Of a stretch of DNA of 64,000 nucleotides, positions 1-64,000 are shown piece after piece. The notes beneath the pieces were generated by a model that searched no databases, was not told the DNA's origin, and saw only the letters and a program-made list of their open reading frames with translations. Source of the DNA: Phallusia mammillata (taxonomy: Eukaryota); contig OZ281494.1 in assembly GCA_965637545.1 (NCBI GenBank), forward strand, positions 17,174,001 through 17,238,000, given 5' to 3'. Numbering within the stretch: position 1 is the stretch's first letter; the number at the start of each line of letters is the position of its first letter. A program made the position numbers and the translations under genes.

Positions 1-173
1 GTCATCTGTTAAATAGTTTTCGTACATATTGCAAACGTATATCAGTTATACTCCGCAAAAATGAACTTACCTAAACATACACTTGAACTAGCCGTCTTCA
101 TCCAGTACACGTCATCCCTTGGAAAATTAAGCTTTTAACATTCACGATTGGGCTAAAAAATTGTTATTTGCAG

Positions 174-1131
174 CATACGTCCGGCATTGTCAAGCAACAA
201 ATGTAGTTCAACAGCCAACGCCATTAATTCAAACAAGCTCCTTGTTTGCGTTCAACTTCACCGTGATTCGTGATCCCTAATAAAACACATAGGCCAGCCA
301 AAATTAACCTTTTTTCACCAGCACAGTCACCTTCACTGCTAGTGAGTACGTGACTGGAGGAAGCGCCAGAGTCAACGTTCTTTATAAACAATCGATTGAT
401 TGTTCCTCTTTGAGCTGGGAATTTTTGCATTGTATGGGCGTTCATGTGTGTGCTTAGAGTTGGTTGTTATATGAACCAAGTATGGCTACAGAGTAAAAGT
501 GGTTTAGTTTGTTGGGTTGTTTAAAGCAGTTTACCAGCGACTGTGTGATTCGTAATAATTTAATTGTGAAAAGGAGAAATCAATGCTGTATCAGTAAAAT
601 AGCTGCTCTAAGTTTCAGCGCAAATGAAAATTTGATGAACTGAAGGTGGCCTGTGAGTTGTAGCTTTTTCCATTAATGTGCTGAAAGATGATCGTCAAAA
701 ACACGACATGAACATAGTTGAGCACAGCTACATGTATAAAATGGCGAAACAGGTAGTCAGTTCAGCAAAACTTGTGGTGCAAACATTTGTGACTGCAAGT
801 TTTTGGTATTTACGCTGAACCATTGAGCAAATTTAATCCTGCTGGACTAAAACAATATTTTTTTAACCAGGAATAGCCATTGAGAATGTTATTCCAAAGA
901 CTAGTCCGTTCTTCGCTGGTAACTCACGTGACTAAACGAACTAAGGTTACCCGTCCAGAATGGCCCAGACTGTCTCATCCTGAGGTTGGAAGACAACACA
1001 TTCGCCCTCCTCAGAGCCCATCAACACCAATGGTGATTGTTATGTTCATTTTTGTATTTCGATCGTACTTTAGGAAAGGTAACTTTCATTCGGCAGGTGC
1101 ATCTATCCCTGATTTTATCTTACCTGATTAA
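174..1131 (+). other. Possible exons of an unidentified gene (no consistent model)
   Basis: Pyrimidine-tract+CAG acceptors at about 173, 321, 870, 958 and 1096, with GT donors at about 263, 342, 919 and 1033 and short open frames (IAIENVIPKTSPFFA, WPRLSHPEVGRQHIRPPQSPSTPM). I could not join them into one stop-free reading frame or recognise a family. Confidence 0.25.
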
Positions 1132-2535
1132 ACATAGTTTAGACAGTTGTTAAGCAAATCTGGCACTTCTAACTTAAGACACAGCTCTCGTTGCTTGGTG
1201 GACAAAGACTATAATGAACCTTTTTGCGAACCGTTTTACCGATACAGCTTGTTATGCTTGTTTACAGATACTGATGATGCTGTTAAGGCAAAATCTATAA
1301 TATGTGTCTCAAAATTAAAAGGACTAAAAGGGACGGTCTAATGACCTAATGTTTTTCATAAAACTTAATCGATTGTTGCAAAATAAATAAATTTCCGTTC
1401 ATCTAGAAGGGGTGAAAGCTAATACTTGCAAATAATCGGTTTCTTAGGTGAAAAAATGTAGCTTGGAATATTTCAAACTTACACTGTGTTAAATTAATAG
1501 GATTTGGCAATCGGATTTACTGTGATGTGCACATTCTCCTTTGGTCCAGCACTTTGGAGCGCATCCCAGTGGAAGAAATTTCGACCAGATGACAACGGAG
1601 GCTTTGCATAGACTGGATTCCATAAAATTTGCATAGTCTATAAAACTTTGCTATTAAGTATACTTTATTGAACTTTTCAACTGTTTAGAATTTCAACCTG
1701 GCTTTCGAAATAAACCATACACCAATAAACCACGGGGTGTCGCCAAAGTGGTAGCCTGTATCCAGTTTTGTCAGGGTTGCAAACAAAACCTTTACAACGA
1801 ACGCCCATCAACAAATCCCTTTTACTTTAAACAGTGACGGAAACCACATTGTCATTTCATAATACTAATTCTTAGTTTGCATAAAAAGCTCCAAAAAAAT
1901 GATTGGCTTGAAATGTTTAGGGGCGCGAGGTCCTCTCCATTCTAAAGAAACCTCTGGTACAAATTTGTACGTATGCACTATGCAAACATACAACGGATAT
2001 GATTTTTAATGAGTCAAACCATTATTTTTTAGTTTCTTTGGAACGTTGTTCCGAATGTCTTGCTTTTTACAAACTGCTTTATATGTGCTCGGCCGGCTCA
2101 ACAAGCTTTAATTATTCGTATGTTGAAAATCAAAACATACAAATTGCGAGCACTCATATAAACAACAAGCGAGGTTTGTCTGTAAGGTGCATTGGGTATG
2201 AACAAAAATTCCTTCAGATATACTGTGTTGAATATTGTTATTTGTAGATACACCTTTTCGAAAAATTTTTACGTACATTGACAGCATAGATATAGCGCAC
2301 AAACTAGTGGTCGCTGCACCTGCGAATGGGTTATGGAACCTGCGAATTTTTAGAGTTTAAAGTGTAGTTTGGGGTTGATTGGTTGAAAGAGATACTGTAA
2401 AGCTAAAAGTGATTGTTGTGCTATAGAATCATTTAAAGATACAGTGGCCTATAGAGTGCGCTCCTGTAGCATGCAACCTACATAATAAACACATCACTAC
2501 ACACCATCGAAATTTACAGTTATTTTTAGCTGTTT

Positions 2536-5158
2536 TTAAACACCAAACTTTAAAATGGCTCTTCCTCTTATTTTTCCTTGTTTTACCAAGTCGATGGCAT
2601 CATTGACCTCGTCCAGGTCAAAGTATTGTAACGGTGGTGGTGTCAACTGCAATTAAAAGATGTTTAATACCACGACCATCTTGTTAGCAAGAAGAAGCCA
2701 AACAAGCAAGTTAATAAAATTGCCTTTTTTTCGGCCACCAACTCCATAAGTTCCTTCAACTGGTTTAAACTGCCAACGTGAATTCCTTGAATACGTTTTG
2801 AGTCCAGTGCGATCATGGGCAGAGAAAAGTTGGCTGCACCACCAAACAAACCAACCATGACTTGGATTCCAGACTGCAAAATGAAGTTAGCTTTTCTTAT
2901 AAATTTGCTATGTCGTTAGAGATACATATAGGCTTAGATTACAGTTTGTCTAAAAAAGTAAAGTTATTTGATGCCAATATGTTTATCGTATGGCACAAAA
3001 AGCTAATTCATTTGATATGTCTTGTATCTTTATACCACAAGAAAATTGAATAAAACCTTTTTTACTTTGGGAAATGGGCATTTTTATCCGTACTAAATTC
3101 TGTGTTGTTAGAGTATAGAATCAAACATTGTTATGCGAGGTTAACAATTACCGTTAACAAACAGTTAAACGCTCGTTCAGATGTGATCTTTGAGTTCACT
3201 AAGTCCACGACGGCATCGAATCCTCCGCGCAAGCCCTTTTCCTTTGTTGCTGCTACGACGTCATCTTCCACACAGTCACGTGACCACAAAACCGTGTCGT
3301 CACAACCACGTAATTTGGCTGTAGCCAATTTCTCTTCCTGTCGAATTTTTCCCTTACTGGATGGAGATGTGAAGAACATTTTATTCACTTACTGATATGT
3401 CGGCTATTATAATCTTCGTGTTACTTGGCAGAACAGCTTGAGCGATTTGTAAACACCAAAGACCCAAACCTCCCGCACCAACGATTAGTAGAGAAGCTTT
3501 ATCTGCAAAAGTAGAGCAAGGATAAAAAAGCAACTAAAAATAATACGTGACTTGATTATTATTACCGTTGTTGTGACGTAAAACAAACACTACAGTGCAT
3601 GTTATCGCTGCTATTTTGTTTATCAATGCTTTCAAACCTGTGATTTTAGTGCAGAGACATATACAATCATACCTTGAAACTTTAAGAGTGTTTCAATAAC
3701 CGGTTTTACGTGACTAACTGCGTTGTATGTTGTAACTCCCGCACAAGGCAACATGCAAGCAACGTCCAATGGCACCGCATCTGGAACGAGAATTGCTGAA
3801 CGAGCTTCTGGCACTACAACGTGACTCGCGTATCTGAAAGGAAACAATATTGCAAAAAGGTAGAAACGGTTTACAAACAGTAAAAGCACACTTTACTATT
3901 TGCTAAAGAAGGTTAGATTTTGTGCTTTTTATAGGTTTAAAAAGTGTAACATATGTTATCATGATGATGTATTGAAATCGAAGTTGTTTTACGAACAAGT
4001 TACATACGCATCATACCCGCCAGGAATTCCAAATCCGTAGCAGGTGTCTCTTACTGAGCAAAAGTTGCAGTTACCCTGATCACAAAAGCGACAAGAACCG
4101 CATCCTCTCCAGGGATAAATTGCAACTCGATCCCCAATCTTTAGTTTGCCTAGAATACATAAATTCTTGTCTTTAAGTTTCATGCAATAGTGGGGCCCTC
4201 CAAATGTGTAAAACTGCGTAGTGTTGAAATAAGTTAAATACCTTTCAGCTACATAATGTGAAAACATTTTGGACAAACCGTTGTTTTGCAAATCTGAGCC
4301 TATCGAGTGAACGATTCCAGACATCTCATGCCCTGGAGATATTGGCAACTTGTATTTTGGATTTGCGGAGTACCTTTTTTTCTCAAAACCGAAATCCACC
4401 TCATCTTTCAATTGGAGAATGTCCGAATGACAAATGCCACTGTAGGATATCTAAAAAATCTTTTTTTGTAGTACTGCGTGTAAAAATATGTAAAAAATAA
4501 ACGGACATAAAAAAACAGCTTTGGAATCGTTAATGCAGACCTACACATCAACGGTAAAACAACTAACACTGGAACTCAGGTGACGCCCGGTTTGGTAGGT
4601 GGCGCAACAGAGTATAGGCATTTATGGTGTCAGCACCCTAAACGCCTATGCTCCGTTGCGTCACTTACCAGAAATTCCCAGACCGGGCGTCAGCCAAATT
4701 GCAGTGTTGGTAGCTCTACCCACAACAACATTTAACTGTGACTAGCAACACATCTTGCATTCTCTGAATTTTTTGACATCTTTTTTATAATTTTATTTTT
4801 AATTGCATTTTTGTTTTGTTGTACGGATACAAAGCAAAGTGAAAAATGCATTTTATATGAGTCGGGTATCAGATCGGATATCAGTACTCTGTGTAAAAGT
4901 AGTGCTAGCCCTATAAAATACTATACCCTAAAAACAACTACAAAACATGTATAAAAGGTACACATTTTCAAAACCTAACACATTTGTCAGAAGTATCATT
5001 TGTTTGAAGTGATAGGCTACATGTAAACGTTTAAAAGTAATTATACGTTTTATAACAAATTATACCTTGACAACTAATCCGTGCCTCGGAGGATCCGGTA
5101 TGTCAGTTATGCAAACTTTCAATGCTTCCCGTAGTTTTACAATTTCTGCCTTCTTCAT
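2536..5158 (-). CDS. Zinc-dependent alcohol dehydrogenase A (MDR superfamily, 6-hydroxyhexanoate-DH/AdhP-like), 8 exons, 371 aa
   Basis: Exons 5158-5066, 4450-4279, 4149-4017, 3833-3673, 3502-3393, 3337-3152, 2873-2724, 2646-2536 join in frame (1116 nt). Motifs: GICHSD, GHE, structural Zn CGSCRFCDQGNCNFC, LPCAG, Rossmann GAGGLG, IIADIS, VGLFGG, GKIRGRAILKF. Last intron has a GC donor. Confidence 0.93.
4565..4708. repeat. 144-bp foldback (long imperfect inverted repeat) in ADH-A intron 1
   Basis: AACACTG..TGACGCCCGGTTTGG..TAGGTGGCGCAACAGAGTATAGGCATTTA pairs with TAAACGCCTATGCTCCGTTGCGTCACTTA..CCAGACCGGGCGTCA..CAGTGTT around a GGTG-TCAG-CACC apex. Confidence 0.8.
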
Positions 5159-5378
5159 GTTACTTTTAGTTTTTTGCTACTGTTTCATACGTATCGCCAG
5201 CAAGTATAAGCATAAATATAAATGTATAGATGTCTACAAAAACGCAATCACATAAAAGCAACGAATCCTGTTTGCATTATGCGCATGCAGCTTGTGAACA
5301 ACTTTGAATGAAGGACTCTTGAGTATCGCTAATATAAACATCAACCTTTTTGAATAGTGTTGGTCTGCATTTAGTTCG

Positions 5379-5725
5379 AGGGCTCTACAGACATACTGCG
5401 TTTGCTTCAAGCGTTCATGTCAGCCGTGCGGAACAGCATTTGGTACGTCCCGTCGCGTTTGGCGTCGTGCGGTGACCTTTGCACACAACTCGCGGTTGCC
5501 GTGGCACATGCTGTTCAAGCGTTCTGTATTTTGGCTGATCTTGGTCCACATGTTGTCTTTTTTAATTTGGTCCTTGTAATATTTGTTTTTAAAATTGTAT
5601 AAGTATGGGGGCATCCCGGATCATTTGAATTAAAATTTCATTAAAACTCATCTTAATTGTTTTGCTAAAACCTTAAGACAAACTTTTTAGTGCAATGTGA
5701 CAAATAAACGCAGTATTTTTAGCCC
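5379..5725 (-). mobile_element. Deleted PIF/Harbinger-like element carrying a frameshifted MADF-domain fragment
   Basis: Minus-strand ATG at 5651 reads MSFNEILIQMIRD, then after a 1-nt frameshift PYLYNFKNKYYKDQIKKDNMWTKISQ (MADF-like). Left end AGGGCTCTACAGACATACTGCGTTT; degenerate inverted copy AAACGCAGTATTTTTAGCCC at 5706-5725. Confidence 0.5.
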
Positions 5726-6237
5726 AAGTTCTCACAAAGTCCACTTAGTTCAATTTCGTTGACACAAAACATCAACGCGTCAAGCGGATTTTTTTATTTG
5801 TCACTTGAGCAGAATCTTTGAATGATACATTATTTTATGTTCGACGTGAAAAACTGATTGTTGAAACCTTCTTCGGTAACTGTGATGCTTTAATTTAGAA
5901 AAAAAGACATAAGAACTATTTTAATGTGTTATGATTTTGTTATTGTTGATTGTCACCTATTTACAAACTATGTCACCATAAAGTAAAAATCCCAAGCATG
6001 TATCGAAAAACCGAATCACATTTCGCCCCCTGACTCACTTTTTTTACTTCGACACAATATTGGCAAATTATGATCTTTATTTTGTTATTTACAACGAAAA
6101 GTACAATCAAATAACTCGAGCTGGTAAACTTATGTAACTTACAAGCTGGCCAACTAATAGCATAAACACCGTCACTTGCAAACAAAACAGATCCAATGCT
6201 CAAAGTGTGACCGAAATTAGCTTTTGTTTGCTTACGT

Positions 6238-6700
6238 CAGAGGTCACCAAACTGTTTTCAGTGTGGGCCGGATAAGTTTAAACATGATTCGCGCTGGCCG
6301 CATAGTTTTCATGCCCTAGCGCCGTCTTTCCAAACTTAGCCCGCGAGGCGATTTTGATAGGGCCGCCAAGATATTATCTTTCTACAATCACATTCAAAAT
6401 CTGGTAAAGCGGCTGTTAAATTGTATAAGTCGCCTCATCTTACGAACAATACTTATATTACGTCACAAGTAACAAAGAAGGCAATTGTTTGCGCACAATT
6501 GACACTTGTAGTCTTGTCTGTAACGTAACAAACTGGCTTTGGATCAATCCTGGGCGTTGTAAGCCTTTAAAGCTAGGTAGTATTATTCTACATATCGCGA
6601 CAGGAAAACCTTCGTGAGGAGTAGATTGATTTTACAAAGTTATCTATACGATTTGGCAAACCAAAAATTGTGGTCGCGGGCCGCAGTTTGGTGACCTCTG
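6238..6700. mobile_element. Non-autonomous hAT MITE, 463 bp
   Basis: TIR CAGAGGTCACCAAACT / AGTTTGGTGACCTCTG; 8-bp TSD GCTTACGT at 6230-6237 and 6701-6708. Confidence 0.9.
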
Positions 6701-6724
6701 GCTTACGTGTTAAATACGGTAGAC

Positions 6725-7047
6725 CAGTGGTTCCCAACCTTTTTTGTTACATTCCTCCCTTTGCCCATTTTCGAACTATTCATTCCTCCCCATAAGACGA
6801 AAAACAAATAAAACATAAAAATTATACCAATTTGAAATAGACCTAATAATTAGGGATGTCCATTTCAGAATCCTTTACAACCAGTTCCAAATGTGAACCG
6901 GCCAAAATTATAATGGACATAATAATGTGGATACAAAAATATTCCAATGTAATTTTTTTTACAGTTTTTATGATTTTTACAGATTCCTCCCTTAAACTCA
7001 TAAAATTCCTCTCTAGGGAGGAATTCCTCCCCGGTTGGGAACCTCTG
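6725..7047. mobile_element. Non-autonomous hAT (Charlie-like) MITE, 323 bp
   Basis: TIR CAGTGGTTCCCAACC / GGTTGGGAACCTCTG; 8-bp TSD CGGTAGAC at 6717-6724 and 7048-7055. Confidence 0.88.
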
Positions 7048-7222
7048 CGGTAGACACTGATTTCAAATCAGTGATTTGACTGCTCTCAAGCAAAGCGATA
7101 CAAAATATACAGAAAAAATTGCGACATAGTACATTGAGATAATCTTGTCATAAGCAATATTGAGTGCACATCATTTTACGATTGTTATTTTGCTTGAAAA
7201 CGGAAATAAATCGATACTTTGT

Positions 7223-10200
7223 TTAAATCTTAGCTTCATTAGTTTCCTTTGATGTTGTGGGAGAAATGGTGCCAAATTTTATAATTCCTCTCCCTTTCAT
7301 TTTCCCCTCGTCCATCATTTGTAAAGCTTCAGTTACTTCGTTCAGTTGAAAGTACTTGATGGGTGGTGGAACAATCTGACGGAATATTTGCGTTTAGTGT
7401 ATTTTGTAGAGATGTACCGAATATTCGGTTTGCCGAATTTATTCGGCCGAATCGGCCACTTTTGCAAAGATTCGGTTTCGGCCGAATAATTTGTTGCGAT
7501 TCGGCCGAAACCGAATCTTTTACGAACACCTATTTAAAGCGTTAAACGTGTCATTTCTGCTTAGTACCAACGGAAATCGCGTTTATCATTATATTTTGTA
7601 ACATACTGACACTTTTCCCACTGCAGACAAAAAAATCAGTATTTCATTGTCGGGTTGGCAATCATGCTTGAGGCGATGTAAACCCCACATAACGAAAATA
7701 AGGACGAAACACAACCATTCTGCACTAATTGCATGGTAGATAATCTTCTGTTTTCATGTCAAACGTGTAGGGTACGACTTTGTGTGACGTCATAAAAGAT
7801 TCGGTTGATTCGGCCGAATTTATTCGGCAAAACCGCCGAATATTCGGTTTCGGCCGAATCGAAATTTCGCTGATTCGGTACATCACTAGTATTTTGTTCC
7901 CGTTATTTACTGAAAAAAGTCTCGTGCGAAGCTTGTGGTTTTATAAAGTACGATTTGCTGTGAATAATCGATTTGGCTGATAATAACACATCGTTTTGTC
8001 ACAGATTTGTCACTTTTAAAAGAACGATGGTATGGTACTGATGTCATACGTTTCACCGAAATATTAGTAAAAGTTTTTTAGTTTATATTACAAAAGGCTG
8101 TGATCGCTTCACTTTTGACTGACCCGATGTTCTGTAAGCATTTGCAAAAGTTCACGCAAGTGGTCAATTTTTCCTGTGTACACTCCTCTGATCTTTTTCG
8201 AGTCCATAACCACCCGAGGAAGAGAGAGTTGCGCACCCCCTCCGAATAAACCAACCATGATAAGAATTCCATTCTGCAAATTAACATTTTGAAAACGCGG
8301 ATTATTCATTTACCTTTACCTACTAGTTAAAGAAGTTAGCAAACTTTAAAAAACTAAAAAAAATAAAGCCTCCCATTTTTTTGTAAACTGATTATAATCA
8401 GTATATATATAAATAATTATAAATAATTATTTATCATAGCTACGGTTTGTATTTTTAAGTTGTACATGAGTAAGGAACAGTGTAACATGTGCTACCTTTC
8501 TGAGACAGCCAAAATTTCTTTCGAATGTAGTTGTAGTGTTCACGAAGTCAACGATTGCGATGAATCCTTGTTTGCAGCAGCTCTTTTTGACTGTATCTTC
8601 CATGATCGTTTTTTCATCCTTGTCACGTGACCACAAAACTGTATCGTCACATCCGAGTTGGCGCGCCACTGCTAGCTTCTCCTCCTTACATAAGCCAGTG
8701 TAGCAACATGGGTTTGTAATATGATACAAATTTAGCTGTTGTACCAATTGGAATTTTATTTATGAATTGTCAAATTGAGCTTTGAAGCCAATGTCATGCA
8801 TGATTTTTTACAAGAAGAAAATCACCCCACTTAGTATCATATAAGCGCGGTTTGACGTGACAATTTGGTTTTTAAACTCTTCATTCCAACCTTTTGGCGT
8901 TGGCAGATAAGTAAACACGCTATCCCCTCCTACAGCTCGATAAAACATCTTTAGCTTGTGAACATTTTTGTATCTTGATTATGCAACATATACAATATGA
9001 ACTAGTATGCTTACAGCTACATCTGCGACAACGATTTTGGTCGTTTTTGGAAGCGATGCTCTACATATTTGTAAACACCACAAACCCAATGCACCAGCTC
9101 CAACGATCATCAGGCTTGCTTGACCTGGAAGGACACACGATTATTACGCCTAATATATCTGTATAAATGCTAAAACCAATGTTGTTCTATACCTGATCAT
9201 CTTTTTGTCTTAAAAAAATGGTTTTGCACTTACAACCAAATTTGCAGTACAACGCAAAATATCAAATTACCTTCAAATTCCGTGACCATCTCTACATCTG
9301 GCTTTGCAGCAGCCATAGCACTGTAAGCAGTTATACCGGAGCATGGTAACATGCAGGCAATTTCCATTGGGATAGAATCTGGCACTTTTACCACATAACG
9401 CTTATGTGGTACCTGCACATATGTAGCAAATCTAAAGAAAAACGTATAATCTATTCAAACCATGCACTCTTGTCTCTAAAGGGGGGATTTTTGCACAAAC
9501 AATTAATGATTTAAAACTTACTTAACCCTTTGCTTACCCTCCTGCAATAAGTAGACCGATGTACAGCCGTTTATCGCATATATTGGAACAATTTTTTATG
9601 CAGTACTGGCACTGTTGACATCCAATCCAGGGATAAACAACCACTCGATTATTGACCTGAAGATCGTCAGCTAAAGAAACATATCTGATTGATTTTTTTT
9701 CGAAATGATGTTGGTATGTTTGCTTGATGTATCACTAGTTTTTTTATAAGTAATTGCTTATGTAAAATATCAATTTTCTACGAAATACGTTGACTACTGT
9801 GAATACTGTAAATAGTTCTTACCACAGAAACTGGCCAATAAAGTTCCTTCGGGTATGTTTAATTGAACAATCTTTGCTGGCAGTTAAAGAAAGTAAAAAG
9901 CAAAAACATAATAAAGTGATGGAGTTTGCAAACTTACATGGTTTAATGTTATCTCCCAATGAATAAACTGTTCCTGATATTTCATGTCCAGCTACACCTT
10001 TGTACCCCGGAAAACTAGTAAATTTCAACACAGCCCCGCCCAAATCGATCTTGTCTTGCCATTGGTGGAGATCCGAATGACAAATTCCAGTGAAGGCGGT
10101 CTAAACATATCAGTAATGAAAATATACGGATATTTATAGCGACAGGAGCCTTACCAATTGCAACTGGTATAGACCACGGCAAACAAGCTCATGTCTCGGG

Positions 10201-11506
10201 TTCGAATCCCACCGCATGTTAATGTATACCTTGCAGCATGAAAATGCTTGTATTGATTCGCTATAACCCCACTAATATCCCTGACGTGTGGTTAATTTTT
10301 GAAATGAATCAGATAATGAATTGACAAACTTGTACAACAATAAAATCCAGCCGGTTTAACCGATGTCAAATAACTACCGTAGTTACCGAATAAACAACTA
10401 AACGAAACTATAGCAGCATATTCAACGTTGGTTCAACGTTGATTTCTAATGCGATTATGTAGCCATGTTTTCTGCTAACAAGTGAAACATGATCAAGTTA
10501 TTTAAAATAAACGTTTGCATTGGTAAATTTCAATAATCCCAAAGTGTATACCCTAAAATAATTTAAATCACATGCTATATTTTTTGCCAAAACAATCTGT
10601 TCCAGCAACTTCGTGTTCGTAGAAAATACATCGTGCATCCAATAACAGCTCAGGTGTTGGTTTAGTTTTACTTGTAGTAGGGACTTCAATTGTAATTGAT
10701 GAAAGTAAGACAAAATAAGGACTCAAGTTCAAAGCTAGTACATTTTAAAATAACAGCAATAAATTAGATATTGCCTTTCAAAGTAAGGATAAATCTTAGA
10801 AATAAGGACAGTATGGCAACCCTGGCTATAATATAGCTTTGATTCGTGTTTTGAGCCCCGAACACCCATTTATCCTGTACGAGAGTGTAGGTAATGTCAA
10901 GTTTACTTGTTCGTTGTACTTATCGAAAAATTAAATTTGGGTCTGCCGTGAGGTATGGTGTTGGTAGATTTTCAATTCTTAACTTCATCCTCACACTTTA
11001 CGTGGTTGTTTAAATTTTTTTGTTTTCTGTTGTTAGCATCCTACGAAGTTTTAATAGTGAATATTCTTAAAGTTTGACAGTAACAAAATGTAAACTTATG
11101 GAATTCCGGTATGACTATAGTTAGAAAGTATATGGGCCGTTTTTACCACAATCACGTATAGGCCTAATGTAAGTGCATGTAAAGCCTATCTTTGTCACAC
11201 CCCGCTGGTAAGTAAAAAAAATTAAATTAATAGGGTCAGAAATTTTAATGAAAGCTTTCTAATACAGAACAGATTCACTAAAAACAGGATAAAACCCAAT
11301 TACTGTTTTTGCATACCATCGTACACTAATTACTAGTCTTCTTATCTGCTACTATAATATACCTTGGTAAATCTTTATGATAACACCTTTACATTTTATA
11401 ATAGTGAACTTACCTTTACAATCAAACCATCAGGAGGTGGTGATGGAAGATCAATTTGCTCAATTTGCAGCGGTTCACTTGCTGTCACAATCCTTGCTTG
11501 CTCCAT
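7223..11506 (-). CDS. Zinc-dependent alcohol dehydrogenase B, 8 exons, 383 aa
   Basis: Exons 11506-11414, 10100-9938, 9670-9538, 9431-9271, 9124-9015, 8684-8496, 8273-8124, 7375-7223 join in frame (1152 nt). Motifs: GICHSD, DLGG, GHE, CQQCQYCIKNCSNIC, LPCSG, GAGALG, VVADVA. C-terminal extension ends EAKI. Confidence 0.93.
7407..7888. mobile_element. hAT MITE (TAGAGATG family), copy 1, in ADH-B intron 7
   Basis: TIR TAGAGATGTACCGAAT / ATTCGGTACATCACTA; subterminal CCGAAT/ATTCGG repeats; 8-bp TSD GTATTTTG at 7399-7406 and 7889-7896; homologous to 17172-17638. Confidence 0.92.
10160..10217 (+). repeat. Degenerate tRNA-derived SINE fragment
   Basis: B-box GGTTCGAATCC at 10199-10209 in the context GCTCATGTCTCGGGTTCGAATCCCACCGCA, shared with copies at 24302 and 24607; no cloverleaf. 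Confidence 0.5.
10716..10824. mobile_element. Single hAT-type terminus (TGGCAACCCTG) with AATAAGGAC subterminal repeats
   Basis: AATAAGGAC twice, then TATGGCAACCCTG (reverse complement of CAGGGTTGCCA); partner terminus and TSD not found. Confidence 0.35.
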
Positions 11507-12788
11507 TGCAATTACTGACTTATGCAGTTTGCCGCATGCAACTTTCTCGTTGCCGGAGATGAACCAAACGCAGGATATGAACAAATATTTGCCTGCTTGC
11601 TCGAGGTTTTACGCCCACTGCGAACCTCCAATAGAAACTCCGTTAAATGCTTACTATATTCCCGCCTCTGTAGAATATTAATTTGGCGACCACATGCACT
11701 ATATTGTCAATGCCTCACTAAGCAAAGTAACGCACACGCTATCTGCACTAACCGCTGCATGTAATATTGCGCGACCAACTGTACTGGATAGGTGAAAAAA
11801 CTGGTTAGGATGTTGATTGGGTGTTTGACATGAGTCTTGTTCAGATTTAATTTATATTATCGTTTAGTTTCCTTTGAAAGGATATACGTTCAGCAGCCAA
11901 ACTCCAGAGCAACTGTGAAGCTGTCCAATGGTTTTTGCGTTTTTCATAAATCGCAAACTTTTTGGATTTTTAAACAATGGTATAGATAAGAAAAGAGAAG
12001 TAATAAAAAGTAATGATTCATGACAAAAACGTCGTTATTTCCTGCTGTGTTTTCATTACCAGCAGTTTTAATCTGTGAGTGCAAATTTATCCACATCAAT
12101 TAACGCATGTCACGTAGTTTATCGATTACAGTGCGTGTTACGCAAGCATTTGAAAAATATAGCTCTTCCGATCGCACATGTAGCTGTAGTGTCAAAAACG
12201 CGGGACTCATTTTCTACATCGTACCTTCAAACACACAAGGTTTTGTTTGCGACTCAAATTCCGATGTCTTGTCGAGCTGTCAGCAGATTCATTCATTTAT
12301 TGCCTGTTCAGCAATAGTTCGTTTGAATGGAGCTTCAGCGGTCAGTAAATATAGTACTTGTTAGCTCAAGGCGTGTGTACTATGCTTCAAATTCCTACAC
12401 ATCAAAACACAACCTACCGCAATGAAAAGGTTGAGGAAATAGTCTTCATACGAACCAAGAACACATTGTGTTTGACTGAATATCTAAAACTACGGTTTAA
12501 AGTATTTATGGGTCACAGTTTCAAAACTATTTTCTTTAAATTATGTTATTTTGGTGGATGGCATGTATATTCGTTTACACAAATGTAAACTACTTTCTTT
12601 GCTGCAAATTGCTCAAGTCCACTTATACTGCATTTCTGTTGTTTAATTCTATCGGATACGTGAGCACCACCTTGATTGCAAAACAATTTAATTTTGATAT
12701 ATGGCTACCCTTATGCAGAATATTGTACATTACACAGAAGGTTTAAATGGATGTATATTGCGTAATGGACACAAGAGCTTTCCAAAGG

Positions 12789-15700
12789 CTATTCAAATTT
12801 GATTACGCCTCGCCCTTTCATCTTTCCTTGATCCATCAGTTTGTACGCATCGTTCACCTCCTCCAGGCGAAAGAATTTTATGGGCGGCGAAACAATCTAA
12901 ACACAATAGTTAAATGAAAAACACGGTTAAAAAATGTTTCGGTTTAAATCACGACATTCAAAAACATTACAGAGTGGCCTGTTTTGGCATTTTTACCAAT
13001 TAAAAATGTAAAAAAAAACATTCGCAATCTGTAGGTTTTCTTTAGACTGAAGTTATAGATTGCATTATAAATAATTGGATGTTAGCATGCATATATTCAT
13101 ATAGTTACATATTTTACTACGCCGCGTTGGTTTGATAGGCAGATATTACAAAAAACTGATTTGTTTTGAACTAAAATGAATGCTGCATTATACCTGGTGC
13201 TTAGACATCATTGCAAGTAGCTCTTCCAAGTGTTGACGCCTTCCAGTGTACACACCCCTTATCTGTTTTGAACCGAAAACTGTCTTCGGAAGAGAAAGCT
13301 TCGCCCCACCACCAAACAACCCAACCAAAGCCATTACTCCGTTCTAATAATTCCAAGAGAAACATTCGAGTTTTAATACATGTATAATACGGGGAGCAGA
13401 AACTGAGGCTACATACAGTCAATGATAATAACATTCAAGCAACAAGCGATAATTCAATCGATAGGATATTTTCAAGTACCTTGCATAAACAGTTAAACCC
13501 GCGCTCGAAAGTGACTGTGGTGTTGACGAAATCTATGATTCCGTTGAACCCGTCTTTTCTCAAACTTTTGCTTTTCGTTCTTTCGACTAACACGCTCTCT
13601 TTTTCGTCACGTGACCACAGAACAGTGTCGTCACAGCCGAGGTCTTTTGCCACCGACAATTGACCTTCCTTTTAAAACGAAAGGGCACAAACGCTTTAAG
13701 GTAATATTTATTGCAAATAGTTTAAGACATAAAGATGGCTGTCATGTTTTGCAATAATGAATCAATTTTACTACTGCAGCCACGTAAGAAAATAAGAAAC
13801 TTAAAAAAGTGAACAAAACAATGCTTGCAGCTGGCATTTTAGTACCACAGTAGAAAATGTTGGAAGTGTAGTATTTGATTTAGACTGAGTTTTTTTATTA
13901 AAGCCAATGTTAAGTTAATAACTAAACTTACCGAAACATCAGCCAAAATAATTTTCGTGGTTTTGGGAAAAGTAGCTCTGCAGATTTGAAGGCACCACAG
14001 ACCTAAGCCCCCAGCTCCAACAATCATCAAGCTGGCTTTTCCTACACGTAAGCAACATGTAAATGAAATTGTTATTTTCAAAGTCTATTTTAAAACTCTA
14101 AACGCTAAAGGCGTTTTATTTAGTGTACATATGTTAACTTTGGTATTCAGAAGAATATTTCTAAAACTCTGATAACACTAAGACTTAGAAATGTTACATG
14201 TGTTTCATGGTTATGTTACATTCAATGCATTGCGATGGGGGTCCATGCAAATAATTTCCGGTAACTGGAACAAGATTTTACTTGTTCTTTCAAACCACAA
14301 GGTACTACACTGACCCTCAAATTCCGTCGCACTCTCTATCTCTTGTTTGGCTGCAGTCATTGCGTTGTAAGCCGTGATCCCTGAGCAAGCAAGCAAACAC
14401 GCAATTTCCATCGGAACTGATTCCGAGACTTTTAATGCATACTTTGAGTGTGGAAGAAGCACAAAAGTGGAGTATCTGTGTAGTAAACGTTTTTTTCTTA
14501 ACTAACAGTGATTGTAATAGGCTTTTTCTAGTAACTATTAAATGTGTGATAGACTTATAAATGTACCCATTTTGGCCACCCAGCACCTGCGGCAAATCTT
14601 TTTCGCGTAATTGTATTTCGGCTGATCTTTGGTTTGATTTGACAAGTATCAGTTAAGTGTTGGTAATTTTTTCTTTGTAATAATTCTAAAACAATATGAA
14701 AACAAAACCACAACGCAAAGTAACACAACGTTGTGAAGTCGCCTCAAATTTACATGAAATATTATAGAATACCTTTAAATATAATTTGATACCAAATCTA
14801 CGGCTGAATGTGATTAATTTGTGGTTTAAGTAATTTATCATGCGGTTTTACACAAGTTTGCACCAAAAAAGTTGTAATTTTGATTTTGAAAGGCGCGTTA
14901 AATTTCATAGGACGCGCGTTGAGCAAACACATGACGTCCATGAAAATCTTATCAATAGTCAACAATACAAGTCTTGATTTACGTTCTTGCTATTTTGCAA
15001 CGTTGTCAAACAACGGCAAGCGAAAGGAAGCTCAGACCGCAAGTTTGTGTTTGTGGCAAATATTTGTCTCATGTTCCTTGTGTTCCGGTGTCTGGGACAA
15101 ACTTCGACTGGCGCCCACTTTGGTTGAGTTGTGGCAATCTACAGTGATATAGGGTAGGCGTGGCGATCACGTGACCCAACTATACGTGAACTGCTATAAG
15201 CGGGCGAGCGTTACACACAGAGTCAGTAGAATATCCCGAAAAGCTTCTTTTTGACAAAACTATAATAAAGTAAAGCGGGCGGGAATAGGCTAAACTTTTT
15301 CCTCTTAAATGTACACTTTAAATATACTTCTCAAAACTTACGGACTGCGGACTTAAAAAAGGCAGTTTCAGAAGATTAATTTATCCTAATAATGTGTAGT
15401 TTTTGCACACTGACCCTCCGTAATGGTCATATCCGATGTTGGATCGAACGTCGCACATGTTAGGACAACCCTTCAAGCAGTAGCCGCACTTCTTGCATCC
15501 CATCCAAGGATAAACCACCACGCGGTCTCCGACCTTCAAAACGCCCTCTGCCAACCATAATCACTAAGTGTTTAGTCAACATCATTGTGGAACAATAGAG
15601 GCACTGAACGTGTATTATGAAAGCGACACGACAAAATTGGCACAGTTTGAACAAAACTCTTTTCACGTATAACTGACATTCCCATCTTACTGGAGAAACC

Positions 15701-16431
15701 CATTTTGTCCCTTTGAACATGTGAAGCACGTCACAACGGTTTCTATATGACAAGGTTTAAGTCATGGCCACGTTGTGTTTGCAAACACTCTACATCGCGT
15801 TTGCAAAATCGTACACTCGCACGAAAATTTGTTATATGTTTGAAAAATACCCAAAATAATCGCAAACACGTCGTACCACCTGTTGCAGGCAGTATTGGTT
15901 TTGCTGCGGTTGCATGACCCTGTTTGCCACTGACGTCTCACCTTTTGCCACGTTTTCACCCATTGCATAGACGTGGCCAGCAACCTCATGGCCAGGAACG
16001 GCCTTGTAATTTGGGTTTGTTGAAACACGAAATATCTCCCCGCCCAAGTCGATTCTGTCCTTCCAGTGGTTCATATCAGAGTGACACATTCCACTATACG
16101 CTGACTGGAATTACATCAGACAAACATTTTTCCAAAATTTAGTTGGCCCTTTCATTTGCACTTTTCAAAGTGTTCTTGGCGAATTATAGTGAAATAATGC
16201 TATTAATATATATTTTTGTGATAAATGCATACAATGAGTATCTAATTTTAGTGTTTACTGGTGTCTTTTTGCATTTGAGCCAAAAGTTTGCACGAAAAAT
16301 TGATATTTATTGCAGATGACCTTATTTTAAAATTTTACCTTTACGACAAGGCCATCCGCTGGTGGAACAGGAATGTCCAATTCTTCAAATTCGAACGGTT
16401 CGTTATGCTTTACAATCTTTGCCCTCTTCAT
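12789..16431 (-). CDS. Zinc-dependent alcohol dehydrogenase C, 8 exons, 368 aa
   Basis: Exons 16431-16339, 16104-15942, 15547-15415, 14475-14315, 14041-13932, 13668-13480, 13343-13194, 12896-12789 join in frame (1107 nt). Motifs: GMCHSD, DLGG, GHE, CKKCGYCLKGCPNMC, LACSG, GAGGLG, ILADVS. Confidence 0.93.
15168..15227 (+). promoter_or_regulatory. Candidate E-box + TATA + Inr core promoter, antisense within ADH-C intron 3
   Basis: CACGTG 15168-15173, TATAAG 15195-15200, TCAGT Inr with its A at 15225 (TATA at -30). Confidence 0.35.
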
Positions 16432-16976
16432 TTTTCTTGATTATTTCAACTTGTCCGTCGCTGCTGTCAAGAAATCTAACGTAGCTACCTTTCCAAACCA
16501 GTTTTCGTGTGTTATCGACGGGATTAGAAACGTTTTACGTCACTTCTGCAAACATGTATTGCGGAAAAAGTCCTGATCACAGTGTTTGCCAAGACATAGC
16601 AGTGCGACAGGCTCGTGTGTGTGCCCAAACTGTTAACTGACGATAAAGTTAACGTTTTTAAATTAGAGCATGGTGTGATCTAAATTCGTAAGTTGGAAAA
16701 ATTCAGTCCTTTTTTATCTTATATATCTATAGGTACACAATAACAGATTGCCGTCAACACTATCTGAATATTATTCGCAAAGGCTGTTTACCCGGAAAAA
16801 TGTTGCATCCCCTATAAAAACCAACAATGTACAGTAACAACAAACAAAAAACTACTTTCTCGTTTATGTGCCATTCGATTTATAGTTTAAATTTTGCACC
16901 ATTCTTTCTCGGAGTTCCTTTATCTATAAACGCAGGGTCGGGTCATTCATTTTCTACGGGTAAGTATAGGTTGTAG

Positions 16977-17053
16977 CATAGGCGCCGAGTAGGCGGTGGC
17001 GGGGTGGCGCCGCCACCTTGGGTTTGTAAAGCACGGTGGCGGCCACCGTGGAA
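16977..17053. repeat. GC-rich self-complementary fragment, probable transposon remnant
   Basis: GGCGGTGGCGGGGTGGCGCCGCCACC and CACGGTGGCGGCCACCGTG are local palindromes in AT-rich DNA; no TSD found. Confidence 0.35.
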
Positions 17054-17171
17054 ATTTTGGATAGTTTTTAGCGGTATGGTACGAAATATCGTAAAATCTG
17101 AAGAATATTAGCAACCATTTTGCTTTCAACCAAACGTGCTGGCGATACAGGCACAAAACGTGGCTTAAAAC

Positions 17172-17638
17172 TAGAGATGTACCGAATATTCAGTTTGCCG
17201 AATTTATTCGGCCGAATCGGCCCATTTTGCAAATGGCCATAATTTGTTGCGATACGGACGAAACCGAATCTTTTACGAACACACATTTAAAGCGTTACAC
17301 GTGTCTTTTCTGCTTGGTACCAACGAAAATCGCGCCAATCATTATATTTTTAACACATTATCGTTTTTCCCACTGCAGACAACCAACCAGTAATTCATTA
17401 TCGGGTTGGCAATCATGCTTGGGGCAATGTTAAACCCTACAGAACTAAAATAGGGACGAAACACAACCATTGTGCACTAATTGCCTGGTAGATAAACATA
17501 TATTTTCATGATAAACGCGTAGCGTACGACTTCGCGTGACGTCATAAATGATTCGGTTGATTCGGCCGAATTTATTCGGCAAAACCCGAATATTCGGTTT
17601 CGGCCGAATCGAAATTTCGCCGATTCGGTACATCACTA
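17172..17638. mobile_element. hAT MITE (TAGAGATG family), copy 2
   Basis: Same TIRs and body as 7407-7888; 8-bp TSD CTTAAAAC at 17164-17171 and 17639-17646. Confidence 0.92.
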
Positions 17639-18205
17639 CTTAAAACTGCAACTTGTTGTGGTTAGTGCCTTGTTTATGAAGTCAAACACACCATTGTCTG
17701 CCAGTTAATGTTCGGCCATTGTTGTGTAAAATGCAAATGTGTTGTAATAAATGGTTATCTAAGCCTAAGGTGATATAAAGCAGCAACAACTTGACGAACA
17801 TCTTTTAAACGTTGCTACACCAATGATAAACGCTACAGCAACGTGTTGAAACTGCCAGCTAAATATTATTTCAAACATATCGTGTTTTTCTGAATTTGAA
17901 GAACGTTGCATTCTATGGAAAGTTTGTTGGGGTTTGAGTTCTTGTGGTTGTACGCATTAGTGACGTCACACGAAGTGACGTCATATTTTACGTCCGCCAC
18001 CTTGCATTTTTGTAAAACTCGGCGCCTATGGGTTGTAGCAAAAAACAACCATTTCTGATGACTGTAAATATACTCTGGGAAAGACAGCAGTGTGTACAGT
18101 TGAAAATGTTATGCAAAATATTTTTCAAATCCCAAATTTCTTAACTGTTTGATACAACATAGCCTCTTTGAGCAAAACAGTTGGCTTTTGTTTGATGGTT
18201 TATTG

Positions 18206-18623
18206 CAGTGGTTCCCAAACTTTTTCATATTTTTTTCAAAACGGTCCCTTTGCCATTCGCGGTCCTTAAACCTAAATGTGTATTACATAAAGACGAAAGT
18301 TGATTCACTTGATTGCATGATTTTAGCTAGTTATGCAAAATTGCGCATAACAATCATCGAAAGACAGCATGTGACATCACAAACAGGACAAAAAACATTA
18401 CGATTGTGCGCGAACAATTGCATTTTTGATAGTTGTCATTTATTAAAGGCCATTGTTTAGCAATGGAGACAGTCGATTCTCAATTCTACTTTGATTTAAA
18501 CTTATTTAGTGGCACAAACTGACGCCAAATAAGATTATAGAATTACTTCAACCGCTTCGCGGTCCCCCAAAAATTGCCTCACGGACCCCTAAAGGACCGC
18601 GGACCCCAGTTTGGGAACCGCTG
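18206..18623. mobile_element. Non-autonomous hAT (Charlie-like) MITE, 418 bp
   Basis: TIR CAGTGGTTCCCAAACT / AGTTTGGGAACCGCTG; 8-bp TSD GTTTATTG at 18198-18205 and 18624-18631. Confidence 0.9.
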
Positions 18624-19434
18624 GTTTATTGGAACATATAGTTTATTCCAAGATGAAGGGTCGAAAACAAAGAAATCGTTATTAAAGAAAGCTGTTACGA
18701 AAAAAAAATATAGTTAAAAGGAACAAAAAATGTACCAACACAGTTTATTGATATTTTTGAATGTAATTTTTGCTGTATAGTCTAAGTAATTCCGGAAATA
18801 CTTTAATTTCCTAAATGCATAACCCCCCAAAAACACAAACAAACTGGCGAGCACTCATTGTATTACAAATTTCATCACTACTCAAAAATTAACGCCTTAG
18901 ACACATAATATAACACAGACTATTTAAATGCAAACTATTTAAGGAATATAAAGGTTTTTGGCAGGTTTGCATTTGATCCAGCTGCTTGTAAAGTTCATAT
19001 CTGTGGTAATAATATATTCCCATAAATATAAGTATTTTGACATGGAGTGAGGTTTACTTTAGCATGTGTTCTTGAAAGTCCAGTGCAATGAGTTGAGAAA
19101 GGGCGTAAATGTTGCGAGATAGATAAGGAGGAAGAATCCCCTCAATTGCTTAATATTAATTGTAAAGTGTAGCATGACAGCACAAAGCTTTGTCCAGTCA
19201 AGATACATAATTTTTGAGATTGTCGTGGTACAAGATGCGGCTATAAGGTTTAGTCTCTATCGCCATTTTTAAGAACAAAATAACGTAAATACAATATCGA
19301 ATGCTAAAAATGTAGTAAGCCACTAATTATCATAACTTTTGTTACAAATTTGGGTTGTGACCTTGCTAATGTAGTTTCATAGAATGTCAAACTTAATACT
19401 TGCACATTGTGAAAGAATGTGTATAGGTTATAAC

Positions 19435-20157
19435 TAGGGCAAATATTTTTTGACTTGTCAAAAAAAGTCAAAATTTTGTCAAAATTTTTAGAATAGGTCA
19501 AAAATTGTCAAAATTGTTTACAAAGTCAAAATTGTTTACAAAGTTAAAATTGTTTACAAACTGCATTGTCGTGGTGTTGTAGAGGTTGCACTACCAGTGA
19601 AATATTCATTTTACACCTTGTAGCTTACTTTATACTGTTGTAATTGGCTCATTGCCCCAATTATTGCGAATCATAAACCATCAAGTGAGTAAAACAATTA
19701 GGTTGATATGGCGTGATGCTCAACACACCTCAAAACGTGCAAAATTTTGGTAGGTCCTAAGTCATTTTACTCCAGCTGCAGGTTAGGTGCAGCTCTTGCT
19801 TCGGTTTTGCTTTAGATACTTCATGTATCTTTCGTTTATACAAATGTATTGAATAATTTTCGTTGTGTCTTAGCTGTAGTTGGCAGTGATTTTTAATTAA
19901 CTCATTCCCTTTTCAGAATAGGTTAGGTCTATGTTCAGATTTTTGCCCTTCTCTTAGACTTTTGAACATTCTTTCGCTCTAGTTAAATTAGCCCAGCCAT
20001 ATTTTAACTTTTTGAACGATAATGCGTAATTTAACTACTTGAATTCTTCATAGGTCAAAATTTTGTCAAAAAAAAGTTTTTTAAGGTCAAAATTTGTCAA
20101 AATTTTCTATTTGTAGGTCAAAATTTTTCGTTTTTAGGTCAAAAAATAATTACCCTA
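19435..20157. mobile_element. Non-autonomous hAT element (TAGGG ends), 723 bp
   Basis: Ends TAGGGCAAATATTTTTTGAC / GTCAAAAAATAATTACCCTA; many GTCAAAATT subterminal repeats; palindromic 8-bp TSD GTTATAAC at 19427-19434 and 20158-20165. Confidence 0.85.
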
Positions 20158-21365
20158 GTTATAACCGTGAAAATATTGACAAAACTTGAACGTTCGAGTT
20201 GGTTTAACTATAAATTAGATTGGCCCCACAACTAGCAATTCTTTAGCCTAGTTGAAAAACGATTTGTTGAATGTTGAATTGTTGAAAATCTCATATAATT
20301 TAATTATGAACTGAAAAGGACGTGGTTAGTTCGAACCTTATGGTTGAAGGTTACCCTTGAACTCTGATCAAGTCAATGTATTTTAGCATAAAAAGCAATG
20401 CTTGTGCAATAAACTCTTTTTACAAAATCTTGTTCAGAAAATCTATAGAATGTTACATAATTTCCTGTGGTTAAAGTTTGTTTTGCTGCAGATTAAACTG
20501 AGTGACTAAATTTTTTACATTTTTGAAGACATGGAGAAAAGCATTTAGTTCCAAAATTGATTAAAATACAAATAAATTGGAAGAAAGTATGACCAGCCTT
20601 GTTGTTGATTTATTGTGAAATAAGACTACGTTGTCTCTTGACTTTTGTAGAGTCAGTATCTTTAAGTGGTTGTCTTGTAGGTTTCTGTGCACCGCTAGCT
20701 TGCTAACCCTTCAAGACAAAACAGTTTCCACAAACATACTTTTTAGCTTCCTGGAAAAATCCGTGTTTGGCACGTAAGTCCTTACACGGAGATTAGAAAA
20801 ACACATCATGGATCAGCATTTTTAGAATAGTTATATCTTGTCTCGACGTTTTATATCACGTTTAAATAATGGCGTGATATCGCACGTGAAAACTGCATGA
20901 AACCCCTGCACGAATTGTGCCCATTGTGTCACGTAGGTTTTATAGGATACGAGAAGAAAAAATGAGTCCAAATGTGAAAATTCGGGTCAGGCATTGCTGA
21001 TGAAAATTACACTCATTATTTGTAGTACACCTGCTTATTACTGTGTATTGCAAAACTTGGTGCTTTTGCGTGGAAACGTTTGCAGACAGCAGATCTATAG
21101 ACTCTATATAGAGTTGATTCGAGTCGAGATACATGAACTGTTTGCTTCAACAAACTTAGCATAATTACCTCAACTTTAGTGTAGTGCGATAAACTTGTAG
21201 AGCTTTGTCTACAATCTTATGTCGCGACGTTTTATGTACTCATGTAATATACTAAAATACTATTTTTTTTTAGCCAAAAGTTATTGTTTGATTGCAAAAA
21301 TTTAAATGTAAATTTTGTTTTCTGTTAAATTTAGAATAAGGTTGTTGTGTGGATCCATCTTAAAC

Positions 21366-24300
21366 ATGTACCGAGCTCAATTAGTAAAACCCAATGAGCC
21401 TTTGGTTTTCAGTGAAACAGCAATACCCGATGCTCCGGATGGGGGAATCGTTGTGAAAGTATGTCAAAACAAAAACAGCGATTATCAAACAAGCTACATG
21501 CACAATTTATGTCCCCAAAACAACGTAAAAAAGAAATATCTCTATAAAGTAAAGTGGAATTCGAAAACGTACTTTTTACTTTACATTTGTTAATTTAAAC
21601 ACGCTGCAAGATTCGAAACATACTTGCTCGGATTTAAAACCAATAAATTCCATACAATCTGCTACCATAAGTGTAGTTGTGAAAAAAGTTAGGATTTCTT
21701 TTCGAAACCAACTATAGTTTAAAGAAATAGTTTTACCAACATACTACAAAGTTTTTTCTCAGACAAAGTTTACTGGAATTTGCGCATCCGATATAATGAT
21801 GTGGGGTGATGTTGTGTCACTTGGCGAAGGGGTTTCAATTAATCTATCCGATTTCTTTTACAAATTTCCGATAACTTTTGGTCACGAAATTGCCGGCATC
21901 GTCTATTCCATTGGAAAAAAACAACCAGCAGGTATTTTTAAAGAATTTTATTTTCAAACTGTTTTGCGACCACCCTGTCCTTATGTGTTTACTTTTAGGA
22001 TCTGACTTTAATGTGGCCGACAAAGGTTTAACCAATATGTTACAATGTTTTTTCTTAGACAAAGTTTACTGAAATTTGCGCGTCCGAATTTTATTTTCAA
22101 GCATTTTTAGCAACTACCCTGTCCTCGTGTGATTACTTTCAGGATCTGCTCTTAACCTGGGAGACCCTGTGGTTGTATACTCCTGCAGGGGCTGCAACAC
22201 CTGTGGATATTGTGCCCAGTATGCACCAAATAAATGCGCCAAAAGACTAGGAGGAAATTACGGAATAGGTACACCAGGAGGGTAGGTGTTTGTCAGAAAT
22301 TGTGCTTTTTTAAAAGTAATGCACACAAAAGATATGAATATAATTTTGAACCTATATTTTTTGCAACTTGTAGCTACGCCACGTTCGTCAGCGTGTTTAA
22401 TGCTCAAGATGTACTGAAGTTACCTGATGTTGTTCCACTTGAAGTCGGATGTATGTTGGGCTGTGCGGGTTTGACCAGTTATGGCGCATTAGATTCGATC
22501 AAGCCACTTTTGGAAAATATTGTTAAACTTGAAGGTAAAATGATCATTTGTTCTTTGACGCAAAATTGTCATGGAGAGTACATTCCCATTTAAAAACGGA
22601 CATGTGCTCTTCAAGGCTTCACATCAGTCATTGAAATCATACTAAATTTATCGTAAAAGAATACAAAAATGGCCCAATTGGGCTTAAGCCGTTTAATTGT
22701 TTGTTTTATTGTATAATCGGTGGCCGGACAACGGATAATTAGGTTTTGGTTTAAAGTAAACGGGTTGTTCTCACAATGCCCGTCTTCAAACTGCCTGAAT
22801 TTATGCAAATTGGTAAAAAAAAGATTGATTGTTTTCCGACTTGGAGTTGGTGGCTTTAACACAGTTCAGCTCATAGTTACACTGGGTTAAAGCAATGTCA
22901 CCAATGTTTCTTACTTACGAAAACGCAAGTGTTCAGGATTAGAATAAAACCGTAGCCGTTGCGCCAAACACTCAGTCATCTTTTTGTAGCGTTTATATGC
23001 TGCTAAATCGGTTGACACTTTTAGGTAGAGTACTTTATTTGCAAAACCTATTGTATCAGATTGCCAGTGGCAAAATGTGTCTTTATGAAGCGTTTTCAAC
23101 CCGAACTTTAATTGAAAGGAGAAACCAGTTTACTGATTACGTCAACTGGCGGACTAAGCGCCTGGTGCTACCAAATTGCAAGAGCTTTTTTACCGAAAAA
23201 GACTAAGATTGTCATCAGCAGTACATCCGTAAGTTATACTATTTCTCTTACCTTTGTTCAAGTGGTTTATAACTTTTTTAGTCAAACAACTTTTTCATAA
23301 ATTTATCAGGTTTGTGCTAACCCATAGACAAATACCTCTTTTAAAACCTTAATTTATGTCGGCAAACCCCAGGTTAGGAACCACTGCTTTAGCCCCTTAC
23401 ATAGGCTGTGGTAGTTACAGTAAATTATTGACTAGTGCACACAGTATTTACAAAACGCCTTTCAACAAACTTGGTTTACTACAGGAAGGACGACTTGAGC
23501 GGTTTTGCAAAATTCATCGTTGCGATGACAAGGTGCTTTGGAAAGATGGCGCAAGTGTTGCAGATTTGGTTGCTCTAACCAAGGAAAAAGGTTTGAACGG
23601 AGGTTTCGATGCAGTGTTGGATATGGTCGGTACACCTCAAAGCACCAACATCGCTTACCAGAGCCTTCGACCGGTAAACAAATAAACACATTTATATTGA
23701 TCAGTTTGCTTCATGGCGTCTTTTGCCCCTTATCCCTTTGGCGATGTTTCGTATCGCCTTACCTTCTTAAAGCAAAGTTACAAAAGGAAATAATAAACAT
23801 GTTTTGTGCCGCTTGTTTACCAATGACAGTTAAGTGCATATAAGAGATATACCTGATTTCAATATTAATAAAATTGTTTGGCTTCTTATTTACAGGTTTC
23901 CGTGTAATTAACCTATCAGGCGCCACTGCTTTTTAGCCTAATTTTTTAAATAAGCTCATATCAATGCAAGATATTTTTGTCATGCTCTACGGCTGTGTTT
24001 ATGTGAATCAGAACACATACGATATATTTAGAATGGAACGATGGTGATGGTTGGACTTCGAGGTGGAACCGGAAGTTATCCAGCGCCTGACATATCAATG
24101 TGGTCAAAAGAAATCAAAGGGAGTTTGATGGGATCTCGTGAACAGCTGAAGAAATTGATCACGCTAGTTGCTGAGAACAAGGTCAGAATTGACTGTAATT
24201 AAAATAGTTCTGCTTAAAATAATATTCCACAGTGGGCATTTATGTAAGGTGGTAGTTATTTTGTTAAAGTAAATCTGACAAGAAATAGTCCAAAAAAATC

Positions 24301-24958
24301 TAGCCTGCGGTGGAATTCGTACCCACAACAGGAGCTATTTCCGCGACTCGTGCGCTAATAATTGAGCCACACAGGTTTAGTGAAAGCCCGTCGAAAGTCG
24401 AATCACATTGCCTGTGTCGTATACTGCATATGCCAGCTCGTAGTTGGGGATCGCCAGTTTGACCATTCATCCGTTAAGATGAACATTAATTCAAAACAGA
24501 GATTAGAAGCGTTCATGCAGCGATCACCGCACACTGATATGCATATCATAGCAAGTCAGGCATATTGACTTACTGTCGAATTTGTACACCGAAAGAAGCC
24601 ACAGGCCAAACAATGCAGTGGGATTCGAACCCCCGGGCCCCGACAGAAGCCTTTTCAGGACTCGCCTTTTACCAAGTGAGCTACTGAACGTGATCGCTGG
24701 GTAACATAAATGGCAATTTTAGAGCTGATTTCAGTTTTGAATATGTTCATCTTAAGACGGTTGAGTATTATCAAAATGATTTTCCTATTACAACGATCCA
24801 AAACGCAAGAGAACATAAATACTCTCTTATTAAAATTTATTTTGTTACAGATGACTTGTCCACCAATCAGTTATTTCAAACTTGACGAAATAAACGAAGC
24901 ACTCGAACTGCAGAAAAAAGGAAAAATTGAAGGGCGAGCCATCATACAATTCGACTAA
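21366..24958 (+). CDS. Zinc-dependent alcohol dehydrogenase D (divergent coenzyme site), 8 exons, 372 aa
   Basis: Exons 21366-21458, 21763-21931, 22143-22281, 22374-22534, 23119-23228, 23485-23673, 24032-24181, 24851-24958 join in frame (1119 nt) with the same intron phases as A-C. Zn ligands retained (GICASD, GHE, CNTCGYCAQYAPNKC, LGCAG), but the Rossmann motif reads STGGLS and the Asp position reads ISSTS. Confidence 0.92.
24302..24378 (-). repeat. tRNA-derived SINE head (degenerate)
   Basis: Minus strand GTGTGGCTCAATTATTAGC...GTGGGTACGAATTCCACCGCA: A-box-like and B-box-like motifs, stems not intact. Confidence 0.55.
24607..24692 (-). repeat. tRNA-derived SINE head
   Basis: Minus strand TAGCTCACTTGGTAAAAGGC...GGGGGTTCGAATCCCACTGCA: clear A and B boxes but the acceptor stem does not pair. 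Confidence 0.6.
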
Positions 24959-25050
24959 AGCTCCACGAAGATATAGTTTTAAAAAACTCATTCGCTTTGT
25001 TATTGGTTGTTTTGCTGGTAGCCTATACTATCTTTAATAACTTACTAACT

Positions 25051-26444
25051 TAGGGGGAGATGTGGGACCATTGGGCCAAAATTCAGTTTTTCATGACTAT
25101 TTCTTTGAGTTCGAAAGAAAAATTTGAACACCTGTAGTAATACTACACGTTTTAACACACTTACACAAGGGCATAACTTTCTTATTTGGAAATGCGTTGG
25201 CAAGATATTCCGTTTTAAAAATTACAAAAAATATGGCTCAAAGGTCCTTACCCTTGGGGACCATTGAGCCTCGCATAAAGGACTTTTGGGCCAGTATTTT
25301 CATGTGATATGGACCATTAATCCACGCATGAGGGAGCTTATTAAGTGTTGTGTTTGAAAGTACTGTAGAACAATTTTATTGAAAAAGAAATCTAATAGTA
25401 ATCAAAAGAACGAAATACAACCAGCATCAATAGCTTTATAGGCCCACAAATACAAGAAATCACTTTTTTTTCAATGTATTTTTCGACAATCAGGCGACAG
25501 TCCGAGAACTGAAAATTGCCCTTTGTCGTTCACGGGGTTCGAGCCCAGGATACCCCGGGGACGAATCCCGATCAGGTTTTTTATGCCTGTATGTGGGTCA
25601 GGCGCGCCAGGCCATTCGGCCAAGTTCCCGCCCAAATCACAGTTCACAAGTCATAACTGCTTAAGTTAGGGGTTGATGTAGATTTCGCCTCTTTGATGTA
25701 TCTTTGTTGCACGAGGAATGTTGTTGCTGAAAGCGGCTTCTCGGGTGCTACATTTTTTATCCAAAACTTCTTGAACAGCTTTTCTCAAGCTAGAGTCAGT
25801 ATAATGTCTATACTTTTCTTTATTTTTTTTTAAAGTAGGCATTTGATATAGGTTATATAATTTACTAGACTAATATCAGACTCTATTGATATAACAATTC
25901 ATTTGTGTAAAGGTTTTTGACAGTTTAATATGCAACATAAATACATAGGCCCAACACAAAAATTCATACTTAAAACCCACAAGCACAACGCATGTATTAA
26001 CGCTATTAAGGTATAAAGTCAAAGGACCTTTGGGCCATGCCCAATGGTCCTGTGAACAACTGGTCCAATGGTCCTGTATTGCCACCATTACGAACTTATC
26101 TGATTAAACTACGTTACACAGATCAACTTAAGAAATACTAATGCTCATCTAACGCTACAATTGACTAACTAATATCCTGCAAAGTTTGTGTTTTAACTAG
26201 CTTTCTCTTGTAAAGAAATTACAAAAATGTAAAGGAGTAAAATATTTACTTTCAAGCTGCGAAAACTTAGTTATGCTCACAGTTTCTTCTGTAAGTGACT
26301 GACCTTCTTGCTGTTACAGCTTTAAAACTCTTGCAACACAAGTACTTTAACGCATGATTGAGAACTCGTTACAGCGACCAGTTTGAGAGAAACGCATGAT
26401 GGCCCAAAGGTCCTTCATGCTCAATGGTCCCGCATCTCCCCCTA
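25051..26444. mobile_element. Non-autonomous TIR element of about 1.39 kb (TA-flanked pogo/Fot1-like, or a 4-bp-TSD family)
   Basis: TIR TAGGGGGAGATGTGGGACCATTG / CAATGGTCCCGCATCTCCCCCTA; subterminal GGACCATTG repeats at both ends. Flanks can be read as TSD TA (element 25053-26442) or ACTT (element 25052-26443). No transposase ORF; contains a SINE-like insert. Confidence 0.8.
25518..25632 (-). repeat. tRNA-like SINE fragment, second family
   Basis: Minus strand GGGAACTTGGCCGAATGG (A-box-like)...GGGCTCGAACCCC; a diverged related copy lies at about 28416-28510. Confidence 0.45.
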
Positions 26445-27804
26445 CTTGTACACAGCATTTTTAAACATTTTATTTGCAAATGCTACTGTAATTTAGAATT
26501 GTGTAAAAATCGTAACAAAAACCACCCGGCATTTCGGAACTGAAAGAAATATTTGCAATCTTTAGTTTTATATTACGAGAAAATATACATTTATTTTTGA
26601 AATGCATGGTTCTAGATGGTTTAACAACAGCCTTAACGTTTTTGTCACAATCCGAGAAAACCGAGCCGTGTGCAAAAGAACAGGACATCCTGCCTTCTGT
26701 TGGCAAAACATACAGCGTGCAATTTGAGACGTGATCACATTTCATAGGAAACGGGAATTAGTCTTTGTCTGTGTTGCCATCACACCATGTTGATTTTCGC
26801 AATATCAGTATATCACACCTTGTTGAATTTCGCCAATAACTATACGGAAAAAACATGGAACGTAACAACCAGCTGTATACCAGTTGCGTCTCGAAAGTTA
26901 ACCAAACAGGAGGCTTATTTGATAAATAACATCCAATGTTAGGCCTACTTGGCGGGCAATTTAGAGTATTAATAGCCTATTGATGTGTTATTTATTTATG
27001 TAGTGCTTCTTTCTTAATTTTGTGCATATTTTTCCGTTCATGTCAATTTTACACACAAAAGCATGGTTGTCGAAACTGATTTTTATTAATTTGTTACTGA
27101 ACATTCATTCATTATCATTTAGCAGCAGTTCTATGGTGATTTCTTTCTTTTTTCGAATATTAATTGCCGTCAAATTGTTTTTCGGTATATCATTCCAGAA
27201 ATAAATTGATGACACTAAACATGTATTTTGTTAAGCATCAAACTGTTCGGTTAAAGACTCCTGTTTTGAATCAAACAAATAACAAAAACAAACTTAGTGT
27301 AAGCCAAAATCCTGAAAAAGATTTGGTGTCGACGGGGCCAATAAGATGTTTGTAATGTCGTGTGCAGTTTGAAAATTAACGTTTGACATTTTTCTTAATG
27401 TTAGCTTTTGTTACCCTTTCCGAAAGGTTATTTCACGTGGCCCAGCATACACAAAACCCAGTAAAGACCAAACAAGAGAAAATACTTAAAAATCAACTGT
27501 TTAAGTATATTTTTACACACAAGCAAAAAAACTCAATTAACGATTCTGTCAGAGCTCTGAGGTGTGTACAAATGCGGGAATTGTCATTGATTTTATTGCC
27601 ACACAATTCAAACAAACACGGAAAAAACTTAAATCGCAACTTTTTGTAAACACATCTTGTTGTTTATCAATATAGTGGTTCTGGAGTGAGTGTCTTATTG
27701 TCTTATCAATCGAGTTGCGACTTTTCACCTGCTACGTCCTTTTATTATTGTGTTTTGCATTTGTCTGCACATCAACCCGTTTCCTCATTTTGTTTCACTG
27801 GCAC

Positions 27805-28348
27805 CAGGGCTGCCACTCCTTGGGATTTTTCCCAAGATCTTGGGATTTCAGTGTTGAGCTTGGGATCTTGGGAAAAACTTTTTAAACCTTGGGATTTTTT
27901 TAAATTATTCATTTAATACGTTTAAGATACAATTAATACTATTGTTGCGAACAAAAAATATCCATTTGCAAAAATCATCTTTTTATGTAACGATTTACGT
28001 AACAGTGCTTCATCAATTTTGTGTTCGAAGAAGTGTAAGTTGATCGAAGTTCTCTGTCAAAACTTATGAGTCAGGCTAGTGCTACAGGCTTTTCGGTGTA
28101 TTATGTGCCACTAAAAACATGTACAAAAAATATATTTTTCTTTTGTATTTTTCTGGTATTTCTTAGCGTCTTTTCAAAAGTACAGATGACTGGGACCTGG
28201 TGTAACCATATAGATTATGTTGCCTGCGCCAGCTAGGATTTAAACTGTGTATTTGCCATTTTTTGGTTATCTTGGGATTTTTGGACAAACCTTGGGATTT
28301 TTGGTGAGGTAACCTTGGGATATCTTAAAATTCTCAGTGGCAGCCCTG
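27805..28348. mobile_element. Non-autonomous hAT MITE (CAGGGCTGCCA ends), 544 bp
   Basis: TIR CAGGGCTGCCACT / AGTGGCAGCCCTG; CTTGGGAT subterminal repeats; 8-bp TSD ACTGGCAC at 27797-27804 and 28349-28356. Confidence 0.9.
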
Positions 28349-29064
28349 ACTGGCACTACTGTGTCATAGTTTGATTTGTGCAGATGCCAAACTTTAAATA
28401 ATGCAAAGTAATATTGTCGCCTCGGTTTGAACCCAGGCACTACAGAATCCCGAAAACGATCTCGATCAAGTTTTTCATGTCTGCGCAAGGGCCACCAGGC
28501 CACACCCTTGCTCATTCGACCATGTCCCTTGTATTTTTATTTTATTTTACTTCTTCTGCTGTCTCTTTCAAAGTGTTGCGAGTCTATGGCGCCCATTTTT
28601 TAATTTTCAACTTCAAGTCCAGTAAGTGTTTGTTGAATTGCGGATTTTGTTTGTGTGAGTTGAATATAATTGTGAAATGAGATGAAGTGTACTTGCTATG
28701 TTCTGTTTTGCTGCTCCCAAGAAAGATGCCTAACGTATTTACTTGATTGTAATTTGTAAGCCGACATAATTTTAAAATGTAGGCCGTCCCCGCTTTTAAG
28801 CTGCCCTCAATTGTAAGTCGAACAAATTGTAGGGTATTAAACTTTGTAAGCAGCGACTTGCAATCGCATAAATATGCATATTTATACCATGGTAACACAG
28901 TTTAACTATGAGACATTAGAACTGCGATTAGAGACAATTTTGTACGTTTGTATTTGTTTAAGGTCAACCTGCCATTATAATGACTAGATGCAAAATAAAT
29001 ATTTTCTTCTATTGCAGTTTTGTCAACATAAATTTATCATAAAATATATTCTGTTACTGTTATC

Positions 29065-29490
29065 ATGGATTCTTCTGAAGTTGACAGTCACTCCATGATG
29101 TTGTATCAAAACCGCTTGACTACTTTTGCTGGATGGCCCTATACAGAACAAGATGGAGCAAAATGTACTGCTGAGAATCTGGCAAATGCTGGATTTTATC
29201 GACCCCATGCTGAAAGCGAACCTGACCTGGCACGGTGTTTTATGTGTTTTAAAGACTTAGAAGGCTGGGAACCAGAGGATATACCAGAGCAAGAGCATTC
29301 AAAGCGATGTCCAAATTGCCCGTTTATACTCCAGAGGGTGAAGGATGTTCAGAACATGCAGATTGAAAACTTTGTCAGACTCTGCTTCCAGCAAAGTATG
29401 CAACAATTACAAAAAGAATGTAGCGATTGTGTTGGTGAAATAAACAAGATGAAAGACTCAAAGTTCCAAGAATTAAAACTGTTGAAATAA
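29065..29490 (+). CDS. BIRC5: Survivin (single BIR domain plus C-terminal helix), intronless, 141 aa
   Basis: NRLTTFAGWP, LANAGF, RCFMCFKDLEGWEPEDIPEQEHSKRCPNCPF (CX2C-H-C zinc ligands), followed by a coiled-coil-like helix; survivin-like length. Confidence 0.93.
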   Translation: MDSSEVDSHSMMLYQNRLTTFAGWPYTEQDGAKCTAENLANAGFYRPHAESEPDLARCFMCFKDLEGWEPEDIPEQEHSKRCPNCPFILQRVKDVQNMQIENFVRLCFQQSMQQLQKECSDCVGEINKMKDSKFQELKLLK

Positions 29491-30033
29491 AATACCATTT
29501 TGTGACATATATATTACTCATTCTCTTTTATGTACCTTTTGAAACTTAAAGCTCCCCAACTGAGTTTTTTTAATATGCTTTTGGTCCTGCTGTTGTCTCT
29601 AATAGTTATTTTTAAATGTTAAAATCTTCTATGGTGGTGTTGCGTTGTAAGGTGTGGCAAAATTAAATCATAAAGCAGTTGCACTCAGTTTTTTTTAATT
29701 AAACAAGATTTAGGTGAAAACTGCTACATCATAGATTTCGACAGGCAGTTGCATACTGAATGTTACACATTTTATTTTGTCGTTAGTTTGTGCCTATGTT
29801 GGGTGAATGCATGCTCTGTTAATAAAAAAATACTGCCTTAAATACAAAAGTTTTTTAACTCTAATCATCTCTTCACTACAAATGTTTTTGAAGAACATTC
29901 AAAAATACTGTTTACAAATGTTTGTTTGCACTATATTTTGTTTGAACTCTATGTAAACTATTTTTCCTGTGCTTTTAGACATGTAGAATGAAGGTTCATT
30001 ACTATTAGGAGGAAATTAGATAAATGACCTGGA

Positions 30034-33000
30034 ATGGCATCAAGTAATCCATCCATAAAAGAATGCATTACACTAATGTGCCGACTTTTGAAGTATGCAC
30101 CAAATCCTATTCATGTAAATCCTGACACCTTTCGACAAGCAAAACACAACAATCCTGCAGCTGTAAGTTTGTAGTCTTTACCAAGCTGTACCTCAAAAGC
30201 TAATCTTTGGCCTCATTTGCACACATCAGATATTTTAGTCCCCATGAGCTTGCATCTGTCCAAGTGTCATAACAAGTAATAACTGCTTCACAAACATGGT
30301 TGTATTTAAGTTTAAAGAGCTCTTCTGGCAAATGTGATTTTATTCCGATGTTTCGACGTCCTGTACAGGTCGTCTTCTTCATCAGGGTAATTCACACATC
30401 ACATTTGCCAGAAGATCTCTTTAAACTTCATACTATGCCTGGCAGTATAGCTGTATTTGTAAGAATATGTAAAATATTTACAAACAATATACAATATATT
30501 TTGGATTATTATTTTATGTGTGCATAAATATATGCAGCAAACTGTTTTAACAACTATGCCTGTTAGGTGGATGAAATGTTGAAGTTGGTTCATATCATGC
30601 TAGCTACTGACAAAACTAAGTTGCAAGGGCCTTTAGATGCAGATATGAAAGAGGCCCTAATTGAAAAGTTAGAGAACAGTGGGTAAGTTTGGTTTGCCCA
30701 TAGCTTGCATAAACACTTTTGATGTTAGTTGTTTTGAGTTGAGTTTATTTCACTGGTGATACAAATTGTAGCAGCACAATCGTGCTAAGATATTCACCAA
30801 GCCGGAAATAACTGCGCAACGTTGGGATGTTATTAAGCGCGACAAAGGTAAGGGCACAATTGGTGGAAAGATGATAAACGCACCTACACCGTTACTTTTA
30901 TAGGGATATGAATAAAAAATACTACCATTATATGCTGTCTAGCAGTTTGATATTTGTTTTTAACTCTTTAATCCATCCAGTTTTTTATCACATGTGGATA
31001 TGGATGTAAAAGAGACAACTGCCACATGCCATAACATAGATATAGTTTGCAACATGCATGTTTCCAGACTTGTGTTATTGTTTTGCATGTAAAATAAGCT
31101 CCTAGTAATGTGATTTTATTTTTAGTGAGATAAAATTTAGTTCCTTCCAATGACTTTCTGTTTGTAGGTATCCAAGAGTACACATGCTAAAAACCAACCT
31201 GACAAGTTTGGAATTGCTTTTGTGTTTTGGTTGGCTTCTTCACATCACAAAAATATTGACACAAATATATCGTGCTTCACTTGAACCCACAGACATATTC
31301 TCTATCTTGTTATGTGAAAAGCACAAAGTGAAGATACCTTCTCCATTCCAAAGCAGTGAAAATTTGGACATCAGTGGCTTAGAAACCATGCTTAGTGGTA
31401 CGATTGGCCCAAAATTGGAGCATGATAAATTTGATGCCATGTCAGTTGCAGATCAAATAAACCATGTAGCTTGGATGTCAGGAAAAGTTGAAATGAAAAT
31501 GAGTGCTCTTAATTCGCTTTATTTGTTTACTGCAAAAATTGATGCACAGGTTTGTATCTATTTTATATAATTGCTGTTCAAATAAAACCTAACATTAAGT
31601 AAGGTTTAATTTAAATCAGTTTTTCAAGATCAAACTTTGATTTTAATGAAAAAGGTCAAACTGTGTCAAAGATATGTGCATATTGGTGTAGTGATATTAA
31701 AATTTTATTAGATTCAAAAACAGACACATTCAGCAACTGCCAAAGAAAAGACTACTTTTGACAGTTTAACAGCAAATGAAGCTCTTCTTTTCAAGCACTC
31801 CAAAATACTTCAACTGGTAATGTGTTGTTGTTTTTTACTGTTGAACACAGCATGTCAGAATTCCCTTTCACTAAATAACTTTAACAAAAACTGTGTGCAT
31901 CAGCTTCAACAATTATTAAAATTTTGCTTAAAATGCCAGATTGGTAGCTATTTAGAAATACAACATCAGTATTAAATTTCAAAGTTTTGCACTGTACATA
32001 TTCATGTCATTTGTGCTTCAGTTTAAATAAGTTTAAACTGTTTAGTGTGAAAAAGACATGGAGCGAAAGGTTCAAATTATTCAAGCTTATAACAAATGGA
32101 AAGATATGGAACCAAAATTTTGGCAATGGCTGGTATGTATTGCACCCCCTAATATTGACATTTCTAGTCACTGTAGCCTTTGGTGTTTTATCATGGAACC
32201 ATGAAAATTTAATAGCAACATTAAAATGTTTTCATTTTCGTGTGTTAAAATCAAGTTCCTGGTAATATTGTACACAACAATGTGTTACAGCATGGAGCAG
32301 CTTATGACGAAATACAAGAGGAATATTTGCCCTCAATGAATTCTTCCGATGTCCCAATAATTGATGCTTTGACAGAAGGTTTGGAAAGTACTGCTGCTTC
32401 AATTGAACAAGTGAAGTCCATGCTTTATGACAAGCAAAGAGAATGGCTTGAACTGGCCAAAACAGTAAGTGGTGTAGTGTTAGACATGGATTATGGATTT
32501 GCATAACCTGGATGTACAATACCTTTAGTTCCACTTAAAAATCGTGTTAGGAAATTTTCACTCATTGCTATGTAGAGTTTGTCAAAAGTTCCCTAAAAGG
32601 TTTATGGGCCTGCTGCGAATGTAAAGGATCATTTTTTACCTGTGTTTATTAAAGTACACAGGACATTGGAGTCCACAACAAGTCTGAATCTGACTTCTTT
32701 CATTGTAATAAGTCCTACATATAAAAAACCCCAAATTTGCAGTGACTTTTGTATTTTGGTTGTGCACCAACACACAGGTGCTTGATACACTCAGACTTCC
32801 TATGTAAGTTTCTGTTGCATAGACAAGCAAGTTTTCCAACTGTAATAATTAACTCTATAGTTTATACTTAATCACACTAAGTGATGGACATTACCCAAAT
32901 ATACCAAGCATCCCCAGCTGAGCTTGTAGGGAATGTTACAAAATTGTTGTGGTTCATTATTGCTAGGTTAGTTCCCGATTGTAACATGAGTTTGTTCTGA

Positions 33001-33429
33001 CCTAGGACTCTGGACATCTGGCCAAAGTGAGAGTGGAACAAGAACATGAAATAAGTAAAGAAGTCCAAGCATTGCTGCAATATGTCAACAGCATGGAGAA
33101 TAGTTTCAAGCTCGCCTTGTCAAGTGGTCAGCATTTTTTGAATAAATATGTCATTATACACATGGTGGGCCTGTTAAAAAAATTGTCCTGTGCATATGCT
33201 TTATGTTGAGCATCGTTCATTTGCTCCAGACGCCAAGGGAAAAGGGGGACCTGCCCACAGCCCCACCATTCCAATATCAAACGAGATCCAGCGTCTCCGC
33301 ACGAGGGCGCTACAGATTGCTGACCAGTTGCGGGAGATGGAGCACCTCAGTGGCGAAGAACTCACTATAATTGTGAACAGCAAACTTAATGGAAACGCAA
33401 TACTTGTTCCGGCCACAGCAGTAACGTAA
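30034..33429 (+). CDS. TEDC1: Tubulin epsilon and delta complex protein 1, 8 exons, 437 aa
   Basis: Exons 30034-30162, 30567-30682, 31168-31549, 31712-31816, 32046-32132, 32291-32464, 33006-33126, 33230-33429 join in frame (1314 nt). Motifs match my recollection of human TEDC1/C14orf80: PDTFRQAK (PEIFRRAK), GYPR..LELLLCFGWLL (GYPR..RELLLALSWLL), HVAWMSGK (HVQWLMGK), KWKDMEPKFWQWL (WRRSELVFWRWM). Confidence 0.85.
30309..30429 (-). ncRNA. Hammerhead-ribozyme-like motif (type I, Penelope-like minimal form) closed by a 31-bp inverted repeat
   Basis: Minus strand CC-CTGATGA-AGAA-GACG A CCTG TA CAGG A CGTC-GAAA-C-ATC-GG, flanked by AAGTTTAAAGAGATCTTCTGGCAAATGTGAT / ATCACATTTGCCAGAAGAGCTCTTTAAACTT. 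It has 4 extra nt after the CUGAUGA box. Confidence 0.5.
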
Positions 33430-36393
33430 CAATTTGGGTTTGATGCTTCGTTAATCCGCGTATTTTTGCAGTATTTTGATATGAGTATGGAAGATAGAGA
33501 CTGACAATACTCTTGATTCGCTGTACGCTTTTGTAACACATTTTGGCAAGAACTGTTGCCCGACATGTTTTTAAAAATGGCACTTGTTTTGTCGCTTTTG
33601 GTCATACGATGTATTAAAACGCGCACGGTGGTAGAGAGTAATAGTAAAGCGGTCTTTATTTTCATCACCATACGTCCGTGGTTTAAAAACATGCCAAAAT
33701 CTAAGACAATAAATTGCAATTATTTAGATAACATTTTGGTGTGTACAGAAACAAGCGCATAGTTAAATTTAATATAGTTTTTGAAGTTTAGCGCTATTTA
33801 AACCATCACCGGTTTTTAACTTAATTTTACAACAAAATTACCAGTTTTGCTTTAACTCGTACAAATCAATCCATGAAAACAAATTTTCTCGCTTTGTCTA
33901 CTCTATTTATTTTTGTTGTTTTGGACCTTTTGCATATTTACGTGTTTTACGGTTGGTCTTTTGCTCTTGCGTTTTAGGTTTGGGAACCCAACATGCATTT
34001 CTTTTGTGCATTTTTTGGGGTCCTATACTTTGTTACACCGACAAACGAACAGCGATTGTCAACGCGTAAACAACCTTTGTGCTCTATGAACGGTCAGGCG
34101 GAACCTTATCGCGTTTGCCACCTGTTCTTCTGTTTTCTCGGGTCTCCATAGCATCCTGCGACGTATACCAGCAAATGGTGATTCAAAGGAGGCGATTTCC
34201 TTTGGCGAAAGGTGTTAGTGGCCCAAACACCCGCCTATCTAGCTGACGCCCAGACTAAGTTTATAACAGCAACTAACCACAAAAGCCACACCGAGCTACT
34301 TTCTCAGCGTTTGCTCTTTCGTTCAGTAGGGGTCGGCAACAGATGGAATTTTCGCAATGCGGATTATTGTTACTGGTCGTGTCGCGGTAACAGGAAGGAA
34401 TCCGTTTTCTGTTGCCGTATAAAATGCCCACGGTGTTGAGTGAGGGTTTTGACTCAAAACCCCATGTAATAACGGCTCTCTTGTTCGTTGGTGTAACGAA
34501 ATACGGCAGGTTTGTAACATCACTAATTTGCCGATAAAACGTTGCTAGGGAGACGACGGATTCAGCTATTGCTCGGTTGTCTTCAGTAAAAACGCGTTTT
34601 TGTTGCTCATGTTACGTTGATTCCACAATCATTTGCTATCACGTGTTACTGAGAAATGCTTTTGTAGTTATTCTTTTATTCTACTTTTTTCCGTTATTTT
34701 AACAGTTCAGTTTGAAGTGTGTACCTGCGTACGCTGTCAAGTGCAAAAACTGTGTTTGGTAATGTAGGACAAGTTTTGTACAAATCAAAGGTTTATTTTG
34801 TCAATAAAATTAAATGCAAATTGTTTCCTTTTGGTTCCATGGGCACCAGAAATATGCCTTCATTTTCCACGTATGGGCTATACTACAATTCGACTAAGGG
34901 ATGTGGTGGCGCACAAAGGTATTGGTCCGGGGCGCCATATTCTTATTTTTTTGATCGGGACGTAAAGCAACGTTATGCGACATCAATTGCTTGTGTTGCA
35001 GCCGTTGTGCAGAATAAGCGTCCCTGGTATATGTTCAACGTAAATTCCCAGTTGGGCTAGATTTTGATACTCTCCCTAGCAACAACAGTTGTTTTCATCC
35101 AAGCCTTTCGATGGCCCCAGAAACGTTGAAGATTTTTCAATCAATTATCGCGCAAATCATCTTTTGTCCCAACCCCCTTTCCTCCTTCAAAATACTTCCA
35201 CCAGGCTCGAGTTTCCCACTGACGCATCGCCTTGTTTCAGCGCAGATTCGCAGCCCATTGTCCGGCCCAGTGCTGGGTAACAAACATAACAGTATCGGGT
35301 TGTGGCCTGCTCCGGCGGTGAAATGTTATCGGATAAAAATTCCTGTTTTTGTCCGCGCTTCTTTGTGCCTCATCTGTCGACTGAGGAGTTCTTCCAAAAC
35401 GGTTCAGTCGCCATCACTTATTAGTCGGCAGCACAATGCCGGGGTGCACAATAGGTTGTTGGTAATCAGATCCTCTCATGTGATCACTGACACCACAGCT
35501 CCAATCGGAACTGTCGCCGATCCACGATACAGGCCAACTGACGCGTTGCTCAACTGATTATCACAAGCCTAACCGGCGGTAAACAAAAATCCTATTGAAT
35601 TGGCCTCACTAACGCCTCATGTGCCTTGGTTTCATTGGTCTAATGCTGTTGTTGGTTGCTAGCATAGAAAAAACTCGACCGGTAATTTATATCGTACAGC
35701 TAATTGTGCTGTGGAGTGGACGCCGAAATCGACGCTCCTCTGTCTTTTGTGAATGGGCAGCAAATATTGAAACAACACCAATTATGTCTTTGTGCAGTGA
35801 CGTAAGATCGCCGGGTCAAATTTCCTGTTTTACTTTCCCAGAGAAATGTTATATCGTGTTCAACAGCTTTACGTTTGTTCTCTGGGCTTTTCAGAAAAGT
35901 CAGTTAAGGTTTGCCACATCCACGAAAAGGTTTTCTCAAATCCTCGCACGTGTGTCACAAAAAACTCAGGAATTTCCCCCTCTATTTGGCAAAAGTGAAA
36001 TTTTTGCGACTATTTTAATGGAATCGGTACTTTTCCGTGGACAAAATGGCGAGGCTCATGTTTAGTTTATACAGGCTGATAATGTGCAAATAAATCCGTT
36101 AATATTTCGTAATGCCATTGACGTCAACCTTGTACCTTTTTGTGTCATTTACATTTTAAAATGGCACACCAAACCAGTTTTTGAGTATTATTTGGTTAAA
36201 ATCTTGTCCACAGCTCGAACACTTTTCAAGACTTTATCTTAACCATTTTTTGACTGTACAATACCATATCCCAGTGGATGTTAAATGTTTCCCAGATTAC
36301 TTTTTAGACATTCAATAGATTACCTTTTTCAAAAAAATGTTTATTGGTGTTGGTGCTGTTTCTCAAGTTAATCGTTTGTTTGCTTGCACTATG

Positions 36394-36416
36394 TATATAT
36401 ATATATATATATATAT
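36394..36416. repeat. (TA)n microsatellite
   Basis: TATATATATATATATATATATAT read directly. Confidence 0.95.
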
Positions 36417-39400
36417 CACAATCAACACTTATAATATCTCCGTTAAAAGATTGTTGTTTTAAAGAATTGTTTCATTGCTGAGAACGCATTTGAGGCGGGT
36501 TGAAATATGCACAGTTATCTCAACAAAGCAGCGGCGGCATGCAAGCCTTGAAAGCTGTCCCGACCTTTTGCAAGTCCCGTATTAAGTGAACCCTTACCAA
36601 GCCGTTACCGACACTTGCATATCCGCATTGGGTAACACAACAGTAGAAGGTCTGAGTCGGGCTAATCGAGGCAGGTATTTCGCACATTTTGGCTTCAGGT
36701 TTGTTATCGTTAGGCGGCAACTGAGGCCGAGTTTAAACATTGCCCGTGGTTTATCTCTTTCGAGCAGGATTGATCTCATCCAGCGGGGCCTTTTTTGTGT
36801 TTTTTCTGTCATCGGTTGCCCGGTGTTTTGGCAGGTTGACTCCGTGCTAATCGCATTTGCCGCTTTTTTGTCCATTGACGGCAACGAAAGGAGGACAGGC
36901 TGTGTGCTGTTCTGTTCACACGTGATCGGCCCCTTTGCCAAAAAAACGGTGCCATTTGAAAATTGTGCATTGCCAAAGCGTTTTCCCGTTTTAACAAAGA
37001 TTTTTACAAAAAATATCACGTTTTGAAAGGATAATTAGTTGCTTAATATAACTTAATTTGAATTACTGTGTTTGAAACTGGTGACATCAGAATATTTTTA
37101 TGTTGGTATTAATGTAATTATAAGATTAATAAAGGCAACTGGAAAATATAACGCTCAGGGCCTGTCATTTGTTTGTACTGCGTTGTGTTCCTTCGAAACC
37201 AGTTTCACTCATTTAAATCTTTCAGAAGTAACTTTTGTGCAAACGACTGTTAACATAGTACCCTTATTTCAACACTGTTGCGGATTTGTATAGATTGCAT
37301 AGAATCGTCACCCTACAAAACATACTCCTTGTGACCAATGACGTGTCTGGGTCTTCGTTCCTTCCCAACTATTTTGTCTTGTGATGTCCGCAAAAAATTT
37401 TCCTCATTCAGTTTTACTACGAAATCGCACCCGAAGCTTTCGGTCAGGCACACGTCACTGACCGATTAAATTACCTTTTATTGTTCACCGATGCAGGCAT
37501 AGTTTGGAAAGGACCTTGCGGTGCGCGATTTCTATCAAACAGAGAGTCGGGCGCATGTGAATTGAGGGACCGGGGCAGCGGTCGTGCCGGGTTGTTGAAC
37601 GGGAATGGTCGGTGCGCGGGTAGCCACTGATGCGACCGGGAACTGGCGCGAAAGTTAAACCCAATCTGCACCTGGTGTTGCCGTTTCCCACGCCCGCGCG
37701 ACTCGCTGAAACCGAAGATGTGCTTAGACGCGACTTTTCTTGCAAATACCTGGACCCACCGGGAAAGACTTCTGGCCCTCGGTGATTTGGAATAGGCGCC
37801 GTGCTGTTTGTTTATGGACAATTAGTGCGCATTCTTCGATCCGTGGATAGCAAAATTGTTTGGTGACAATCAGTTGGGCGACTGTTGAGATTTCGGCTAA
37901 ACCACACCCGGAACTGTAGGAAAATTTCAAATCTATTTTTTCACTGTTAATCATAACACGACCTTTTTCAAATAAAGGAGAAAATATATATTGTCGCTCC
38001 TTCAACATTGGCAGTTATTCAAACATACAAGATAGTTTGTTTGTTAGTTTCATTTTCGAGTATGCCCACGTGTTTTATGGTCATTTGTGAAATTTGTTGC
38101 ATTATAAGCTTAATTATGTGAGCAGTTGCCCGCTGTTTTGCTTCGAAGTACTTGTGAAAAAAATATTGAGCAATTCACTAAAAAAAACAAATTTGGAAGC
38201 TTGAACTGTATTGGTTTAACGTCCCGGTTCGAGTGCCTTTAATTCAGCAGATTATGAATTTTCCAGTGTGTCGCCCCACTTTGACCCTCGTGTTTTCACT
38301 ACGTAACCCCTATCCGCCTGGGCAGGCAGCACTATTATCACCACAAATACTAACGTTAACGGCACCTCCATTGTGGTGTCGTAGAAATTTAAAAAACACG
38401 AACCCACTGATCGCTATTCCAGCCCTTCTTGCTGCGGAGTTGTTGTGCGATGCAAAGCTTAAAACGGCCCATCTCTTCGACTGTCATCCACATGAAACAT
38501 CAGGTGCTTTTTAAACTGTGCAATGTGCCCAGAGGTCAGTTTACACATGGGATTGGTGTTGATTGTCTTGTTTGCGGTGCGAGCTAAGTTGGGCAAGTCC
38601 ATTATCGTCCACCGCTGTCAAGCGTTTGCCTGGCTGAAAACAAGTTTTACAAGTGGTACATTTTTAATGTATCCTCGATATTTGTTCAAAGTTTATTGAC
38701 AAGGAGGAACAAAATACATGCTCGCTTGTTGGCTTAAAAAATGGAAATTAAAATCTGGCCAACAGAATGTAATTAAAATCTTTCAAACGTCGTATCTTTA
38801 GACACGGTAAAATTAAGGTGTATTACGTCATAACGTATGTCTGCATTCAAGTCTGGCACATGGAAAAATAGATTGCTATCCTATGTTTCTCTTTTATTAC
38901 CAGTCTGCATTTAGCGGCCTGGCGTTGCAACTTAAAGTGTTTGTTTCCGATAAAAGCAGACTGCCCGTGACGCCAAGCTCTTACGTATTTATGGATTTCT
39001 TGTTGTGAGTTGTCAGTCACGCGGCTTTGGGATCAATTACTCGATCCATCCATGCGTTTGGGAAAATCCTTGAGCGCTTTACAGTTGATACGTTGATTTG
39101 TTATCTACTCCAAGTGCGGTTTTATCACACTTGAAAACTAAGGAAAGCAAAAGCCTGTGTTTCGATCTGTACGACGTACAATATGTGACCGTGGAGTTTG
39201 CAACATAATGTGATTAGATAAAAAACAGTTTTGTTGTAAGAAATATGTGAGTAAATTTGTCTACAAAATCATGTCGATATTAATTCAAATCCATCTTAAA
39301 ACTTAACATTTTACACCACAAATAAAGCGTTAAAAGTTTTTGCAGAAATTTGTGCGCCTACGTAATGACACTCGAATATCAGATACTAACTTTTTGTGTA

Positions 39401-42400
39401 ATATGCAATGCACCAAACCGTTTTAGTGGGCGCAAACTCTGTATTGTTATGTAAAATTATTGTTATTTAAAGCAAACTATTTTAAGAAAAATGTCAGGAG
39501 TGAAAAATGTTCACAAATTATACCTATTCCCTTCCTTTTTTCTGGATTTACTGACCTATTACCTTTGCAGTGGATTTAAAAAATGAATTATAAACATTCC
39601 GCACAACCATCACAGCAATGTTGCGGCCGACAACCTGTGTCTACACATGCCATGATTGGGGGTAATGGTTCAAAATTGAATACCACACAGCTCATCGCAG
39701 CGGATTTTTAACGCAATTAGACCGTTATCCCACTGTTCTACAGGCGTGTTAGGGTTTTTATCGCCGCCTAAACGATGTTTGCACAACTCGGGCGCTGGCA
39801 AAACCCACCAACACCGACTGGCATTGGGCAAAGAGCGGGATTAAAACGCCTATATCGGGGCACTATAGATCGGTGTGCTTTTGGCAAGATGATATAATTT
39901 GTGTCGGTCCGACGGCGAACTACAGTTTTATTAGGCTTAGGTATGGCGATAATTTTGCCCATTATTTCCGCTATGGGCCTCGTTTCACGCAAGCGGACGT
40001 GCGGTCGCTATTTGTCAGTTAAACTAAATAACGTCGTGGTGAAAAAGAAGGTCCTCCAAGCCTCACAGTAAATACACCGAAAGAGCATGAACCTGAATAT
40101 TATCCTTCTTCATTGTTTTAAATTGTTTCATTGCGTTTCTCAAATGCATACCTTCGGGCAAAGCAAAAATAAATATAGAATATCCAAATATCACCCCACA
40201 CTTATTTCTGCTTAAAGCATTCCCAAACAACCTTTTGCGGTATTCTAAGCACGTATATAGTCGAAGATCCAAGAAACCATCGACTGCAAATCAGCTTAGT
40301 GACAAACGTATTGCTTTTTCGTTCGTGCGTATCAAAGAAAGCAGAAAGCAGTTACACGAGTGGAGGTTCAACGAAATTGCTGGCCGCAGGTACAAAAAAG
40401 TGAACGCTTATAGTTTATATGTGTTAAAAAACATAGTATGTTGTGATATCAGTATACAAAGCGTACACACTGAACAACGCAATACAAGTTTTTGCAGGTA
40501 ATGGACATATAATACACAAACAAAGTTATTTTCACAGAAAAATCTTATTTGTCATCATCTCTGACGTACAAACTTACCCGGGTGCAATAAATAAACTAAT
40601 TTCCCAGTAAAAAGTTCCTAAATTTAAATCGTGTTTCAAAGGATTTTCTGTAGCCTATATTACGTCATATAGTGATGCTTTTATTCCCAAGTGCAAGTGA
40701 TACCCTTGATATTCGCAATTGCCACAAAGGCGGAAGAGTGATCTTTCTAATACTCGGAATTACCGGCGTGCGGGGCTTTGAAACGGTAGCCTCGCTGACA
40801 GTTACTACAGTGTAAGTGGTGGCAATCAGAGCTCCGGCCTTGTATTTTTAATGTGGCTAGTGCAATTTTCATATAATATAGCGGGAGCTCACAACTCTCC
40901 AACGCGTCACCTTATACGCCCTGGGACAAAGATAGCGCCCCGCCCTCGCGCGCGTTTGAAATCCGAACTTTTATGGGTTTAGCGTCTTAGTCGACTCGGA
41001 ACTATTGCGTGGCACCGACGCAGCCTAATCGAGGTAATTGTACGCCCTTAAGCGAAACCTGGAAAACTGGCCCGGGATCGTACATGGAAACTGTCACAGG
41101 CTCTTAGGTGACCTTCCTAATCACAAATTCGCCCTTGAACGCTTTGGTTCGCCAAAGATGAAGCAAATTACCTCCGACTGCTTCAGCTTCAACTTAAGTC
41201 TTAACAGGTGACGTGGGTCATCTTGCAATGGGGCTGACGCATGCGCTTGCCGAATAGGATTTGATAAATTCAGGAGTGCTACTGTGAAAAAGACCACACC
41301 TCGTGAAAGGTTGTGGCCCTTTGCCCGGTACCATGACATTAAAATTCTTTATTTTCTAGCCCTTTGTTGTCGTGTATTTTCGATGGAAACTATTTTTATT
41401 GAAGCCCCATGTGCGAATTTTTTTAGTAACAGCTGAAAAGTAGTTGTCAAATTCTAAGCTAAATGCGATTTATCAACACATTATAAAAAACGTTTAAATA
41501 CATAATTTAGTTTCAATTTATTCTATTTTTTTATTAAATGCTCAAAAGGAATCACTTTGGATGTGACTTTTTGCCTATTCACTTACATACAAAGGTTAAC
41601 CAATACAATTGCGTTTAGTGTTATTTCGGAATTCTGGGTTGTTATCACGTTAATTTAACTCTTCGACATTTTTCATGTCACACTCAACAAAAACGAAGAC
41701 CACACACATGGTGCCATATGAAGCAATGTTTTGAAAATGACACATTATGTATTATTCACCGTTCATTATGTGTATGTATAAGAAGACATTTGTCGCTGGA
41801 CAATTTTAAACGACATAGTTACTGGCGCCACCAATCTTTAACTTTTGGAAATTAATACGTCATTTTTTTTAAAAGACATACCGCCGTCAAGAAAATGTTA
41901 CCATTTTTTCTTTGATTGAAGGAGAAGTGATGTCCAAAAAACATTTTTTTCAAGTAATTACTTCCGAAAACAAGTTTAGCAAAATATTTGTAAAATTTCT
42001 TAGTTTTCTGAACGATTTGTTTTAATAGCAACATTCTGCTGTAACTGCATTGTACGTGTTTTTGTCTGATCTATAAAGATAAAGTCCTGTACAACTTTGC
42101 CACACATATTTATTAAAACAAACAAAAATATTTTGCTCTTTAAAATTACAGCGTGGTAATCAATTAAGCTAGAAGCTTTAGGAATATTTCTGTAAGAAAA
42201 AGAATTGTTTTCGATTTCGCTTTTTATCCAGATAGGTTGCTTCAATATTACAATAGCCCACGAAACAAATAACAAAAGTTTTGAACGAATCCTAGCATAA
42301 ATCGTTTTTGTAAAAACATGTAGTTACTTGGTTTAACTTCTCGAAAAGGTTGGTTGGTTTCAGATTTGAGGTTCGGTTTGGGTCATTTCGTCTGTGCCAA

Positions 42401-45400
42401 CACGTTATTTCACGGTTACATTTCGTTATCCTCATACCGGTGAACCAAAAGAACGAAATTGAATATCCTGGAATGTTAATGTTGTTATGATTTTATGTTT
42501 TGCTTTACTCAAGTATAGACCAAAAAACTTCTTATTCAAATCAATTTGATAATTATGTTTCCACCCAACAAGACTTTTATTGTAATTTGCAAAAAGAATT
42601 CCAATGTATGATTCGGTCATAATCTAAACTCCACTTTCCAAGCAATTTTACTTGTCTTTAACATCGAAATAATTAGTGGTTTACTTATTGAACCATTGTT
42701 ACTTTTTACTTGCAAAAAAATGTGGGTTAAATTTTAGCGATTTCGTGCCAGTCCATTCGGTACATCTAGGTTAATTATTATCAGTGATCGGTTAAAAATA
42801 CCAAAGATTCAAATTCCACATTTGCTCCTTGTCTTTCCCATCGACGTGTTTAATTACTGAACTCGTGCAAGTTCTCAACGCACTTGCTTTGTACTGTCAA
42901 AATGTGACAAGCAAAGTCGAGTCAGGCACCCGATTGCGTCATTCCCTGGCTCCGCGGGCTGACGTGTCGTTCTCGGGTCAGTGAAATCGGTGCATGGGAG
43001 CATGGAGCTTGTCTGCGGGGCCGGCTTTCTAGAGCCAACCGTGCCGGGTATGGATCATTGTAAGGGCGCGGCAGTTTTTAGTTTCTTCCTGTGCAAGGAG
43101 ACTGTAATTCATGCGTGCGAACGACAATGTCAGCGTAAACACAGAGTTAAACCGTTGTCTGTTTAACTTGCCAACTATACCGCCTTTGAACTTACCTTTT
43201 CCGGTGATGCTGCCGTGGTCGTACTGTATGTCTTGTGTGGTATTTGTTTTGTAAACAAGTGCAACTAAAATTTTACCACTTGGCAGTTCATTTGTGGCAA
43301 TTAAAGCGATTTAGTTTTAATATCGTATTTCCCCGACCAAGCGCCAACGCCTGTTTTGCAAACTTTCAATGGAAACGTTGTTAAATTTCCCAAATGAAAG
43401 GAAGCAAAATATATACTGAAAGCAACCAGTGATTTCAAAATAAAATGGCGCAGTTCATCTTGTGACTGTAGAGAAACTTTATAATGGGTGCAAATATATT
43501 TGAGTCGTAAATCCACACACTTACGAAACATTTAAGCCTTCAATCATATCTGTTGTAAAAATATTTCGTAAATTTCCAGAGTCTAGTTTACAAGTCTGCT
43601 TTGGAAACAGAAACTTATTTTAGAAACGAATAACCACGTTTCTTATTTCAAACGAGTCCAGTCGTGCGATTCTAGCCAAAATGTCAGTTATTTTCATTTC
43701 CCGTGTCAGACAGCGGTTTATGGTCGAAGAATTCCGTTCAAGTCGTTGAAGAATCGAAGATGATTCGCTTCCGCTGCCGGTCTACGCATGCTTTCTCACG
43801 CTCCCGGCACGGCTAATTAAGATTCGTCCCTGCTTATCTGCACCTCGGCCCTCCACCAAAATGCGCAACACTTTAATCCTATCCTGCGGTTCAACCTGTC
43901 CGACTAATGAAGAACAATTTGATTTTTTAACCACAGGCGCCATAAGTTTAACTTTAGCGGATTTGTTCGAGTCCATGTCTTCATTTCAAGCAAGTCTTGA
44001 CGTGGGGTGCTCAAGAATCCGTGTAAATTGTTTCAAACTGTTTTGTGCCAAACTGACCATCGGAAATAGGGGTCAAGACGCCGCGAACACCCTCAGTCTC
44101 AGTTGGCACAGCTTTGTCGACATTATCTCGCGAAAATGTTGATGGATTGTGATTTTTGTTACATAATGTTACATTTTAAATGGGTTAATTTTTTTCCTAA
44201 ATTTTCAAAAGAGGTTTATTTATAATTTATACAGTATGATCAAAGTATTAAAGATGTTTTATGTTTGCACTGGTAATGTTTCTGCTCATAACCTAAAACA
44301 CAAAATTTATTTGCAAAATTAAAAGCAACCTTATTTATATTAATTTGAATTAAACACAGAATTGACAAAAATTAGTACCTTTGTTCCGAAACCATGCATT
44401 GGTAAATGCCATTCGCAAAGAAACTCTTGCATTATCCGCAAATTGCCATGAGATGGAGTATTTCCGCCGGAGTCGTCAACATTTGTACACATGCATAGGA
44501 AGCAATGGATCAAAGCGTTGAGACGATATTTTGACCAGCAACCAAAACAAACTAATGTGCATCGGTCCTTAGTTCCTTGATGATCGCCGTGAGCGCGTGC
44601 TGCTTTGTTCTCCATTGTTTCGTCATAACAAGTCAATCATGAATCACAAAAGCGCCGCATGGCCAGGTGCTAATTAGCGACAATCGGTTTGTTTTCGTTA
44701 GTCACGTAATTGACGTGACGTAAACAAAGTAGCGACTTGCAGTTTTAGCAGCATGCTTTTATCTAGCACTGGTGCAACTACGTTAGTTTCCAAAGCGAAG
44801 ATTACATTTTTCTATTCGTTGGCCTGTTTTAATAAATAGTTATTGGCAAATAAATATTTTACTCTGCAGAAATTAATATTTTGAAGCAGTATTTTGTCGT
44901 AATTGTTTTTTTTTTCTGAATGTTGTTTAACAAAAACATTATATTGTTACAATTTTAAACGTTCAAAAAAGATTTCTTTTCCAAATGACGGACAGCTTAA
45001 TGCGGCAATAAACCGACGCAAATTCTACATGACGGTGGACGAAAATTATCTTCGCCATTTTCCGGCCGTTACAAAATAATTCGACAACATAATGACAGTG
45101 GAGATGGCCATTACTTGCTTTTCTATAGCGCGGCGGCCGCCGGCATACTCTGCGAGCGAATTATAAACCGCGAATCACTCATGAAATCATAATCGTGCCT
45201 TGCGACGTTCCGATTTTTATATCACCGTATGGTTAAATGCAAAATCGTAGAAAGGAACTGTATTTTTGTAGCACCGCAAACCTTTATGCTGGGTCGCTTG
45301 AGGCCTGTGGAAAAATACCACATTCGAATTTTAATTTTTGCCGCACCCGTGCTCGATCTTAGATAGCGAGTTGATACCTTTGCGTTCACATGTAATTTCG

Positions 45401-48400
45401 TGTCGCAGCCTGTGAATTACAAGAGCATATATCCGATGGCGCTGCCCCGCTTGCCTGTGCACCGCTGCAGCGAATTACCGTTGATGGATGATACGATAAG
45501 GTGGCCCCAACATGCGAAGCACAAGATTGTGATCAACAGCAGGGAGATTTGATCGATTTCGCTTTTACGCGCCAGCCAGTGTGTATCTCTGTGCCCTAAT
45601 GACGATGTTAACTTTAACGTTTCAATGCGATTTCTACTCCAATCCCTTATTAAAGTTCACTAAATCTCGTAGCGATCGATGTTAACCAATTCCGTTTATT
45701 GGCGTGTGTGTGTTCCTTTACGACCGGTAAACTTTATTTGTCGCTCCAATCATTTGCCATTACAAGCAATTTTAAGCTAGCAGTCAACATTCAATCGCCC
45801 TAAGGGCAGTCGTCGCTTATCAGCTTGCTCTTTGCGATTCGTGATCCGTTTGCCGAGCAAGCCCCGAATTACCTAAGTTCGACCGATGTCCCGTAGCAGA
45901 CTTGGAATTCTGGATTGTGGCCAGTATTGAGACTAGGATCATCTGCTGTTAGAAATTGCCGATTGCGACGATAAGACCGTGTGTCCCCGTCTGCCTGTCA
46001 CGTCGCATCCCAGCGTCCGAGAGTCATCTCCTCGTCAACTTGTTTTCGATCTGGCGACGTTTTTGTGGTTTTTGACGAGAAAGATTGACGTTGGCGTGAC
46101 GTGAATGCTATTTGTCACTTGAGGTATCAACAAACTTATACGGTGCGCGAGTGTTACTAATGACGCAATCAGTATCGCCATTTTGTTTGCAGGATATTTG
46201 AAAATCAGACTAAAGTGCGTTGCTGCAGCTTAAGGTTTATTTAAAATGACATTGCAAATCTATTGCGAACGAAATGTAGAAATTTCGAATTTCAGCTACT
46301 CATTTTGACTGTAGGCATATTTACATGGTTTATCACGAGCACTAAAACTTACCAACCAATACAGAGAAATTATACAGAAAGATGTGCAATACAACGTTCT
46401 ACGAAAACAGAATCGGACTTACGCAAAAAAGTGACGTTACTTGTTGCACATTCAACTATGCGTATCGTCTGTTTCCTTGCAGTTCAAACGTAAACATGGT
46501 AACATTGTCAGGCTCATGTGAACATCCGCGTTTTGTCACCGACCGGTAGCAACGTGTGAACAAAAACTAAACCAACTCTGCCGGGGCGACCCTCACACCA
46601 CTTCACATTTCTTCTCCCATGACGTCTCCATTGCATCGAAGACAAGAAAGTCTTGTGTCACATCAAACGTTGTAAGCGACAACAGGGATCTGATCGTTCA
46701 TTGATCACAGTGGGGAGTAGAGTGTCCGAAACCGGCTACATGTGATCTGATTGGTTTCATGTGAACGTGAAATATTCTGACAATGTCCGCAAGAGGCGTG
46801 CTCTCCTGTAATCGAGGCTTTGCAATTCTCGTGCTTGACGTCATAAGGGGTTTCAGATATTGTTTTCGGGTCGAACACGCCCCCGGCCTGTAATTAAAAT
46901 TCATCTACAGTTGCTTGAAAACCGAGCCTGGGCGTTGGCCAGCCAACGTGCAGCGAAACCCCAAATGAAAGTGAATAACAATCGTGTCTTTGTGACAAAC
47001 CTCTTACGTCATTCCTTTCCTCGGTGGCCTGCAAAGCACAGTAAAAGCTTGTATCGTAGTAGCATAAACTGAGGCCTATTGTAACAAACTCTGGTGAAAA
47101 AATAAATAGTTATATCCGTAAATTTGAACAAGTATTTCCTATCCGGTTGTGACCTAAAATTCCTAAAATTGTGTTCGAATTCTTATGTTTGGCATTGATC
47201 GACATTCTTAAAGGCAGATATATACCAGTTTTAATGAAAGTAATGATTATGACATATGTCAGTACTAATAGAGAAGAAGTCAGATGACAAATAGAGAAGG
47301 GCAGTTTATTTAATTTCTTTGCATAGAACTATTAAGTTACAAAAACAAACGTTTGTTTGGACGTTCTATACAGTCTGTTTCAAATATCCTGTGAGGAAAT
47401 CTTGCAAATATAAAATGTTTTGCGTTAGTGCTGAACAGTTTTCTTTGTGATTTTACTGTTTTATTGTCACTGACCTCTTTCTGTTGCCAAATGTGACACC
47501 TTACACACATTGTATCAACTTGCACGTGTTGTGGCAAGCCCCTGTTTCCGAATAGTTCCGCAACGAAATCACATGAGACAGGATACAAGTACTTCCATCT
47601 ATTGTCACCTCTCGCTGTTCAACAATACACCTACGACACGTCACGCTCCGAATTAAGCGAAATGTAGCATTCTCCCCAGCGTTTTGTTCTCTGATGTCAT
47701 CGGTTTTTGCGAATTTCTTTTTGACAAGCGACGAATTGGTAAATATGTTCGGGGTAATATCACGCGACCCCGATGTGGGGAATTTCAACACGACACCCCA
47801 GATTCGTCACTGGCAGAATCATTGAGATTTTCAAGAATGCAAAAGTCCTGGGTTTGTAAAGGCATTGTCTCCTATAGCGTCACACACATGGCTAAGGTGG
47901 CCTAAAAACATATTTATTGGAAACAGAATTGTATCTTAAACTGATCTGCAATCGCAACTGAATCTCCACACAAGCATTTTAGGAAAATAAATGTCGTGTT
48001 TCATAAATGTACATTGCAGAAAGCGAATTTCGAGCCACAAAGTCAAACATGTCTGTAAGCTGATAGTCTTTCACAGCTTTTTTTATAAGCACCAACAGTT
48101 TATTAAGCAAAACAATTGGCTTTACTTTCTTTCACAGAAAATCGCTGTTTAAAAAAACACATTATATTTAGTTTTTACTTATGTCAAGTTATTGTTTAAA
48201 ACAAACTTACCACATTTAACCAATAAATTACGCTCTAAAGTCTAAATTATAGAAAATTTTCTTTTTTTTATTCATTCCAACCTGTGACGTCACCGCATGT
48301 GATGTCACAGATCGGAAATGTGTCAATCGTTATTTGGTTTGAGTTCGACCGATCGCGGTCAGCGTAGGCGACAAATTGGTTGAGATTTGTTAAAATTGCC

Positions 48401-51400
48401 TCCGATTTACCTAATTTCCGTTACAGGCGACATGAAAGTCACTAGACGCCGCCGATATACAGTGGTCACTGGTGGCTACTTTGGTTCTATTTTCATCGAA
48501 TATGTGTCATTTTTTTCACATGTTTCGACACTTCGACCGCACAGGTATAGTTTTTTAGGACTGAAAATATAATATCATGACCAGGAAAATTTGTTTTGAA
48601 AGAAACAAAATTGGGTTGAGATTGGGAAAACTTCTAAACAAGTTTGTGTCTATAATCGTACAGGCCTTTAAATTTTTCGTGCACCCTGTCTATTTTGTCC
48701 TACTGACCATTTTTTCTCCACTATTCGTTGTCGATGTAGATAGTTTATGTATTTTTCCCAATATGGCTTTACTATTGGCGGTCAAGCAATTCAACGGGGA
48801 CATAAACTATTCCACAGCTACTTTATTCAGGCAGACTCGGTTTGCCCGTGAAATCGGCTTTTAATTCGCAGCATGCCTCGCACGTGGCACTCGTTAAGTC
48901 CGCATTATTCATCCCTTCAACTTGTCCACCTATATGGTTTATCGTGATCAACAATCTCTTCAAGCGCCATCCTTTTGCTTGGTAATTGCTCCCGACGCCG
49001 GTAAGAACGTCGTCTCGCACACAAACACAGACATGTAGTGTAGGCCTCACCTATGTCATATCGCTATATGGTCTCATTTTTTGCTTCGTAAAGACTTTTG
49101 ACATTAGGAATGTCGTTCGGTCCGTCCCTGAATTTTGTGAGTCATGGCCTTATGACGTTTTCATGTCAATCAGCTGTGTTTTGACGTTTTGTTTTCGCGA
49201 CATATCTGGGTCAGATATCAGAACTGTGGGCAGCAGTGAATGATTAGGATTCTGCAATGTATCCAGAGCCCCCCCTATAGTTTTTCATATGCACTCTTTG
49301 TAACATGTTCATTTTAATAGACTCCATGCAGTAAAAGTTATTCTCAAATTGACATTTACAAATAGTTTGTTGTTTTCGCAAAAGTTTGTATTAAAACAAA
49401 ACATTTACGAAACCAAAAAGGACGGGAAAATTATTTAAACTTATGCAAAAAAAAGTCAGATAAATTCTATCAAGAAAATGACAGACATTTTTCAGAATAA
49501 GAGTGTGTATTTTAGAATAAGAGTGTGTAATTTAATCTACTGTAAGGTAGAATAAATGCATTTAACTGGAACAAAAAAGATCTAAAAAAATTAGAAAAGT
49601 AACGTCTTCTAAGATGTTATTCATTAAATAAAGATAAATCCTAAAAATAAGAACGATATGGCAACCCGCATACACATTTTAAAAATTCGGCAAACATTTC
49701 CAAGGCGACAAACTTTTATTGCAACCGACCACAAGCGACCAAATCCATTTATCAAACGTAACTTTCGCACGTGACTACTGCCATAACGAACGAAAGTGGA
49801 TTGGTCGCAGAAACGCAGACGATTGCTTTACTTTTTGATTCGGTCTGGCCTTGACGTGACAACTCGAAAGGGGGGAAAATTACGAGAAGCCATCGATCAG
49901 TCGCTTCAAAGGTTGAATCCGCCGCGACGCTTTGATGTCTATTTGTTTGTTTACGGCGGTCATCAGTAGTGACGTTTTTTGTCGGCTTCTGTCCATCCTG
50001 GTCGTGTGTCCAGCGAAACTCTGTGCAGTTTCACACCCTTGATATTTCTGGGTTCTCGCTTTTGGAGTGCTGACAAATGCACTTCTAAAGGTTTTCCTTA
50101 CGGAAGTTCGTAAGCAGTCGTGAGAAACTTGCTTTTAGGCGGTTTTGGGCTGTTTGATGTAACTTTATATGTTTCAGCCTCTTTTCTATTAAAAAAAATA
50201 CGATCACTTTATGTAACCTGCTGTCTGTATTTTTCCCAACACGTTTTTACACTTTATTAATTGGGTAGAAGTTTCGTCTGACGAATCAAAATACTTTTAT
50301 TAGTGATTTGTGCATCGATTTGTAAATTGCTGCGTTAATAGAAAGTAATGTCCCCAGCAGAGTAAGCGCCATATTATCAGCTTGACGGCGGCGGGTAATA
50401 CGAGGCACACGTCGAGCCCTTTGTCATACCTTTACCCGCTGAGAAGGTTCAATCGAAACGGTGTTAATCTTATAACGACGTAAAGGTGTACAACGACCTG
50501 AGCTTCATTGGAGGACACTGGCATTTTTTCGTTATTTTGAAATTTCTATTTTTCTCAAGTTTCGTCGTCTTTCGGGTCACGTCTTGGTTTTCGCACATCA
50601 TCAATATCTGACGAACGCCCAGCTTGTCATACTATTCCAGGTCTCACACGGCGTTCCGTATTTTGTTTGATATTCTCCCCTAAACACGATAGCTCTGCGG
50701 TTCCATATTACAAGCTTAGAATATCAAGGGTCTGATTGGTTGTTGCCCAAACGATGAATTATAAATCGAACTGTTCGGGGCGGCTTCTGTTTACACATGG
50801 ACCTGCATTTGCATGTGCAGCCGATTCCGATATAACTAGCTACATAGACACGTGCGCCGATTAATTTTTCATTTTCAAAAATATATTTTACTTCTTAAAT
50901 CGCAAACGCGACGCCGCTGAGTCGGGTGAAAATCGTTGTAAGATTGAAAGGTTACGTCTGGCATTCTCCCGTGTCCGTGTCGATGTTAGGTGAAAACCGA
51001 TAAAGACAGTAGATAGGCAGAAAACTCACCCCTAGGAAATTGATATTTATGTATCATGTTGCGGTCAGAATGATGTATTTGATTCGTATAATAAAAGCAA
51101 AAAAGGATCTCTGGTATAAGCGTATGTATAGCCAGCTTACAAGTCCTTATGTATAGAAGTATACTCCGTAACGTCATGCCCTTCCCTCCTCTTGGGCTGC
51201 ATTGTGGATTTTCAGGCCCGATACACTGAGAAATTGTTTTTCAATTTGTTTCGTATGTGATTCTTTTTATTATTTTCCTGCTCGTAATATTTAGTTCAGA
51301 TTTATACAAAATGAAGCTTCCATTTGCACCAACAAATATCATTGTGTATGTTCTTAACCTGTCTATTTTTAATTCTACAAACTGCAATGTGAAGTTTCCA

Positions 51401-53170
51401 ACTCCTAAACAAAGATATCAATCGGCCAATTTGGCCCCAATATAAGAAAACAGAGATAAAAGAACCCACCTCCGGAACACGCATCCGCTTCGCCTTAAAA
51501 CTGTTTTCAGAGTGTTTTGTGTTGAGGCTATTTGCCTTGTGCAGGGTTTCACCAACTCGACGCTCGGAAAGACAGTGTTTGTCCTCCGCAGTCCGGTGGA
51601 GCTCAAAACAGAGCGAATCCAAGCAAACATGCACAAGGTGCGCAGATCGCATGATCGATTGCGCATCAAACGCTCGATGCACGCTTGTCTATGCGGCTGA
51701 TCAATGGTGCGATCGGTCAATAGTTGGTGAAGAGATGGACCCTAGCTTTCCCACGTACCCTTACAGTGGCTATTTTGTTTGATAACTTTTGATTTCTTAC
51801 AGTTGCGTACTAAAAGATTTAACGTATTGCCTGCAAGAAAATTCTTTTGAGTTTTCTTGAACAACTGTTACAATCAGAACCCTGGTAAATCTTTTTACAG
51901 ATACACCCAAAAGTTTAATCTTCGGCACAAAGTTATGCCAGTATTCTTTCGAGTTCTTTTGTGGTTAGGCATTGCACCCCATACGTCTTTATCGCAGAGT
52001 AAAACTTTAAAACTACAAAAGTATGCCTTGTTCCACATTGGATATAGTTTCACAAAATTTTATCGCGACCTCAGCGCACTCTTGTCACTTAAAATACTTT
52101 TGTGTTTTTATCATGCTTTTATGTTACTAAGGTTCAGTATGTAGCTTGCAAACTAATTTTGTTAAACCTTATTCAATAACTACTATGTTTGACTTGCTCT
52201 TTGAATTCGCACTGCTTTTTATTATTTGTTGCTAATTTTCCGATGCTATATCATATATATAAGAAATATATTTCTTTGTGTGAAAATGCGGCTGCTGAAA
52301 TGTTTCCAACTTAATTCACCAAAGTCAAAAATTTGTTCAACCATTTTTTTATTTTTAAACAGTGCTGCATGTACGCTACGACGATCAACGCTTAACATTT
52401 AGCCGTCACAAAAAGGAATGAGAAATTAACAACAAGAAGTGTTGAAATAAAATCAAAATGTTGGTCGGCATGCAATACATAAAATTGGCCTTTCTTAAAA
52501 ATGAAATATTACTTATAAAGTACGTCATGGAATTACTCGGGAGGAATGTGTTTCATCCGTGAAAAACTACCAACTCTGTGTGGTTTGCCAAATGCATTGC
52601 AAAACTTTAGGCGGAATGATGGTCACATGACACACATACAGAAGCGCAGACACAAAGTTACAGCAGAAGTCAAAAAATATATTTGTAAAACTCTGTGCAC
52701 AAATATGGAACGTTTGCAATTACCCAACTGACTACCCAGTAGCTTTCATTGTTGAGGGTTGAGCAGCTGATGCCCAGATTGCATTACATTTCCGAGCCAA
52801 TAATCGCTCGGTACAAAGCGTTGATTTCGTATAATTGGTGACCGGACTCAAAGAACAATGGCGTCATTCGCGGAACGCACAGTAAAAGCATACAAAATTA
52901 GTCGCAGCCGGCGTCATGGTCATATAGGCCATTGTGATGAATTATATATGACACATACAGTGAAAACACACCTACAGCTTCAGCAAAAACATAAATGGCT
53001 TCAATGGGGGCTTCGCTTACAGTTTTGTGGGCTACTGCGTTTTACCCGGGTGGCAAACTGGGAGCATGTTCTTGAAAATATAACACTTAGTTTGGTCTAA
53101 CTGCTCGGCATATGGAATATGACAACAATGATTGTCGGTTTTTGTTCGCGTTTTTGTTCTGTGTAGCAAG

Positions 53171-56100
53171 CTACGTTCCCATTTCCACTGCGTTGCTTGG
53201 TGCCATACCATGTATTAAAGACTCGTGCATGCTGCTCACAGGTACATGTGCTGAAACAGCGGTCATGTGATGCGGGATTTGCGGCAGATGTGGCTGGTAC
53301 ATGTCAGGATGTTGCAGCGGGGTCATGTGGCCGTTTGCGTGCTCACCACTGGCCACGGTGTAATGGCCCGGGACACCTCCGGAACCCGCGTGATGTTGCG
53401 AGAGTGAGTGAGGATCGTGAAGAGTGCTCATAATCATGCTGTGAGGCGGCATGATTGGAGGAGGCGGGGGTACGTGATGAGGGTTCATGGCGTGATGCGG
53501 CGGCGTATGTGAGTGCTGGGGTTGGTGATGCAGCATCTGCTCATGTTGGTGTTGCTGGTGCATGACTTGCTGCTGGTGAGCAACATGAGACATGTTGTCA
53601 AGTGAAGGTTTTGGCTCCAGTACATCGCCAGCTATGCTACCAGGGTGCCCCATGCCATCAATGCCTCCTTGGCCCTGCTGGGGTGGTGTGCCCATCCCCG
53701 AAGCTTGCAGTGGCATTCCAGTTTGAGACATGTCGCTACCATCTCTGTAATAAAAATTGCCAGGGTTAAATTATGTAGTTTGCAATTCTTTTCACAGAGT
53801 AAGACAAATATTCGAATGATTTGTTTAAGGTTTAAGTTCCTACATCCAACAATGAATAAAAAAGTGCAGTTTAGATTTGCTTACATAATATTTGTTTGCT
53901 CATGTTTTGTATAGCAGAAATACAAATTTTACAGATTTCAAAATAAATAATCATTTGACTGTATGTTGTTCCCATCTCAGTTTTGTGTTTCGATTTTGAG
54001 TTAACGAAATGATTTGACAAACACAGCGGACTGTAGAAATGCCTGAGACATTCTTGTGAACATTGACAGTTTTTAAAGTATTTTACAGTTTGTTTGTACT
54101 TTGTCTTATTTTTTTACTTCCCTAATGTATGGTTTAAATAGGGGAATGTCACTAATAAGTGTTTTGTTGCATGTCTGTATTTAACTTGTTTGCTTTAAAT
54201 GCGATGTATGCCACCCAGTGCAATGTAAACAAAAACCATTAAAATTTCACGTCTTCTCTTTACGCTTAAACACATGACTGGATAATTATTACATTCAATT
54301 GATAAGTTGATGTTTTTAGGATAACGTCCCCATTATAGCATTAGAGCGGGACTGAGTCACGGTCTATGAAGCCTGGATTCCGCGCTGACCGCGAAGGCAA
54401 CCGGGCTAGACGAAGTTAAAAAAACAAAATGGCGTCGCCGCTCTTGTGACTCCAACGTCCTACAACTTCGGTAAAATAATGCGATGTTTGCAATTGTAAA
54501 ACCCAAATCGTTTTTGTTGTTGTTCGGCATTAATGCACATGCTGAATGCTCTGTGTTTTGTTGATGACATTATTACAGCTTGAAGTCAATAGCAATTAAT
54601 AATTTTGTATATTTTTTATTCGATTTGCTAGAAACATTTGTCACAAAAGTAAATTATTCTCAAAGATGTTAAGTGTTATGCTCCACCCCTAATTTGACGC
54701 TTTCGTGCTATTCAATTCAGAAGAAAAAACAAGTTTATACACCCTACCAAAATTACAGAAACAGTGTTTTTGTATATTCATAATTTTTTTGTTAAACCTG
54801 GAAATAAACATTTCCCAAATGAATATTTTTTGGATGATGTCGTTTGTATTGGCCTGTAATTTACACACAGGCGCCACAAATTTGATCTTATTAAGCCTGT
54901 GTACCGCTGTCTCTGTTTTCAAATTTAAATTAGATTACTACCCATTGGAAATTAAACCGCCAAACACAAGAGAAAGTTTATTGAGACGCCTGGAAATCTC
55001 ATAACCGTGTTGAACGATGTCGGACAAGTAATTTGTGCGGCTTTTTCATTCAGTCTCAAGTTACCGTTCGCATTGTGTCGTGGTTTGGACAACAATTGTC
55101 TTAAAAGTTTAATTCTATTGCTGGCCAAGCTACAATAAGGCATCGAATTCGATCCCTTTTTGTGTTCCATGTCGATTTTGTAGTTTGCCACGACGAACTG
55201 GCGTTTGCTAGTATTGTAGGCCATTGCCTAATGTTGTGGTGAGGACGGTTAAGAGGCTAGTTACTAGTTTCTTTTCAATTCTATGTGATTTAATACTAAT
55301 AACAAAATATGTTGAAAGTGTTGAAGACCCACCTTTCTTTAGCTTCGGCTGCTCGATCCCGTTGCCTCCGGTTCTTAAACCAATTGCTGACTTGGGTTAC
55401 AGTCAATCCTGTGCCCTCAGCAAGTTCACGTTTTTCACGGGGTGATGGGTAAGGGTTGTGTGTGTACCAGTCGCGTAAAGTGGCCCTGGATTTCTCCTGC
55501 AAAAATTAATTGTAAAGGGTAAATGTAAACTCCAAAACAGGCACCAATAACTTGCAACATCATTAAAATGTGTTGTATTTGTATGCACAAATATTCTTAA
55601 TAGATTGAATGCTAATATTGTGAATCGCATTTACTGTTTAAAGTTTATGCAACTTGTGGTTTCATGTCACACCTCTAATGTACATGGGAGCATGTCTTCA
55701 AACAAACTAAATGATACAACATATTCAATACTTTCCACGCACCTTAAAACAGTAGCTTGTTTCTTCTCCATCCCAGATTGACCTCGGAAGAGGAAACTTC
55801 CTCCGCACTCGGTACTTTCCAACAGCACCAAGTGGTCGCCCCCTCAGTTTTTCGGCTTCGATGTAATGCGATTTGAGCCAGAGTTGTTGCAGCTTCGGAT
55901 GGTTGTGTTCAGAAAACTGATTGTTTTCGATAATCTTGTAAAGTTCGCGAAAGTTGCCGCGATGAAATGCGACAACTGCCTTTGCCTTTAGGACGCTTTC
56001 GTTCTTGTGCAGCTGCTCGCATCCAGGAAGAGACCATAAAAATCTTGCAAGTCGCTCAATATTGCCTCCTTGTTGTAGCACTTCGCAAACACAGGCCACT

Positions 56101-56330
56101 TGCTCCTGGGTGAAACCGAATGAGAGCCCGGAGCCGGGTTGTGAACTCGGCGGGGGAACAGGTGCCGGCATCCCGCCGTAGTTGCTCATCATGCTGTGGT
56201 TGATGTGAGAACTTGGACCGGCGGAAACGGCGGAGAAATGCGCTGCAGCAGCGGCTGCGACTGCGGAAGGGTGCTGCACTACCTGCGGAAGCATTGCCGG
56301 GTAAGGATTGATGGCTAGTGCGGCGGCCAT
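53171..56330 (-). CDS. Six1/2: Six1/2 (sine oculis) homeobox transcription factor, 3 coding exons, 441 aa
   Basis: Exons 56330-55743, 55496-55333, 53744-53171 join in frame (1326 nt). SIX domain ([32 protein letters not shown]...) and K50 homeodomain with the Six1/2-diagnostic ETSY tetrapeptide ([15 protein letters not shown]...[20 protein letters not shown]). Confidence 0.97.
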
Positions 56331-56415
56331 TGCTGGCTCCTGCGAAGAGGTTGTCAAGTAATTTGGTTCCGTCACCACCGTAGTCAAAATCTTGGCTTAA
56401 ATATGTGCCGATTCG

Positions 56416-56491
56416 CTATACAGAGCTTGGCATAGACGACGTATTTAGTTTTAGAGATGTACTAAATTGCACAAGGCATATACGCAGATCT
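56416..56491 (-). promoter_or_regulatory. Six1/2 leader: splice/trans-splice acceptor and two 5-codon uORFs
   Basis: TTTTTCTTAAAATTTCAG acceptor (AG at 56491-56490); uORFs MPCAI* 56479-56462 and MPSSV* 56433-56416. Confidence 0.55.
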
Positions 56492-59400
56492 GAAATTTTA
56501 AGAAAAATAGGTTTATGAGACATGCTATACCCTTTACTCGTCAATATTCAATTAGCATCGCTGTTCGAAAATGGCGCTTCCGTTACACCTAGTAAAACTT
56601 ACTTCTCTTACAAAAATAGTAAAACTTTTAAATCACATGATTTTTTTAAAATAATTTGCATTTTAATCATCGGTGCTGTCTATTTTGCTATCATTCTCAT
56701 ATGATTCTATCCTCAGTTACTTTCTTTTATTCTACAATCATCATTTTCAGTAACGATATTTGTTATTCCTTTTATTTCCTAAAAATAAAGTCTGCTGATA
56801 AATTTCGATTTCTATGCCACACTCTTGGCAACGTCCACTCTCAGGTGGCAACACCTCGCAACTAACTGTTCTCCGTCACAATCCAGCACATTAATAGCGA
56901 ACTGGCGAGAGAAATTCGACTGTGGCGAGAAAAACAACAAGCAATCGACGATCGACAACAAAAGGTGACAATCGCTGGTCGTCCCAACCCTTGTTTATAA
57001 TCGGCTCGACGACGCGCTGAATCAATCTCGGGAACTTGCTGCTTTGGTCGTTTCTCTTGCTTTTTTCGCTTTTTTCCTCTCCCGAAAACTGTCTCGTGTG
57101 CCCACTTGCTCACTTACGGTTCTGCATGGTCACGCTTTCTACAAATTTGGCCTGCCGCTGCCGCGTGCGCCATTTTCAGAAAGACGCTTGTTTAGTTTCG
57201 ATTTGCATATTTCCTAATACGCAATTTCGTTATGTTACATACAAGCACACGTTTTTTAAAAAACAACTGTTTGCCAATGTAAAATGACTTTCATGTATCT
57301 GTGGTAGTATATACTGCACAATTTATATACAACCAGACTACAAATTACTACTCTCCGTATAAATTTTGTTTCTATCGCAGTCTTTGTAAATTTAATTTTT
57401 TTAACCAAAAGCTAGTTTCTATTTTCTATCTTGACATTTCGACGTGCCCGACTAATAGCAGTAATACTCGGTCAAACTTGACCACATTTATAAAGATTTT
57501 GCAAACTTTTCGAAATCGGAAGTAAAGATTGTGTTTATTTGTCATCGCAAATTATCGACAAAAAGCGTTTGCAATCTTATATTCCACTTTCGAGTTTGGA
57601 TTGACCGGACCGGAATGGATTCAGGTATGCTTTGCTGCCATCTAGCGGGGTAATGGTCGATAGAATTTACCATTGGGCAAATCCAACCATTTATGAACGT
57701 AATTTTACATACTTCTTAAAAGCACAAGATAATGCCCTCAAACTTGCAAAATAGTAAAATCCAAATCAAACCAAATTGTTGTTAGCGCGAGAGTTTTTCG
57801 GACGTATTGAGCGGTAACAAAATACTTGCGATAAACCTGAATTGGCGCAGATTAAATCTCTGAGCTTCGCTTATTGGGAGAAAGCCGCTGTCAGGAAGAT
57901 ATCGTATGATCCTGGGAATTACAAGCATTAATTCCGCGGTCTCATACGATGTTACATTACACTGTGATGTTGATGCAAGCTTCACTATTCAACAACGGTT
58001 GTTATTCTAACAATTGCAATATATTGCCTGGTAAAATGCGTTATGAATTATTAAATTATAGGTTAGCGCTCGTTCTGAAGAATTTGCAGTATTTTGTGCT
58101 GTTATGTATTGCATTTAAATTTAGCGTTCATGATTTATCGCGTTGCATTAGTTTTTGACATTGTCGATTTTGTAGGTAATTTTTGTCCAGTTTTGTCAAC
58201 CTATCTATAGCCAAAAAATATACAACAGAAAGGATTAAACGTAAACTAAACGGAAAACTAAACTTTATCTCCTAGTGAAAGATTAGAACACGTAATTTTT
58301 ATTTCTTTGATAATTTTGTCAAACCTTTAGCAAAATAATAAATTTAACTGTCAACAAATAATTACATTTCTTAGAGTGCCCCCGTTTGCCCCAAATTTAG
58401 ACCGAAGTGCAAAACACCGAGCTGAGCCATGCATTATGCATCAGTAACTTGCAGACCAGCGACAAGTTTTGCGTCTCGTTGCTGTTTTTTTGCTTATGTG
58501 CCAATACGCGTCAACCAAATCCGCCATTTTCCCAACTGCATACATTTTGCATTCAGTTGTGCAAATATCCAGCTAAACATGCTAACAAGTTGACTTTTTG
58601 CAGTTTTTAGTTGCAACAAATTTGTTTTGAATTTAGTAGCCAATGATAAATTGTAACATACATTTTGTTGCAATAGTTTACACGCAAAGCCGTTTTATGT
58701 TACTGTTTAAAACAACTAATACATTTTAAAAATAGATTTATAACCTTGAAAGTCTCAAATAACAATACATTGCACACTAATTAAATATGACAGCAACTTT
58801 AGGGTACTGTCGGCTTTTTTGTGTGATCAAAAACACGTTACCAGATTAATGAAGTGACAGTCATTTACATTGCATGCACGTTTGATCAGTGGGCTAACAA
58901 AGAGGAAAGAAAAACATCCCGTTTAGCAAAACTAATCACCTTATCTGACATCAGACGCATGAAATAAATCCACAAGGGGCGGCCAAATGAAAGTGAGAAA
59001 ATTCCCTGAGTGAAATCTTTGCCTATAGTCGTTGTTTTCTTTTCTGTACGTGCAAAGGGAATTTGTCGCCTCTGCGAATTCGGCATTGTCCCGGGTGACC
59101 TAATCCTATTTATTTGCGTTTATATTAATTGCCACTCGATCCAGCCTTCCCAAGATGCGCGCGGTCTGTCTGTATAATTGCATAATCCTGACGTGCGCCA
59201 AACACCGTGTTACAAGCATTTAATTGCCAATCAAAGCAGATGCCGCGTATCTAAGTCTATTCTCTGGGAAATATCGTCTGGATGATTAAACCCTCATCAA
59301 TGGTGATGTACAATGAAACTACTTAGGAGTTGAACAAAGTAATCTTGAAATTAGGAATGTTCCGTAGCTTGGAAAATATTCAAGACAGTATACACAACAA

Positions 59401-60169
59401 AGGCTTTAGGTAATACTTAAATTGTATTGCAAAAATGCTATAAAATCTCTTTTTGAAAGCTGCAAGGTCTTTAATAATAATCGCTGTATTAACCTTTCTG
59501 GTTGAATAGGCAATAGCTAACCGCAATTTCAAGTTTTGTTTTTCAACAGTATAAACCGCCGATGAGTCATTCTGAGCTAATTAATATAGTTCTTCACACC
59601 TCCAGGGCTGATTCGACTCCTTTCATCCTTACAGTCCATCGCTTTAACGAGACGCCGCCACCCACATGCACAAAAATATCGCTAATTCACTAATTCGCTC
59701 AAAAGGGGCGACTACGCTACTCAACATAACGCATAGCGATGGTGCGGTGAGGCCAGCAAAGTCAAATCCCACAAATTTTTACGCCAAAACTTTCGGCGTG
59801 TCTAACGAGTCTCCGCCCGTTGAAAACCGGGTCCAACTCGAGAAGTGGGGCGCCTTCGCCAAGCTCGAAGGAAATCGGCTGTTATGGGATCATGGCGCGT
59901 TGACGGACGCGTCACTCGAGATAAACTGTTGCTAGCCCTAATACTTCTAACTTCACACCGACCAGAGCGGGTGTTTATTTTGTATTTCTACGCGCGCATG
60001 AACCATAGTGAGAGCCTGAGCCCAAGTAAGAAACTGTCCCGTCACGGCGTCTTGCTCGCGCCATTTAAGGCGCTAATAGCATTCGCAGCCTGAAGGCCCC
60101 AGCTCTTTCTTATCTCTTATCGCAGTCACTGCTCGGGAGAAGACGAATTATTTTCCCAGGGGGCCAGAG

Positions 60170-60511
60170 TGGGGCGGGCGCGGCGGCTCGGGGTGACTTT
60201 CCCACGAGAAGATAATTAACCGTGATTCATCAAGCGGCGCTGGACCCTTCGCTTCTCGCCGGACCCCTTCCATTTGTGTGTTTAGCGTCCGTGGCTGTGT
60301 TTGCGTGGAAGAGCATAATCCAATTAAAATCGCGGCGCGCAATATCAGCCAGCTCATTTTGTTTTACTAGCTGTGCTGTGCTGTCTCTTACACACAAAAT
60401 TGCACTAACCACATGCAGTGAAATTTAAGACCAATAGCGACTGAGAAAGCCATGTGTTTGGCGTGTGTTGAATCCATTCCATATCGTCTTCAGCCGGAGG
60501 TTTCAGGTTTC
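60170..60511. promoter_or_regulatory. Candidate Six1/2 upstream enhancer
   Basis: GC-rich island with GGGGCGGG, Su(H) site TTTCCCACG 60198-60206, AGATAA 60210-60215 overlapping TAATTA 60213-60218, TAATCC 60316-60321 and MEF3 TCAGGTTTC 60503-60511. Confidence 0.4.
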
Positions 60512-63500
60512 GCGTTTCCATCGGCCCGCCGTATGCGAGATGCGCATAAATTAAACACAAGTCTTAGTATTGTTGTTATCGCTGCACGCTTACACGCCGT
60601 GAAATATATCAGGCAGCATCCGATCCACATGTCCAGTTCTGTGTGCGCTATGGGGAATCGCAGCGGAGAGAAAAATAATGGCGAAATTTCTCTGAGAGTT
60701 TGTGCGTGTTGAAAGCCGGCCTTGGGGATTTCTAAAGTCCGGACGGAGTTAAGCCCATGTGTGTACAAAACTAACATTTTAGAAAATCGCCTCTGTGCGC
60801 TATTTTGTTGCTCTTTATCGGCCAGGTCTTGACGAGTAATCCCCTAAAACACATTAGCCGAATCGCCCCACAAGTAAGCCTGTGAAAGACTCAATGGACA
60901 AACCAAATTGTTTTGTAAACAGCCAAGATTTAGGCCGTATTCTGTCTGTTTGAGGGAACAAATTTTGTTGTCAACAGTGCACCCGCTTTGATCTCAGCGC
61001 ACAGCTCGTCACATACTTGGTTAAGCGTGGGTTGGTGACTCTGACATGAGACTGTAACTCGCGTTGAGGCAGTTGGGTCGCTCAAGTCTTTGATCCCCTG
61101 AAAGCGATCGATCGTTGTCCAGCTCCGCGGCCACAACTCATCACATCAAACCCCTGTTTGCCTGCGTGCAGTTTACCGTGGGAAACAGTTTAGCTTATTT
61201 GGCTTACGAGTTATGAATGTAAGATGGAGATTTGTATTTACATGGGGTTTAATGAATAAAATTCTATCTAGATTGACTATAGTTTTAGGTTTGAACAAGG
61301 TTGACAAAACGCGGTATGTATGTTGCTGTTGCTAGAGTACACTAGTGTAATTTTATTAAATGAACTTGTAGGTCTCGAACACCTTTCGAGGGCATTTGAA
61401 AGCGATAGCTTTTATTAGCACGTCATTACTTAACCTCTGGTTCCAGTTGGGGCTTTCACCCATTAGTCCACGTTAAACCAGTCGGACAAGAAAATTCCCC
61501 GACGACAGGAGTAAACCCGATCGGTTTATTCAGTGTCTCGACTTGCGAACACAAAGCCGAGTGTTGCGAGTCATTCGTAATGGATACGTAAGCGTATCGC
61601 TATTGCGACTCCACGACGTGGGCAGCGAGCAGAGTTTCTTTCGATATTATATGACTCAGAGTGACCCCTGGCCGTTCCACACACTTTCCCATCATGTTAC
61701 TCGAGTGCGTCACCCACATCGAGCTGTCACTGCCTTGCGACGCGCCCATTGGCGACAGGTCACCCGTGACGGGCACGTGATTTGCAATATGTCAGATCGG
61801 CTGTTGGTGAGCAGGTAAGCGTGGCGCATTAGTGAATAATCTGAAGTGTTTTCCTTGCGTTGTTATGAAAGCATGGTGTGGGCGTTGACATACCGATGCT
61901 CGTTGACTTAGGGCAATGTGATGTCAGGAATGACCACCCCAAATATTAGGAAACTACGCCGTATTTGAGTAAAGGAGCGCTATTTCACCATGCACGTTTG
62001 TCATAATTCCAAATTAGGAAAATAAACACAATTATTCTTTTGAGCTTTCTTTCGAAACAATACTTTTTATTCATACAAATGTGTTAAACAGAACCAAGGT
62101 CTTTAGCATTTCCACCATGCTGTGTTCGAACGAGTGTTGTTTTAGCCATTGGGGTAAGATGTGTGTAAGCGTTTTTTTGCTTTTGTTTGTTTTCTGTATT
62201 GTTTTTTGTTACAATGTAATGTAGGCCAAAGCGATTCCGTGATCACAACAAAACTAACGGGTTAACCGCAAATACCACCGTTTGCTCGATCCGTGTTCCC
62301 AGCTCTATTCAGTCACGACAGCCCGATGATGATTTCATTAGAAATTGTGCAGCAATTCGCGCTAGTCGGCGGTGAGATCAAAGCAGGTGATATCACACGA
62401 CAAAACTAATTGAAGTGAGATCGAGTTTCAGGGATCGATACCAATGATCAAATAGAAATCACCAACCTACCAAAAATTCCAGTTTTTTTATCTGCATGCG
62501 CCCCTTTGTAGAAAATGGCGACATGTCTTAAGTACGAAAGTTTAAAGCTTGCCAGTGTGATATGTTGGGGTCGAAGACACGAATGCTTTGGATGGCTAAT
62601 CATACGAATACAGAAAAGTTTTATATTGTGAAGGTGCATTATTGCACAATAGGCCATTCTGATGCTCCGACATGTAAAGTTAAATTAAGTTGTTGAAAGC
62701 TACCATATGAGAGAAGCAACGAAAATGCCTGTAAATTTAGGATGTGTTATTTCCCTAGATAATTTCATTTACAATATTTTGGGACTCGTTAAAATTTTCG
62801 GAAACTTTATGTATAGACTGTAGCTTATGGATAATTTTGTTTGAGCAATAAAACACTTATCTGTCGGCATCATTTATTTTTTATGTTTTACAGTGGAAAT
62901 GTGCAAAATGGCTACGCCTATTTCCTTTAGCAAGCTGCATGAATGTTTACAATTTACTTACGGCCTTTGTGTTACAAAAATAAAACCAACACCATTGTTT
63001 CTGCTTTCAATGCCCGACTTTCTCCAGTGTAGTGTTGAAGCAGGGGGATTTTTTCTGGGATCATCTTTTAAGCAAACCTTGCAGAACAACCGGGGCCACT
63101 GAGTTGTCGCTAATCAGTTCGTCCCTGTCATCGATAGGATGTTAAAATGCGATTAACCCCCAGCCCTTAATAGCCCCCTATCCTGTGTCTCTCCGGTCTT
63201 TGGAAGACGCTCTAATCGTAGGCAACAAAACGTGTAGCAGAAACTCAATACCGGTCGTCCCTGGACCGCTTGCAGCGCACTGAGAACTCCACAAGACCTG
63301 CGGTGTGACAACATGCCGTAAAATTTAAACACTTCAAACGATTAGACGTTTCCAGTTGTCACGAAATCAGGCTGCATCGAAATTAAAACGTCGGCAGAGC
63401 AAAGCATATAACGTTACCAATGGCCTTTCAAATGCGCAGCCCACGAACACGGATACGCTATAGGATACCTCTTCAGTAAGCACATACACAAAAGAGCTTT

Positions 63501-64000
63501 CTGTGTAATGCCCCGCCCCCGTACTTTAGTCTGAAGCTTTGAAGTCAAAAACTTGAAAGTGATTTGTCGGTAAGCTTGTTTTTTCTGTCGTGAAATTGCA
63601 ATATTTTATTTTTTCTCTTCAAAAAACGTCCGGTTATAATTTTCCCACTGAGCTGCTCTGAACTTCTCTCTTCGATGAATCGCAAACTTTTAATGTCTTG
63701 TGTATATGTGGCCCACCATTGAACCCACCACGATACAAACCAACATTATAAACCACTAACTGGGCATCAGTGCTCGCTAATGATACGAAAGTGCCGATAA
63801 ATAGCGGCAATTGTTACCTGTGTACATACTCAGGGATAAGCCCTATTATCACATCATATAGACCGTAATGTGCTCGGCACTTTCATGTCAATGCTGGTAA
63901 ACCGATCATTAAATCTTAGCGGCTTTTTTAGGCAGCCTGGTACTTTTCCTGCAGGTTGGAAATAGGCTTACATCAAAGCAAATGACGTAATGTACATTTT

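What the first reader, a model, noticed from the sequence alone, without database searches (positions are those of the whole stretch)
21781..23228. ADH-D has coordinated changes across the dinucleotide-binding site: cofactor switch or pseudo-enzyme
Seen: all catalytic and structural Zn ligands are kept, but three coenzyme-contact positions differ from A-C: CHSD to CASD (21781-21792), GAG(G/A)LG to STGGLS, and the NAD-specifying Asp (AD[IV]x) to SSTS (exon 5), followed by EGRLER. Known: this Asp excludes the 2'-phosphate; NADP-dependent MDRs such as cinnamyl alcohol DH have ISTS-like sequence there, and NADP folds often replace the last fingerprint Gly with a small residue. Inference: the inverted paralog became an NADPH-dependent reductase, or a Zn-binding non-catalytic subunit. 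The frame and splice sites are intact, suggesting selection.
Basis: partly seen in the sequence, partly recalled or inferred. Interest (0 to 1): 0.7.

Follow-up and report, generated by a model that had tools for sequence, protein, structure and literature searches.

The report
Sea-squirt ADH paralog with NADP-type pocket
One of four neighbouring zinc alcohol-dehydrogenase genes in a sea squirt is intact, transcribed and correctly spliced, but its cofactor pocket has changed in the way that normally makes such enzymes prefer NADPH over NAD, a known kind of switch after gene duplication that here still lacks a biochemical test.

Summary
The window holds four 8-exon paralogs of a zinc medium-chain alcohol dehydrogenase. 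A, B and C lie on the minus strand and D lies head-to-head on the plus strand (21366-24958, 372 aa).

D keeps every catalytic and structural zinc ligand. It reads C-A-S-D where the others read C-H-S-D, S-T-G-G-L-S where they read G-A-G-G/A-L-G, and S-S-T-S where they read A-D-I/V-x. Outgroups show that all three changes arose on the D lineage.

D is not decaying. A 1282-nt assembled transcript with no mismatches joins exactly the eight predicted exons. D's protein branch is no longer than its paralogs' branches. D branches before relatives found in another species, so it is old.

D's unique changes are about three times enriched in the exon that encodes the dinucleotide fold (Fisher p=0.035).

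D has Ser-Thr where NAD enzymes have Asp plus a hydrophobic residue, and Ala at position 47. This matches published rules for NADP-dependent medium-chain dehydrogenases, including frog ADH8. I therefore read D as an active reductase that prefers NADP(H) or uses both cofactors (confidence 0.55).

The S..S variant of the glycine fingerprint is unusual. No D ortholog was found, and D could not be folded here. This is an ordinary kind of evolution and a new example of it.

The parts
21366..21458 (+). D exon 1 (start codon, residues 1-31)
   Evidence: ORF and GT donor. Joined to exon 2 in the RNA contig.
21763..21931 (+). D exon 2. It holds C38-A39-S40-D41 (21781-21792) and G-H-E (residues 71-73).
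   Evidence: Pfam ADH_N E=3e-6.
22143..22281 (+). D exon 3, the structural-zinc lobe with Cys105, 108, 111 and 119
   Evidence: Pfam ADH_N E=0.0015.
22374..22534 (+). D exon 4, with the catalytic zinc ligand Cys164 in L-G-C-A-G
23119..23228 (+). D exon 5, strand beta-1, helix A and strand beta-2 of the dinucleotide fold. It holds S-T-G-G-L-S (196-201) and S-S-T-S (221-224).
   Evidence: It has no PDB match even at E<=10, whereas the same exon of A finds Sulfolobus ADH. Eight of 18 family-invariant columns are changed.
23485..23673 (+). D exon 6. It begins E-G-R-L-E-R (R227 lies five residues after the Asp column) and holds D-M-V-G-T.
   Evidence: Pfam ADH_zinc_N.
24032..24181 (+). D exon 7, with V-G-L-R-G-G (F297R)
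   Evidence: Pfam ADH_zinc_N E=8.7e-6.
24851..24958 (+). D exon 8 and stop codon
2536..5158 (-). Paralog A (371 aa; CHSD, GAGGLG, ADIS)
7223..11506 (-). Paralog B (383 aa; CHSD, GAGALG, ADVA)
12789..16431 (-). Paralog C (368 aa; CHSD, GAGGLG, ADVS)

Best explanation
D is an old, transcribed and selectively maintained paralog in a sea-squirt cluster of zinc medium-chain alcohol dehydrogenases. The nearest solved structures to this family are the Sulfolobus ADH and arabinose-dehydrogenase group.

D's catalytic machinery is intact. The pocket that reads the adenosine ribose of the cofactor has been rebuilt. The Asp that binds the 2'/3'-hydroxyls of NAD and repels a 2'-phosphate is now Ser222. The hydrophobic residue after it is now Thr223, followed by Ser224. 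Arg227 and Arg230 lie at the start of the next helix. The pyrophosphate-contacting His39 is now Ala.

D most likely works as an aldehyde/ketone reductase that prefers NADP(H) or uses both cofactors, while A, B and C stay NAD(H)-dependent.

Shown: the sequence changes, their derived polarity, the intact frame, splicing and expression. Inferred: the cofactor preference and the direction of catalysis.
For: - The gene model and motifs are confirmed.
- Run X1 holds a 1282-nt contig with no mismatches that joins all eight exons at the predicted GT..AG sites.
- Bacterial outgroups and Sulfolobus ADH carry H, GxGGxG and Asp at the three sites, so D's states are derived.
- D is sister to all other family members, including three paralogs from another species. 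Its root-to-tip length is 0.80, against 0.50-1.11 for the others.
- dN between D and A-C is 0.52-0.62, with dS saturated.
- D-unique changes are enriched in exon 5, 8/18 against 13/68, p=0.035.
- Published rule: the position equivalent to D's S222 is small and uncharged in NADPH enzymes and always acidic in NADH enzymes, and the next position is V/I/L only in NADH enzymes. The paper's NADPH set includes 2H6E and its NADH set includes 1JVB, both among the nearest solved relatives here (PMC4498498).
- Frog ADH8 is NADP-dependent through Gly223-Ser/Thr224-Gln/His225 and has Gly47 (PMC4028059).
- There is no second, canonical exon 5 hidden in D's introns.
Against: - No biochemical or structural test was possible. 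The spliced protein has no reference, so it could not be folded or searched full-length.
- The first and third fingerprint glycines are both Ser. That is not the usual NADP signature (GxGxxA) and might weaken binding of any dinucleotide.
- The Arg five residues after the Asp column is Lys in A and B, so it is not specific to D.
- Glu225 and Glu229 lie close by.
- No D-type ortholog was found, so conservation of S-T-S across species is unknown.
- D transcripts appeared in only one of four runs laid.
- Enzymes with Ser at this site often still use NADH (PMC13146661).
Confidence: 0.55

Rival explanations
1. D is still an NAD(H) enzyme, or an inefficient dual-cofactor enzyme, with weaker and faster-exchanging coenzyme binding. 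On this reading, the loss of His39 and Asp222 tunes turnover or substrate range rather than switching the cofactor.
For: Small residues at position 47 are linked to lower coenzyme affinity and higher kcat in vertebrate ADHs (PMC4028059). A paralog in another species has Gly at this position and still keeps the Asp (t3). Ser-type medium-chain dehydrogenases accept NADH (PMC13146661). From memory, unverified here: a single Asp-to-Gly change in yeast ADH gives low-efficiency use of both cofactors.
Against: Two consecutive positions changed together in the NADP direction, Asp to Ser and Ile/Val to Thr (PMC4498498). In the published set, NADH enzymes were acidic at this site without exception.
Confidence: 0.25
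2. D is a non-catalytic, zinc-binding subunit that joins A-C in mixed tetramers, or has another non-enzymatic role.
For: Only the central glycine of the fingerprint remains. Exon 5 of D has no PDB match even at E<=10, while exon 5 of A matches Sulfolobus ADH. Further D-only changes lie next to the nicotinamide loop (F297R).
Against: All catalytic residues are kept: C38, S40, D41, H72, E73 and C164. A protein that no longer needed them would be expected to lose some over such a long history.
Confidence: 0.12
3. D is a decaying duplicate (a young pseudogene) whose open frame survives by chance.
For: D has the most family-unique substitutions (21 of 86). A partly duplicated scrap of exons 2 and 3 sits in intron 2.
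Against: The frame is open over 372 codons with seven canonical introns. The mRNA is spliced, with no mismatches. D diverged early and its branch length lies within the family range. dN is far below the saturated dS. At some positions D keeps outgroup-like states that A-C have lost (L-G-C, V-G).
Confidence: 0.03

Closest known systems
Frog ADH8 (class VIII, NADP-dependent vertebrate alcohol dehydrogenase)
   Same: Both are tandem-duplicate zinc ADHs that became NADP-type by replacing Asp223 and the two residues after it with small or hydroxyl residues. Both have a small residue at position 47 (PMC4028059).
   Different: ADH8 belongs to a different medium-chain subfamily, the class I-derived dimeric ADHs. 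It keeps the GxGxxG fingerprint and its triad is G-T/S-H/Q, not S-T-S. Its cofactor use has been measured; D's has not.
Sulfolobus NAD-dependent ADH (1JVB, 1R37, 2EER) and Sulfolobus D-arabinose dehydrogenase (2H6E)
   Same: These are the best solved-structure matches for exons 5 and 7 of the family. They share the long insert between C-H-S-D and G-H-E and the M-V-G-L-F-G motif. Between them they show both cofactor types, 1JVB using NADH and 2H6E NADPH (PMC4498498).
   Different: The matches are exon-level only and weak (E 0.006-0.45). These are archaeal, intron-less enzymes. Full-length identity could not be measured.
Plant cinnamyl/sinapyl alcohol dehydrogenases and yeast ADH6/7 (CAD family, NADPH)
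   Same: They are zinc medium-chain dehydrogenases that use NADPH (PMC2792335). Exon 4 of D finds them among its top PDB matches. From memory, they carry a Ser-rich stretch followed by Lys at the same place.
   Different: They keep the glycine fingerprint and belong to a different subfamily. The motif identity rests on memory and was not checked with a tool here.

Membership tests
Zinc-containing medium-chain dehydrogenase/reductase (Pfam ADH_N + ADH_zinc_N) | ADH_N (GroES-like) domain | tested here: met
   Exon 2 scores 27.8 bits (cut-off 23.5, E=3e-6). Exon 3 adds 19.2 bits.
Zinc-containing medium-chain dehydrogenase/reductase (Pfam ADH_N + ADH_zinc_N) | ADH_zinc_N (Rossmann) domain | tested here: inconclusive
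   Only single exons could be scanned. Exon 7 scores 26.2 bits and exon 6 scores 15.9 bits, each below the 31.8 cut-off on its own. They cover adjacent parts of the profile, positions 46-81 and 82-128.
Zinc-containing medium-chain dehydrogenase/reductase (Pfam ADH_N + ADH_zinc_N) | Catalytic zinc ligands (Cys, His/Glu, Cys) and the four-Cys structural zinc site | tested here: met
   C38, H72/E73 and C164, plus C105, C108, C111 and C119. All are aligned with A-C and with the bacterial outgroups.
NAD(H)-dependent medium-chain ADH | Acidic residue at the end of beta-2 followed by V/I/L | tested here: not met
   D has S222-T223. A-C and all outgroups have Asp followed by a hydrophobic residue or Pro. 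The rule is from PMC4498498.
NAD(H)-dependent medium-chain ADH | GxGxxG fingerprint | tested here: not met
   D reads S-T-G-G-L-S; only the central Gly is kept.
NADP(H)-dependent medium-chain dehydrogenases (functional class) | Small uncharged residue in place of the Asp, and a non-hydrophobic residue after it | tested here: met
   S222 and T223. The rule is from PMC4498498. The ADH8 triad is described in PMC4028059.
NADP(H)-dependent medium-chain dehydrogenases (functional class) | Basic side chain placed to bind the 2'-phosphate | tested here: inconclusive
   R227 and R230 follow the Ser stretch. However, A and B also have Lys at the R227 column, and no structure could be made.
NADP(H)-dependent medium-chain dehydrogenases (functional class) | Measured preference for NADP(H) | not testable with these tools
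   This needs enzyme kinetics.
Pseudogene | Stops, frameshifts, broken splice sites or no transcript | tested here: not met
   The frame is open, the introns are canonical, and a spliced transcript contig exists.

The most novel reading that the evidence does not exclude
D represents an old tunicate lineage of an archaeal-type zinc dehydrogenase whose dinucleotide fold has lost two of its three fingerprint glycines. It might bind neither cofactor productively and instead act as a regulatory or scaffolding partner in mixed tetramers with A-C. Alternatively it might bind a different nucleotide-like ligand.
Probability: 0.1. Interest if true: 0.6.

Novelty: new member of a known kind. Interest (0 to 1): 0.35.

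Why it matters
If confirmed, D would be an independent natural case of a cofactor switch after tandem duplication in a zinc alcohol dehydrogenase, parallel to frog ADH8 and the plant CAD family. It would also be in a subfamily that has not been studied in animals.

The cluster would then offer matched NAD-type and NADP-type enzymes from one locus. That is useful for understanding which residues set cofactor choice, including an unusual S-x-G-x-x-S fingerprint. It would also hint that sea squirts split oxidative and reductive carbonyl metabolism between neighbouring genes.

It does not change any general principle.

Tried and rejected
- Full-length searches, Pfam scans, PDB searches and structure prediction of D were not possible. 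The protein is spliced from eight exons and has no reference, and long sequences may not be typed. Everything remote was done exon by exon, and full-length work was done locally.
- An exhaustive search of the 1.84-billion-protein representative library (one per 50%-identity cluster) with exon 6 found only four exon-sized fragments, all A-C-like.
- Word-based searches with the open frames containing exon 5 and exon 4 found nothing.
- A metagenome scan found ten loci from another species carrying three paralogs, all with the Asp. Further fragments from Logan and TARA contigs were also A-C-like. No D ortholog turned up.
- A scan of prokaryotic genomes returned only distant medium-chain dehydrogenases of 27-30% identity (one pair over half the protein reaches 32%). 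They served as outgroups and not as close relatives.
- An alignment scaffolded on a bacterial protein plus exon pieces was badly misaligned and was dropped.
- A hidden alternative exon 5 was looked for and not found.
- dN/dS for D could not be computed because dS is saturated.
- No tRNA or Rfam match was found around D.
- A recent paper on horizontally transferred genes in tunicates does not list this family.

Full report
**What is there**

The window is intron-bearing animal DNA at about 38% GC. I did not test that.

A tblastn of the assembled D protein against the window shows four paralogous genes with identical exon structure:
- A at 2536-5158, B at 7223-11506 and C at 12789-16431, all on the minus strand.
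- D at 21366-24958 on the plus strand, head-to-head with C.

D has eight exons with GT..AG introns and encodes 372 residues without a stop. [quoted passage not shown]

**The observation**

C-A-S-D is encoded at 21781-21792, and exon 5 ends at 23228 with S-S-T-S.

In the four-way alignment:
- D has Ala39 where A-C have His.
- D has S-T-G-G-L-S (196-201) where A-C have G-A-G-G/A-L-G.
- D has S-S-T-S (221-224) where A-C have A-D-I/V-x. Ser222 sits in the Asp column.
- The next residues in D are E-G-R-L-E-R.

All zinc ligands are kept: C38, H72/E73 and C164, plus C105, C108, C111 and C119.

Bacterial medium-chain dehydrogenases used as outgroups carry H, G-x-G-G-x-G and Asp at these places, as does Sulfolobus ADH. 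All three D states are therefore derived.

**Is it more than chance?**

I added paralogs from a second species recovered from metagenome contigs. D differs at 21 of 86 columns that are invariant in every other member. Any other member differs at only 4-10 of about 70 such columns.

Eight of D's 21 changes lie in exon 5, which encodes strand beta-1, helix A and strand beta-2 of the dinucleotide fold. That is 8 of 18 invariant columns against 13 of 68 elsewhere (odds ratio 3.4, Fisher p=0.035). The clustering is real but modest, because D is also diverged elsewhere (F297R in V-G-L-F-G-G, Y-P-W to Y-S-C, G236R).

Exon 5 of D finds no solved structure even at E<=10. Exon 5 of A finds Sulfolobus ADH.

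**Is D alive?**

Yes.
- Run X1 holds a 1282-nt assembled contig with no mismatches. It joins the eight exons exactly at the predicted junctions and carries short untranslated ends. Three other runs showed no D transcript, so expression may be restricted or low.
- In a maximum-likelihood tree rooted with bacterial relatives, D is sister to all other members, including the second species' paralogs. Support for the monophyly of that non-D clade is moderate (67.7/68). D's root-to-tip length (0.80) lies inside the family range of 0.50-1.11.
- dN between D and A-C is 0.52-0.62 while dS is saturated.
- At some sites D keeps outgroup-like residues that the A-C clade has lost (L-G-C, V-G).

An old copy with an open frame, intact splicing and no rate acceleration is under purifying selection. 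The pseudogene reading is very unlikely.

There is no second, canonical exon 5 in D's introns, so this is not an either-or exon system.

**What the changes mean**

The family's nearest solved structures, at exon level and with weak E-values, are:
- Sulfolobus NAD-dependent ADH (1JVB, 1R37, 2EER);
- Sulfolobus D-arabinose dehydrogenase (2H6E).

A published structure-based comparison used these very entries, with 2H6E among the NADPH enzymes and 1JVB among the NADH enzymes. It found that the residue at the end of beta-2 is small and uncharged in NADPH enzymes and exclusively acidic in NADH enzymes. It also found that the next residue is V/I/L in NADH enzymes (PMC4498498).

A-C have Asp followed by Ile or Val. 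D has Ser followed by Thr.

Frog ADH8 is a tandem-duplicate ADH that became NADP-dependent. It uses Gly223-Ser/Thr224-Gln/His225 to hold the 2'-phosphate and has Gly47 (PMC4028059). D's Ala39 is the same position.

The best reading is therefore an active reductase that prefers NADP(H) or uses both cofactors.

**Cautions**
- Both outer fingerprint glycines are Ser. This is not a standard NADP signature and could weaken any dinucleotide binding.
- The Arg five residues after the Asp column is not unique to D.
- A paralog of the other species has Gly at position 47 and keeps the Asp, so that change alone says little.
- CAD-type enzymes that prefer NADPH still accept NADH (PMC13146661).

**What could not be done**

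The spliced protein has no reference, so it could not be folded, docked, or searched full-length.

No D-type ortholog was found. Neither the conservation of the new pocket nor a branch-specific dN/dS could be measured.

**Verdict**

The rival readings are an NAD-using or dual-cofactor enzyme (about 0.25), a pseudo-enzyme (about 0.12) and a decaying pseudogene (about 0.03).

This is a new example of a well-known evolutionary move, in an animal enzyme family that has not been characterised. Its interest is moderate to low until an assay is done.

Noticed in passing
window 21730-22165: Intron 2 of D holds a partial tandem duplication. A copy of the end of intron 1 plus the first ~29 bases of exon 2 lies at 22026-22087 (87% identical). 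The start of exon 3 with its acceptor is present twice, at 21962-22021 and 22106-22165 (77%). The transcript contig skips the decayed copies.
   Followed up: partly
window 2722-2724: Intron 7 of paralog A appears to use a GC donor (AAG|GCAAT) instead of GT. All other introns of A-D are GT..AG. No RNA evidence was obtained for A.
   Followed up: no
window 7223-7270: Paralog B has a C-terminal tail about 15 residues longer than those of A, C and D.
   Followed up: no
L013-L015 (metagenome contigs), exon 2: One paralog of the second species reads G-I-C-G-S-D (Gly at position 47) and G-G-G-G-L-G, but keeps the Asp at the end of beta-2. This is an independent loss of His47 without a change at the ribose site.
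   Followed up: partly
window 24294-24334 and 25054-25093: Short stretches in intron 7 and in the 3' untranslated region of D are matched by unrelated contigs from several runs, with loose ends on both sides. They are probably dispersed repeats. No tRNA or Rfam match was found.
   Followed up: partly
L001-L015, L024-L026: The same intron-bearing dehydrogenase family turns up in contigs from JGI and ENA metagenomes, in Logan run assemblies and on a TARA Oceans scaffold. Other marine eukaryotes therefore carry it. No full-length annotated protein of the family was found in the protein libraries searched.
   Followed up: partly
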